DNA of 21,646 nucleotides, from positions 1 to 21,646 of the forward strand of contig CAXHZO010000027.1 in NCBI GenBank assembly GCA_964022095.1. Direction: 5' to 3'. A model generated the notes under the pieces. It was not told where the DNA came from, ran no database searches, and worked only from the letters and a program-made list of their open reading frames with translations. How positions within the stretch are numbered: position 1 is the stretch's first letter; the number at the start of each line of letters is the position of its first letter. This document shows positions 1 to 21,646 of the stretch, piece after piece. The translations under genes and the position numbers were made by a program. Origin of the DNA: an uncultured Arcobacteraceae bacterium (lineage in GTDB: Bacteria; Campylobacterota; Campylobacteria; Campylobacterales; Arcobacteraceae).

Positions 1-464
1 TAATTAGACCATTTAAATCAGAAACTGATAGATATGGTATGTATTCATTATCTGGAGAGTACGCATATGATAGACCATTTTTATGGGGATCAAAAAGAAC
101 TGGTCCAGATTTAATGAGAGTTGGAAATTATAGAACTACAGATTGGCATGAAAATCATATGATGGATCCTGCATCTGTTGTTCCAGGTTCAATTATGCCT
201 GCATATCCACATCAGTTCACAAACATGGCTGATATAGAAACTGCTTATGCAGAAGCTGTAACGGTTAAAAATGTATTTAACACTCCATATGACCAAGAAG
301 GTATGCCTAAACTTGGAACTTGGGAAGAAGCGAAAGCTTCAATGTTAGAAGAAGCAAAAGTAATTGCAGCTGATATGAAAAACCAAGCTGTTAAAGATGC
401 TGTTGCAAAAGGTCAGATTCCTGAAATAGTTGCATTAATTGCATATTTAAATTCTTTAAAATAG
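1..464 (+). CDS. ccoO: cbb3-type cytochrome c oxidase subunit II (CcoO/FixO), 5'-truncated by window edge
   Basis: Frame is open from the window start (IRPFKSETDRYG-MYSLSGEYAYDRPFLWGSKRTGPDL...PGSIMPAY), which are hallmark CcoO motifs. The ATG at 39 is internal. Followed by ccoQ and ccoP. Confidence 0.97.
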   Translation, partial: IRPFKSETDRYGMYSLSGEYAYDRPFLWGSKRTGPDLMRVGNYRTTDWHENHMMDPASVVPGSIMPAYPHQFTNMADIETAYAEAVTVKNVFNTPYDQEGMPKLGTWEEAKASMLEEAKVIAADMKNQAVKDAVAKGQIPEIVALIAYLNSLK

Positions 465-473
465 AGGCCATAA

Positions 474-698
474 ATGGATTATGAAACACTTTTAACAGTA
501 CAAGGTTACACTAAATTCTTTTTGATTTTAGTTGTATTTATTGTTTTTTATTCTTACGCATACACTATTTACAAAAGGCAAAAAAGTGGAGAGCGAGATT
601 ATGAAAAGTATTCTAACTTAGTACATGATGATTCAAGTGTTTCAGAACCTCTTGAAGAAAGAAAAAAAGATAGTGATATAGATAATAAGGAGAAATAA
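474..698 (+). CDS. ccoQ: cbb3-type cytochrome c oxidase subunit CcoQ
   Basis: 74 aa with a single TM helix followed by YKRQKSGERDYEKYSNL; lies between ccoO and ccoP; GAGG RBS. Confidence 0.92.
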   Translation: MDYETLLTVQGYTKFFLILVVFIVFYSYAYTIYKRQKSGERDYEKYSNLVHDDSSVSEPLEERKKDSDIDNKEK

Positions 699-699
699 G

Positions 700-1590
700 A
701 TGAAGTCTATGGTAGTAGGTGGAATAATTCTTATCATCGCATTATTAGCAGGAACTTGGTTTGCAGCAGGGGATGCTTTTAATAGCGATGATTATATTAG
801 TAGTTTAACTTTATTAGGTGCAGTTGCAATTATTACAATTGTTGTATTTGTTGCACTTAAATATGTTAACCAAATGAAAAATGATACAGCTAGTGGTGAA
901 TTAGCTGAAGAGAAATGGGATGGCATTGGTGAGTATAGAAACCCAATTCCAACAGGATGGGGATTGGCATTCATTGGTACAATTATTTGGATGTTTTGGT
1001 ACCTTACTATTGGTTACCCAATTAACGGTTTCTCTCAAATTGGACAATGGAATGAAGAAAACTTAGAATACAATGCAAAATTTGAGAAAAAATGGGAAAA
1101 CCCATCTCAAGAAACATTAGAAGCTATGGGGCAATCTACATTCTTAGTACAGTGTGCACCTTGTCATGGTGTTGATGCTGAAGGTATTAATGGTAAAGCT
1201 CATAACTTAAACAAAAGAATTTCAAAAGAGCAAGTTGTTTATGTAATTAAAAACGGTGCTAATAGTTTAAAAACTGCATATCCAGCTGGAATGCCTCCAA
1301 TGATGTTAACTGAAGAAAAAGACATTAATGAGGTAGCTGAATATGTTGCTAATGGTTTTAAAGGTGAACAACCAGCTTCTTATGGAGTTTGTGCAGGATG
1401 TCATGGTGCAGAAGGTAAAGGTATGCCTTATGTTGCTCCAAATATCAGAGAATATGATGATGCATTAGTATTAGCTGTATTAAAAGATGGTAAAAAAGGA
1501 AATATTGGTGCTATGCCAAGTTTTGCTGGAAGACTAAATGAAACACAAGAGAAAGCATTAGCTGCTTACTTAAGAAGTTTAGGAGAATAA
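700..1590 (+). CDS. ccoP: cbb3-type cytochrome c oxidase subunit III (CcoP/FixP), diheme
   Basis: WDGIGEYRNPIPTGW N-terminal motif, two CxxCH motifs (CAPCH, CAGCH), MP ligand motifs; AAGGAG RBS. Confidence 0.97.
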   Translation: MKSMVVGGIILIIALLAGTWFAAGDAFNSDDYISSLTLLGAVAIITIVVFVALKYVNQMKNDTASGELAEEKWDGIGEYRNPIPTGWGLAFIGTIIWMFWYLTIGYPINGFSQIGQWNEENLEYNAKFEKKWENPSQETLEAMGQSTFLVQCAPCHGVDAEGINGKAHNLNKRISKEQVVYVIKNGANSLKTAYPAGMPPMMLTEEKDINEVAEYVANGFKGEQPASYGVCAGCHGAEGKGMPYVAPNIREYDDALVLAVLKDGKKGNIGAMPSFAGRLNETQEKALAAYLRSLGE

Positions 1591-1592
1591 TC

Positions 1593-1835
1593 ATGGCTGG
1601 AAATACACAAATGAATGATAATGAAAGAGGTATTTTTAAGTTAAGTGGTATCACAGGAATGCTAATTGCAACTGCATTATTACTAACTATTTTAGCTGTA
1701 TTAACAGTTAATGGCATAAAAGTACAACAAAACGAAGCTACTAACTATTATAAAATTAACCAAGATTTAAATGGGTTAAAAATGAATAGTTCAGAAAATC
1801 ATAAACAATACCAACTTGTTGGTAGTGGCAAATAA
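1593..1835 (+). CDS. DUF4006-family small membrane protein (cco-operon associated)
   Basis: ERGIFKLSGITGMLIATALLLTILAVLT...VQQ pattern and position directly after ccoP, as in Campylobacter/Helicobacter cco loci; AGGAG RBS. Confidence 0.8.
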   Translation: MAGNTQMNDNERGIFKLSGITGMLIATALLLTILAVLTVNGIKVQQNEATNYYKINQDLNGLKMNSSENHKQYQLVGSGK

Positions 1836-1844
1836 GGATAAACT

Positions 1845-1937
1845 ATGGAAAGAATAATTGGAATTTTACTTCTAGTTAGTGCTCTAGTGACAATATACTA
1901 TGCTTTCTTTGATTCTGCTAAGGTATATGTAGGTTAA
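1845..1937 (+). CDS. 30-aa single-pass membrane microprotein, not in the ORF track (MERIIGILLLVSALVTIYYAFFDSAKVYVG)
   Basis: AAGGA RBS at 1834-1838, ATG at 1845, TAA at 1935-1937 abutting the next ATG at 1938. One hydrophobic helix; fills the operon gap exactly. Confidence 0.85.
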   Translation: MERIIGILLLVSALVTIYYAFFDSAKVYVG

Positions 1938-2567
1938 ATGAAAACTAATAATTTATTAAAAGTAGGAGTGATTTTTTCACTTCTATTTTTATTCTCACAA
2001 AATTTATTTGCTCAAAATTTTATCTTAAGTGATGATGGATTAATTGATGATAGAGCAAAAGAAAAAATCAATCAAATTGGTACTGAAAGTAAGTCTAAAT
2101 TAGGTGTTAATATATACATATATACTAAATCTAATTTAGGTTTAGATGAAAATATTTCAACAAAAGAGAAAATAGAATATATAAAAAACTATGAATCTCA
2201 AATAATTGAAACTTTGGAAAAGCCTTATGTGTTGTTAACTAGTGCCGTTGAAGAAACTCATGTAAATTTATTATATAGTGATGAATTAAAATCAATTATA
2301 GATAAAGATGATATACTAGATGGATATGTTGTTCCACTTTTAGCTTCAAAAGATAAAAACACTCTTTTTGCTAAAGTTAGTGCAGCAATGTTAAATGGAT
2401 ATTCTGCAATAGCAGATGCTGTTTCTGAAGATAAAAATATAAAATTAGAGTCAAATATAGGTAATCAAGGTAAAGTATCTAGCACAATTTGGAGAGTATT
2501 TATGTACTTTTTAATTGTTAGTGGTTTACTTGTATATACTTATGCTGTACTAAAAAAGAGAAAATAG
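1938..2567 (+). CDS. Exported, C-terminally anchored protein, TPM-domain-like (cco-operon accessory)
   Basis: Signal peptide, soluble domain resembling TPM/DUF477 (DDGLID...KINQIG...KLGVNIYI; GYSAIADAV), C-terminal TM helix plus basic tail. Confidence 0.65.
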   Translation: MKTNNLLKVGVIFSLLFLFSQNLFAQNFILSDDGLIDDRAKEKINQIGTESKSKLGVNIYIYTKSNLGLDENISTKEKIEYIKNYESQIIETLEKPYVLLTSAVEETHVNLLYSDELKSIIDKDDILDGYVVPLLASKDKNTLFAKVSAAMLNGYSAIADAVSEDKNIKLESNIGNQGKVSSTIWRVFMYFLIVSGLLVYTYAVLKKRK

Positions 2568-3125
2568 ATGAAAAGAAATTATTGGCCACTATTTTTTATT
2601 GGGATATTTTCATTTGTGTTTGGAATGATTATATGGACAATTGTTAGTGCTACAAGTGTACCAATTAGTGAAGATAAAAGTTTTTTAAAAACTTATCAAG
2701 AAGTTGATGATAATTACAATAAAATTATGAATTCAAATACGGATTTTATTTCTAAGTATGATTTGACTTTTTTATTAAATGGTAAAAAATTCGAGCTATC
2801 AACAAAAGATATTATGTATTCGCAAAGAGTTTTAGAAAAGTTTTCAAAAAATAAGAATATGTTAAATGTTGGTAAAAATGATTTAGAAATTTTTGTAATT
2901 GAAAAAGAAACAAATAAAAAAATAGCTACAAAAATAAATCTTGTAGTGACAAAAAGTTCATCAAATGATAATGATGTAGTATTAATAAATGACAATTTTG
3001 AAGTTCATAATGACAACTACATAACAAAATTTGATATATCAGAAGAAAACAACTGGAATATTACAGGAACGTTTGAAGTAAATGGCAATTTAGGTTATAT
3101 ATTTATAAAAACTAATGCAATTTAA
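2568..3125 (+). CDS. FixH/CcoH-like cbb3 oxidase assembly protein
   Basis: N-terminal YWPLFFIGIF TM anchor followed by D-x-SF-x-x-x-YQEVDDNYN, typical of epsilonproteobacterial FixH-family proteins; located in the cco operon. Confidence 0.7.
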   Translation: MKRNYWPLFFIGIFSFVFGMIIWTIVSATSVPISEDKSFLKTYQEVDDNYNKIMNSNTDFISKYDLTFLLNGKKFELSTKDIMYSQRVLEKFSKNKNMLNVGKNDLEIFVIEKETNKKIATKINLVVTKSSSNDNDVVLINDNFEVHNDNYITKFDISEENNWNITGTFEVNGNLGYIFIKTNAI

Positions 3126-5475
3126 AAAAAAGCTAATAGTATTTCCTACACATAGGTCCATTAGGACCTATCTTTCAAAACAAAAAGATACAAATAAACT
3201 ACTTCCCTTTTGTATTACTATTGATGAATTTCTAAAAAAAAGTATCACTTTAAATGGTAAAAAATATTGTGAAGAAGAACAAAGAGTTCTTTTTTTAAAT
3301 GAAGCTATCAAAAATACTAATATTATAAAGTTAGGTATTTCTTCAGAGTTTTCAAAATTTTTAAAACAAAGTGATTATATATATAGATTTTTTTTAGAAA
3401 TATCTAGTGAAAAAATAGATATAAATGAGATACAAAATGTAGATTCATATGAATTTTATGAAGAACATTTGAGTATTTTAAAAAATATAAAAACTAATTA
3501 TGAAAATATTTTAGAAAGAGAAAACTTTGTAGATAGAGTAAATTTAGATAAATTTTATACTATAAATAAAAAATTTATTTCTAAATTTGATGATATTGAA
3601 CTTGATTTCGAAGGATATTTTACAAAAGTAGAGTTTGAAATAGTTCAAGAAATTTCATTAATAAAAAAACTTCAAATCAATTTTCATAGCAATAATTATA
3701 ATAAAAAATCTATTTCTTTATTTAATGAAATATTTGATTATGAGTTTAAAGAAAACTATGATTATAAAATAGATCTAACAAATAAAGTAGTAATTGAAGA
3801 ATTAGAAGTTAGTTCAAAGTTACAAGATTGTGTTGTAAAAGGTTTCAGTTCAAGATTAAATCAAATAGCATTTATAAAACAAAGTGTAACAAAGGCAGTG
3901 GAATGTGGAATTGATCCATCTAATATCGCTGTAATATTGCCAGATGAAAATTTTGCCCAATCGATACAGTTGTTTGATAATGAAAAATATTTTAACTACG
4001 CAATGGGTAAAAGTATTAAAAACTACAAATTATATGAAGTGGCTTATGCAATTTATTCATATATCAGTGAAGATGAAATTAAGTATATTAAAAATTTAGA
4101 GTATTTGAAAATAGACAAAAATGCAATAGATGAAACTATTAAAAAAGTTTGGAAGTATAATTGTACAAAAGAAATTTTTGAAATAATTACAAATTATATT
4201 AAAAGTTTTGAATCTAATGAAGAGATTTTAGAAAAATATGATGAACTTCTTTACAAATTAAATATTTTAATCTTTTCAAGTCAAAATAAAATATTAGTTA
4301 AAGATGTTTATAAAATTTTTTTACAAAAAATCTCTACAATTACAATAGATGATGTTAATTCTGGAAAGATTACTGTTCTAGGGCTACTTGAAACAAGAGC
4401 TGTTGATTTTGAATGTGTAATTATTTGTGATTTTAATGAAGAGTTTATTCCAAAAAAATCTGTAAAAGATAAATTTTTATCAACAAATATAAAACAAAAA
4501 GTAGGTCTTCCTACTTCAAGTGATAGAGAGTCTTTACAAAAGTACTATTATAAAAGATTGATTAATAGTTCAAAAAAACTATTTGTATCATTTGTATTAA
4601 ATGATGTTAGTCAAATTTCAAGATTTGCAAATGAGCTTTTTGATAAAAAAGTTCAAACAAAAACAGAAGACAATAGCTATAAACATATACTTTATAATAA
4701 CCACTCAATAAGCTATTTTGATGAAAAGATAGAAGATAGTATTGATTTAAGTAAGTTTACGTGGTCAGCAAGCTCTTTGAAGACTTATTTACAGTGTAAA
4801 AGAAGGTTTTATTTAAATTATATCTTAAAAATCAAAGAACATGATATTTCTCTTTCTCCAAAACCTTATGAACTTGGTAATATTATTCATAATATTCTAG
4901 AAGAGTATTATAAAAGTGACTCTAGAGATTTTAAGAAAATTGAAGAATTATTCACAAAATATAAATCAACGAATGCTTTTTTAACTCTTGATTTAGAGAT
5001 TTGGAAGAAAAAAATTTATGAGTTTTATATTAAAGATACTCAAAGATTAAAAAATGCTCAAATAATTGGAATAGAAAAATCATTTAATTGCACTTTTGAA
5101 GGTATTAATATTAAAGGTACAGTTGACAGAGTTGATAAAGTTGATGATAGACTAGAAGTTTTAGATTATAAAACATCGAGTTCATTAAAAGTAGATACAA
5201 TTAAAACATACGAAAAAAGCACTGATTTTCAACTAGAATTCTATTATATAGCAATGAGTGAGATTTATAAAACTGATAAAATTGATTGTTTTTATTATGA
5301 CTTATCAAATAATACTATAAAAGAAGAAATAGCTTTAGATAAAAAGCTTGAACTTTTAGTTACAAAATTTGATGAAATAAAAGAGTTATCAAAAGATAAA
5401 ATATCTTTTGATAAATGTGAAGAGAAATCGACTTGTTTGTATTGCCCATATAAAATTATTTGTAATAGAGAATAA
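3115..5475 (+). CDS. addB: AddB-like DNA repair nuclease subunit (inactive helicase fold plus C-terminal PD-(D/E)XK nuclease with Fe-S staple)
   Basis: LIVFPT start, GLLETRAVDF degenerate helicase motif, SASSLKTYLQC...GTVDRVD...LDYKTS...FQLEFY...CLYCPYKIIC nuclease motifs. Same position after the cco operon as Campylobacter addB. Confidence 0.85.
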   Translation: MQFKKKLIVFPTHRSIRTYLSKQKDTNKLLPFCITIDEFLKKSITLNGKKYCEEEQRVLFLNEAIKNTNIIKLGISSEFSKFLKQSDYIYRFFLEISSEKIDINEIQNVDSYEFYEEHLSILKNIKTNYENILERENFVDRVNLDKFYTINKKFISKFDDIELDFEGYFTKVEFEIVQEISLIKKLQINFHSNNYNKKSISLFNEIFDYEFKENYDYKIDLTNKVVIEELEVSSKLQDCVVKGFSSRLNQIAFIKQSVTKAVECGIDPSNIAVILPDENFAQSIQLFDNEKYFNYAMGKSIKNYKLYEVAYAIYSYISEDEIKYIKNLEYLKIDKNAIDETIKKVWKYNCTKEIFEIITNYIKSFESNEEILEKYDELLYKLNILIFSSQNKILVKDVYKIFLQKISTITIDDVNSGKITVLGLLETRAVDFECVIICDFNEEFIPKKSVKDKFLSTNIKQKVGLPTSSDRESLQKYYYKRLINSSKKLFVSFVLNDVSQISRFANELFDKKVQTKTEDNSYKHILYNNHSISYFDEKIEDSIDLSKFTWSASSLKTYLQCKRRFYLNYILKIKEHDISLSPKPYELGNIIHNILEEYYKSDSRDFKKIEELFTKYKSTNAFLTLDLEIWKKKIYEFYIKDTQRLKNAQIIGIEKSFNCTFEGINIKGTVDRVDKVDDRLEVLDYKTSSSLKVDTIKTYEKSTDFQLEFYYIAMSEIYKTDKIDCFYYDLSNNTIKEEIALDKKLELLVTKFDEIKELSKDKISFDKCEEKSTCLYCPYKIICNRE

Positions 5476-5595
5476 ATTAAATAATATTAATCTTCATTAT
5501 TTATTAAGGAATAAAAAACTATAATCTCTGCTTAATTTGTATTTGCTGTATATAAAGTATACAAAGATATATATATTTAATAGAGAAACTTAGTA

Positions 5596-5601
5596 TATAA
5601 T
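5596..5601 (+). promoter_or_regulatory. Putative sigma70 -10 box (TATAAT) for porin 1; predicted TSS ~5607-5608
   Basis: Perfect TATAAT 84 nt upstream of the ATG at 5685. An adjacent TATACT at 5602-5607 is an alternative. Confidence 0.6.
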
Positions 5602-5606
5602 TATAC

Positions 5607-5646
5607 TGTTCTTCTAAAATTTCGAAATATATTGCGCGAATATATT
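5607..5646 (+). promoter_or_regulatory. Porin-1 5' leader element antisense to the porin-3 ribosome-binding region, followed by a hairpin with GCGCG loop
   Basis: 5607-5628 TGTTCTTCTAAAATTTCGAAAT vs 11325-11346 TGTTCTCCTAAAATTTCGAAAT (21/22 identical on the + strand, while the genes are on opposite strands). Hairpin AATATATT-GCGCG-AATATATT at 5626-5646. Confidence 0.65.
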
Positions 5647-5684
5647 AAGAATAAAAAATAAAATTAGTAATTTAAGGAATTAAA

Positions 5685-6746
5685 ATGAAAAAAATTAGCT
5701 TAGTAGCTTGTGGCTTATTATTATCTTCTTCTATGGCATTTGGTGCAGATTCAATTGATGATGCATTTAAATCAGGAACAGTATCTGGAGATATCACATT
5801 ATATGGACTTCAGACTGACAGAAAAGGTGGAAAGAAAGATGTAGGTTTCTCTGCTGCAACTACTGGTTTAGCATATGAAACTGCATCATACATGGGTTTA
5901 AATGCAAAAATGGGATTCAGAGCAGGTCACGTATTTGGTAATTCAGCAGATTTTGAAAATGATGCATTAATGACTGAAGCATATGTTAAATATGCAACTG
6001 ATGGAATTGCATTATCTGTTGGTAGACAAGAGATTGATTTAGAGTGGTTAGGTGATTACAATGAGTCTGTAGTTGCTGCAATTACTGCAATTCCAAATAC
6101 AACTATTGTTTTAGGATATGTTGATAGACAAGCTGCTGCTGATGAAGATGAAATTGGTACTTTCGGTGAAATCACTGAAGATGGTGCATATGTTGCAGAT
6201 ATTAAATATTCAGGAATTGAAGGTGTTGAATTAAACCCTTACTTTTACTCTGCTGTTGATGTAGCTGATTTTTATGGTTTAAAAGCTGGTTTCTCAACTG
6301 ATACATTTGGTGTAATTGCACAATATGCAGCTTCAAGTGAAGAGACAGGACCAGATGGTTCAATTGCTAACTTTGAAATTAGTACAGGTATTGCAGATCT
6401 TTCTCTAGCAGCTGGTTATATCACAACTGATTCAGAAGGTGGTGTTGGTTCAATTGCTGCATATGGTGATAATGTAACTCCATTTGATAATGGTGATGAT
6501 AACTATGAAACTGATGCTGATACAGTATATGGTTCTGCTGAGTACTCTATTGGAAATGCAACTGCTGGTGTATTATATGGTGAAACTGAATTTGGTTCTT
6601 CTGAATCAAGTGAGTTAAATCTTTACTCTTCTTATGCATTAACAGATTCTTTATCTTTAGGATTATTATATGTTAATTATGATTTAGAAGGTTCAGATTC
6701 TTCAGATTACCAAGATTTTGCAGCTACATTAGCTTACGAATTTTAA
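5685..6746 (+). CDS. Outer-membrane porin 1 (Opr/OprD-like family), strongly acidic
   Basis: Signal peptide, then ADSIDDAFKSGTVSG, VGRQEIDLEW motif, alternating beta-strand pattern, C-terminal YEF; AAGGA RBS at 5674-5678. Confidence 0.9.
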   Translation: MKKISLVACGLLLSSSMAFGADSIDDAFKSGTVSGDITLYGLQTDRKGGKKDVGFSAATTGLAYETASYMGLNAKMGFRAGHVFGNSADFENDALMTEAYVKYATDGIALSVGRQEIDLEWLGDYNESVVAAITAIPNTTIVLGYVDRQAAADEDEIGTFGEITEDGAYVADIKYSGIEGVELNPYFYSAVDVADFYGLKAGFSTDTFGVIAQYAASSEETGPDGSIANFEISTGIADLSLAAGYITTDSEGGVGSIAAYGDNVTPFDNGDDNYETDADTVYGSAEYSIGNATAGVLYGETEFGSSESSELNLYSSYALTDSLSLGLLYVNYDLEGSDSSDYQDFAATLAYEF

Positions 6747-6751
6747 TTATA

Positions 6752-6782
6752 AATAATTTAGGAGATCTTCTCCTAAATTATT
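6752..6782. terminator. Likely bidirectional intrinsic terminator between convergent porin 1 and prfB
   Basis: Perfect 14-bp inverted repeat AATAATTTAGGAGA-TCT-TCTCCTAAATTATT. Confidence 0.8.
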
Positions 6783-6800
6783 AAATAAAATATAAAACTT

Positions 6801-7898
6801 TTATTTAGTAGAAGTTGCTATTAACACATCTTCTATAACCTTTGTTATATCCCCATCTAAAATTGCATCTACATTTGAATACCCAATATTACTTCTAGTA
6901 TCTTTAATTTGTTGATATGGCTGTAATACATAAGATCTAATTTGATGCCCCCAACCAATTTCACTTTTTTCAATACCGTCTTTATCTGCTTGTTGTTTTT
7001 CAAGTTCTAGTTCATATAGTCTAGATTTAAGCATTTTCATTGCACTTGCTTTATTTTTGTGTTGAGATCTATCATTTTGACACTGTACAACTATTCCACT
7101 TTCTATATGTGTAATTCTAATTGCACTTTCTGTTTTATTTACATGTTGTCCCCCAGCACCACTAGCTCTGTATGTATCAATTCTAATATCTTTATCTTCT
7201 ATCTCAATATCAATATTATCATCAATTTCTGGACTTGCCATAACTGAAGCAAATGATGTGTGTCTTTTTGCATTTGAATCAAAAGGTGAAATTCTTACAA
7301 GTCTATGAATTCCATTTTCAGCTTTCATATATCCATAGGCATTTTCACCTTTAATCATAAATGATACATCTTTAATTCCTGCTTCTTCTCCTGGCTGATA
7401 ATCTAGTAGTTCTACTTTAAAATTATTTCTTTCTGCCCATCTTAAATACATTCTGTAAAGCATGCTTGCCCAGTCTTGAGATTCTGTACCACCTGCACCT
7501 GGATGAATAGAGATTATCGCATTTGAACTATCATCAGGATTACTAAGCATTACAGATATTTCAGTAGATTTGATTAAATCTTCAAGCTCGTTGGCTTCTT
7601 CATAAAGTAGTTCAAAAGTATCTTCATCTTTCTCTTCAGTTGCTAATTCATAAAGATCATTTGTTCCACTTAATGCTTCATTTGCTTTGTTGAATTTTGA
7701 GAGTTTTGATAAAATTCTATTTTTTTCAATTCCTATTTTTGTAGCATTTTCTACATCATTCCAAAAATCTTGGTCTGACTCTAACTCTTCAATCTCTTTT
7801 AGTCTAGTATTTAACCCCTCAGGTTTTAAAATACCTTCAATATTTTTTAATTTAGTATTTAATAGTTTAATTAATTCGCTATATTCGTATGCATCCAT
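6801..7898 (-). CDS. prfB: Peptide chain release factor 2
   Basis: GGQ motif ([13 protein letters not shown]), SPF anticodon-mimic tripeptide (RISPF), WGHQIRSYV. Single open frame. Confidence 0.98.
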
Positions 7899-7971
7899 GT
7901 AAGTAAAATCCTTTTAAAAAAGTAATTATACTTTAAATTTGTATAAGAAGTGGTTAGTTTAAAATAAACAT

Positions 7972-8004
7972 AAAAAAAGGTCTAAAGAAAACTCTTTAGA
8001 CCTT
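7972..8004 (-). terminator. Intrinsic terminator of porin 2
   Basis: 12-bp stem AAGGTCTAAAGA-AAAC-TCTTTAGACCTT with an A-run at 7972-7978 (U-tract on the minus strand), 25 nt past the porin-2 stop. Confidence 0.88.
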
Positions 8005-8029
8005 AATAGTAGGAAAGTATGTCAAAAAA

Positions 8030-9190
8030 TTAGAATTTGTAAGATAAGTAAACTCTTGATCTATAATCATAAGAGTAGTCACCACCAAATGTTGAATACA
8101 TGATTTTTGTAGATAAGTTTTTATTAAATTTATATTTTGCAGTAATATTTGTTTCAGAAGAATCATCACCTCCATCTGTTTCCCAATCTGTATAAGAAGC
8201 AGATAATCCTAAACCATTACCAAATTTATATCCTAAATCAAGTTTATATGCATCAGTTTGCGCATCATAGTTTCCAGAAGAAATTGGAGCTGCCGTAAAG
8301 ATCTCATCTGCCCCAGAACCTATTCCAGATTCAATCTCTGCACCAGAATCAATTGTAGTATATGCAGCTGCTGCTGAGAAACCTCCAAATTTACCAGATA
8401 ATTTTACACCGTATTCTTTATTTTTTGTTTCTACATTACCAGCTGCACCATTGTCAGATTGGTAAGTTTGTACTTCTAATGTAATTGGAGATAATTTATA
8501 TGCTGCTTGTGCATAAAAAATCTTTGCATCATCATCTAAAGAACCATTTTCTGGTTTAGCTTGTAAATATTGAGCTTCTAATGTTAAGTTATCAATAGAT
8601 TTATTTTTTGCATAGATTGTATATGCACCATCTCCTGCTTGATCAAATTTAGGTACATTACCGTTAAGGTCTGTTCTATTTTGATATTTATCAACATATG
8701 CTACAACTAAAGTAGTTTGAGGTAAATCAGTATTAGCTAAAACTATACCTTCAAAAGATTGTTTTAAAATTCTTGAACCAGAACCTGCTACTAATCTAGT
8801 TTTAATATATTGTCTACCAACTTTAACTGTAGTATTTTCAATGCCATATGATAAAAATGCTTGAGACATAACTGAACCTGATACGTCCATATCTTTTGCA
8901 TAGTTACCAGCTTCATCATCAATATTTCCTACATGCGCAGTTTGAAATGTAACTCCAGCTTTTAATCCATAGTATGAACCAGTTGTTAATGATAAGTTTC
9001 CACCATTTGACCAAATTGAAGATTTTGCATCTGCACCTGACTCTTTTTCTTTTTGAAAGTATAAAGATTTGATTTCACCTTTAACTTTAGCGTCTGCGAA
9101 AGCTTGCGCTAAAGAATCAGCTGATACGGTTGTTGTTAATCCAGCAACTGCTAAAGAAGCTACTAAACTTAATTTTGCGATTTTTTTCAT
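8030..9190 (-). CDS. Outer-membrane porin 2 (OprD/Opr-like family)
   Basis: Signal peptide MKKIAKLSLVA, ADSLAQAFADAKVKGEIK, KVGRQYI...QSFEG motif, C-terminal YKF; AGGAG RBS. Confidence 0.9.
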   Translation of the reverse strand: MKKIAKLSLVASLAVAGLTTTVSADSLAQAFADAKVKGEIKSLYFQKEKESGADAKSSIWSNGGNLSLTTGSYYGLKAGVTFQTAHVGNIDDEAGNYAKDMDVSGSVMSQAFLSYGIENTTVKVGRQYIKTRLVAGSGSRILKQSFEGIVLANTDLPQTTLVVAYVDKYQNRTDLNGNVPKFDQAGDGAYTIYAKNKSIDNLTLEAQYLQAKPENGSLDDDAKIFYAQAAYKLSPITLEVQTYQSDNGAAGNVETKNKEYGVKLSGKFGGFSAAAAYTTIDSGAEIESGIGSGADEIFTAAPISSGNYDAQTDAYKLDLGYKFGNGLGLSASYTDWETDGGDDSSETNITAKYKFNKNLSTKIMYSTFGGDYSYDYRSRVYLSYKF

Positions 9191-9233
9191 TTTTAATTGT
9201 TCTCCTAAAATTATATATCAAATATGAGTTGGT

Positions 9234-9267
9234 ATTTTAATGTGTTAAAGTTACTAATTGATTACAA
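9234..9267 (-). promoter_or_regulatory. Putative porin-2 promoter: 7-4-7 direct repeat, 10-nt spacer, TAAAAT -10
   Basis: Minus strand reads TTGTAAT-CAAT-TAGTAAC-TTTAACACAT-TAAAAT. Confidence 0.6.
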
Positions 9268-9283
9268 TAATTTAAGTTAAACA

Positions 9284-9353
9284 TAAAAAGGGGAAGTATA
9301 AAAATACTTCCCCTTTTAAGATTTCGAATTTTTAAGACACCAAAATTTGATGT
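9284..9353 (-). ncRNA. Candidate ~70-nt trans-acting antisense sRNA
   Basis: TATAAT at 9365-9360, then ACAUCAA-AUU-UUGGUGU 5' hairpin, a single-stranded segment complementary to the porin-3 RBS region, and a terminator hairpin with U-tract. Confidence 0.65.
9285..9317 (-). terminator. Intrinsic terminator (ends the candidate sRNA and probably the cytochrome c transcript)
   Basis: Perfect 14-bp stem AAAAGGGGAAGTAT-AAAA-ATACTTCCCCTTTT, ending in a U-run on the minus strand. Confidence 0.88.
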
Positions 9354-9359
9354 AGCGAA

Positions 9360-9393
9360 ATTATAGATAGATTTTATTACAGTTAAGTTACAA
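9360..9393 (-). promoter_or_regulatory. Putative sRNA promoter: 7-4-7 direct repeat, 10-nt spacer, TATAAT -10
   Basis: Minus strand reads TTGTAAC-TTAA-CTGTAAT-AAAATCTATC-TATAAT; same geometry as the porin-2 promoter. Confidence 0.6.
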
Positions 9394-9413
9394 ATAAATC
9401 AAAGAAATTTGAT

Positions 9414-10031
9414 TTATTTTAAAGACTGCAGATAGTTATATGTATCTTTCATATCTTGTTCTGATATGGCATAAGCATAAGAAGACATCTGAACCGCACT
9501 ACCTAAATCATAAGTACCATTTCTATATCCTTTTATAGAACCTTCATACTCTTCAAAAGTTTGATTAGCAATTTTGCTTGACATTCCTGGTTCTTTTAAA
9601 CCTTTTTCTCCATGGCATACTTGACATTTGTTTATATAAATATTTTTACCATTTTCTGAGCTAGCAATTTTTTCTTCTATCTTTTTTTCTTTTTTTTCTT
9701 TTTCTTTTTTAGCTTCAAGCCTTGCTAAAACTCTTTTTTCTAAGTCTTCTTGAGATATGTTAGCGTTTGTATTTACAAATGCTGTAGAAGTTGTTCCTTT
9801 TTTAAGAATATAGATATAGTTGTTATTATTTATTTTTATGTCATCAACTCTCCAACCGTCATTTTTCATATCTTTTAGTGAGTATTGTGATTTACACTCC
9901 CCACCATCTAGTGCAACTTTTTCTAAAGTTGTAAGATCTGTGTGATTTTCTTTGAAACACATAGTTGTTTGTGAAAAAGCTAGAGTTGATAGAACGATTG
10001 TTGAAAGTGATATTTTTATTAGACTATTCAT
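9414..10031 (-). CDS. Periplasmic monoheme c-type cytochrome (c553-like C-terminal domain) with an extra N-terminal domain
   Basis: Signal peptide, N-terminal domain with two Cys, K/E-rich helical linker, then GKNIYINKCQVCHG (CxxCH) and a distal Met; AAGGA RBS. Confidence 0.85.
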   Translation of the reverse strand: MNSLIKISLSTIVLSTLAFSQTTMCFKENHTDLTTLEKVALDGGECKSQYSLKDMKNDGWRVDDIKINNNNYIYILKKGTTSTAFVNTNANISQEDLEKRVLARLEAKKEKEKKEKKIEEKIASSENGKNIYINKCQVCHGEKGLKEPGMSSKIANQTFEEYEGSIKGYRNGTYDLGSAVQMSSYAYAISEQDMKDTYNYLQSLK

Positions 10032-10055
10032 TATTATCCTTTTATTTGATAAAAG

Positions 10056-10064
10056 ATTTTATCA
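10056..10064 (-). promoter_or_regulatory. Putative extended -10 promoter (TGATAAAAT) for the cytochrome c gene
   Basis: TGnTAAAAT 25 nt upstream of the ATG and downstream of the porin-3 terminator. Confidence 0.55.
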
Positions 10065-10085
10065 TAAATAAAACTAAAATGAAAT

Positions 10086-10120
10086 AAAAAAAGGTAAAGA
10101 GTTAAAACTCTTTACCTTTT
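10086..10120 (-). terminator. Intrinsic terminator of porin 3
   Basis: 14-bp stem AAAAGGTAAAGAGT-TAAA-ACTCTTTACCTTTT with an A-run (U-tract on the minus strand). Confidence 0.9.
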
Positions 10121-10147
10121 GACGAGTTAGTAGTTTAAGTATACTTA

Positions 10148-11323
10148 TTAGAAAGTATATTGAACGTGGATTCTTCCTCTTTCTCCGTCATTAGAACCTT
10201 CATAATCAACTTGACCATATCTTAAGTAAGCCATGAAGTTTTTAGCTGGTTTCCAAGTTAATTGACCATATACTTCATCAGTATCATTGTCTAAACCAGT
10301 ATTAGTGTTTTCAAATGTTAAAGTATTGTAGTTTAATGCTACGTTAACACCAGACATTACATCTACATTTAAGTTAGTTTTGATTGTACTTCCGTCTTTA
10401 GTACCATTAAGTTGAGTTGCCCAACCTTGGAATGCTGCTTCTGCATCTGTATCAACAGCTACAAAACCACCTTTTTTACCAGTTTGACCATAACCAATGT
10501 TACCACCAACGATACCAGCTTTAAATTTAGAACCAACAAACCATAATTTGTTGTCTCCACTTGCACCATCAAATTCTAATTGAGTATATCTAGCATATGG
10601 AGATAGTTTTGCAACACCTGCATCAATTGAAGCTTTTGCTCCTACTGAATAAGAGTCAAATGTATCATTTACATCAATGTAAGTTGCATCTAAAGCAACA
10701 CCTGCAAACTTACTCATAGCTTGTAATACAATTAAGTTTTCTTTATTAATTTCATTAGCTGTAGCAGTAGCTAAACCTAATTTAGAAACTTGATCTCCAC
10801 CCATTAAGTTAGTTTCATTCATGTATGCTCCAACTAATGTTACAGGACCTAATGTAGTAACTGCAGCAATACCTGTACCTTCTTGAGTACCAGAAATTGT
10901 ATCATAAACATCAGTTTGTGGTACATTTAAACCTTGAGTACCTAAGATAATTGAAGTATTTGCAAATCCTGTATATGTAAAGTTGTTATATACAGTATAA
11001 ATGTCTCCACCAAAATAGTTAGTAACACCATTGTTACTTGTACCATCAGAAGTGTCAGAACCACCAAGGATAGCTCCAACGTAAGTATATGATAAGTCTT
11101 CAGTTATTTTAGAGATTAAACCTAAAGCAATTTTTGTATTGTTTTGAGTGTACTCATTTGAACCAGTGTTATTATCTCTATTTCTATCATCATATCTCAT
11201 AGTTGCGTAACCTAAGATAGATGTATTTTTAATTGCATCTTCTAATGCACCTGCAGATGCAGTTGTAGTGAATCCAGCTACAGCTACTGCTGCTACTAAA
11301 CTTAATTTTGCGATTTTTTTCAT
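10148..11323 (-). CDS. porA: Outer-membrane porin 3, Campylobacter MOMP/PorA-like major outer membrane protein
   Basis: Signal peptide KLSLVAAVAVAGF, mature start ALEDAIKNTSILGYATMRYD (compare the MOMP start LEEAIKDVDVSGVLRYRYD), C-terminal YTF, highly expressed-type codons (AAC/TAC/TTC), long leader and strong terminator. Confidence 0.8.
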   Translation of the reverse strand: MKKIAKLSLVAAVAVAGFTTTASAGALEDAIKNTSILGYATMRYDDRNRDNNTGSNEYTQNNTKIALGLISKITEDLSYTYVGAILGGSDTSDGTSNNGVTNYFGGDIYTVYNNFTYTGFANTSIILGTQGLNVPQTDVYDTISGTQEGTGIAAVTTLGPVTLVGAYMNETNLMGGDQVSKLGLATATANEINKENLIVLQAMSKFAGVALDATYIDVNDTFDSYSVGAKASIDAGVAKLSPYARYTQLEFDGASGDNKLWFVGSKFKAGIVGGNIGYGQTGKKGGFVAVDTDAEAAFQGWATQLNGTKDGSTIKTNLNVDVMSGVNVALNYNTLTFENTNTGLDNDTDEVYGQLTWKPAKNFMAYLRYGQVDYEGSNDGERGRIHVQYTF

Positions 11324-11428
11324 TTGTTCTCCTAAAATTTCGAAATCTTTATCAGTTTACCGGAGCGCGCGAACTTGTTTAAAACCATTGTTTCAAAACT
11401 CTACCGGTTTACCGTTGCGTCCATTCTA
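11324..11428 (-). promoter_or_regulatory. Porin-3 -10 box (TAGAAT, 11428-11423) and ~90-nt GC-rich structured 5' UTR
   Basis: GC-rich island in otherwise AT-rich intergenic DNA; ACCGG/CCGGU pairing; repeated CGGTAAAC; AGGAG RBS at 11333-11329. Confidence 0.6.
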
Positions 11429-11471
11429 CATCACTAAATTTTAAAGTTTTCTTAAAATTGTGCTTTTGAGT

Positions 11472-11530
11472 GTTAATTAACTGTTAATTTAAGTTAACTT
11501 TTAATTAATTGATTATTAATGCTGTGTTAA
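11472..11530. repeat. Helically phased (G/A)TTAA repeats upstream of the porin-3 promoter
   Basis: RTTAA at 11472, 11483, 11493, 11504, 11515 and 11526 (spacing 11, 10, 11, 11, 11). Confidence 0.55.
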
Positions 11531-11554
11531 TGCTATTATAGGAGTTTTTTAGTC

Positions 11555-11872
11555 TTATTTATAATTTGATAAAGATACTTTGCAGTTTTTCAAAATATCT
11601 GGTTTCGTGATTTTTAGTTTTAAGTTATTTATTTTATACAGTTTGTATAATAGGGATTGTACATAAATTATTGCATCTTCAAGAAGTTCAAATTTTTTCT
11701 TTTTTAACTCTTTTTTTATAAGAGTAGAAACTTCAGAATAATCAATAAAATAATCAGCAGAATAATCATAATCAAAAGATAGATTTATAATTATTCTTTG
11801 TTTACTTATTCTTTCAAAAGGAAGTAATCCAATAATACATTTAAATGTTAATTCTTCAACATGTACTCTCAT
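11555..11872 (-). CDS. folB: Dihydroneopterin aldolase
   Basis: IIGLLPFER...Q, IDYSEV, FELLE, ITKP motifs; conserved plsY-folB linkage. Confidence 0.88.
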   Translation of the reverse strand: MRVHVEELTFKCIIGLLPFERISKQRIIINLSFDYDYSADYFIDYSEVSTLIKKELKKKKFELLEDAIIYVQSLLYKLYKINNLKLKITKPDILKNCKVSLSNYK

Positions 11873-12496
11873 TTAGATAACTTTTTTTTCCTCACCTTTA
11901 ATTATTCTTACAATATTAGGTATATGTTTATAATAAATGATAAATGCAATTAAATACATAGGAATATTTGAACCTACATGTAATCCATCATTTATAAAAC
12001 TAGCACTTACAATAACTGCTGTTAATCCAAGAAGTGAAGATAGTGAAGATATTTTTAAAACTTTAGCGCATATTATCCATGTAAGTGCACCAATTAAAGT
12101 TGCAATTGGAACAAGTGCTATATATACACCAAGTCCTGTAGCAACTCCTTTTCCACCTTCTAATCCTAAATATATAGAGTAACAGTGTCCAAGAACAGCT
12201 AAAACTGCTATTCCCCAAAGTGTTGCATCACTAATTCCATAAGCCATTGCAATTAGTAAAACTATAGTTCCTTTTAGGGCATCTAGTATAACTGTTGCAA
12301 TACCTAGCTTTTTTGCTAAACTTGGATTAGTTTCTTTTACAACTCTTAATACATTTGTTGCTCCAATACTTTTGCTTCCTGCACTTTTAATATCAACACC
12401 TGCAAAAGTTTTAGCTAAAATAAGTCCAAATGGAATAGAACCTATTAAATATGCAGCAACTAAAAACAGTACGTTAGTATTTGTTAAAAAATCCAT
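11873..12496 (-). CDS. plsY: Glycerol-3-phosphate acyltransferase PlsY
   Basis: YLIGSIPFG, GSKSIGATNVLR, D-x-LKG, GGKGVATGLG, KHIPNIVR motifs. Confidence 0.97.
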   Translation of the reverse strand: MDFLTNTNVLFLVAAYLIGSIPFGLILAKTFAGVDIKSAGSKSIGATNVLRVVKETNPSLAKKLGIATVILDALKGTIVLLIAMAYGISDATLWGIAVLAVLGHCYSIYLGLEGGKGVATGLGVYIALVPIATLIGALTWIICAKVLKISSLSSLLGLTAVIVSASFINDGLHVGSNIPMYLIAFIIYYKHIPNIVRIIKGEEKKVI

Positions 12497-12584
12497 TTAT
12501 TACCTTTAGTAATTCATATATTAAATGAGATTGTAACTAAAATTTTGTTATATTCTCATTTAATTAAAACTTAGAAGGTCTGTT

Positions 12585-13574
12585 TTGAATTTAAAAGAAG
12601 AGATTATAAAATTAAAAGAAGAGTTAGATGTTACGCTAGTAGCACACTTTTATCAAAGAGATGAAGTATTTGACTTAGCCGATATTACAGGTGATTCCTT
12701 AGAACTTGCTAAAAAAGCAATTGCAACTCCATCAAAATTTATAGTATTTTGTGGTGTTGGTTTTATGGGAGAGAGTGTAAAAGTAATGGATACATCAAAA
12801 AGAGTTCTTATGCCTAAAATTGCATGTTGTGCAATGGCAAGAATGATTGATGAAGGTTACTATGAACAAAACTTAGAGCAAATGAATAAAGCTGGAATAT
12901 CAAATGATGATATCTTACCAATCACATATATAAACTCAAGTGCAGCAGTAAAAGCAAGAGTTGGAGAGATGGGTGGATTAGTTTGTACTTCTTCAAATGC
13001 ATATAAAATCATTGAAAAAGGTTTAGAGTCTGGTAAGAAAATTTTCTTTGTACCAGATAGATGTTTAGGTCAAAATTTTGCTAAACAAATGAATCTAAAA
13101 TCAGCAGTTGTTGGAATAGATAAAGATTTAAGCGATGCTGATATTATTTGTTATAATGGATTTTGTTCAGTTCACCAGCAGTTTACAGTTGATGATGTAG
13201 AGTTTTATAGAGAAAAATATCCTGATATTTTAGTGGCAGTTCATCCAGAGTGTGATCCAAGTGTTTGTGATGCAGCAGATTTTGTAGGTTCAACTTCTCA
13301 ATTAATTACATATATTAAAGAGTTACCAGTTGAACAAAAAGTTGTTGTAGGAACAGAATTTAATATGGTAAATAGATTAAGAGAGAAAAATACTTATATT
13401 TTAAGCTCAACTAAACCTGAGTGTCCAACTATGAATGAAACAACACTTGAAGATGTTTATAAGACACTAAAATCAATTAAAGATGATAATATATCAAAAG
13501 AGAATGAAATATTTGTTTCAGAAGATACTGCTAAATGGGCAAAAATTGCTTTACAAAGGATGTTTGAAGTATGA
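12585..13574 (+). CDS. nadA: Quinolinate synthase A (TTG start)
   Basis: AHFYQ, GDSLELA, FCGVGFMGE, TYINSSA, CTSSNA, AVHPEC, VGSTS, CPTM motifs. Confidence 0.97.
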   Translation: MNLKEEIIKLKEELDVTLVAHFYQRDEVFDLADITGDSLELAKKAIATPSKFIVFCGVGFMGESVKVMDTSKRVLMPKIACCAMARMIDEGYYEQNLEQMNKAGISNDDILPITYINSSAAVKARVGEMGGLVCTSSNAYKIIEKGLESGKKIFFVPDRCLGQNFAKQMNLKSAVVGIDKDLSDADIICYNGFCSVHQQFTVDDVEFYREKYPDILVAVHPECDPSVCDAADFVGSTSQLITYIKELPVEQKVVVGTEFNMVNRLREKNTYILSSTKPECPTMNETTLEDVYKTLKSIKDDNISKENEIFVSEDTAKWAKIALQRMFEV

Positions 13575-14392
13575 TTAATATTAAGAAGTTTGTTAAAAAT
13601 GCTATTATAGAAGATAATGGTAGAGGAGATTTATTCTTTGATGTTGCTCCTAAAGGAAGATTTACAGCTAAAGCAATTTCAAAAAGTGATGGAGTTTTAG
13701 CAGGTGTACAGTACGCAAAAGTATTAGCTAGAACTGAAAAATTTGATTGTAAATTTTTAAAACATGATGGCGATGAAATTAAAAAAGGTGATGTAATTGC
13801 TGAACTTGAAGGTAAAGCATCTGTTTTATTATCGTCTGAAAGAACTTTTTTAAATATGCTTCAACATGCAAGTGGTATTGCAACTAGTGCAAATAAATAT
13901 GCAAGACTTATTGAAAATACAGGGGTAGTTTTATTAGATACTAGAAAAACAAGACCTCAATTAAGAGATTTCGAAAAATATGCTTCAAGAATTGGTGGAG
14001 CAATTAATCATAGACTTGGACTAGATGATTGTTTAATGCTTAAAGATACTCACTTAAGAACAATAAAAGACTTACCTGCCTTTGTAAAAAAAGCAAGAAA
14101 AAGAATTTCTTGGGTTACAAAAATTGAGATTGAGTGTGAAACATTTGATCAAGTAAAAGAAGCTATGAGTGCAGGGGGAGATATTATCATGTGTGATAAT
14201 ATGCAACCAGAACAAATAGTAGAAGTTGTTAAATTCAGAGATGAAAATTTCCCTCATGTTTTATTAGAAGCTAGTGGAAATATTGATACAACAACAATTC
14301 AATCATATGCTGCAACTGGCGTTGATGCTATTAGTAGTGGTAGTATTATTCACCAAGCAGTATGGCTAGACTTTTCAATGAAGTTTGATTAA
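13571..14392 (+). CDS. nadC: Quinolinate phosphoribosyltransferase (nicotinate-nucleotide pyrophosphorylase)
   Basis: ERTFLN, DTRKTRP, NHRLGLDD...KDTH, EIECE, EASGNI motifs; ATGA overlap with nadA. Confidence 0.97.
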   Translation: MINIKKFVKNAIIEDNGRGDLFFDVAPKGRFTAKAISKSDGVLAGVQYAKVLARTEKFDCKFLKHDGDEIKKGDVIAELEGKASVLLSSERTFLNMLQHASGIATSANKYARLIENTGVVLLDTRKTRPQLRDFEKYASRIGGAINHRLGLDDCLMLKDTHLRTIKDLPAFVKKARKRISWVTKIEIECETFDQVKEAMSAGGDIIMCDNMQPEQIVEVVKFRDENFPHVLLEASGNIDTTTIQSYAATGVDAISSGSIIHQAVWLDFSMKFD

Positions 14393-14448
14393 TAGCGGTT
14401 AACTTTTTGTTAGTTTTGTCATAGTAATATGATTTTTAAAGGTTTTAT

Positions 14449-15429
14449 ATGAAGAAGGATTTTATAGTTAATAATAAAATAGATACGAGTGAATACTCAA
14501 AAGCACTTAATCTAATTGAAAAAAGTAGATATATACTTATTGTTACTCATGTAAATCCTGATCCAGACTCAATTGGTTCAGCATTAGCTTTATCAAATCT
14601 ATTTCATGAAAATAAGATAAAACACAAAGTATTTAATGTCAGTTCAGATCTACCTCAAAACTTAGATTTTATTCCTAAGTTTGATAAGATTACTGATCAA
14701 TTACCAAAATTTTTTGATTTAGTTATAAGCGTTGATTGTGGTACAAAAAGAAGGTTAGGAATAGAAGTTGATCCTAGTATTCCTTTAATTAATTTTGATC
14801 ATCACAAATCAAATGATAGCTTTGGAACTGTAAATATAGTTGACCCTATGAAAAGTTCAACTGCAGAGTTAGTTTTTGAATTTTTTAAACATAATGGTTT
14901 ATACATAACAAAAAATTCAGCAACTGCACTTTATGTTGGAATATATGATGATACTTTAGCTTTTTCATTAGGTAGATGTGATGAGATTACTTTTGAAAAG
15001 GTAAACTTTTTGGTTGAGTGTGGAGCAAATCCATCTGATATAGCAAATAAACTATTAAGAAGAGACTCATTAGCAAAATATAGAATGATTCCGAAAGTAT
15101 TAAATAGTTTAGAATTATATAAAGAAGGTGAAGTTGCAACTATAATTGCCTTACCTCAATGGTTTGAAGAAACAGGAGCTCACAATAGAGATTGTGAAGA
15201 TGCATTAGATATGATTATGAGTATGGCAATAGTTAGAGTTGCTTTTTTCATAAGAATTGTAAATGGTGTATCTAGAGTTTCATTACGTTCAAAGGGCAAA
15301 ATTGATGTTTCTTCAGTTGCACAAAACTTTGGTGGTGGTGGTCACTTAAATGCTGCAGGTTGTAGTATAGATATATTAGATGTTAAAAAAGCAAAAGAGA
15401 TTGTATTAAAGGAAGTTCTTGAGATTTAA
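14449..15429 (+). CDS. nrnA: DHH/DHHA1 family phosphoesterase (NrnA-like nanoRNase / pAp phosphatase)
   Basis: THVNPDPDSIGS, VDCG, FDHH, SLRS, GGGGHLNAAG motifs. Confidence 0.88.
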   Translation: MKKDFIVNNKIDTSEYSKALNLIEKSRYILIVTHVNPDPDSIGSALALSNLFHENKIKHKVFNVSSDLPQNLDFIPKFDKITDQLPKFFDLVISVDCGTKRRLGIEVDPSIPLINFDHHKSNDSFGTVNIVDPMKSSTAELVFEFFKHNGLYITKNSATALYVGIYDDTLAFSLGRCDEITFEKVNFLVECGANPSDIANKLLRRDSLAKYRMIPKVLNSLELYKEGEVATIIALPQWFEETGAHNRDCEDALDMIMSMAIVRVAFFIRIVNGVSRVSLRSKGKIDVSSVAQNFGGGGHLNAAGCSIDILDVKKAKEIVLKEVLEI

Positions 15430-16801
15430 TAATAGAAGAGAAAATAAAGCAAAAAAGTTTTTACTTTTTTTATTAGTTATATTAGTAATAGGTAGTGGGG
15501 CATTTGTATTTTTCTCACCAATGTTTGAAAAAAACTCTCCAAAGATATCAATAAATGATGAAATTTATTGGAATTTAAAAACACCATTGAAAATTAATTT
15601 TAGTGATGATAATGAAATTAAAGCATATGAAATTGTATATCAAGATGAGAAAAATGAAATTAGACTTGATACACAAGTTATAAATAAATCAAAAGGTTCA
15701 ATTGATTTAAATATTATTGCTCCTAAAATGCTTGAAAAATATAAGCCAGAACAAGCAGTATTAAAAATAAATGTTAGTGATACAAGTAAATGGAATTTCT
15801 TTATGGGTAATGAACTTAAAAAAGAAGTTAAATTAAAAGTTGATAAAAAAAGTCCTGTTGCAAATGTAATATCAAATACATATTTAATAAAACAAGGTGG
15901 TAGTGCAGTTGTAGTTGTTGAAGTAAAAGATGAAAATTTAAAAGATATGTATATTTCATTTAACAATGAAGAGAGATTTGAATTAATTCCTTTTTACAAA
16001 GAAAACTTTTATGTATCAGTTATTGCTTGGCCTATTTATATAAAAGAGTTCCAACAAGTTAATCTAATTGCAATTGATGAAGCAAAAAATAAAACAGCAA
16101 CAAAAGTTCCATTATATATCAAATCTTTAGAACCTAAAATAGATACATTGAAAATATCAGATAATTTTATTGATAAAGTTAGTAAAAATGTTTTACAAAA
16201 AAGTAGTTTAGATATTCCAGTAGATCAAGCAGAAGTATTTGTAAAAGCAAATAAAGAATTAAGAAGAATCAATGTCGATGTAATCAAAAATGAAACTAGA
16301 AAAAAGATGGATAAAACAAAAGTTTCAAAATTTGATTTAAGTATATTTAAGAGATTACCTTCTTCTATGACTTTTGCATCATATGGAGAAAGAAGACACT
16401 ATATGTACAAAGGTAAAAAAATAGATGAAGCTTGGCATTTAGGAAATGACTGGGCTAGTGTAAAAAAAGCTAAGATTTATACATCAAATTCTGGTAAAGT
16501 AATTTATAATGATTATTTAGGAATTTACGGAAATACTATAATTATTGATCATGGTTTTGGTATATCTACACTTTATGCACATACAAGTAGAGCAAATGTG
16601 TCATTAAACCAAGAAGTAAGTGCAGGTGATTATATTGCTAATACTGGCTCTACTGGGGCTGTATTTGGAGATCATTTACACTTTGGAGTTTTAGTTCAAG
16701 GTATTGAAGTAAATCCAGCAGAGTGGTTGAGTAAATATTGGGTAAGAGAAAATATTACAAAAATCATAAATAATGCAATGGAAGTGATAAAAAGCAAATG
16801 A
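15419..16801 (+). CDS. M23-family peptidoglycan metallopeptidase, N-terminal membrane anchor (TTG start)
   Basis: HLGND (HxxxD), YGNTIIIDHG, LYAH, GSTG...GDHLHF motifs. Confidence 0.92.
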   Translation: MRFNNRRENKAKKFLLFLLVILVIGSGAFVFFSPMFEKNSPKISINDEIYWNLKTPLKINFSDDNEIKAYEIVYQDEKNEIRLDTQVINKSKGSIDLNIIAPKMLEKYKPEQAVLKINVSDTSKWNFFMGNELKKEVKLKVDKKSPVANVISNTYLIKQGGSAVVVVEVKDENLKDMYISFNNEERFELIPFYKENFYVSVIAWPIYIKEFQQVNLIAIDEAKNKTATKVPLYIKSLEPKIDTLKISDNFIDKVSKNVLQKSSLDIPVDQAEVFVKANKELRRINVDVIKNETRKKMDKTKVSKFDLSIFKRLPSSMTFASYGERRHYMYKGKKIDEAWHLGNDWASVKKAKIYTSNSGKVIYNDYLGIYGNTIIIDHGFGISTLYAHTSRANVSLNQEVSAGDYIANTGSTGAVFGDHLHFGVLVQGIEVNPAEWLSKYWVRENITKIINNAMEVIKSK

Positions 16802-17703
16802 AACAAAGAACAATAGCAAAAAGCGTAGAAATAGTAGGTATTGGACTGCATAAAGGAGTTCCTGTAAAAATGAAACTTGAGCCACTTGATAGTGACATGG
16901 GTATTATTTTTTACAGATCTGATGCTGGTGTTACTATTCCAGTAAAAAGAGAGTATGTAGTTGATACAAAAATGGCAACAGTAATTGGAAAAGATGATGT
17001 TGTTGTTTCTACTATTGAGCACTTATTATCTGCTGTTTACGCATATGGTATTGATAATCTTAGAATCATAATTGATAATGATGAGGTTCCTGTACTTGAT
17101 GGAAGTTCATCTGGATATTGTATGTTAATTGAAGAAGCTGGAATAAAAGAGCTTGATAAAAGTAAAAAAGCAATTAAGATTAAAAAAGAAGTTGAAGTTA
17201 CAACTCCTGAGGGTAAAAGAGTTTGTTTAAAACCATCAAATAGAATTGTTTATGATTTTAAAATCAAATTTGATCACCCTGCAATTGGTGAGCAAGAGTT
17301 TCATTTTGATTATTCAATTGATGAATATAAAGAGAATATTAGCCGAGCTAGAACATTTGGGTTTTTACATGAAGTACAATATTTAAGAAGTATTGGACTT
17401 GCTCAAGGTGGATCAATGGAAAATGCAATTGTACTAGACCAATCAAAAGTTTTAAATCCTGAAGGATTAAGATTTGATGATGAGTTTGTAAGACACAAAA
17501 TTCTTGATGCAGTTGGAGATATGGCACTATTAGAATATACTTTAGTTGGTGAGTATGATGCAATCGCAGGAAGCCATCACTTAAATCACTTACTAACAAA
17601 AAAACTTTATGAAGATGAAGCAAATTATGAAATAATAGATCTAGAAGAAGCTAATAGTGAAGCTAAAGTATTCCAAATGGCATATTCAAAAGTTGAAGCA
17701 TAG
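16798..17703 (+). CDS. lpxC: UDP-3-O-acyl-N-acetylglucosamine deacetylase
   Basis: GIGLHKG, TIEHLLSA, DGSS, ARTFGF, RHKILDAVGD motifs. Confidence 0.98.
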   Translation: MKQRTIAKSVEIVGIGLHKGVPVKMKLEPLDSDMGIIFYRSDAGVTIPVKREYVVDTKMATVIGKDDVVVSTIEHLLSAVYAYGIDNLRIIIDNDEVPVLDGSSSGYCMLIEEAGIKELDKSKKAIKIKKEVEVTTPEGKRVCLKPSNRIVYDFKIKFDHPAIGEQEFHFDYSIDEYKENISRARTFGFLHEVQYLRSIGLAQGGSMENAIVLDQSKVLNPEGLRFDDEFVRHKILDAVGDMALLEYTLVGEYDAIAGSHHLNHLLTKKLYEDEANYEIIDLEEANSEAKVFQMAYSKVEA

Positions 17704-17711
17704 GAATATAC

Positions 17712-18164
17712 TTGGTAGAAGTTTTAGTTATAACAATTTCAAATCCTTTATTAATTGGAGTTTATGAAAATAATGAATTAATAAAAGAGTATAAACTTGA
17801 AGGTAAAACTTCTGATTTATTGCCTACATTATTTGATAAATTATTAGAAAAATATGATATAAAAAGATTAAACTATGTAAACACTCCAGGCTCTTTTATG
17901 GCTATAAAAGTAGCTTATGTATTTTTAAAAACAATTTCAATTACAAAAAAATTAGAGTTTAGAGCATGTGAAGGCTTTGAATTTAATGAGAATTCACCCA
18001 TAAAAGCATTGGGAAAGAAATACTTCATAAAAGATGAAAATGAAATTAAAGTAGATTTTTTAGAAAAAGATAGTATAATACGCGATTTTAAATTACCTTT
18101 AAATATAGAAAATATAAATTTTAATAATCAAACACTGCCAATATATAATTTACCAGCTGTGTAA
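17712..18164 (+). CDS. tsaB: Short TsaB/YeaZ-like protein (t6A biosynthesis accessory), TTG start
   Basis: SDLLP..., YVNTPGSFMAIKV (GPGSFTG-like), C-terminal LPIYNLPAV; conserved lpxC-tsaB-thrB context; AGGA RBS. Confidence 0.72.
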   Translation: MVEVLVITISNPLLIGVYENNELIKEYKLEGKTSDLLPTLFDKLLEKYDIKRLNYVNTPGSFMAIKVAYVFLKTISITKKLEFRACEGFEFNENSPIKALGKKYFIKDENEIKVDFLEKDSIIRDFKLPLNIENINFNNQTLPIYNLPAV

Positions 18165-18175
18165 GAAGGAAATAA

Positions 18176-19057
18176 ATGAGAGTAAGCGTTCCAGCTACTA
18201 GTGCAAACTTAGGCCCAGGCTTTGATAGTTTAGGTTTAGCAATTGCAATGAAAAATCAAGTGGTAATAAAACCATCAAAATTTCATAGTGTATCTTTAAG
18301 AGGAGAGGGGTCAAATAACCCAGCTTTAAAAGATAACAATATGTTCATATCAATCTTTAATGATTTTTATCATAATTTAACTCATAAAAAAAGAAACTTT
18401 AGATTTGAATTTCAAAATGAAGTTCCATTATCAAGAGGATTAGGTAGTTCTTCTGCAGTAATTGTTTCTGCAATTGCTAGTGCTTATGCAATTGAAGGAA
18501 TAAAACTTGAAAAACAAAAACTTTTAAATTTAGCACTTGCTTATGAAAATCATCCAGATAATATTACACCTGCAGTTATGGGTGGATTTAATGTTGCGAC
18601 TGTTCAAGATAATGAAGTTAAGTTTATTAATAAATCAATTCCAAAGGTATTAAAAGCCGTTGTTGTAATTCCTAATAGACCAATTTCTACTCAACTGTCT
18701 AGAAAAACACTACCATATAAATATTCAAAAGAGGATGTAATTTATAATATTTCTCACTCTTCTTTATTAACTGCAGCATTTATGGGTGAAAACTGGGATA
18801 TGTTAAGAGTAGCTTCTAAAGATAAAATACATCAAAAATTTAGAATGAAACATATGCCTGAACTATTCGATGTTCAAAAAACTGCTTTAGCAAATGGCTC
18901 AATTATGAGTACACTATCAGGTTCTGGTTCAACACTATTTTCTATTGCTTATAACGATGATGCAAAGAGATTAGAAAAAGCTTTAAAACAAAAATTCCCA
19001 CACTTCAAAGTGTTTACAACTGACTTTGATAATGCTGGTGTGAGAATAGAATTATAA
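18176..19057 (+). CDS. thrB: Homoserine kinase
   Basis: [24 protein letters not shown] (GHMP motif), [17 protein letters not shown]. Confidence 0.98.
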
Positions 19058-19093
19058 AGTTTTTGGAAATTAAGAACATTTTAGGTATAATAT

Positions 19094-19369
19094 TTGGCTA
19101 ATTTGAAAAACATCTTAAGAACTTGTATTGTTTGTAGAACAAAATACGAGCAAAAAGAGTTATTAAGATTGAAATGCGAAAATAAAAAACTTGTGCGATA
19201 TAATAATTATGGTAGAAGTTTTTATATTTGTGAGACTTGTTCAAAAAAAATTCTAACGGATTTAAAAGTCAAAGAATTAAAACGATTAGAAAAAATACTA
19301 AACAAAGAGTGTAAAAGTCAAGATAACTTCGTTACACAACTTAAGGAGATACTAACAGATGTCAGATAA
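19094..19369 (+). CDS. ylxR: YlxR/DUF448-family RNA-binding protein (start uncertain: TTG 19094 or TTG 19103)
   Basis: RTCIVCR...ELLR...GRSFYICETC motif; immediately upstream of infB. Confidence 0.85.
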   Translation: MANLKNILRTCIVCRTKYEQKELLRLKCENKKLVRYNNYGRSFYICETCSKKILTDLKVKELKRLEKILNKECKSQDNFVTQLKEILTDVR

Positions 19370-21646
19370 AGTAAGAGTTTATGAAATTGCAGAAGAAGCG
19401 GGAGCTAGTAGTCAAGATGTGATTGCTAAAGCAAAAGATTTAGGTGTAGAGCTTAAATCACCTCAAAGCGCTGTATCAGTTGAAGATGCTGAAGAGATTG
19501 CAAATTACATAATCACTGGAAAAAGTGCTAAGCTTGCAAAAAAAGCTGCACCAAAGCCAAAAAAAGAAGTAAAAAAAGTAGTTGAAGAAACTAAAGAAGT
19601 AAAAGCTGAAGAAAAAACTGAAAAAAAGATTGAAGAGAAAGCTGAAGAGAAAAAGGCTGAACCTGAAGTTAAAAAAGTTAAAGAAGTAGAAAAACCTGTA
19701 ATTTCAAAACCAAAACCTGTTACAACTGCTAAACCTGAACAAAAAGAAGAAAATAAACCAGCTGTTAATCCTGAAAACAGAAATAAAATTGTTCCAAAAA
19801 GAAGAGGTTTAAAAATTGTTAAGAAAAACAATCCTAAACCTGCTAAGCCAACTCCTGAAGAATTAAATGCTATGGATTCATCTGGTAAAAAACAGATGAA
19901 ATCTTTAAGTGAAATTCTTGGTGGAAGTGATCAAAAAGATGAGATTAAAACTAAAGATATAAAAATTCCACCTGCAAGTGCAGATGCTAGAAAAGCTAAA
20001 TCTAGAAAAGAAAAGAAAAAACCAACACAAAAATCACAAGATCATGGTAAAAAACTAAATGTTGATTATGCTGGTGATTTTAAAAGTTCTGATGACTCAT
20101 TATTAGGTGAAGAGGTTGTTTTACTTGATATGGATTTAGGTGATAACATCAAAATCTTAGAAGAGCAAAAACCTCAAAATAATAACAACAAGAATAAACA
20201 AACTAGAAGTTCTAGACCTGCTGCTTTTGGTAATGCACCAAGAGGATTAAAAAGAGGTAAGAGAAAGAAAAGAATTAGAAGAGAAGTTGAACAAGTTGAT
20301 ATTACTGAAGTAACAATACCTGAAGATATTAGAGTTTACGAATTTGCAGAAGCTTGTGGAAAATCAGCTTCTGAAGTAATTACAGTTCTATTTGGGTTAG
20401 GAATGATGGTTACTAAAAATGACTTCTTAAAACAAGATGAATTAGAGATTCTTGGAGAAGAGTTTGAAATTGAAGTAACTGTTAAAGATGCTTTAGAAGA
20501 TGCTAATTATGTAGATGAGTATTTAGAAGAAGAGATTGATGATTCAAACTTTGTAACTAGACCTCCAGTGGTTACTATAATGGGACATGTTGATCATGGT
20601 AAAACTTCATTATTAGACAAAATTAGATCTGCAAAGGTAGCTTCAGGTGAAGCTGGTGGAATTACACAACATATCTCAGCATATACAGTTGATCAAAATG
20701 GTGAAAAAATTACATTTGTAGATACACCAGGACATGCTGCTTTCTCTGCAATGAGATCAAGAGGTGCTGATGTTACTGATATTATTATAATTGTTGTTGC
20801 TGCTGATGATGGTGTTAAGCCACAAACTGAAGAAGTGATTTCACATGCAAAAGCATCTGGGTGTCCAATTATTGTAGCAGTTAATAAAATTGATAAAGAA
20901 GCAGCAAATATGGATATGGTTAAAGCACAAATGGCAGAGAGAGAAATGACTCCTGTTGATTGGGGTGGAGATGTTGAATTTATTGGTGTTTCTGCATTAA
21001 CTGGTCAAGGTATTGATGATTTATTAGAAAATATTTTAATTCAATCTGAAATGTTAGAACTTAAAGCTGATCCTACTGCAAAAGTAAAAGGTGCTGTTGT
21101 TGAGTCATTACTTGAAAAAGGTAGAGGTCCAGTTGCAACTATTATTGTTCAAAATGGTACATTAAAAGTTGGTGATAATATTGTTTGTGATACTACATAT
21201 GGTAGAGTTAAAGCAATTACTAATGATCAAGGTAAACCAGTTAAAGAACTTGGTCTTTCTGAAACAGGTAATGTTTTAGGTTTAAATGACGTTCCTGTTT
21301 CTGGTGCTATTATGGTTGCTCAAGATTCTGAAAAAGAGGCTAGAGAAATTGCAACAACTAGAGCTGAACACGCAAGAGCAAAAGAATTATCTAAATCTAC
21401 TAAAGTTACTTTAGAAGAGATGAGTGGATTAATTGCAGAAGGTAAAATTAAACAACTTCCAGTAATTATTAAAGCTGATGTTGGTGGTTCTTTAGAAGCT
21501 ATTAAAGGTTCATTAGAAAAAATTGCTAATGAAGAAGTAAAAGTTAAAGTTATTCATGCTGCTGTTGGTGGTATTACTGAATCAGATTTAGTTCTTGCAG
21601 GTGCATCTGAGGGTTGTATTATCTTAGGATTTAATGTAAGACCTAC
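19359..21646 (+). CDS. infB: Translation initiation factor IF-2, 3'-truncated by window edge (absent from the ORF track)
   Basis: AAGGAG RBS at 19343-19348, ATG at 19359 (MSDKVRVYEIAEE), in-frame RPPVVTIMGHVDHGKTSLLD at ~20560-20620, DTPGHAAF, NKID, EKGRGPVAT. Confidence 0.98.
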   Translation, partial: MSDKVRVYEIAEEAGASSQDVIAKAKDLGVELKSPQSAVSVEDAEEIANYIITGKSAKLAKKAAPKPKKEVKKVVEETKEVKAEEKTEKKIEEKAEEKKAEPEVKKVKEVEKPVISKPKPVTTAKPEQKEENKPAVNPENRNKIVPKRRGLKIVKKNNPKPAKPTPEELNAMDSSGKKQMKSLSEILGGSDQKDEIKTKDIKIPPASADARKAKSRKEKKKPTQKSQDHGKKLNVDYAGDFKSSDDSLLGEEVVLLDMDLGDNIKILEEQKPQNNNNKNKQTRSSRPAAFGNAPRGLKRGKRKKRIRREVEQVDITEVTIPEDIRVYEFAEACGKSASEVITVLFGLGMMVTKNDFLKQDELEILGEEFEIEVTVKDALEDANYVDEYLEEEIDDSNFVTRPPVVTIMGHVDHGKTSLLDKIRSAKVASGEAGGITQHISAYTVDQNGEKITFVDTPGHAAFSAMRSRGADVTDIIIIVVAADDGVKPQTEEVISHAKASGCPIIVAVNKIDKEAANMDMVKAQMAEREMTPVDWGGDVEFIGVSALTGQGIDDLLENILIQSEMLELKADPTAKVKGAVVESLLEKGRGPVATIIVQNGTLKVGDNIVCDTTYGRVKAITNDQGKPVKELGLSETGNVLGLNDVPVSGAIMVAQDSEKEAREIATTRAEHARAKELSKSTKVTLEEMSGLIAEGKIKQLPVIIKADVGGSLEAIKGSLEKIANEEVKVKVIHAAVGGITESDLVLAGASEGCIILGFNVRP

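Follow-up and report, generated by a model that had tools for sequence, protein, structure and literature searches.

The question raised by this locus is whether neighbouring porin genes can control one another through direct pairing of their transcripts. The window, i.e. the whole 21,646-nucleotide stretch of DNA that was analysed, belongs to an uncultured Arcobacteraceae bacterium, whose genome (G000; 2.57 Mb, 99.99% complete) was compared with that of a sister species (G001) and those of further relatives.

Porin genes of the window

Three porin genes are present in the window. Porin 1 (5685..6746, plus strand; 353 aa) was assigned to the Opr family with the whole-protein hidden Markov model NF033922 of NCBIfam, with 320 bits and an E-value of 1.9e-95 at a curated cut-off of 100. 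Porin 2 (8030..9190, minus strand; 386 aa) has matches to Porin_4, Campylo_MOMP and OprD and shares 28% identity with porin 1 (E 1e-19). Porin 3 (10148..11323, minus strand; 391 aa), which is presumed to be the major porin, is MOMP-like and scored 56.9 bits against Campylo_MOMP (Pfam PF05538; gathering cut-off 29.6), in an alignment that covers only the N-terminal 155 of the 421 profile positions. The sequence UUUUAGGAGAACA is common to porin 3 and the start region of porin 2 (9191-9215). A gene for a c-type cytochrome (9414..10031, minus strand; 205 aa) lies between porins 3 and 2.

Complementarity to the porin-3 ribosome-binding site

The 5' UTR of porin 3 (11324..11428, minus strand), with a -10 box TAGAAT at 11428-11423 and a predicted transcription start at ~11416, contains a conserved long-range helix. 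The proposed target site within it (11325..11349, minus strand) consists of the palindrome AUUUCGAAAU and the Shine-Dalgarno (SD) sequence UAGGAGAAC, and is conserved directly 5' of the SD in the major-porin leaders of many genera. An invariant UUCGCGC element (11367..11373, minus strand) provides a second predicted contact. When 16 major-porin leaders are folded to a consensus structure, neither target element varies in sequence or takes part in a pair. The region 10160-11400 is spanned by a 1241-nt contig of run X2, whose library is labelled RNA-Seq, its RNA status being a guess.

The 25-mer at 11325-11349, which covers the reverse complement of the porin-3 SD, has a copy on the same strand, at 5607-5631, that differs at three positions, and none of 100 shuffled controls gave two matches to the 25-mer. 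Within this repeat, 5607-5628 and 11325-11346 (both plus strand) are identical at 21 of 22 bases, so that a porin-1 mRNA with the predicted 5' end could cover the ribosome-binding site of porin 3 with 22 uninterrupted base pairs. Searching the whole genome on both strands with up to five mismatches returned seven sites, of which only three had four mismatches or fewer: 11325 (none), 5607 (three) and 9318-9342 on the minus strand (four), the last being the seed of a candidate sRNA.

With RNAduplex, the porin-1 5' end paired with the porin-3 leader at -28.4 kcal/mol through 22 contiguous pairs, including one G-U, and the candidate sRNA did so at -24.0 kcal/mol. Among the 2531 translation-start regions of the genome, porin 3 ranked first for both RNA queries. 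For the porin-1 5' end, the next best region was that of porin 2 (-19.3, against a mean of -8.0 and a standard deviation of 2.7), and the margin was narrower for the sRNA seed (-21.3 for porin 3 and -19.6 for the next target). Cofolding with the porin-3 leader gained -22.9 kcal/mol in the case of the porin-1 leader, where both contact sites took part, and -18.3 kcal/mol in that of the sRNA. The complementarity reported in a preliminary description of this DNA, made from the sequence alone, was thus confirmed, as was the expectation that porin 3 would be the top predicted target; the complementarity is also unique in the genome. The TAGGAGAA ribosome-binding site is also found in about 33 other genes, so that the anti-SD core by itself is unspecific. 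A cis-encoded antisense RNA was discarded as a class, the complementary segments being located 5.7 kb and 2.0 kb from the target and not on the opposite strand of the same locus.

Porin-1 leader

Upstream of the porin-1 promoter, an inverted repeat TGTATA..TATACA (5547..5563, plus strand) was read from the sequence and is a candidate operator of some regulator; similar GTATA..TATAC repeats precede type A porin-1 homologues in other genera. The predicted -10 box TATAAT (5596..5601, plus strand) would direct transcription from ~5607-5608. In 12 leaders from five genera, such a box lies 6-7 nt upstream of an invariant TGTTCTT(C/T)TA block, and this fixed distance places the element at the mRNA 5' end, in support of the start near 5607 that had been predicted. 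Comparison of G000 with G001 around the box revealed divergence upstream and conservation downstream.

Antisense segment 1 (5607..5628, plus strand), at the predicted porin-1 mRNA 5' end, accounts for the 22 pairs with the porin-3 SD region. It is kept in G001 with one further change, A to G, which still pairs as G-U; all deviations from the perfect complement (C to U in both species and A to G in G001) keep G-U pairing. Immediately downstream, a hairpin with an 8-bp A/U stem and a GCGCG loop was found in the minimum-free-energy (MFE) fold (5626..5646, plus strand). It carries the second complementary site, GCGCGAA (5634-5640, plus strand), which matches UUCGCGC of the porin-3 leader; this heptamer occurs five times in the whole genome, two of the copies being here and on the same strand. 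The own SD of the porin-1 family is of the AAGGA type and is a poor match to the anti-SD.

Conservation across relatives

The sister species has retained all three copies of the shared stretch, and other genera have related arrangements. Intergenic regions of G000 and G001 are 88-96% identical, compared with 58.5% (192/328) at the four-fold degenerate sites of four flanking genes; whole leaders are conserved, not the complementary parts alone.

Among 75 leaders of porin-1 homologues, the anti-SD core TTCT[CT]CTA was found on the mRNA strand in 26, from eight genera, and on the opposite strand in three, two of these being the SD of the gene itself; 49 leaders lack the motif. As a base rate, 28 of the 2523 upstream regions of G000 contain it. 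Some leaders place the core at the predicted +1, others in a hairpin loop. Leaders of this second type from genera g3, g7 and g4 hold the CUCC core wholly within the loop in nine of ten cases, and the stems that present it differ in sequence and length.

Long complementarity to the start of the species' own major porin was significant in five species of three genera, namely in G000 (z -8.5) and G002 (z -6.7), as well as in G001 (z -8.6), G087 (z -8.4) and G070 (z -7.3), with 0/100 shuffles as good in each. In genus g2, the two species with a porin-1 homologue each hold exactly two perfect copies of a 19-mer, which are oppositely oriented relative to the two genes and track the 3-T, not 4-T, spacing of that genus. 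Ten other motif-bearing leaders for which the species' own target was known, from eight species, had duplex energies no better than those of dinucleotide-shuffled leaders (z -0.1 to -2.5). Complementarity there is restricted to the 8-11-nt anti-SD core, so that the case in those species is one of motif conservation. By energy, the claim that complementarity is kept in relatives therefore holds for the five species and fails for the other eight.

Alternative origins of the porin-1 element

The element could descend from an ancient inverted copy of the major-porin palindrome and SD module that now serves, as a 5'-end or hairpin element, the stability or translation of the porin-1 mRNA itself, which we consider unlikely; that its complementarity to the major porin is historical and not functional appears unlikely to the same degree. 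Consistent with such an origin, the element resides in the leader of the gene itself and accompanies the gene family below either of two kinds of regulatory region (GTATA..TATAC repeats or Fur-box-like sequences), and most genera have only 8-11 complementary nucleotides, with an energy that is not significant. Furthermore, the fold pairs CUCC with the region of the gene's own SD in 2 of 17 type B leaders, and an Arcobacter MAG (L190) holds a decayed, apparently relic copy of the major-porin leader with the same G-to-A in the SD. However, own-SD pairing reaches at most 4-5 bp over a long loop and is absent from MFE and consensus folds, the consensus of ten type A leaders having no predicted cis structure (0 pairs). 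Moreover, the inverted copy in genera g1, g2 and g19 is still complementary to its own target over 19-25 nt, including an indel difference between genera; such retention is unexpected for a relic, as neutral sites are near saturation within one genus.

A dimeric transcription factor might alternatively recognise ATTTCGAAAT and some flanking sequence as a shared operator co-regulating the porins, with RNA complementarity as a by-product of orientation. Ten of the shared bases form this perfect palindrome, which is complementary to any other copy in either orientation, so that part of the complementarity comes free and could reflect a shared protein site. Genome-wide, the exact form has three occurrences, each in the leader of a porin gene: those of porins 1 and 3, and that of porin 4 on contig C5, where it lies in sense orientation beside an SD and has oppositely oriented flanks. 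It is also invariant across genera without covariation, as expected of sequence-specific recognition. Yet the position of the major-porin palindrome is fixed beside the SD, ~70-90 nt downstream of the predicted promoter, while that of porin 1 is at +13, and porin-1 leaders across genera keep the non-palindromic anti-SD core, often without the palindrome. The strand specificity of this core (26 versus 3 of 75) is not predicted by a symmetric DNA site, both substitutions retain G-U pairing, and the second complementary site GCGCGAA is left unexplained, which together make an operator improbable.

Second antisense copy

The candidate sRNA unit (9280..9365, minus strand; ~72 nt) is embedded in the sequence that flanks the cytochrome c gene on its 3' side, and folds at -23.9 kcal/mol. 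Its -10 box TATAAT (9365-9360, minus strand) lies 7 nt before a plausible start, predicted at 9353, and is followed by a 5' hairpin, a seed and a terminator. The seed, or antisense segment 2 (9318..9342, minus strand), can form 11 + 8 pairs around one mismatch with the porin-3 leader, over a stretch that reaches from shortly before the SD into it, is unpaired in the MFE fold and is identical in G001. The strong intrinsic terminator (9286..9317, minus strand), with a 14-bp stem and a T run, would terminate either an sRNA or the cytochrome c transcript with its 3' UTR, and exhibits a compensatory G-to-A with C-to-T in G001. These features give the initially described candidate an sRNA-like anatomy. 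The promoter architecture said to be common to the sRNA and porin 2 is weak (z 1.9; 29/500 shuffles scored as high). No assembled contig of the metatranscriptome-labelled runs covers 5480-5680 or the seed at 9318-9342.

Rfam yielded no match over the window at gathering score, and nothing but a chance snoRNA match at E up to 1 within 5400-11700; membership of the candidate in a described sRNA family was therefore rejected. It was likewise not assigned to the Hfq-dependent class, as a search for Hfq (PF17209) gave no match in the 99.99% complete genome, controls being positive in 5 of 14 genomes. This result agrees with the premise that pairing would be independent of a chaperone. RNase III is encoded in the genome.

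The seed may simply be part of the cytochrome c 3' UTR, as it lies between the stop of this gene (9414) and the sole terminator-like site that a scan found downstream of it (9317-9286). On this account, which concerns the second copy only, the segment has no regulatory role and its likeness to the porin leader is a remnant. The exact seed was found in only 2 of 121 genomes (G000 and G001, of one genus), another relative (G003) has the same porin-cytochrome-porin order without the element, and porin 3 leads the next predicted target by little, as given above. Against this, a 128-nt stretch is 93% identical in G001, compared with 58.5% at neutral sites, the seed is identical there and is unpaired in the MFE fold, TATAAT is suitably spaced, and location in a 3' UTR is compatible with a regulatory role, so we hold a functionless segment to be rather improbable. 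The earlier proposal of a second antisense RNA is hence supported by anatomy and weakened by its restriction to two genomes and by the possible 3' UTR origin.

Proposed mechanism

The best reading of the locus is trans antisense RNA-RNA cross-talk among porin genes without Hfq, to which we assign a probability of about 0.45. Complementarity, together with the similar arrangements in relatives, suggests that these porins may switch each other off via RNA pairing. The porin-1 mRNA would begin, at the predicted +1 (~5607), with a pyrimidine-rich anti-SD, which in this genus would extend to 22 nt of pairing with the porin-3 ribosome-binding region, and the GC-rich hairpin loop GCGCGAA would make a second contact of 7-9 bp further up the porin-3 leader. 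A second RNA (from 9353 or 9413 to ~9280, minus strand), which could be an sRNA of ~72 nt in its own right or the 3' UTR of the cytochrome c transcript, may pair with the same stretch. From these features we infer that pairing in the cell would block 30S binding on the porin-3 mRNA and that long duplexes could be cut by RNase III, so that synthesis of the major porin would fall when the alternative porin is expressed. As a duplex uses up both partners, porin-1 mRNA from leaky expression would in turn be buffered by the abundant mRNA of the major porin. Mutually exclusive porin expression would be a purely speculative extension of this scheme.

Comparison with known systems

In Escherichia coli, the antisense RNA MicF is encoded beside the alternative porin gene ompC; it pairs with the mRNA of another porin, ompF, at its ribosome-binding region, so that the two porins are expressed reciprocally. 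MicF and MicC are separate, divergently transcribed and Hfq-dependent sRNAs, which act through short imperfect pairing. MicC, which targets ompC, is likewise encoded beside an alternative porin gene, ompN, according to one report (PMC5745476). The present locus resembles these systems in having an antisense element by an alternative porin gene, the ribosome-binding region of another porin as predicted target and a proposed reciprocal expression. It differs in that the predicted 5' end of the alternative porin mRNA itself supplies the main antisense element, in the 22 contiguous base pairs plus a second site predicted here, and in that neither an Hfq gene nor an Rfam family match was found.

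The nmpC porin locus, part of a cryptic prophage, gives rise to the RNA IpeX, which maps to the 3' side of the gene and lowers OmpC and OmpF. IpeX shares with our candidate the association of an RNA with the transcript region of one porin gene and the repression of other porins, which here is a candidate role; in contrast, the element described here belongs to the 5' UTR of a chromosomal gene and is conserved across genera, with one additional copy in a 3' UTR or sRNA. In Staphylococcus aureus, RNAIII and the Rsa RNAs mask SD sequences with C/U-rich hairpin loops independently of Hfq. A C/U-rich anti-SD motif also acts within one mRNA in the 5'-3' UTR pairing of icaR, as stated in PMC3868564. 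Type B porin-1 leaders are predicted to present a similar CUCC-type anti-SD in a hairpin loop, but those are sRNAs or intra-mRNA elements, whereas the loop here is in a porin mRNA leader and its proposed target is the mRNA of another porin. Finally, pairing of the hly and prsA2 mRNAs through a 5' UTR is described as coupling the expression of a virulence factor and its chaperone in Listeria monocytogenes (PMC8722363). As is proposed for porin 1, a protein-coding mRNA uses its untranslated leader to act on a different mRNA in trans; as far as that source goes, the Listeria case is one of coupling and not of a ribosome-binding-site block, and concerns non-porin genes of a Gram-positive bacterium.

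Implications

Cross-talk of the kind proposed would be a candidate new form of antisense porin control. A broader generalisation, which we put forward as doubtful, is that Opr-family alternative porins of Arcobacteraceae carry a portable anti-SD module in their own 5' UTRs, which pairs with the leader of the MOMP-like major porin. Such a module would be displayed in a hairpin loop or at the very start of the transcript, sometimes backed by a second GC-rich contact, and its partners would be the two invariant single-stranded elements of the structured major-porin leader. If true, the composition of the outer membrane would be determined by mRNAs that titrate each other directly and by RNase III cleavage, with no sRNA chaperone involved, and the input would be whatever drives the alternative porin, be it iron via Fur or another regulator.

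Organization of the porin locus

The window comprises a complete 21.6-kb contig from a 2.57-Mb genome (G000) of Arcobacteraceae type with a G+C content of 28%, and three porin genes were found within a span of 6 kb. Porin 1 (5685-6746, plus strand) was assigned to the Opr family by model NF033922, scoring 320 bits against a cut-off of 100, and is 28% identical to porin 2 (8030-9190, minus strand), which gave matches to Porin_4, Campylo_MOMP and OprD. Porin 3 (10148-11323, minus strand), the presumed major porin, matched Campylo_MOMP. Between porins 1 and 2 is a release-factor gene, convergent with the former. The spacer that separates it from porin 1 (6750-6790) contains a perfect AGGAGA/TCTCCT hairpin, which probably acts as a terminator in both directions and explains one extra match to the anti-Shine-Dalgarno (anti-SD) core described below. 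Porins 2 and 3 are separated by a c-type cytochrome gene (9414-10031, minus strand). This porin-cytochrome-porin order is conserved in G003, from another genus (L053, 738-1409).

Complementarity to the porin-3 ribosome-binding region

Positions 11325-11349, read on the plus strand, form the reverse complement of the ribosome-binding region of porin 3, and this 25-mer is repeated on the plus strand at 5607-5631, in the porin-1 leader, with 21/22 identity over the first 22 bases. Because porins 1 and 3 are encoded on opposite strands, the copy on the sense strand of porin 1 is antisense to the mRNA of porin 3. Sites with four or fewer mismatches to the 25-mer were restricted, genome-wide, to these two and a third copy on the minus strand (9318-9342), and two matches were obtained in 0/100 shuffles, which confirms the preliminary description of two segments antisense to the porin-3 SD region.

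RNAduplex calculations yielded 22 contiguous pairs, including one G-U, between the porin-1 5' end and the porin-3 leader (-28.4 kcal/mol), and -24.0 kcal/mol for the third copy. Ranking against 2531 start regions, taken from ORFs of at least 100 aa, placed porin 3 first for both RNAs, as had been anticipated. The margin was clear for the porin-1 end (-28.4, with porin 2 next at -19.3; mean -8.0, sd 2.7) and narrow for the third copy (-21.3 vs -19.6). A second, rare element, GCGCGAA, with five copies in the genome counting both strands, occurs on the same strand at 5634 in the porin-1 leader and at 11367 opposite the porin-3 leader. Both contacts were used when these two leaders were cofolded (gain, -22.9 kcal/mol), and the other gains were -18.3 for the third copy with porin 3, -15.4 for the porin-1 leader with porin 2, and -3.7 for the third copy with porin 2.

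The third copy, downstream of the cytochrome c gene, has by its sequence the anatomy of a small RNA (sRNA) on the minus strand, namely a TATAAT box (9365-9360), a predicted start near 9353 and a 5' hairpin, then an open seed followed by a strong terminator. Since this terminator was the only terminator-like site found by scanning downstream of the cytochrome c stop codon, the seed may equally belong to the cytochrome c 3' UTR; as sRNA or 3' UTR, it should be transcribed whenever the cytochrome c gene is. The promoter architecture formerly proposed to be shared by this candidate and porin 2 proved weak (local alignment z of 1.9, with 29/500 shuffles as good). Among 121 family genomes, the exact seed was found in G000 and its sister species G001 only, and none was detected outside the genus at two or fewer mismatches; the syntenic spacer of G003 lacks the element.

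Conservation in the sister species

G001, the sole other representative of the genus in the genomes searched, shares the gene order and all three copies. Between the two species, identity is 88%, 93% and 96% in the three intergenic regions, compared with 49-70% protein identity for the porins and 58.5% identity (192/328) at four-fold degenerate sites of four flanking housekeeping genes. Upstream of porin 1, the conserved stretch runs from the TATAAT box (5596-5601) to the start codon, and the sequence further upstream is divergent. Departures from the perfect complement are a C to U in both species and an A to G in G001, and G-U pairing is kept in both. The terminator 3' of the third copy carries a compensatory G-to-A with C-to-T change in G001. 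Conservation covers the entire leaders, beyond the complementary parts alone.

The major-porin leader

The leader of the major porin is strongly conserved across genera, with a -10 TAGAAT box and two invariant elements, GUUCGCGCGC and the palindrome AUUUCGAAAU, the latter immediately preceding UAGGAGAA. The consensus structure of 16 sequences contains a long-range helix of 10 pairs, one of which shows compensatory changes in four sequences, and leaves the two proposed contact sites unpaired. This 5' UTR (window 11324-11428, minus strand; also L001, L005, L006, L013, L017, L022, L063, L071, L183, L184 and others) matched no Rfam family, and therefore seems to be a cis-regulatory leader not yet described. 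Upstream of the porin-3 promoter, the region 11430-11555 (minus strand) is 96% identical to G001 and rich in TTAAC/GTTAA repeats. It includes AAGAAAACTTTAAAATTTAGTG before the -10 box, which is kept across genera, so that the region may bind a regulator.

A 1241-nt contig assembled from run X2 spans 10160-11400 and fits a monocistronic transcript including most of the porin-3 leader. The library, from seawater, is labelled RNA-Seq, but that it holds RNA is a guess, and contigs cannot show transcript ends. Assembled contigs from four metatranscriptome or uncertain runs contained coding pieces of porins 1 and 3; no contig reached the interval 5480-5680 or the sRNA seed, which says nothing either way.

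Porin-1 homologue leaders across genera

Homologues of porin 1 were collected at E-values up to 1e-40, giving 80 matches in 64/121 family genomes, of which 75 leaders were analysed. The five omitted were those of G076 (contig edge), G019 C64 (ambiguous start), G087, G092 and G110; the G087 leader, outside the 75, does carry the motif. In pattern searches of the 121 genomes allowing three mismatches, a reversed-pattern control matched equally often or more, and exact or near-exact matches alone were therefore used. The anti-SD core TTCT[CT]CTA was found on the mRNA strand in 26/75 leaders from eight genera and was absent from the remaining 49. On the opposite strand it occurred in 3/75, two of these being the gene's own SD, and its base rate in G000 was 28/2523 upstream regions.

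Two types of leader were distinguished. In type A (g1, g7, g11, g19 and g20; 12 sequences), a -10 box is followed after 6-7 nt by the invariant TGTTCTT(C/T)TA, which this spacing places at the predicted mRNA 5' end, and then by a hairpin with a GCGCG-like loop. Type B leaders (g3, g4, g7 and g14) often lie downstream of Fur-box-like sequences. Their CUCC core is wholly within a hairpin loop in 9/10 leaders of g3, g4 and g7, and partly so in the tenth, presented by stems that vary in length and sequence; stems are weak in g14, and for 2/17 type B leaders the predicted fold pairs the core near the SD of the gene itself. Fur-box-like sequences of the GATAATGATAATCATTATC type precede many porin-1 homologues, and a TGTATA..TATACA inverted repeat precedes others, including that of the window (5547-5563), which suggests two different transcriptional inputs to one porin family. 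Upstream sequences of homologues were noted at L035, L038, L103, L104, L111-L113, L122, L126, L135-L140 and other loci.

Long complementarity between the leader and the organism's own major-porin start was significant in G000 (z of -8.5) and G002 (-6.7), and likewise in G001 (-8.6), G087 (-8.4) and G070 (-7.3), with 0/100 dinucleotide shuffles as good in each. Both g2 species with a homologue contain a 19-mer in exactly two perfect copies, of which one is in the porin-1-type leader and the other lies opposite the major-porin start, each with the 3-T spacing of the genus, and a third g2 species, without a homologue, has one copy only. The other ten motif-bearing leaders whose own target is known, from eight species, gave z values of -0.1 to -2.5, which does not outperform shuffled A/U-rich sequence.

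In G000, GTTCTCCTAAAATG is also present in the leader of a TonB-dependent receptor gene (664 aa; contig C2, 193712-193765, plus strand; L164/L166) that lies downstream of a Fur-box-like sequence. A general role in outer-membrane genes under iron control was rejected, as this core is only partly kept in one of five orthologues found in other genomes, the closest (G020), and absent in the other four.

Alternative explanations

The perfect palindrome ATTTCGAAAT has exactly three genomic copies, all in porin leaders, and one of these lies on the sense strand beside the SD of a fourth porin, encoded on contig C5. This makes a dimeric regulator that binds DNA a serious alternative for the palindromic part of the match. 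Such a regulator leaves unexplained the anti-SD core, which is strand-specific and non-palindromic and in other genera survives loss of the palindrome, as well as the second GC-rich site and the G-U-preserving changes. In the fourth porin (388 aa, weak Opr-family match; C5 ~91214-91270, plus strand; L165), the palindrome is preceded by TTGCGCG and stands directly before the gene's own GGAGAG ribosome-binding site.

It is plausible that the complementarity originated as a relic. An exact 21-mer scan of species-representative genomes returned four matches, three of them unrelated and of higher GC content; the fourth, in an Arcobacter MAG, looks like a major-porin leader that has decayed. Neutral decay is at odds with the conservation seen. 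In that MAG contig (L190, 301-321), the SD is changed and the start codon is missing, and the same 26-nt hairpin-forming repeat lies on both sides, as if the relic were carried or bracketed by a small repeat element.

The case for a purely cis role of the porin-1 leader element is weakened by the limited pairing with the AAGGA-type SD of the same gene, which extends to 4-5 bp at most and is missing from both the MFE fold and the consensus fold (0 pairs, 10 leaders). The possibility that the inverted SD at 5607 serves a divergent ORF was ruled out, as no start codon follows on the minus strand.

Implications for porin control

Enterobacteria provide the textbook case of porin control by antisense RNA, which there needs Hfq and separate sRNA genes. 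The closest known systems are MicF/MicC and IpeX, together with mRNA-mRNA pairing in Listeria. To our knowledge, Campylobacterota are devoid of Hfq, and we know of little on their outer-membrane protein balance. Hfq was not found in the genome, RNase III is present, and the candidate RNAs matched no Rfam family. Literature searches of limited coverage returned no report of RNA-based porin control or sRNAs in Arcobacter (full text) and no paper describing RNA porin control for Campylobacter porA with sRNA or antisense terms (title and abstract). A survey of intergenic regions in Arcobacter sp. L leaves porins unmentioned in its main text (PMC6429828).

The porin complementarity is well supported as a sequence feature, and porin control by RNA pairing, as a mechanism, is unproven. 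If true, the design would be a simpler one, with the regulator carried by the mRNA of the competing porin itself, and the system, conserved and defined by its sequence, would lend itself to direct testing by compensatory mutations. The strikingly conserved major-porin leader of Arcobacteraceae would then also be given a function.

Follow-up and report, generated by a model that had tools for sequence, protein, structure and literature searches.

Conserved complementarity between a predicted porin mRNA leader and the start region of a second porin gene in the Arcobacteraceae

Porin genes and genome context

The window, which is the whole stretch of DNA analysed here, is one entire contig of 21,646 nucleotides from an Arcobacteraceae genome (G000) that is 99.99% complete. 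It carries three porin genes, called por1, por2 and por3 here, with the features listed in Table 1. The por1 and por2 proteins are 28% identical. The prfB gene and a cytochrome c gene lie between the porin genes, and three further porin paralogues are on other contigs of the genome.

Hfq (PF17209) is not found in the 99.99% complete genome, and control genomes matched. CsrA (PF02599) is not found in the genome either, and on this ground it was dropped as a candidate partner. RNase J and RNase III are both encoded. With these nucleases present and Hfq and CsrA not found, chaperone-free masking, duplex cleavage and protection of the por1 5′ end would be possible.

Table 1. Porin genes, promoters and leader features of the window
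Feature	Position	Strand	Basis or remark
por1, Opr-family porin, 353 aa	5685..6746	+	NF033922, 320 bits (cut-off 100)
por2, porin, 386 aa	8030..9190	-	Porin_4, Campylo_MOMP and OprD domains
por3, MOMP-family porin, 391 aa	10148..11323	-	Campylo_MOMP, 56.9 bits (cut-off 29.6)
17-bp palindrome TGTATA-N5-TATACA, candidate nitrogen-regulon operator	5547..5563	.	8 genomic copies; conserved upstream of por1
Predicted sigma-70 -10 box TATAAT of por1	5596..5601	+	TAnAAT 5 nt before the element in 17 orthologues
Candidate antisense element, predicted por1 leader 5′ end	5607..5628	+	Core 5607-5616 TGTTCTTCTA, usually to 5619
Hairpin of the por1 leader	5626..5646	+	Stems AATATATT / AATATATT, loop GCGCG 5634-5638, which with its flanks is complementary to por3 GUUCGCGCGC
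por1 Shine-Dalgarno AAGGAA	5674..5679	+	Seed pairs weakly, -3.8 kcal/mol
por2 ribosome-binding region	9198..9212	-	TGTTCTCCTAAAATT; complementary to por1 nt 1-15, one G:U
Predicted target site in the por3 leader, -23 to -2	11325..11346	-	Shine-Dalgarno AGGAG 11333-11329; unstructured 3′ tail
GUUCGCGCGC element of the por3 leader	11365..11374	-	Predicted unpaired; may be a second, kissing contact
Structured 5′ domain of the por3 leader, two nested helices	11353..11414	-	Predicted fold over aligned leaders
Predicted por3 -10 box TAGAAT	11423..11428	-	Kept in 16 of 17 por3 leaders located by pattern

A 22-nt match between por1 and por3 in antisense

The plus strand at 5607-5628 TGTTCTTCTAAAATTTCGAAAT and the plus strand at 11325-11346 TGTTCTCCTAAAATTTCGAAAT are identical at 21 of 22 positions, and the sole mismatch is T in por1 and C in por3. 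Because por1 is read from the plus strand and por2 and por3 from the minus strand, the RNAs would be complementary and the single difference would become a G:U pair. With the por3 ATG at 11323-11321, the match spans por3 −23 to −2, AGGAG included. It begins 5 nt downstream of the por1 TATAAT. The initial annotation had described just this, a 22-nt antisense match with G:U at its only difference, starting shortly past TATAAT and covering AGGAG to near the por3 AUG, and each of these points is borne out.

When up to 3 mismatches are allowed, the window contains the 22-mer at these 2 places only, a number that 0 of 100 dinucleotide shuffles reached. Over the whole genome of 2,565,272 bases, the sole further match is AT-rich, has 3 mismatches and lies on a different contig. 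A reversed-pattern control gives 5 matches genome-wide, hence the third match is noise. With two copies and one chance-level match, the 22-mer is no common dispersed repeat, the origin that the initial annotation had set against its own reading.

Outside the genus, por1 and por3 are unlinked, as in G007 where they lie at 668 kb and 374 kb. Thus, the complementarity is not a local DNA feature. Excision via recombination between the two direct copies was also considered and rejected, with prfB being inside the interval.

The por1 promoter and a candidate nitrogen operator

The palindrome upstream of por1 is centred about 52 bp before the predicted por1 start, and TGTATA-N5-TATACA occurs at 8 sites genome-wide. 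The seven other copies (C3:141788, C3:152883, C13:30006, C13:47250, C13:67696, C14:46842 and C28:9326) neighbour genes for the urea-binding protein UrtA (TIGR03407, 570 bits), the glutamine synthetase GlnA (TIGR00653, 630 bits), an ammonium transporter, a urease accessory-like ORF, an FNT (formate/nitrite-family) transporter and sensor kinases. Because these seven adjoin nitrogen-related genes, the palindrome is most likely a nitrogen-regulon operator, a candidate one for the Arcobacteraceae as read from its neighbours.

Two side observations belong to these sites. A gene for a Fis/NtrC-type HTH protein adjoins one of them. The ammonium-transporter leader (C13:67696-67780) has TTCCCT right past its TATAAT and a Shine-Dalgarno AAGGGG, a possible short hairpin that masks the ribosome-binding site.

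The por1 orthologues of four genera share one layout of the palindrome, 32 nt, TAnAAT, 5 nt and TGTTCTTCTA(AAA). In Campylobacter jejuni, a start-mapping report (PMC3847290) gives gnTAnaAT 4–8 nt upstream of 948 of 992 mapped starts, without a −35 box. By this spacing, the por1 start is predicted at about 5606–5610. Contigs of relatives from four RNA-labelled runs leave 5514-5691, and with it the por1 leader, uncovered; being contigs, they carry no start positions and weigh neither way on its transcription. Further −10-like AT-rich strings lie downstream of the por1 element. Only one of the 8 operator sites of the genome has the element, which is therefore no general promoter feature of the regulon.

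At the loci L078, L079 and L088-L094, por1 orthologues have Fur-box-like inverted repeats in place of the nitrogen operator. The same porin family thus seems wired to differing nutrient signals from one species to another.

Conservation of the element in por1 orthologues

Of the 184 family genomes, 23 contain the strict pattern TAnAAT-N5-TGTTCTYCYAAA, with 24 matches in all; its reversed-pattern control has 14. Upstream of por1 orthologues from four genera lie 17 of the 24; 5 are chance-like, and 2 precede a gene for a 224-aa outer-membrane protein. A looser pattern, in which positions 1 and 3–6 were fixed, finds 31 sites in 30 genomes, tallied by hand from the rows as 28 of exactly TGTTCTTCTA, 2 with C at position 7 and 1 with G at position 10. 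Positions 11–13 vary, with changes both compatible and incompatible with pairing.

Taken by protein similarity instead, 25 por1 orthologues divide into 11 with the strict element, 4 with near variants and 10 with other upstream regions. The conserved part is 10–14 nt long; only some lineages keep the rest (5620-5628, TTTCGAAAT). Around the core, the flanking leader sequence diverges freely. The initial annotation had looked to por1 orthologues for conservation of its 22-mer; this holds in four genera for the first 10–14 nt, and the full 22 nt is specific to the own genus (G000 and G001).

Distant por1 orthologues with the different, Fur-box-like promoter carry GCGAAC and TTCTCCTAAAA in the leader, both complementary to por3, and their genomes keep the por3 leader. 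The two complementary blocks come there in the opposite order, which argues for selection on each block more than for one colinear duplex.

The 224-aa outer-membrane protein gene (L027 and L047, in G075 and G085) has the operator, the −10 box and TGTTCTTCTAA(A/G)A with equal spacing, and the GCG hairpin described below is absent from its leader. Five more rows of the looser pattern show the same downstream letters as these two loci. A homologue of the 224-aa protein is not found in G000.

Accessibility and hairpin of the por1 leader

The predicted unpaired probability of por1 nt 1–13 averages 0.58 in G000. In 20 folded leaders the means range from 0.22 to 0.92 and are at least 0.57 in 16, so that by prediction nt 1–13 are mostly unpaired, and a consistent intramolecular partner is absent.

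A hairpin follows the element. In 15 of 17 distinct por1 leaders, a stem of at least 7 bp surrounds a GCG-containing loop; the stem sequences differ among lineages in a covarying manner while the loop is kept. The hairpins were scored singly against shuffles, each being equalled by just 0–19 of 300 flank shuffles. A MAFFT alignment set the loops of different size out of register and was unused. A GNRA-type or other special motif for the GCG loop was dropped on inspection by eye.

No terminator-like site is seen in 5607-5685, and the hairpin has no trailing T run. A stand-alone small RNA gene would have a terminator just past the seed and hairpin, which is not what the leader shows. A separate small RNA, such as the leader-derived sRNA suggested in the initial annotation, is therefore not indicated.

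Some repeated motifs in the leader can be noted for themselves. The 10-bp palindrome ATTTCGAAAT occurs at 5619-5628, 11337-11346 and C5:91244-91253, which are all its genomic copies and all porin leaders. Since its RNA is self-complementary, the leaders of por1, por3 and the contig-5 paralogue could pair through it in any combination of two, and as DNA it could be a protein site. The 7-mer GCGCGAA has 5 genomic copies, two of them being the por1 and por3 leader sites; at C13:46270-46300 it sits in the loop of a terminator hairpin after the FNT transporter gene. The tetramer CGCG is about tenfold under-represented in G000 (96 sites against 970 expected), and many of its non-coding survivors lie directly past TATAAT-like boxes, as if they were GC-rich discriminators.

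The por3 leader

The por3 leader (11324-11428, minus strand, about 93 nt) is nearly base-for-base conserved in at least four genera. The 16 aligned loci, from four genera, share the TAGAAT box and the two nested helices, and their leaders close with an unpaired tail whose last letters are GATTTCGAAATTTTAGGAGAACAAATG. The GUUCGCGCGC element is invariant in all 16 and lies outside the helices, and GTTCGCGCGC is invariant and unpaired inside the structured domain. In the helices, 96.6% of the alignment cells are paired, against at most 52.6% with the partners slid, and 3 pairs are changed on both sides. Another four genomes, found by way of named loci, keep the same leader.

A scan of the whole window against Rfam at E up to 1 gives no match to the por3 leader. 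From a relative, a 1241-nt contig in a run labelled RNA-Seq, a label that is itself a guess, spans 10160-11400, which is por3 with 77 nt of the leader. The leader may be regulatory or stabilising in its own right.

The por2 site and other candidate targets

The por2 site lies 8–22 nt upstream of the por2 ATG (9190-9188). The two regions por2 9161-9212 and por3 11294-11346 have a common ribosome-binding site, and their first 30 coding bases are identical. The proteins are otherwise unalike, with 47% identity over only 51 residues. This common 5′ end suggests gene conversion or a swapped 5′ end between the two genes.

Judging from its site, por2 is a likely second target of the por1 leader. However, the common 5′ end means that the por2 match is not independent evidence. 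The site that the initial annotation had pointed out as a further target is present, and its value as separate support is lost.

When wobble is allowed, the 13-nt seed has 20 genomic sites against 15 for the reversed control, and 9 of the 20 are at start regions, those of por2, por3 and about seven others. Because it fits seven start regions besides por2 and por3, specificity rests on the longer, genus-specific match. The 22-nt match is to por3 only. The other start regions are C3:154408, which from its N-terminus we take to be a urease-alpha-like ORF, and six more of the TTTTAGGAGAATA type; they are possible extra targets or simply strong ribosome-binding sites.

Predicted pairing and energetics

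An unbroken run of 12 pairs or more, beginning with por1 nt 1 on por3 −2 and extending upstream along por3, is predicted in 15 of 17 genomes. The contiguous pairs number 22 in G000 and G001, 17 in G181, 12–15 in 12 other genomes and 4 in G063 and G072. In the last two, nt 1–2 fail and nt 3–13 still fit por3 by eye.

Three kinds of difference leave the pairs intact where both partners were read. On the por1 side, position 7 is either U or C, and G replaces A at position 12 in G001; on the por3 side, U replaces the C opposite G2 in three genomes. Another kind breaks a pair, the por3 C to A at pair 2 in G063 and G072, which are one lineage. Because both partners are nearly invariant, these differences are suggestive and do not amount to true compensatory covariation.

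The 13-nt seed pairs with the por3 start region at a mean of −13.8 kcal/mol and with its own start region at −3.4 kcal/mol, being stronger on por3 in all 17 genomes. With this weak mean and with a consistent fold absent, the leaders do not behave as a cis-acting sequestration of their own Shine-Dalgarno. Cofolding 51 nt of the por1 leader with the por3 leader was tried in 8 genomes. In all 8, the gain over the monomers (−11.5 to −28.6 kcal/mol) exceeds the mean gain after nt 1–22 are shuffled (−3.2 to −10.4 kcal/mol, 20 shuffles each). These duplex energies leave out kinetics and ribosome competition.

A second contact may exist between the hairpin loop and the por3 leader. The GCGCG loop of por1 with its flanks could make 5–8 contiguous pairs with GUUCGCGCGC in 15 of 17 genomes. 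These 15 have the GCG-loop hairpin as well as the por3 GCGCGC, whereas the other 2 lack the one and the other; being close relatives, the 2 count as one event. Moreover, CGCG is self-complementary, which makes a loop contact indistinguishable from a motif with another shared cause.

Discussion

The por1 leader is complementary to the start region of por3, by a core that is conserved, lies at a set place behind the −10 box, is predicted to be accessible and to pair with favourable energies. We give about even chances to the reading that the leader embeds an Hfq-independent antisense element coupling the two porins, a reading made from the sequences and their predicted folds. Two marks of the antisense class are present: an extended complementarity to the Shine-Dalgarno and start of the target, with 22 contiguous pairs on por3 including one G:U, and a seed that is conserved in four genera and predicted unpaired.

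The initial annotation had taken the complementarity as a possibly functional one. That the core keeps a fixed distance from the −10 box in four genera, opposite a conserved por3 ribosome-binding site, argues for a meaning beyond a relic. Of its interpretation as a whole, the complementarity, the conservation and the predicted accessibility stand, a separate small RNA is not indicated, and por2 is no independent support.

An alternative that we consider improbable is that the conserved 5′ element serves por1 itself, the por3 complementarity being merely inherited from an old inverted duplication. As initially transcribed or 5′-terminal sequence, the element could set promoter escape, mRNA stability or translation, or act as a weak anti-Shine-Dalgarno on AAGGAA. 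Its fixed 5-nt distance from the −10 box fits such a role, and so does the ability of UUCUU to pair with AAGGA. The minimum-energy fold joins the 5′ end and the own Shine-Dalgarno in 3 of 20 leaders (L035, L073 and L086), and in the amtB leader of the same regulon, judged by eye, the pyrimidine run past the −10 box could pair with the own AAGGGG.

However, the own-start pairing is the weaker one in every genome compared, and the orthologues show no consistent intramolecular partner. The CUCCU-type sequences of the distant orthologues fit AGGAG-type sites and not their own AAGGAC. As for the inheritance, a pure ancestral relic should have decayed across four genera.

Quite improbable, in our estimate, is a DNA site that a protein binds whichever way it is turned, for instance the operator of a porin regulator at the por1 +1 and in the DNA of the por3 and por2 ribosome-binding sites, with the palindromes ATTTCGAAAT and GCGCGC being protein sites too. 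The initial annotation had itself raised such a site against its own reading. The restriction of the perfect 10-bp palindrome to three genomic places, all in porin leaders, and the near-palindromic GCGCG would agree with it. Yet the core TGTTCTTCTA is non-palindromic and is absent from the other 7 operator-bearing promoters, and the por3 copy lies about 85–95 bp downstream of the predicted start, which is unusual for an operator. Moreover, stems that covary around a kept loop are an RNA-like pattern.

Very unlikely is that the match has no function and is left over, by chance in G000, from recombination or gene conversion between porin loci. Porin paralogues do exchange 5′ ends, as por2 and por3 do, a contig-1 paralogue has a reversed string like a ribosome-binding site plus start upstream, and the full 22-nt identity is confined to the genus. 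Yet in 30 genomes from 4 genera the core stays in one place relative to the promoter while the flanking leader diverges. It also recurs in the leader of the unrelated 224-aa outer-membrane protein gene, and in relatives it does not seem to change at neutral rates.

Returning to the leader-embedded antisense element, its closest analogue is the MicF/ompC/ompF arrangement of E. coli, an antisense beside one porin gene with inverted homology to the mRNA of another. MicF depends on Hfq. In the por1 system, Hfq is not found and the apparent signal is nitrogen status, unlike MicF; the two sequences are unrelated. The Hfq-dependent class of porin-regulating small RNAs does not fit G000 in its Hfq requirement. 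The MicF covariance model has no match, and the whole-window Rfam scan at E up to 1 gave one unrelated weak match.

The micF report (PMC5415839) places the micF region upstream of the ompC promoter with 70% homology to the ompF 5′ region, and has its RNA cover the ompF start site and reduce the synthesis. MicF has a promoter to itself and is made as a separate RNA of 93 nt, whereas the por1 antisense would be the first leader bases of the mRNA itself, terminator-free.

In Listeria monocytogenes, the hly 3′UTR pairs with the prsA2 5′UTR and the pairing at the 5′ end blocks RNase J1, as reported (PMC8722363). On that account the likeness to por1 and por3 is of two full-length mRNAs for functionally linked envelope or secreted proteins, where an extreme 5′ end pairs, the por1-por3 pairing being a predicted one; RNase J is also encoded in G000. 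The outcome for that pair is a stabilised partner, and a ribosome-binding site is not covered, whereas the por1-por3 pairing would cover the partner's Shine-Dalgarno. Since the partner's paired region is the Shine-Dalgarno here, repression would be expected.

The Rli51 region of the Listeria mpl leader is, by its report (PMC11394854), a 5′UTR region acting in trans by base pairing. Rli51 accumulates as a short RNA through attenuation, whereas the por1 leader shows neither an attenuator nor a terminator.

As for the chemistry of the seed, the comparison is with RNAs that act without Hfq. RNAIII of Staphylococcus and RepG of Helicobacter mask the Shine-Dalgarno with C/U-rich seeds, which lie in the hairpin loops of dedicated RNAs and need no Hfq. 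The por1 leader is alike in having an unpaired pyrimidine-rich seed against a purine-rich ribosome-binding site in an organism where Hfq is not found. It differs in that its seed would be at the 5′ terminus of an mRNA; a loop-displayed version is seen only in distant por1 orthologues.

The mechanism may be pictured as follows. A nitrogen-regulon promoter would drive por1, and the leader would begin with a single-stranded stretch of 10–14 nt (22 in the genus) followed by the small hairpin. This 5′ sequence would serve as an antisense of the Shine-Dalgarno region of the por3 mRNA and of its partial copy in por2. Once por1 is transcribed, its 5′ end would pair with por3 from −2 to about −15 (to −23 in G000) and block ribosome binding on por3 and por2.

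The resulting duplex could be cleaved by RNase III. A loop-loop contact of the por1 GCG loop with the invariant por3 GUUCGCGCGC may start the pairing, and because the pairing would bury the extreme por1 5′ end, it could protect por1 from RNase J. In drawing this, we infer that the element is transcribed and that the RNAs meet, and likewise the direction and the sign of the regulation. The major-porin mRNA, being abundant, could equally act on por1.

As to origin, the por3 leader was probably copied in inverted orientation and the copy came to lie downstream of the por1 promoter, where it forms the por1 element. On contig 1, about 140 nt upstream of the porin at C1:357363 (minus strand), CATTTGTTCTCCC lies just past a TATAAA box. 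Its reverse complement looks like a ribosome-binding site of the por3 type followed by a start codon, and the string may be a second leader-embedded antisense element. Searched in the 184 genomes with 1 mismatch, the contig-1 upstream string TTGTTCTCCCAAAT gives matches at the level of the reversed control.

For the Arcobacteraceae at large, we offer a broader proposal only tentatively, as one that is rather doubtful at present. The mRNA of a nitrogen-limitation porin, and in some species that of a second outer-membrane protein, would be a chaperone-free regulator. A kiss between the GCG loop and GUUCGCGCGC would nucleate 5′-end pairing over the major-porin Shine-Dalgarno, giving silencing of the major porin and RNase J shielding of the inducible mRNA, a reciprocal switch made of mRNAs only that came about via inverted duplication of the target leader.

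In enteric bacteria, the porin balance is kept via small RNAs that require Hfq. To our knowledge the Campylobacterota have no Hfq, and we know of very little on how they balance their outer-membrane proteins. Our searches of the literature outside subscription journals returned nothing on RNA regulation of porins or on mapped starts in Arcobacter-type bacteria.

If the leader-embedded element acts as proposed, it would be a compact and conserved case of control between mRNAs, and the switch between porins would be linked to the nitrogen supply. It would also show the origin of a regulator, with the leader of the target copied in reverse behind another promoter.

Follow-up and report, generated by a model that had tools for sequence, protein, structure and literature searches.

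This study analysed a window of 21,646 nucleotides, the whole stretch of DNA presented here, which belongs to an Arcobacteraceae genome of 2,565,272 bp with 27.9% GC (designated G000). Porin-1 (5685..6746, + strand) encodes an Opr family porin of 353 aa (NCBIfam NF033922, 320 bits against a cut-off of 100), which matched no Pfam family at E ≤ 0.001 and has relatives in Arcobacter, Poseidonibacter, Aliarcobacter, and Halarcobacter records. The - strand carries porin-2 (8030-9190), which matches Porin_4, MOMP, and OprD, and porin-3 (10148..11323), a MOMP-type porin of 391 aa (Pfam Campylo_MOMP, E 2.5e-15, residues 3-156).

Sequence reading placed a predicted -10 box of porin-1, TATAAT, at 5596..5601 (+), with a spacing that recurs in orthologues, and from this box the predicted +1 is G5608. 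The predicted 5' end of the leader is formed by block 1, TGTTCTTCTAAAATTTCGAAAT (5607..5628, +), which is antisense to the Shine-Dalgarno region of porin-3. Approximately 20 nt into the predicted leader lies a hairpin (5626..5646, +), in which AATATATT (5626-5633), GCGCG (5634-5638), and a second AATATATT (5639-5646) follow one another; AATATATT is its own reverse complement, and the three segments can therefore form an 8-bp A/U stem with a 5-nt loop. The heptamer GCGCGAA was read on the + strand at 5634-5640 and again at 11367-11373. Because porin-3 lies on the - strand, its leader reads UUCGCGC at the second position, 44-50 nt upstream of the AUG. A sequence-only reading of this DNA had described the arrangement AATATATT-GCGCG-AATATATT and the recurrence of GCGCGAA, and had proposed that the loop pairs with the porin-3 leader as a second site beside block 1. 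Its positions were correct on re-reading. The hairpin had been placed directly after the 22-nt block; the order is as described, but the 5' arm overlaps the block by 3 nt (5626-5628).

The hairpin of the porin-1 leader and its conservation

The hairpin was present in both the MFE and the centroid structures of the predicted porin-1 leader. Its loop bases were predicted to be unpaired with probabilities of 0.96-1.00, in agreement with the earlier claim of an exposed loop, and the first ~13 nt of the leader were predicted to be free. The predicted cost of opening was 0.03 kcal/mol for the 5-nt loop and 3.9 kcal/mol for the full 7-nt GCGCGAA, because two A-U pairs have to open in the latter case. 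Two features of the fold count against a two-site interaction, namely that only 5 nt are truly looped and that the stability of the whole leader was unremarkable (z 0.83 and 0.17); at approximately -6 kcal/mol (predicted), the A/U stem of the local hairpin is weak. Two other identities of the element were considered and rejected: it has neither a U-tract nor a match in the terminator scan that would make it a terminator, and GCGA as a GNRA tetraloop lacks, by eye, the closing pair in most loops. The terminator scan likewise revealed no terminator-like site between the hairpin (5646) and the porin-1 AUG.

Counting of both strands of the whole G000 genome revealed 5 copies of GCGCGAA and 33 copies of GCGCG, compared with Markov expectations of 3.8 and 34.4. 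GCGCG is thus scarce in this AT-rich DNA, as had been claimed, but its number equals the Markov expectation; the scarcity of both motifs is attributable to general CpG depletion and not to special avoidance. The remaining three copies of GCGCGAA comprise two in coding sequence (contig C4; contig C5 at 82770, by eye within an ORF running on to its stop) and one in a terminator loop on contig C13, the transcribed strand of which reads UUCGCGC.

The arrangement TATAAT-6 nt-GTTCTTCT recurs in orthologous porin-1 leaders, in which 6 nt separate a conserved TATAAT from the downstream GUUCUUCU. The hairpin that follows has a different stem in different relatives. G000 carries the stem AAUAUAUU/AAUAUAUU with a GCGCG loop; G007, L021, and L023 carry AAUAUGUA-GCGCG-UACAUAUU; the L026 group carries ACUAUUA-ACGCGA-UGAUAGU; and UAUUAAUAU-UACGCGCU-AUAUUAAUA, AAAUAUUUU-ACGCG-AGAAUAUUU, UGAAUAU-AAAUUGCGAAC-AUAUUCA, and AUUUGAA-AGCGCGAAUA-UUCAAAU were found in L024, L034, L022, and L025, respectively. 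Among the relatives, at least 8 different stem sequences enclose a loop that keeps CGCG or GCGAA and is always CG-rich. In 11 of the 15 distinct collinear leaders, folding left the motif single-stranded within the loop of a hairpin with at least 6 closing pairs, whereas shuffled-flank controls folded in this manner with a mean frequency of 0.084. This test employed per-sequence folding and flank shuffles; the MAFFT alignment had the L026 group one column out of register. The leaders compared are related, so that these counts overstate independence; the set represents approximately 10-12 lineages, and the 15 collinear leaders approximately 10. Only the two blocks have been kept across proteins with 45-70% identity, and the flanks have changed. 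The hairpin is a real, conserved element at the RNA level, as judged from compensatory stem changes around a conserved CG loop, and the view of it as an RNA feature in the sequence-only reading is borne out.

The structured leader of the MOMP-type porin

The predicted -10 box of porin-3, TAGAAT preceded by TG (11423..11428, - strand), belongs to a promoter block conserved in 12 genomes and places the predicted +1 near 11416. Identity across genera amounts to 70-93% in the 185 nt upstream of porin-3, and the aligned region consists of a conserved promoter, a transcribed element, and then AUUUCGAAAUUUUAGGAGAACAAAUG. The transcribed element has the order AACGG..ACCGG..variable hairpin..GUUCGCGCG..CCGGU..CUGA and was designated R1 (11350..11419, -); it comprises P1 (CGG/CUG), P2 (ACCGG/CCGGU), a variable hairpin P3, and a large unpaired 3' junction. 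The ribosome-binding region AUUUCGAAAUUUUAGGAGAACA (11325..11346, -), the partner of block 1, ends 1 nt before the AUG. As a separate observation, a contig from a run labelled RNA-Seq spans 10160-11400, that is, porin-3 and 77 nt of its leader including the site; this is a weak hint only, because the RNA status of the run is a guess. Among the contigs of the four public runs, none covered 5480-5682, which includes the predicted start of the porin-1 leader.

The matches listed by a pattern scan with AACGG..GTTCGCGCG were all from GC-rich unrelated genomes, and a covariance model of R1 was used instead. Of the 151 Arcobacteraceae genomes scanned with the model, 76 had R1, always as a single copy; these genomes belong to 12 of the 22 genera. 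Conservation was examined in 34 aligned sequences, 31 of them distinct. Double-sided changes occurred in 10 of the 16 pairs, and 91.9% of the cells were paired, compared with 83.8% in shuffles (0 of 500 as high); pairing fell to 28-61% when the partners were slid. The alignment was fitted to the model, a bias that favours the structure. GTTCGCGCG, AACGG, and CTGA were invariant in all 34 MOMP leaders. A search of Rfam 15 assigned no family to the MOMP leader: the window gave 0 matches at the gathering score.

The proposed target UUCGCGC (11367-11373) is contained in the 9-mer GUUCGCGCG (11366..11374, -), which was invariant in 34 of 34 MOMP-type leaders. The 9-mer is predicted to be part of the unpaired 3' junction, which runs from P3 to the 3' strand of P2, and not of a hairpin loop. 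Its unpaired probabilities in G000 were 0.90, 0.83, 0.84, 0.86, 0.78, 0.89, 0.18, 0.13, and 0.97; GUUCGC is thus unpaired at 0.78-0.90, and the next G and C are at 0.13-0.18. Across 29 distinct leaders, the mean was 0.60 for the 9-mer and 0.52 for the whole leader, a modest difference that counts against a two-site interaction. In these predicted folds the 9-mer is not buried, yet it is not strikingly exposed. Burial or lack of conservation of UUCGCGC had been named in advance as grounds for abandoning the pairing, and neither was found.

The distribution of R1 does not follow that of the loop. Of the genomes compared, all 5 with a CG-positive porin-1 leader had R1, and so did all 5 in which the porin-1 homologue is without any CG motif, so that co-occurrence does not discriminate. 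Its presence in the latter genomes, and in G010, which has no porin-1 homologue at E ≤ 1e-20, counts against a two-site interaction. No R1 match was obtained in G002, and a UCGCGCG variant is nonetheless present there.

Complementarity between the leaders and sRNA-like genes

Block 1 and the + strand at 11325-11346 are identical at 21 of 22 positions. CTAAAATTTCGAAAT has two sites only in the G000 genome, namely the two block-1 copies, and GTTCTTCTAAAA was kept in 18 collinear porin-1-type leaders. Block 1 formed 21 bp in the cofold, including AGGAGAAC, and ended 2 nt before the porin-3 AUG. In G000, the cofold comprised these 21 bp plus UGCGCGAAU:GUUCGCGCG, with a ddG of -23.0 kcal/mol compared with -4.4 +/- 1.8 for 100 shuffles, none of which was as low. 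The predicted GCGCGAA:UUCGCGC duplex in G000 amounts to -10.4, set against opening costs of 3.9 and 2.1. The block-1 ddG was also significant in G001, G007, G014, L022, L034, and L036 (0-1 shuffles as low), and it was not significant in 4 of 4 computed leaders without the motif; one set of block-1 pairs was computed for 7 of its 10 members, with L045, L024, and L026 left out. The distant homologue in G002 has a 23-nt perfect complement to its own MOMP ribosome-binding region, and the U-run length matches in both partners (3 U in G002, 4 in G000). In these predictions, block 1 thus behaves as an anti-ribosome-binding-site segment in other genomes too.

Several results of these comparisons count against a two-site interaction. 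The pair from G004 was no better than shuffles (24 of 60). The cofold MFE of G001 contained block 1 only and the hairpin stayed closed, in a method that cannot model loop contacts. The leader of the G002 homologue has no CG motif, and block 2 is dispensable there. Finally, the order of block and loop is swapped in L039, L042, L043, and G014, in which UCUCC lies within a hairpin loop. The collinear order reported earlier is therefore correct for the + strand of G000, but it does not extend to these four leaders.

CGCG is self-complementary, and any CGCG loop is consequently complementary to the target; a shared sense motif thus had to be excluded. When the loop contexts of 22 distinct leaders were compared with the 9-mer, 17 had a longer match in antisense than in sense, 5 had matches of equal length, and none was the reverse. 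GCGCGAA matches 7 nt in antisense and 5 in sense, and GCGAAC 6 and 3. The UGCGAAC loops of L022, L039, and L042 have only GCG in common with the sense sequence and 6 nt with the antisense.

Independent support for the pairing comes from free-standing sRNA-like genes, in which the same two motifs recur. The candidate in G000 (contig C13, 49601-49699) has a TATAAT, a hairpin GGGAA-AUUGCGAAC-UUCCC, a second GCGAA, a single-stranded AAUCUCCUAAAUU, and a Rho-independent terminator. The shared design consists of a promoter, a 5' hairpin with a GCGAAC loop, a single-stranded UCUCCU anti-Shine-Dalgarno segment, and a terminator, and the same architecture with other stems was found in genus g20 (4 inspected) and genus g18 (5 inspected). 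The loops were complementary to the MOMP 9-mer region of the same genome over 6-9 nt in 9 of 9 pairs (8 nt in G000; 9 nt in G018, G097, and G053). The G000 candidate is predicted to pair over the Shine-Dalgarno sequence, the AUG, and the first codons of porin-3 (ddG -17.8) and porin-2 (ddG -18.2), with 0 of 60 shuffles as low. It had no Rfam match (noise only at the E-value threshold), and a DNA search, G001 included, returned no convincing homologue; the sRNA "family" is therefore an architectural resemblance and not a shown homology. The motif-pair scans served for locating these genes and not as statistics: CGCGA or GCGAAC within 60 nt of TCTYCTAA gave 4 matches in G000 with 3.2 expected, and GCGAAC..TCTCCT in 151 genomes was not clearly above the reversed control in many of them and included a multi-copy repeat.

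On the basis of sequence and modelled pairing, we tentatively propose, at somewhat less than an even chance, that the porin-1 leader engages the major-porin mRNA as a trans-acting antisense RNA at two sites, the second of which is contacted by the loop. The hairpin of the porin-1 leader would keep the 5 nt of its CG-rich loop single-stranded, with a possible extension to GCGCGAA, and this loop would pair with the invariant, largely unpaired GUUCGCGCG in the junction of the MOMP leader. Block 1 (UGUUCUUCUAAAA..., 21 nt in G000) would occlude the Shine-Dalgarno sequence of the MOMP mRNA, and the loop contact would add affinity, specificity, or speed. Both sites together would constitute an Hfq-independent trans interaction of two porin mRNAs; the result would be a porin switch, in which transcription of the alternative porin lowers MOMP translation. 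Sequence, conservation, stem covariation, target invariance, predicted accessibility, and duplex energies are computed results, and we infer the transcription start, the meeting of the RNAs, and the direction and sign of the regulation. The loop may act as a kinetic "seed" that nucleates pairing, and the free 5'-terminal 21-nt block alone could also do so. A point against the proposal is that the mRNA targeted by the porin-1 leader is probably very abundant. Pfam searches for Hfq and ProQ gave 0 matches in G000 (99.99% complete) and were positive in control genomes, which fits the earlier suggestion of pairing without Hfq. A wider version of the proposal, possible but doubtful, is an Hfq-free porin network in Arcobacteraceae: GUUCGCGCG in the MOMP leader would be a docking site for GCGCGAA or GCGAAC loop seeds on stand-alone sRNAs and alternative-porin leaders, each with an anti-Shine-Dalgarno block, and porin messages would repress each other directly.

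Alternative explanations and known systems

The conserved hairpin might instead act in cis or through a third party, which we consider unlikely: it would be a 5' stem-loop protecting the porin-1 mRNA, or its CG loop would be the binding site of some protein or RNA with affinity for the CG-rich MOMP junction as well, and the complementarity would be a by-product of the shared CGCG core. All three CG-bearing porin leaders of G000 read (U)UGCGCG or UUCGCGCG in sense, as this explanation would have it; the third of them, on contig C5, starts with the hairpin CUAUAUA-UUGCGCG-UGUAUGG, and its CGCG-19 nt-UUUCGAAA spacing is identical to that of porin-3. The 9-mer is invariant even where porin-1 lacks the loop, so that something else must constrain it, and 5 of the 22 leaders have no antisense excess. 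Antisense nevertheless exceeds sense in the other 17 and never the reverse, and the GCGAAC loops share only GCG with the sense motif. Moreover, in the leader of the nearest C5-porin orthologue (G005, 57% identity), a 5' hairpin is present but has no CG in its loop, which indicates that CG is not needed for a simple stabiliser, and the sRNA-like genes place the same antisense motif beside an anti-Shine-Dalgarno segment. A related possibility, to which we give very little credence, is translational control in cis, in which the 5' U/C-rich block would pair with the AAGGAA Shine-Dalgarno sequence of porin-1 itself in a thermometer-like manner and the hairpin would be a spacer or support. Several MFE folds that included untranscribed upstream bases did pair GUUCUUYU with AAGGAA. 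The 5' end was free in the G000 MFE, however; nt 1-10 had 2.03 expected pairs with the Shine-Dalgarno window compared with 1.79 when the 5' end was shuffled, and at least 3 pairs formed in 2 of 15 leaders only. Self-pairing of the 5' block that is no better than shuffled weakens this explanation; in addition, the block fits the MOMP AGGAGAAC far better than its own AAGGAA, and the conserved CG loop would be left unexplained.

The shared sequences could also be explained at the DNA level, as an old inverted duplicate of the MOMP leader's 3' half (ribosome-binding block plus CGCGCGAAC) that is kept as regulator DNA sites or is decaying as a relic, with no RNA-RNA function. We judge this quite unlikely. 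The - strand of 5607-5646 does resemble a shortened MOMP leader (..UUCGCGC..AUUUCGAAAUUUUAGAAGAACA), the sequences ATTTCGAAAT (10 bp), GCGC, and CGCG are all palindromic, and the matching U-run lengths in G000 and G002 could reflect gene conversion. Only the two blocks were retained at 45-70% protein identity while the flanks changed, however, and the covariation of the stems that enclose the loop would be unnecessary in a half-site operator. Within the MOMP transcript, the two blocks occupy approximately +45 to +95, with one of them serving as the ribosome-binding site, and in other lineages UCUCC lies in a hairpin loop. A chance coincidence of the second match is the least credible explanation and extremely improbable. 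The match is a 7-mer whose 5 genome copies are close to the Markov expectation, and in 5 other genomes GCGCGAA is at control level, no commoner than the reversed control. The probability of a GCGCGAA copy within 60 nt of the second block-1 copy on the given strand is nevertheless approximately 6e-5, and loop and target are both conserved across genera. The earlier judgement that the match in both leaders is unlikely to be due to chance is sustained on these grounds; the interpretation that accompanied it is, as a whole, partly supported.

The proposed two-site interaction of the porin-1 and MOMP leaders can be compared with several known systems. In enterobacteria, the antisense RNA MicF is encoded beside ompC and represses the other major porin, ompF. 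The likeness lies in a trans RNA linked to one porin that is imperfectly complementary to the ribosome-binding region in the mRNA of another, and in the logic of a porin switch; complementarity over the Shine-Dalgarno sequence and start of a porin was significant against shuffles in G000, G001, G007, G014, L022, L034, and L036. Here, in contrast, the antisense segment is predicted to be the 5' end of the alternative porin's own mRNA, and the second contact would lie far upstream in a structured leader. A separate terminated transcript of the MicF type is predicted for the sRNA-like gene on C13 and not for the porin-1 leader, and Hfq, on which MicF depends, was not found in G000.

The sequence-only reading had likened the loop to CopA/CopT of plasmid R1 and RNAI/RNAII of ColE1, which are cis-encoded and fully complementary and have loop-loop contacts on both sides. 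A short GC-containing loop on a stable stem as a possible first contact without Hfq is common to these systems and the proposed one. The loci here are 5.7 kb apart, however, with approximately 21-22 plus 7-9 complementary nt, and the predicted target site is in a junction or internal loop, whereas the regulator side is in a hairpin loop. A trans-encoded pair with short partial complementarity and a target predicted to lie outside a hairpin loop does not belong to this class, and the comparison stands as an analogy only. A U-turn (YUNR) loop motif speeds pairing in kissing-loop antisense systems; it is absent from the GCGCG loop with its flanks UUGCGCGAA and present, inconsistently, in some orthologue loops (UUAACGCGAUG).

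OxyS is a stand-alone sRNA that forms a kissing complex with fhlA through two loop-loop contacts. It resembles the present case in having two short separated complementary stretches, one over the ribosome-binding site and one distant, and differs in that one contact here would be a free 5' end. RNAIII of S. aureus directs C-rich hairpin loops against Shine-Dalgarno sequences, and an anti-Shine-Dalgarno segment in a hairpin loop likewise occurs in the porin-1 homologue leaders L042 and L043. In Listeria, the hly 5' UTR-prsA2 interaction is an mRNA leader acting in trans (PMC8722363); the untranslated region of a protein-coding mRNA is reported to pair there with another mRNA, as is predicted here. 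Both the hly-prsA2 and RNAIII cases involve other genes in another phylum, and the sign of regulation is probably different as well. By analogy, the logic of the porin-1 leader is closer to MicF and to trans-acting mRNA leaders than to CopA/CopT.

Three elements appear to be new: a covarying, single-copy MOMP leader with an invariant 9-mer, alternative-porin leaders with an anti-ribosome-binding-site block followed by a CG-loop hairpin, and sRNA-like genes with the same two motifs. Rfam 15 assigned none of its families to the hairpin, the MOMP leader, or the sRNA candidate: only snoRNA models at noise level (E 0.6 and 0.43) appeared when the threshold was relaxed to E ≤ 1. Within the limited collection of literature on Arcobacter small RNAs and porins, Aliarcobacter butzleri transcription start sites, and C. 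jejuni RIL-seq and porA, no description of them was found. Antisense control of porins in enterobacteria is textbook knowledge and relies on Hfq and stand-alone sRNAs. To our knowledge, Campylobacterota lack Hfq, and how their RNAs find their targets is poorly understood. If the proposed interaction is true, one porin message may directly switch down another, and the pair of leaders would provide a compact system in which to study chaperone-free RNA pairing through loops and direct cross-talk between mRNAs.

The MOMP-type porin leader as a probable regulatory RNA element

The MOMP-type porin (porin-3) is preceded by a conserved, structured 5' leader (11350-11419, minus strand), and its promoter extends up to approximately position 11510. 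The leader contains the invariant segments AACGG, GUUCGCGCG, and CUGA and was identified in 76 of 151 genomes of the family Arcobacteraceae, always as a single copy. An Rfam search conducted with this leader returned no match. The leader by itself probably constitutes an undescribed cis-regulatory RNA.

In the related genome G002, the leader of the porin-1 homologue (L068) and the MOMP leader (L238) share a 23-nt perfect antisense match, in which the U-run has a length of 3 in both leaders, whereas it has a length of 4 in both leaders of the source genome G000. These sequences indicate that block 1, the 5' stretch of the porin-1 leader antisense to the porin-3 Shine-Dalgarno (SD) region, has undergone either co-evolution or gene conversion. 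The G002 MOMP leader carries a UCGCGCG variant and was missed by R1, the covariance model of the structured leader.

A third porin leader and similar sequences

A third porin of G000 (388 aa, with OprD and Opr matches) is encoded on contig C5, and its leader lies at approximately 91180-91267 (plus strand; L237:~380-468). This leader opens with the hairpin CUAUAUA-UUGCGCG-UGUAUGG, and AAAAUUUCGAAAUCUU follows at a distance of 19 nt, adjoining the SD; the CGCG-19 nt-UUUCGAAA spacing is identical in porin-3. The G005 orthologue retains a hairpin and lacks the CG. Within the window, AAAAATTCGAAATCTT (9318-9333, minus strand) is located immediately 5' of the cytochrome c gene's terminator and is similar to AAAATTTCGAAATCTT, which occurs at 11334-11349 (plus strand) and in the C5 porin leader.

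Free-standing sRNA-like genes

Such sRNA-like genes were located at several loci: contig C13 of G000 (49601-49699, plus strand; L254:1002-1100), L329:1124-1213 (minus strand), L331:159-254 (plus strand), L332:136-225 (plus strand), and L311:1484-1596 (plus strand). These genes combine a TATAAT box with a 5' hairpin whose loop contains GCGAAC. They also carry GCGAA(C) a second time, an anti-SD (UCUCCU) in single-stranded form, and a terminator. For the C13 copy, the predicted pairing spans the start regions of both porin-3 and porin-2. By eye, the end of the gene preceding this copy resembles that of an OmpR-type response regulator.

A long hairpin (approximately -31 to -33 kcal/mol) conserved across two genera was observed near position 1500 (minus strand) of L285 (G003) and L276 (G020); it carries GCGCGAA in its apical part, follows a TATAAT-like box, precedes a U-rich tail, and may be another small RNA. 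A terminator at C13:~46270-46300, between genes that by eye appear transporter-like (before) and cyanase-like (after), has UUCGCGC in its loop on the transcribed minus strand and is probably unrelated.

Possible operators and promoter motifs

The palindrome GTATATAAAGTATAC (5548-5562, plus strand), a likely operator, precedes the start predicted for porin-1 by approximately 50 nt; it is conserved in G001, where it reads GTATATAAAATATAC, and in G007, where it reads GTATATTTAGTATAC. In other genera, the promoters of porin-1 homologues (L063, L064, L065, L066, L067, and L072) are overlapped by TGATAATnnTTATCA-type inverted repeats, which resemble the consensus of Fur boxes; this likeness suggests that the alternative porins concerned are controlled by iron. 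No Fur-box-like inverted repeat was seen upstream of the porin-1 copy in the window.

Repeated GTTAAC/ATTAAC-type motifs were noted by eye upstream of the MOMP promoter (~11440-11510, minus strand) and of the sRNA-candidate promoters (L329, L330, L333, and L254). The MOMP and sRNA-candidate promoters may share a transcription factor.

Follow-up and report, generated by a model that had tools for sequence, protein, structure and literature searches.

A candidate Pho-box-associated small RNA complementary to a porA-like translation start region in an uncultured Arcobacteraceae bacterium

Between a cytochrome c gene and a porin gene of an uncultured Arcobacteraceae bacterium lies a short stretch with a promoter-like box, two hairpins, and a linker complementary to the translation start region of another porin gene. 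Does this stretch constitute a small RNA gene of its own, and, if so, which signal would drive it and what would its product do? The window, i.e. the whole stretch of DNA that was analyzed, comprises 21,646 nucleotides (GenBank assembly GCA_964022095.1, contig CAXHZO010000027.1; contig C27 of genome G000) and belongs to a genome of 2.57 Mb with a G+C content of 28%. A preliminary description of this DNA had proposed a MicF-like sRNA antisense to the ribosome-binding region of the major porin.

Gene order and anatomy of the predicted sRNA

On the minus strand, the genes are arranged in the order porin 3, cytochrome c, sRNA candidate, porin 2, and prfB. Porin 3 (10148..11323, minus strand) is a porA/MOMP-like protein of 391 aa (Pfam Campylo_MOMP, E 2.5e-15) with its own predicted terminator (10120-10089, minus strand); its designation as the "major" porin is deduced from family and syntenic position. 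The cytochrome c gene (9414..10031, minus strand) lies upstream of the sRNA candidate. Its only hairpin is weak (-8.7 kcal/mol); an AT-rich hairpin, formed by a perfect 12-bp inverted repeat (9419-9392, minus strand), overlaps its stop codon, abuts the putative Pho box described below, and is not followed by a U-tract. Read-through from cytochrome c may end at the sRNA terminator, too. Porin 2 (8030..9190, minus strand, 386 aa) was assigned to Pfam Porin_4/OprD. It models as an OprD/Occ-type channel (pLDDT 79), with OccK8, OccAB4, and OccK3 as the top Foldseek matches. Comparison of porin net charges did not single out porin 2 (net charge -9) as a phosphate channel, and any substrate assigned to it would be a deduction. 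A further gene call, porin 1, is located on the plus strand (5685-6746), and prfB (6801-7898, minus strand) forms a single unbroken frame of 365 aa.

The elements of the sRNA listed in the preliminary description (TATAAT at 9365-9360, a 7-bp hairpin, an exposed linker, and a 14-bp terminator) were all recovered. The -10 box TATAAT (9360..9365, minus strand) was identified by sequence and is invariant in five of five homologue rows. The transcript would start 7 nt past this box, giving a predicted sRNA of about 70 nt (9284..9353, minus strand; folding energy -23.9 kcal/mol) with a predicted 3' end in the U-tract at about 9284-9279. Folding yielded a 5' hairpin of 7 bp including one G:U pair (9337..9353, minus strand), the 3' arm of which is able to lengthen a duplex across the spacer between the porA Shine-Dalgarno (SD) sequence and AUG. 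It is followed by an unpaired seed (9318..9337, minus strand) that aligned as antisense to the porA translation start region; the mean probability of being unpaired in this linker was 0.94. Terminator prediction revealed an intrinsic terminator with a 14-bp stem and a U-rich tail (9286..9317, minus strand). No start codon was present in any of the three frames of the predicted sRNA. A search of Rfam, as proposed in the preliminary description, gave no match in 9284-9365 at E<=5, and none of 14 related loci reached a gathering score. CsrB-type decoy RNAs carry several GGA motifs in loops, whereas the sRNA contains a single one, which is buried in the terminator stem.

Complementarity to the porA translation start region

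The seed (9337-9318) matched the plus strand at 11330-11349 in 18 of 20 positions, as had been claimed before. Alignment confirmed that one difference is G:U-compatible and the other an A-A mismatch, and that 11 Watson-Crick pairs are contiguous. The target site in the porA-like mRNA (11323..11349, minus strand) covers positions -26 to +1 relative to the start codon; it contains a palindromic core and the SD sequence. The 20-bp duplex spans -26 to -7 and covers four of the five SD bases. Via the 3' arm of the 5' hairpin, it can be extended to +1 (23 Watson-Crick pairs and one G:U of 27); this extension was used in co-folding and not used in the accessibility calculation.

At up to two mismatches, the seed occurred at only two places in the 2.57-Mb genome, namely itself and the porA site. 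When 2367 genes were ranked as targets of the linker, porA came first with -21.3 kcal/mol, followed by a gene with -19.6 kcal/mol (mean -6.6, sd 2.3). Accessibility-corrected energies were -16.1 kcal/mol for porA, -3.7 for porin 2, -3.8 for porin 1, and -6.1 for a porin on contig C5. The notion that porin 2 would largely be spared, because the core is missing from its leader, held on both counts: TTCGAA is not present there, and the predicted pairing is weak in comparison with porA with opening costs included. A site on contig C2 with a score of 19, located directly after a tRNA, has no CG core and was set aside.

Null tests put the match into perspective. None of 300 shuffled seeds reached the real score at some start region, and 8 of 400 real intergenic 20-mers did. 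The match alone is thus an event of about 2% genome-wide, and comparative evidence is needed; taken by itself, it is suggestive, not decisive. In addition, the target core ATTTCGAAAT is a palindrome, a property missed in the preliminary description. Part of the seed match is therefore also a sense match, and sense and antisense are partly confounded. The perfect palindrome ATTTCGAAAT is present in three copies in the genome, each upstream of a porin gene. An exact complement of the porA site would pair with the porin-2 leader at -21.7 kcal/mol and with itself at -9.3 kcal/mol; for the real seed the values are -7.9 and -5.5 kcal/mol. The mismatches of the seed may reflect avoidance of pairing with porin 2 and with itself. 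A fourth porin with a porA-like leader and the palindrome before its SD sequence was seen on contig C5 (91220-91270); this locus is near-identical in genome G024 of another genus, a hint of transfer.

Conservation, related cassettes, and other antisense elements

A full-length homologue with 93% identity was found in genome G001. BLAST searches with the region in 61 genomes gave full-length coverage in this genome only, the other matches being terminator or AT-rich pieces, and a 23-nt pattern searched in 154 genomes was exact in G000 and G001 only, among the matches listed. Three of four matches in metagenome contigs represented full homologues (L216, L217, and L218). The fourth was excluded, as it showed the seed letters but neither a promoter nor a terminator and no porin gene nearby. 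L216 and L217 carry the same sRNA; the alignment comprised five rows, including the window and G001. No changes were seen in the upstream repeat, the -10 box, the arms of the hairpin, or a run of 24 bases extending through the seed, whereas the terminator varies. Five of its 10 modelled pairs changed on both sides, and the covariation score exceeded those of 500/500 shuffles, calculated from few and related rows. In L216 and L217, the terminator is swapped for a different hairpin, and the upstream gene is a porin paralogue instead of cytochrome c. The unit is thus not a cytochrome c 3' UTR, which had been named beforehand as the case that would speak against an sRNA. The 5' hairpin exhibited no compensatory change and lacks support by covariation because six of its seven pairs never vary. 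Like a typical trans-acting sRNA, the unit combines a conserved promoter of its own with an intrinsic terminator. The invariance of promoter and seed, the covariation or replacement of the terminator, and the exchange of the upstream gene argue for an independent gene, as originally suggested, and we consider this very probable. In L216 (3030-3040) and L217, the terminator loop of the homologue is itself complementary to a porin SD sequence.

Among 150 genomes, a covariance model of promoter plus sRNA, an analysis also proposed in the preliminary description, matched eight, namely the two used for training, five with bare terminators, and G013, which belongs to another genus (E 1.2e-4). Five of the six new matches, i.e. 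terminators only, were rejected as sRNA homologues; the sixth revealed a new full cassette. In G013, a phytase-like gene is followed by the box, a -10 box, a different 5' hairpin, the seed, a terminator, a second box, and a porin gene. Its seed matches the three-U variant of its own porA site at 17 of 19 positions. The terminator loop adds nine G-C pairs with a GC block of the G013-type porA leader and scores -23.6 on leaders of its own type versus -20.6 or weaker on those of other lineages. The seed alone is weak, its own leader ranking 5-6 among 17.

When the box, the -10 box, and TTCGAA were combined into a pattern and searched in 184 genomes, seven matched and the reversed control gave none. 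Three of the seven proved to be gene starts (two pstC-type and one other ORF) and were dropped. Full cassettes were therewith present in four of 184 genomes (G000, G001, G013, and G191). G191 represents a third genus; its cassette comprises box, hairpin, seed, and terminator, and a second box follows at the end of the contig. The G191 seed favors leaders with the flank of its own lineage, which make up six of the seven best among 17, its own leader being seventh (-20.1); the window's seed scored -23.6 on its own leader type and -9.1 on that of G191. Flanks are thus lineage-matched in both G191 and G013, with own-leader ranks of 7 and 5-6 of 17, and G:U-keeping versus mirror transitions stood at 7:3, a bias that was not significant (p = 0.17). 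As judged from sequence, each of the two out-of-sample seeds appears to fit its own porA leader variant, the fit being clear in one case and weak in the other. The occurrence of cassettes with flank-matched seeds in several genera indicates a patchy (4/184) but recurrent element whose seed appears to be adjusted to the lineage.

The target core has a far wider distribution. Of 12 syntenic loci that contain a porA-like gene, 11 have kept it; it is invariant in 17/17 aligned leaders (mostly found through the core itself) and is conserved family-wide, including many genomes in which no antisense element was detected. The porA 5' leader (11321-11422, minus strand) forms a conserved RNA structure; in the 17 leaders, six of 13 predicted pairs show compensatory changes. 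It contains an invariant unpaired GCGCG block plus a variable hairpin and has no match in Rfam. Intergenic copies of the palindrome without an anti-SD flank were present in relatives at 13 distinct loci among 110 inspected. Perfect copies of this kind were noted at L095, L096, and L144, one of them preceding an OmpR-type regulator gene. Sense sites resembling that of porA also occur before genes for other exported-looking proteins in four genomes (L155 in G002, L162 in G012, L237 in G105, and L296 in G176), which are possible targets.

A second antisense element to the porA site was found in the window itself at the start of the predicted porin-1 mRNA (5608..5640, plus strand). It consists of a 21-nt block plus a GCGCG block. 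In a scan of 33,414 intergenic windows, it was the best trans match to the porA start region (-37 kcal/mol). This leader is kept in G001, has a counterpart in the leader of a sister porin in G002, and also pairs with the porin-2 leader (-13.6 kcal/mol). The porin-1 promoter (5547-5640, plus strand) carries the palindrome TGTATA-N5-TATACA, which occurs at 19 intergenic sites, some of them before nitrogen-assimilation genes; the sites include those of glnA, two amtB genes, a urea-type binding protein, ureD, and a nitrite transporter. Further anti-porA elements are situated 3' of porin genes (L110, L136, and L219). At L219 (1340-1460, plus strand; genome G082), the antisense stretch of about 27 nt lies between two hairpins that are near-identical and have pyrimidine-rich loops resembling anti-SD sequence. 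In four genomes representing three genera (L119, L146, L222, and L309), a response-regulator gene is followed by a conserved anti-porA element of two blocks enclosed in a stem. In 11 element-target pairs outside genus g12, the own leader ranked first in five, second or third in five, and fourth in one, of 13 leaders. A family of stand-alone sRNA candidates from g12 (L165, L229, L232, L234, and L289), about 85 nt long with -10 box, hairpin, TTCGAA linker, and terminator, was rejected as support: the own porA leader ranked 13, 9, 2, 12, and 9 of 13, and the sense fit equaled the antisense fit. A poorly chosen pattern for antisense copies family-wide matched three of 154 genomes, two of the matches being porA leaders, and another pattern search gave mostly chance matches or porA leaders.

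We tentatively suggest, at somewhat less than even odds, that the palindrome at the porA ribosome-binding site is a hub for several independently arisen antisense RNAs, each tied to a different starvation regulon and to its own replacement porin. Its members might then include the Pho-box sRNA, the nitrogen-box porin-1 mRNA (in trans, through its 5' end), the elements 3' of porin genes, and the response-regulator element. If so, the outer membrane would be governed by an Hfq-free, nutrient-selective switchboard, where even the leader of an mRNA would silence a different porin.

Conservation of the site in genomes without a detected antisense element suggests a further conserved reader. Rather than pairing with porA mRNA, the sRNA could be a decoy that mimics the palindromic porA site and titrates whatever recognizes it, be it an RNA-binding factor or an as yet undetected sRNA common to the family. 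The palindromic core and a sense identity of 19/36 are consistent with such mimicry. Over the same 36 nt, the antisense fit is better (25 Watson-Crick pairs plus two G:U), and it runs into the anti-SD flank, which is not expected in a sense mimic. Moreover, seeds track lineage-specific flanks in antisense orientation, and the other elements pair in two blocks of variable spacing. We regard a decoy as unlikely.

Quite unlikely, too, is a relic, i.e. a duplicated porin-2 promoter with a terminator that only insulates porin 2 from cytochrome c read-through, the seed match being due to chance or drift. The promoters of the sRNA and of porin 2 share their architecture and a few leader bases, the hairpin of cytochrome c is weak, and an equally good match to some start region was obtained with 2% of random intergenic 20-mers. 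Against this, the terminator diverges but the seed does not change, the unit is retained where a different gene lies upstream, and the cassette pattern yielded seven matches (four of them full cassettes) compared with none in the reversed control.

We strongly doubt that ATTTCGAAAT acts as a DNA operator read by a dimeric transcription factor common to porin loci, with the short transcript being incidental. Its three perfect copies before porin genes fit this explanation, as do the 13 loci without an anti-SD flank, one of them before an OmpR-type regulator. An operator would have little to control inside a gene-less, terminated unit; the sRNA and porin-1 copies extend into anti-SD sequence on the transcribed strand; and the palindrome is broken in the sRNA copy, at a position that is identical in G191. 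Decoy and operator both draw on the conservation of the core in genomes where no antisense element was detected.

A putative phosphate signal, the proposed mechanism, and known systems

Upstream of the sRNA, a putative Pho box of the form GTAAY-N6-GTAAY (9376..9391, minus strand), not seen in the preliminary description, is invariant in all homologues. It constitutes an 11-bp direct repeat located 10 nt upstream of the -10 box. Pattern searches revealed a second putative box (9265-9250) with a -10 box (9239-9234) in the predicted porin-2 promoter (9234..9265, minus strand), present in the window, G001, L216, and L218. This architecture was found at six sites in the genome, i.e. before the sRNA, porin 2, pstS, pstC, and galE and, reversed, before a PHO4 transporter gene (the latter four at G000:C5 13875 and 12658, C6 1922, and C21 10282; loci L239, L241, and L240). 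The spacing to the -10 box is the same before the sRNA, porin 2, pstS, and pstC. The genome possesses a pstSCAB-phoU-phoB-phoR cluster with the pst genes at its head; PstC, PstA, and PstB scored over the cut-off, and PstS, PhoU, PhoB, and PhoR were best matches under it. In 154 genomes of the family, the box pattern matched 317 times compared with 23 for the reversed control. Among 30 loci inspected, one per genome and mostly from one genus, 17 boxes preceded pstC, one pstS, one phoH, one phoX, and five other identified genes; five had no assigned gene. As in known Pho regulons, two 11-bp direct-repeat units thus lie upstream of a -10 box, and the same box precedes pst/pho genes. According to the accessible part of a published account, the Pho box is defined by its 11-bp period, and the core in Escherichia coli is CTGTCAT, from which the Arcobacteraceae box differs (PMC4415409). 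The repeat is a putative PhoB site and phosphate the likely signal for the sRNA. Reading of the box by a different OmpR-family regulator, with an otherwise real, porA-pairing sRNA, is very improbable: the deviation from the E. coli core and the 10 of 30 box loci before genes without a plain phosphate role or without an assignable gene would accommodate it, and the position of the box at or beside pstS, pstC, phoX, phoH, the PHO4 transporter, and the phytase-like gene, together with the 11-bp period that defines Pho box geometry in the text available to us (PMC4415409), opposes it.

The reading that we prefer, with a probability of roughly two-thirds, is that of a PhoB-induced, Hfq-independent sRNA with a MicF-like mode of action that would lower PorA while porin 2 is induced. 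It is based on sequence anatomy, conservation, complementarity, and motif context. Under low phosphate, a PhoB-type regulator would bind to the two tandem Pho boxes. Transcription from the upstream box would produce the 70-nt sRNA, ending at its own terminator, and the downstream box would induce porin 2, the modelled OprD/Occ-type channel. The open 20-nt seed would pair with porA mRNA from -26 to -7 without Hfq, and the duplex would hide the SD sequence, block ribosome loading, and so repress porA. Long RNA duplexes are established substrates for cleavage by RNase III; the porA duplex would probably attract double-strand cleavage, with RNase III as a guess. PorA would go down while porin 2 goes up, and imperfect complementarity would spare the co-induced porin 2. 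The Hfq model TIGR02383 was not found in G000 (99.99% complete); as a control, it matched in five of 14 genomes. If the reading is true, MicF logic arose anew in a phylum lacking Hfq and in response to another signal, and a Pho box is defined for Arcobacteraceae. The locus would further offer a small, directly testable model of outer-membrane remodeling by chaperone-free sRNAs with long seeds in bacteria that abound in coastal waters and sewage, when nutrients are limiting.

A term search of the A. butzleri genome paper gave no mention of small RNA, hfq, or phoB. A transcriptome paper on Epsilonproteobacteria, in its available portion, reports absence of Hfq and poor conservation of ncRNAs. 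Searches of the open-access literature, to the extent that its texts were accessible, gave no report of the sRNA at 9284-9353, of any Arcobacteraceae sRNA, of an sRNA against a major porin of Campylobacterota, or of a PhoB-driven porin-switch sRNA.

Several known systems resemble parts of the proposed one; all published accounts are cited here from the sections accessible to us. PhoE is a phosphate-starvation porin. VCA1008 is another porin of this kind and belongs to the Pho regulon (PMC13157583). Porin 2 is likewise a predicted Pho-regulon porin, but it models as an OprD/Occ-type channel and not as a PhoE-type trimeric porin. CjNC140 of Campylobacter jejuni is an sRNA of about 70 nt directly upstream of porA; deletion of CjNC140 left PorA unaltered (PMC10470494), which counts against the preferred reading. 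The sRNA described here shares its size, a porA neighbor, and the order Campylobacterales, but its position is 2 kb downstream of porA, and it has complementarity to the porA ribosome-binding site. NikS/HPnc4160 of Helicobacter pylori acts in an Hfq-less organism, is repressed by NikR, and represses mRNA leaders including those of outer-membrane proteins (PMC8322730). Common to both are the phylum Campylobacterota, the lack of Hfq, and a nutrient regulator, here a predicted one. NikS has many targets and short seeds, in contrast to the one dominant predicted target, the 20-bp duplex, and the putatively co-induced replacement porin of the present case. PhoS of Bacillus is an sRNA induced by the phosphate two-component system (PMC11522486). 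It derives from the phoPR 3' UTR of a Gram-positive organism and has no porin target; that it is unrelated is indicated only by the absence of an Rfam match.

The closest parallel is MicF, and the label "MicF-like" holds for the mode of action only; membership in the MicF family is contradicted by the lack of an Rfam match and of a detectable Hfq. MicF lies beside ompC in divergent orientation, is controlled by OmpR, and forms a duplex of about 20 bp. It represses the translation of ompF in E. coli under OmpR control (PMC13501541). Like MicF, the sRNA shows long complementarity to a porin translation start (18/20; rank 1 of 2367), and the shared promoter architecture and the pairing energy of -3.7 kcal/mol suggest, by sequence only, co-regulation with a spared alternative porin. 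Both appear to be under two-component control, predicted in the present case, and both are encoded at one porin locus and pair, by prediction in the case of the sRNA, with the translation start of another porin. Unlike MicF, the sRNA lies in tandem upstream of its partner porin on the same strand, with its own copy of a box common to pst genes, and it combines a predicted phosphate/PhoB signal with an internal seed and a palindromic target core, without similarity in sequence or in Rfam.
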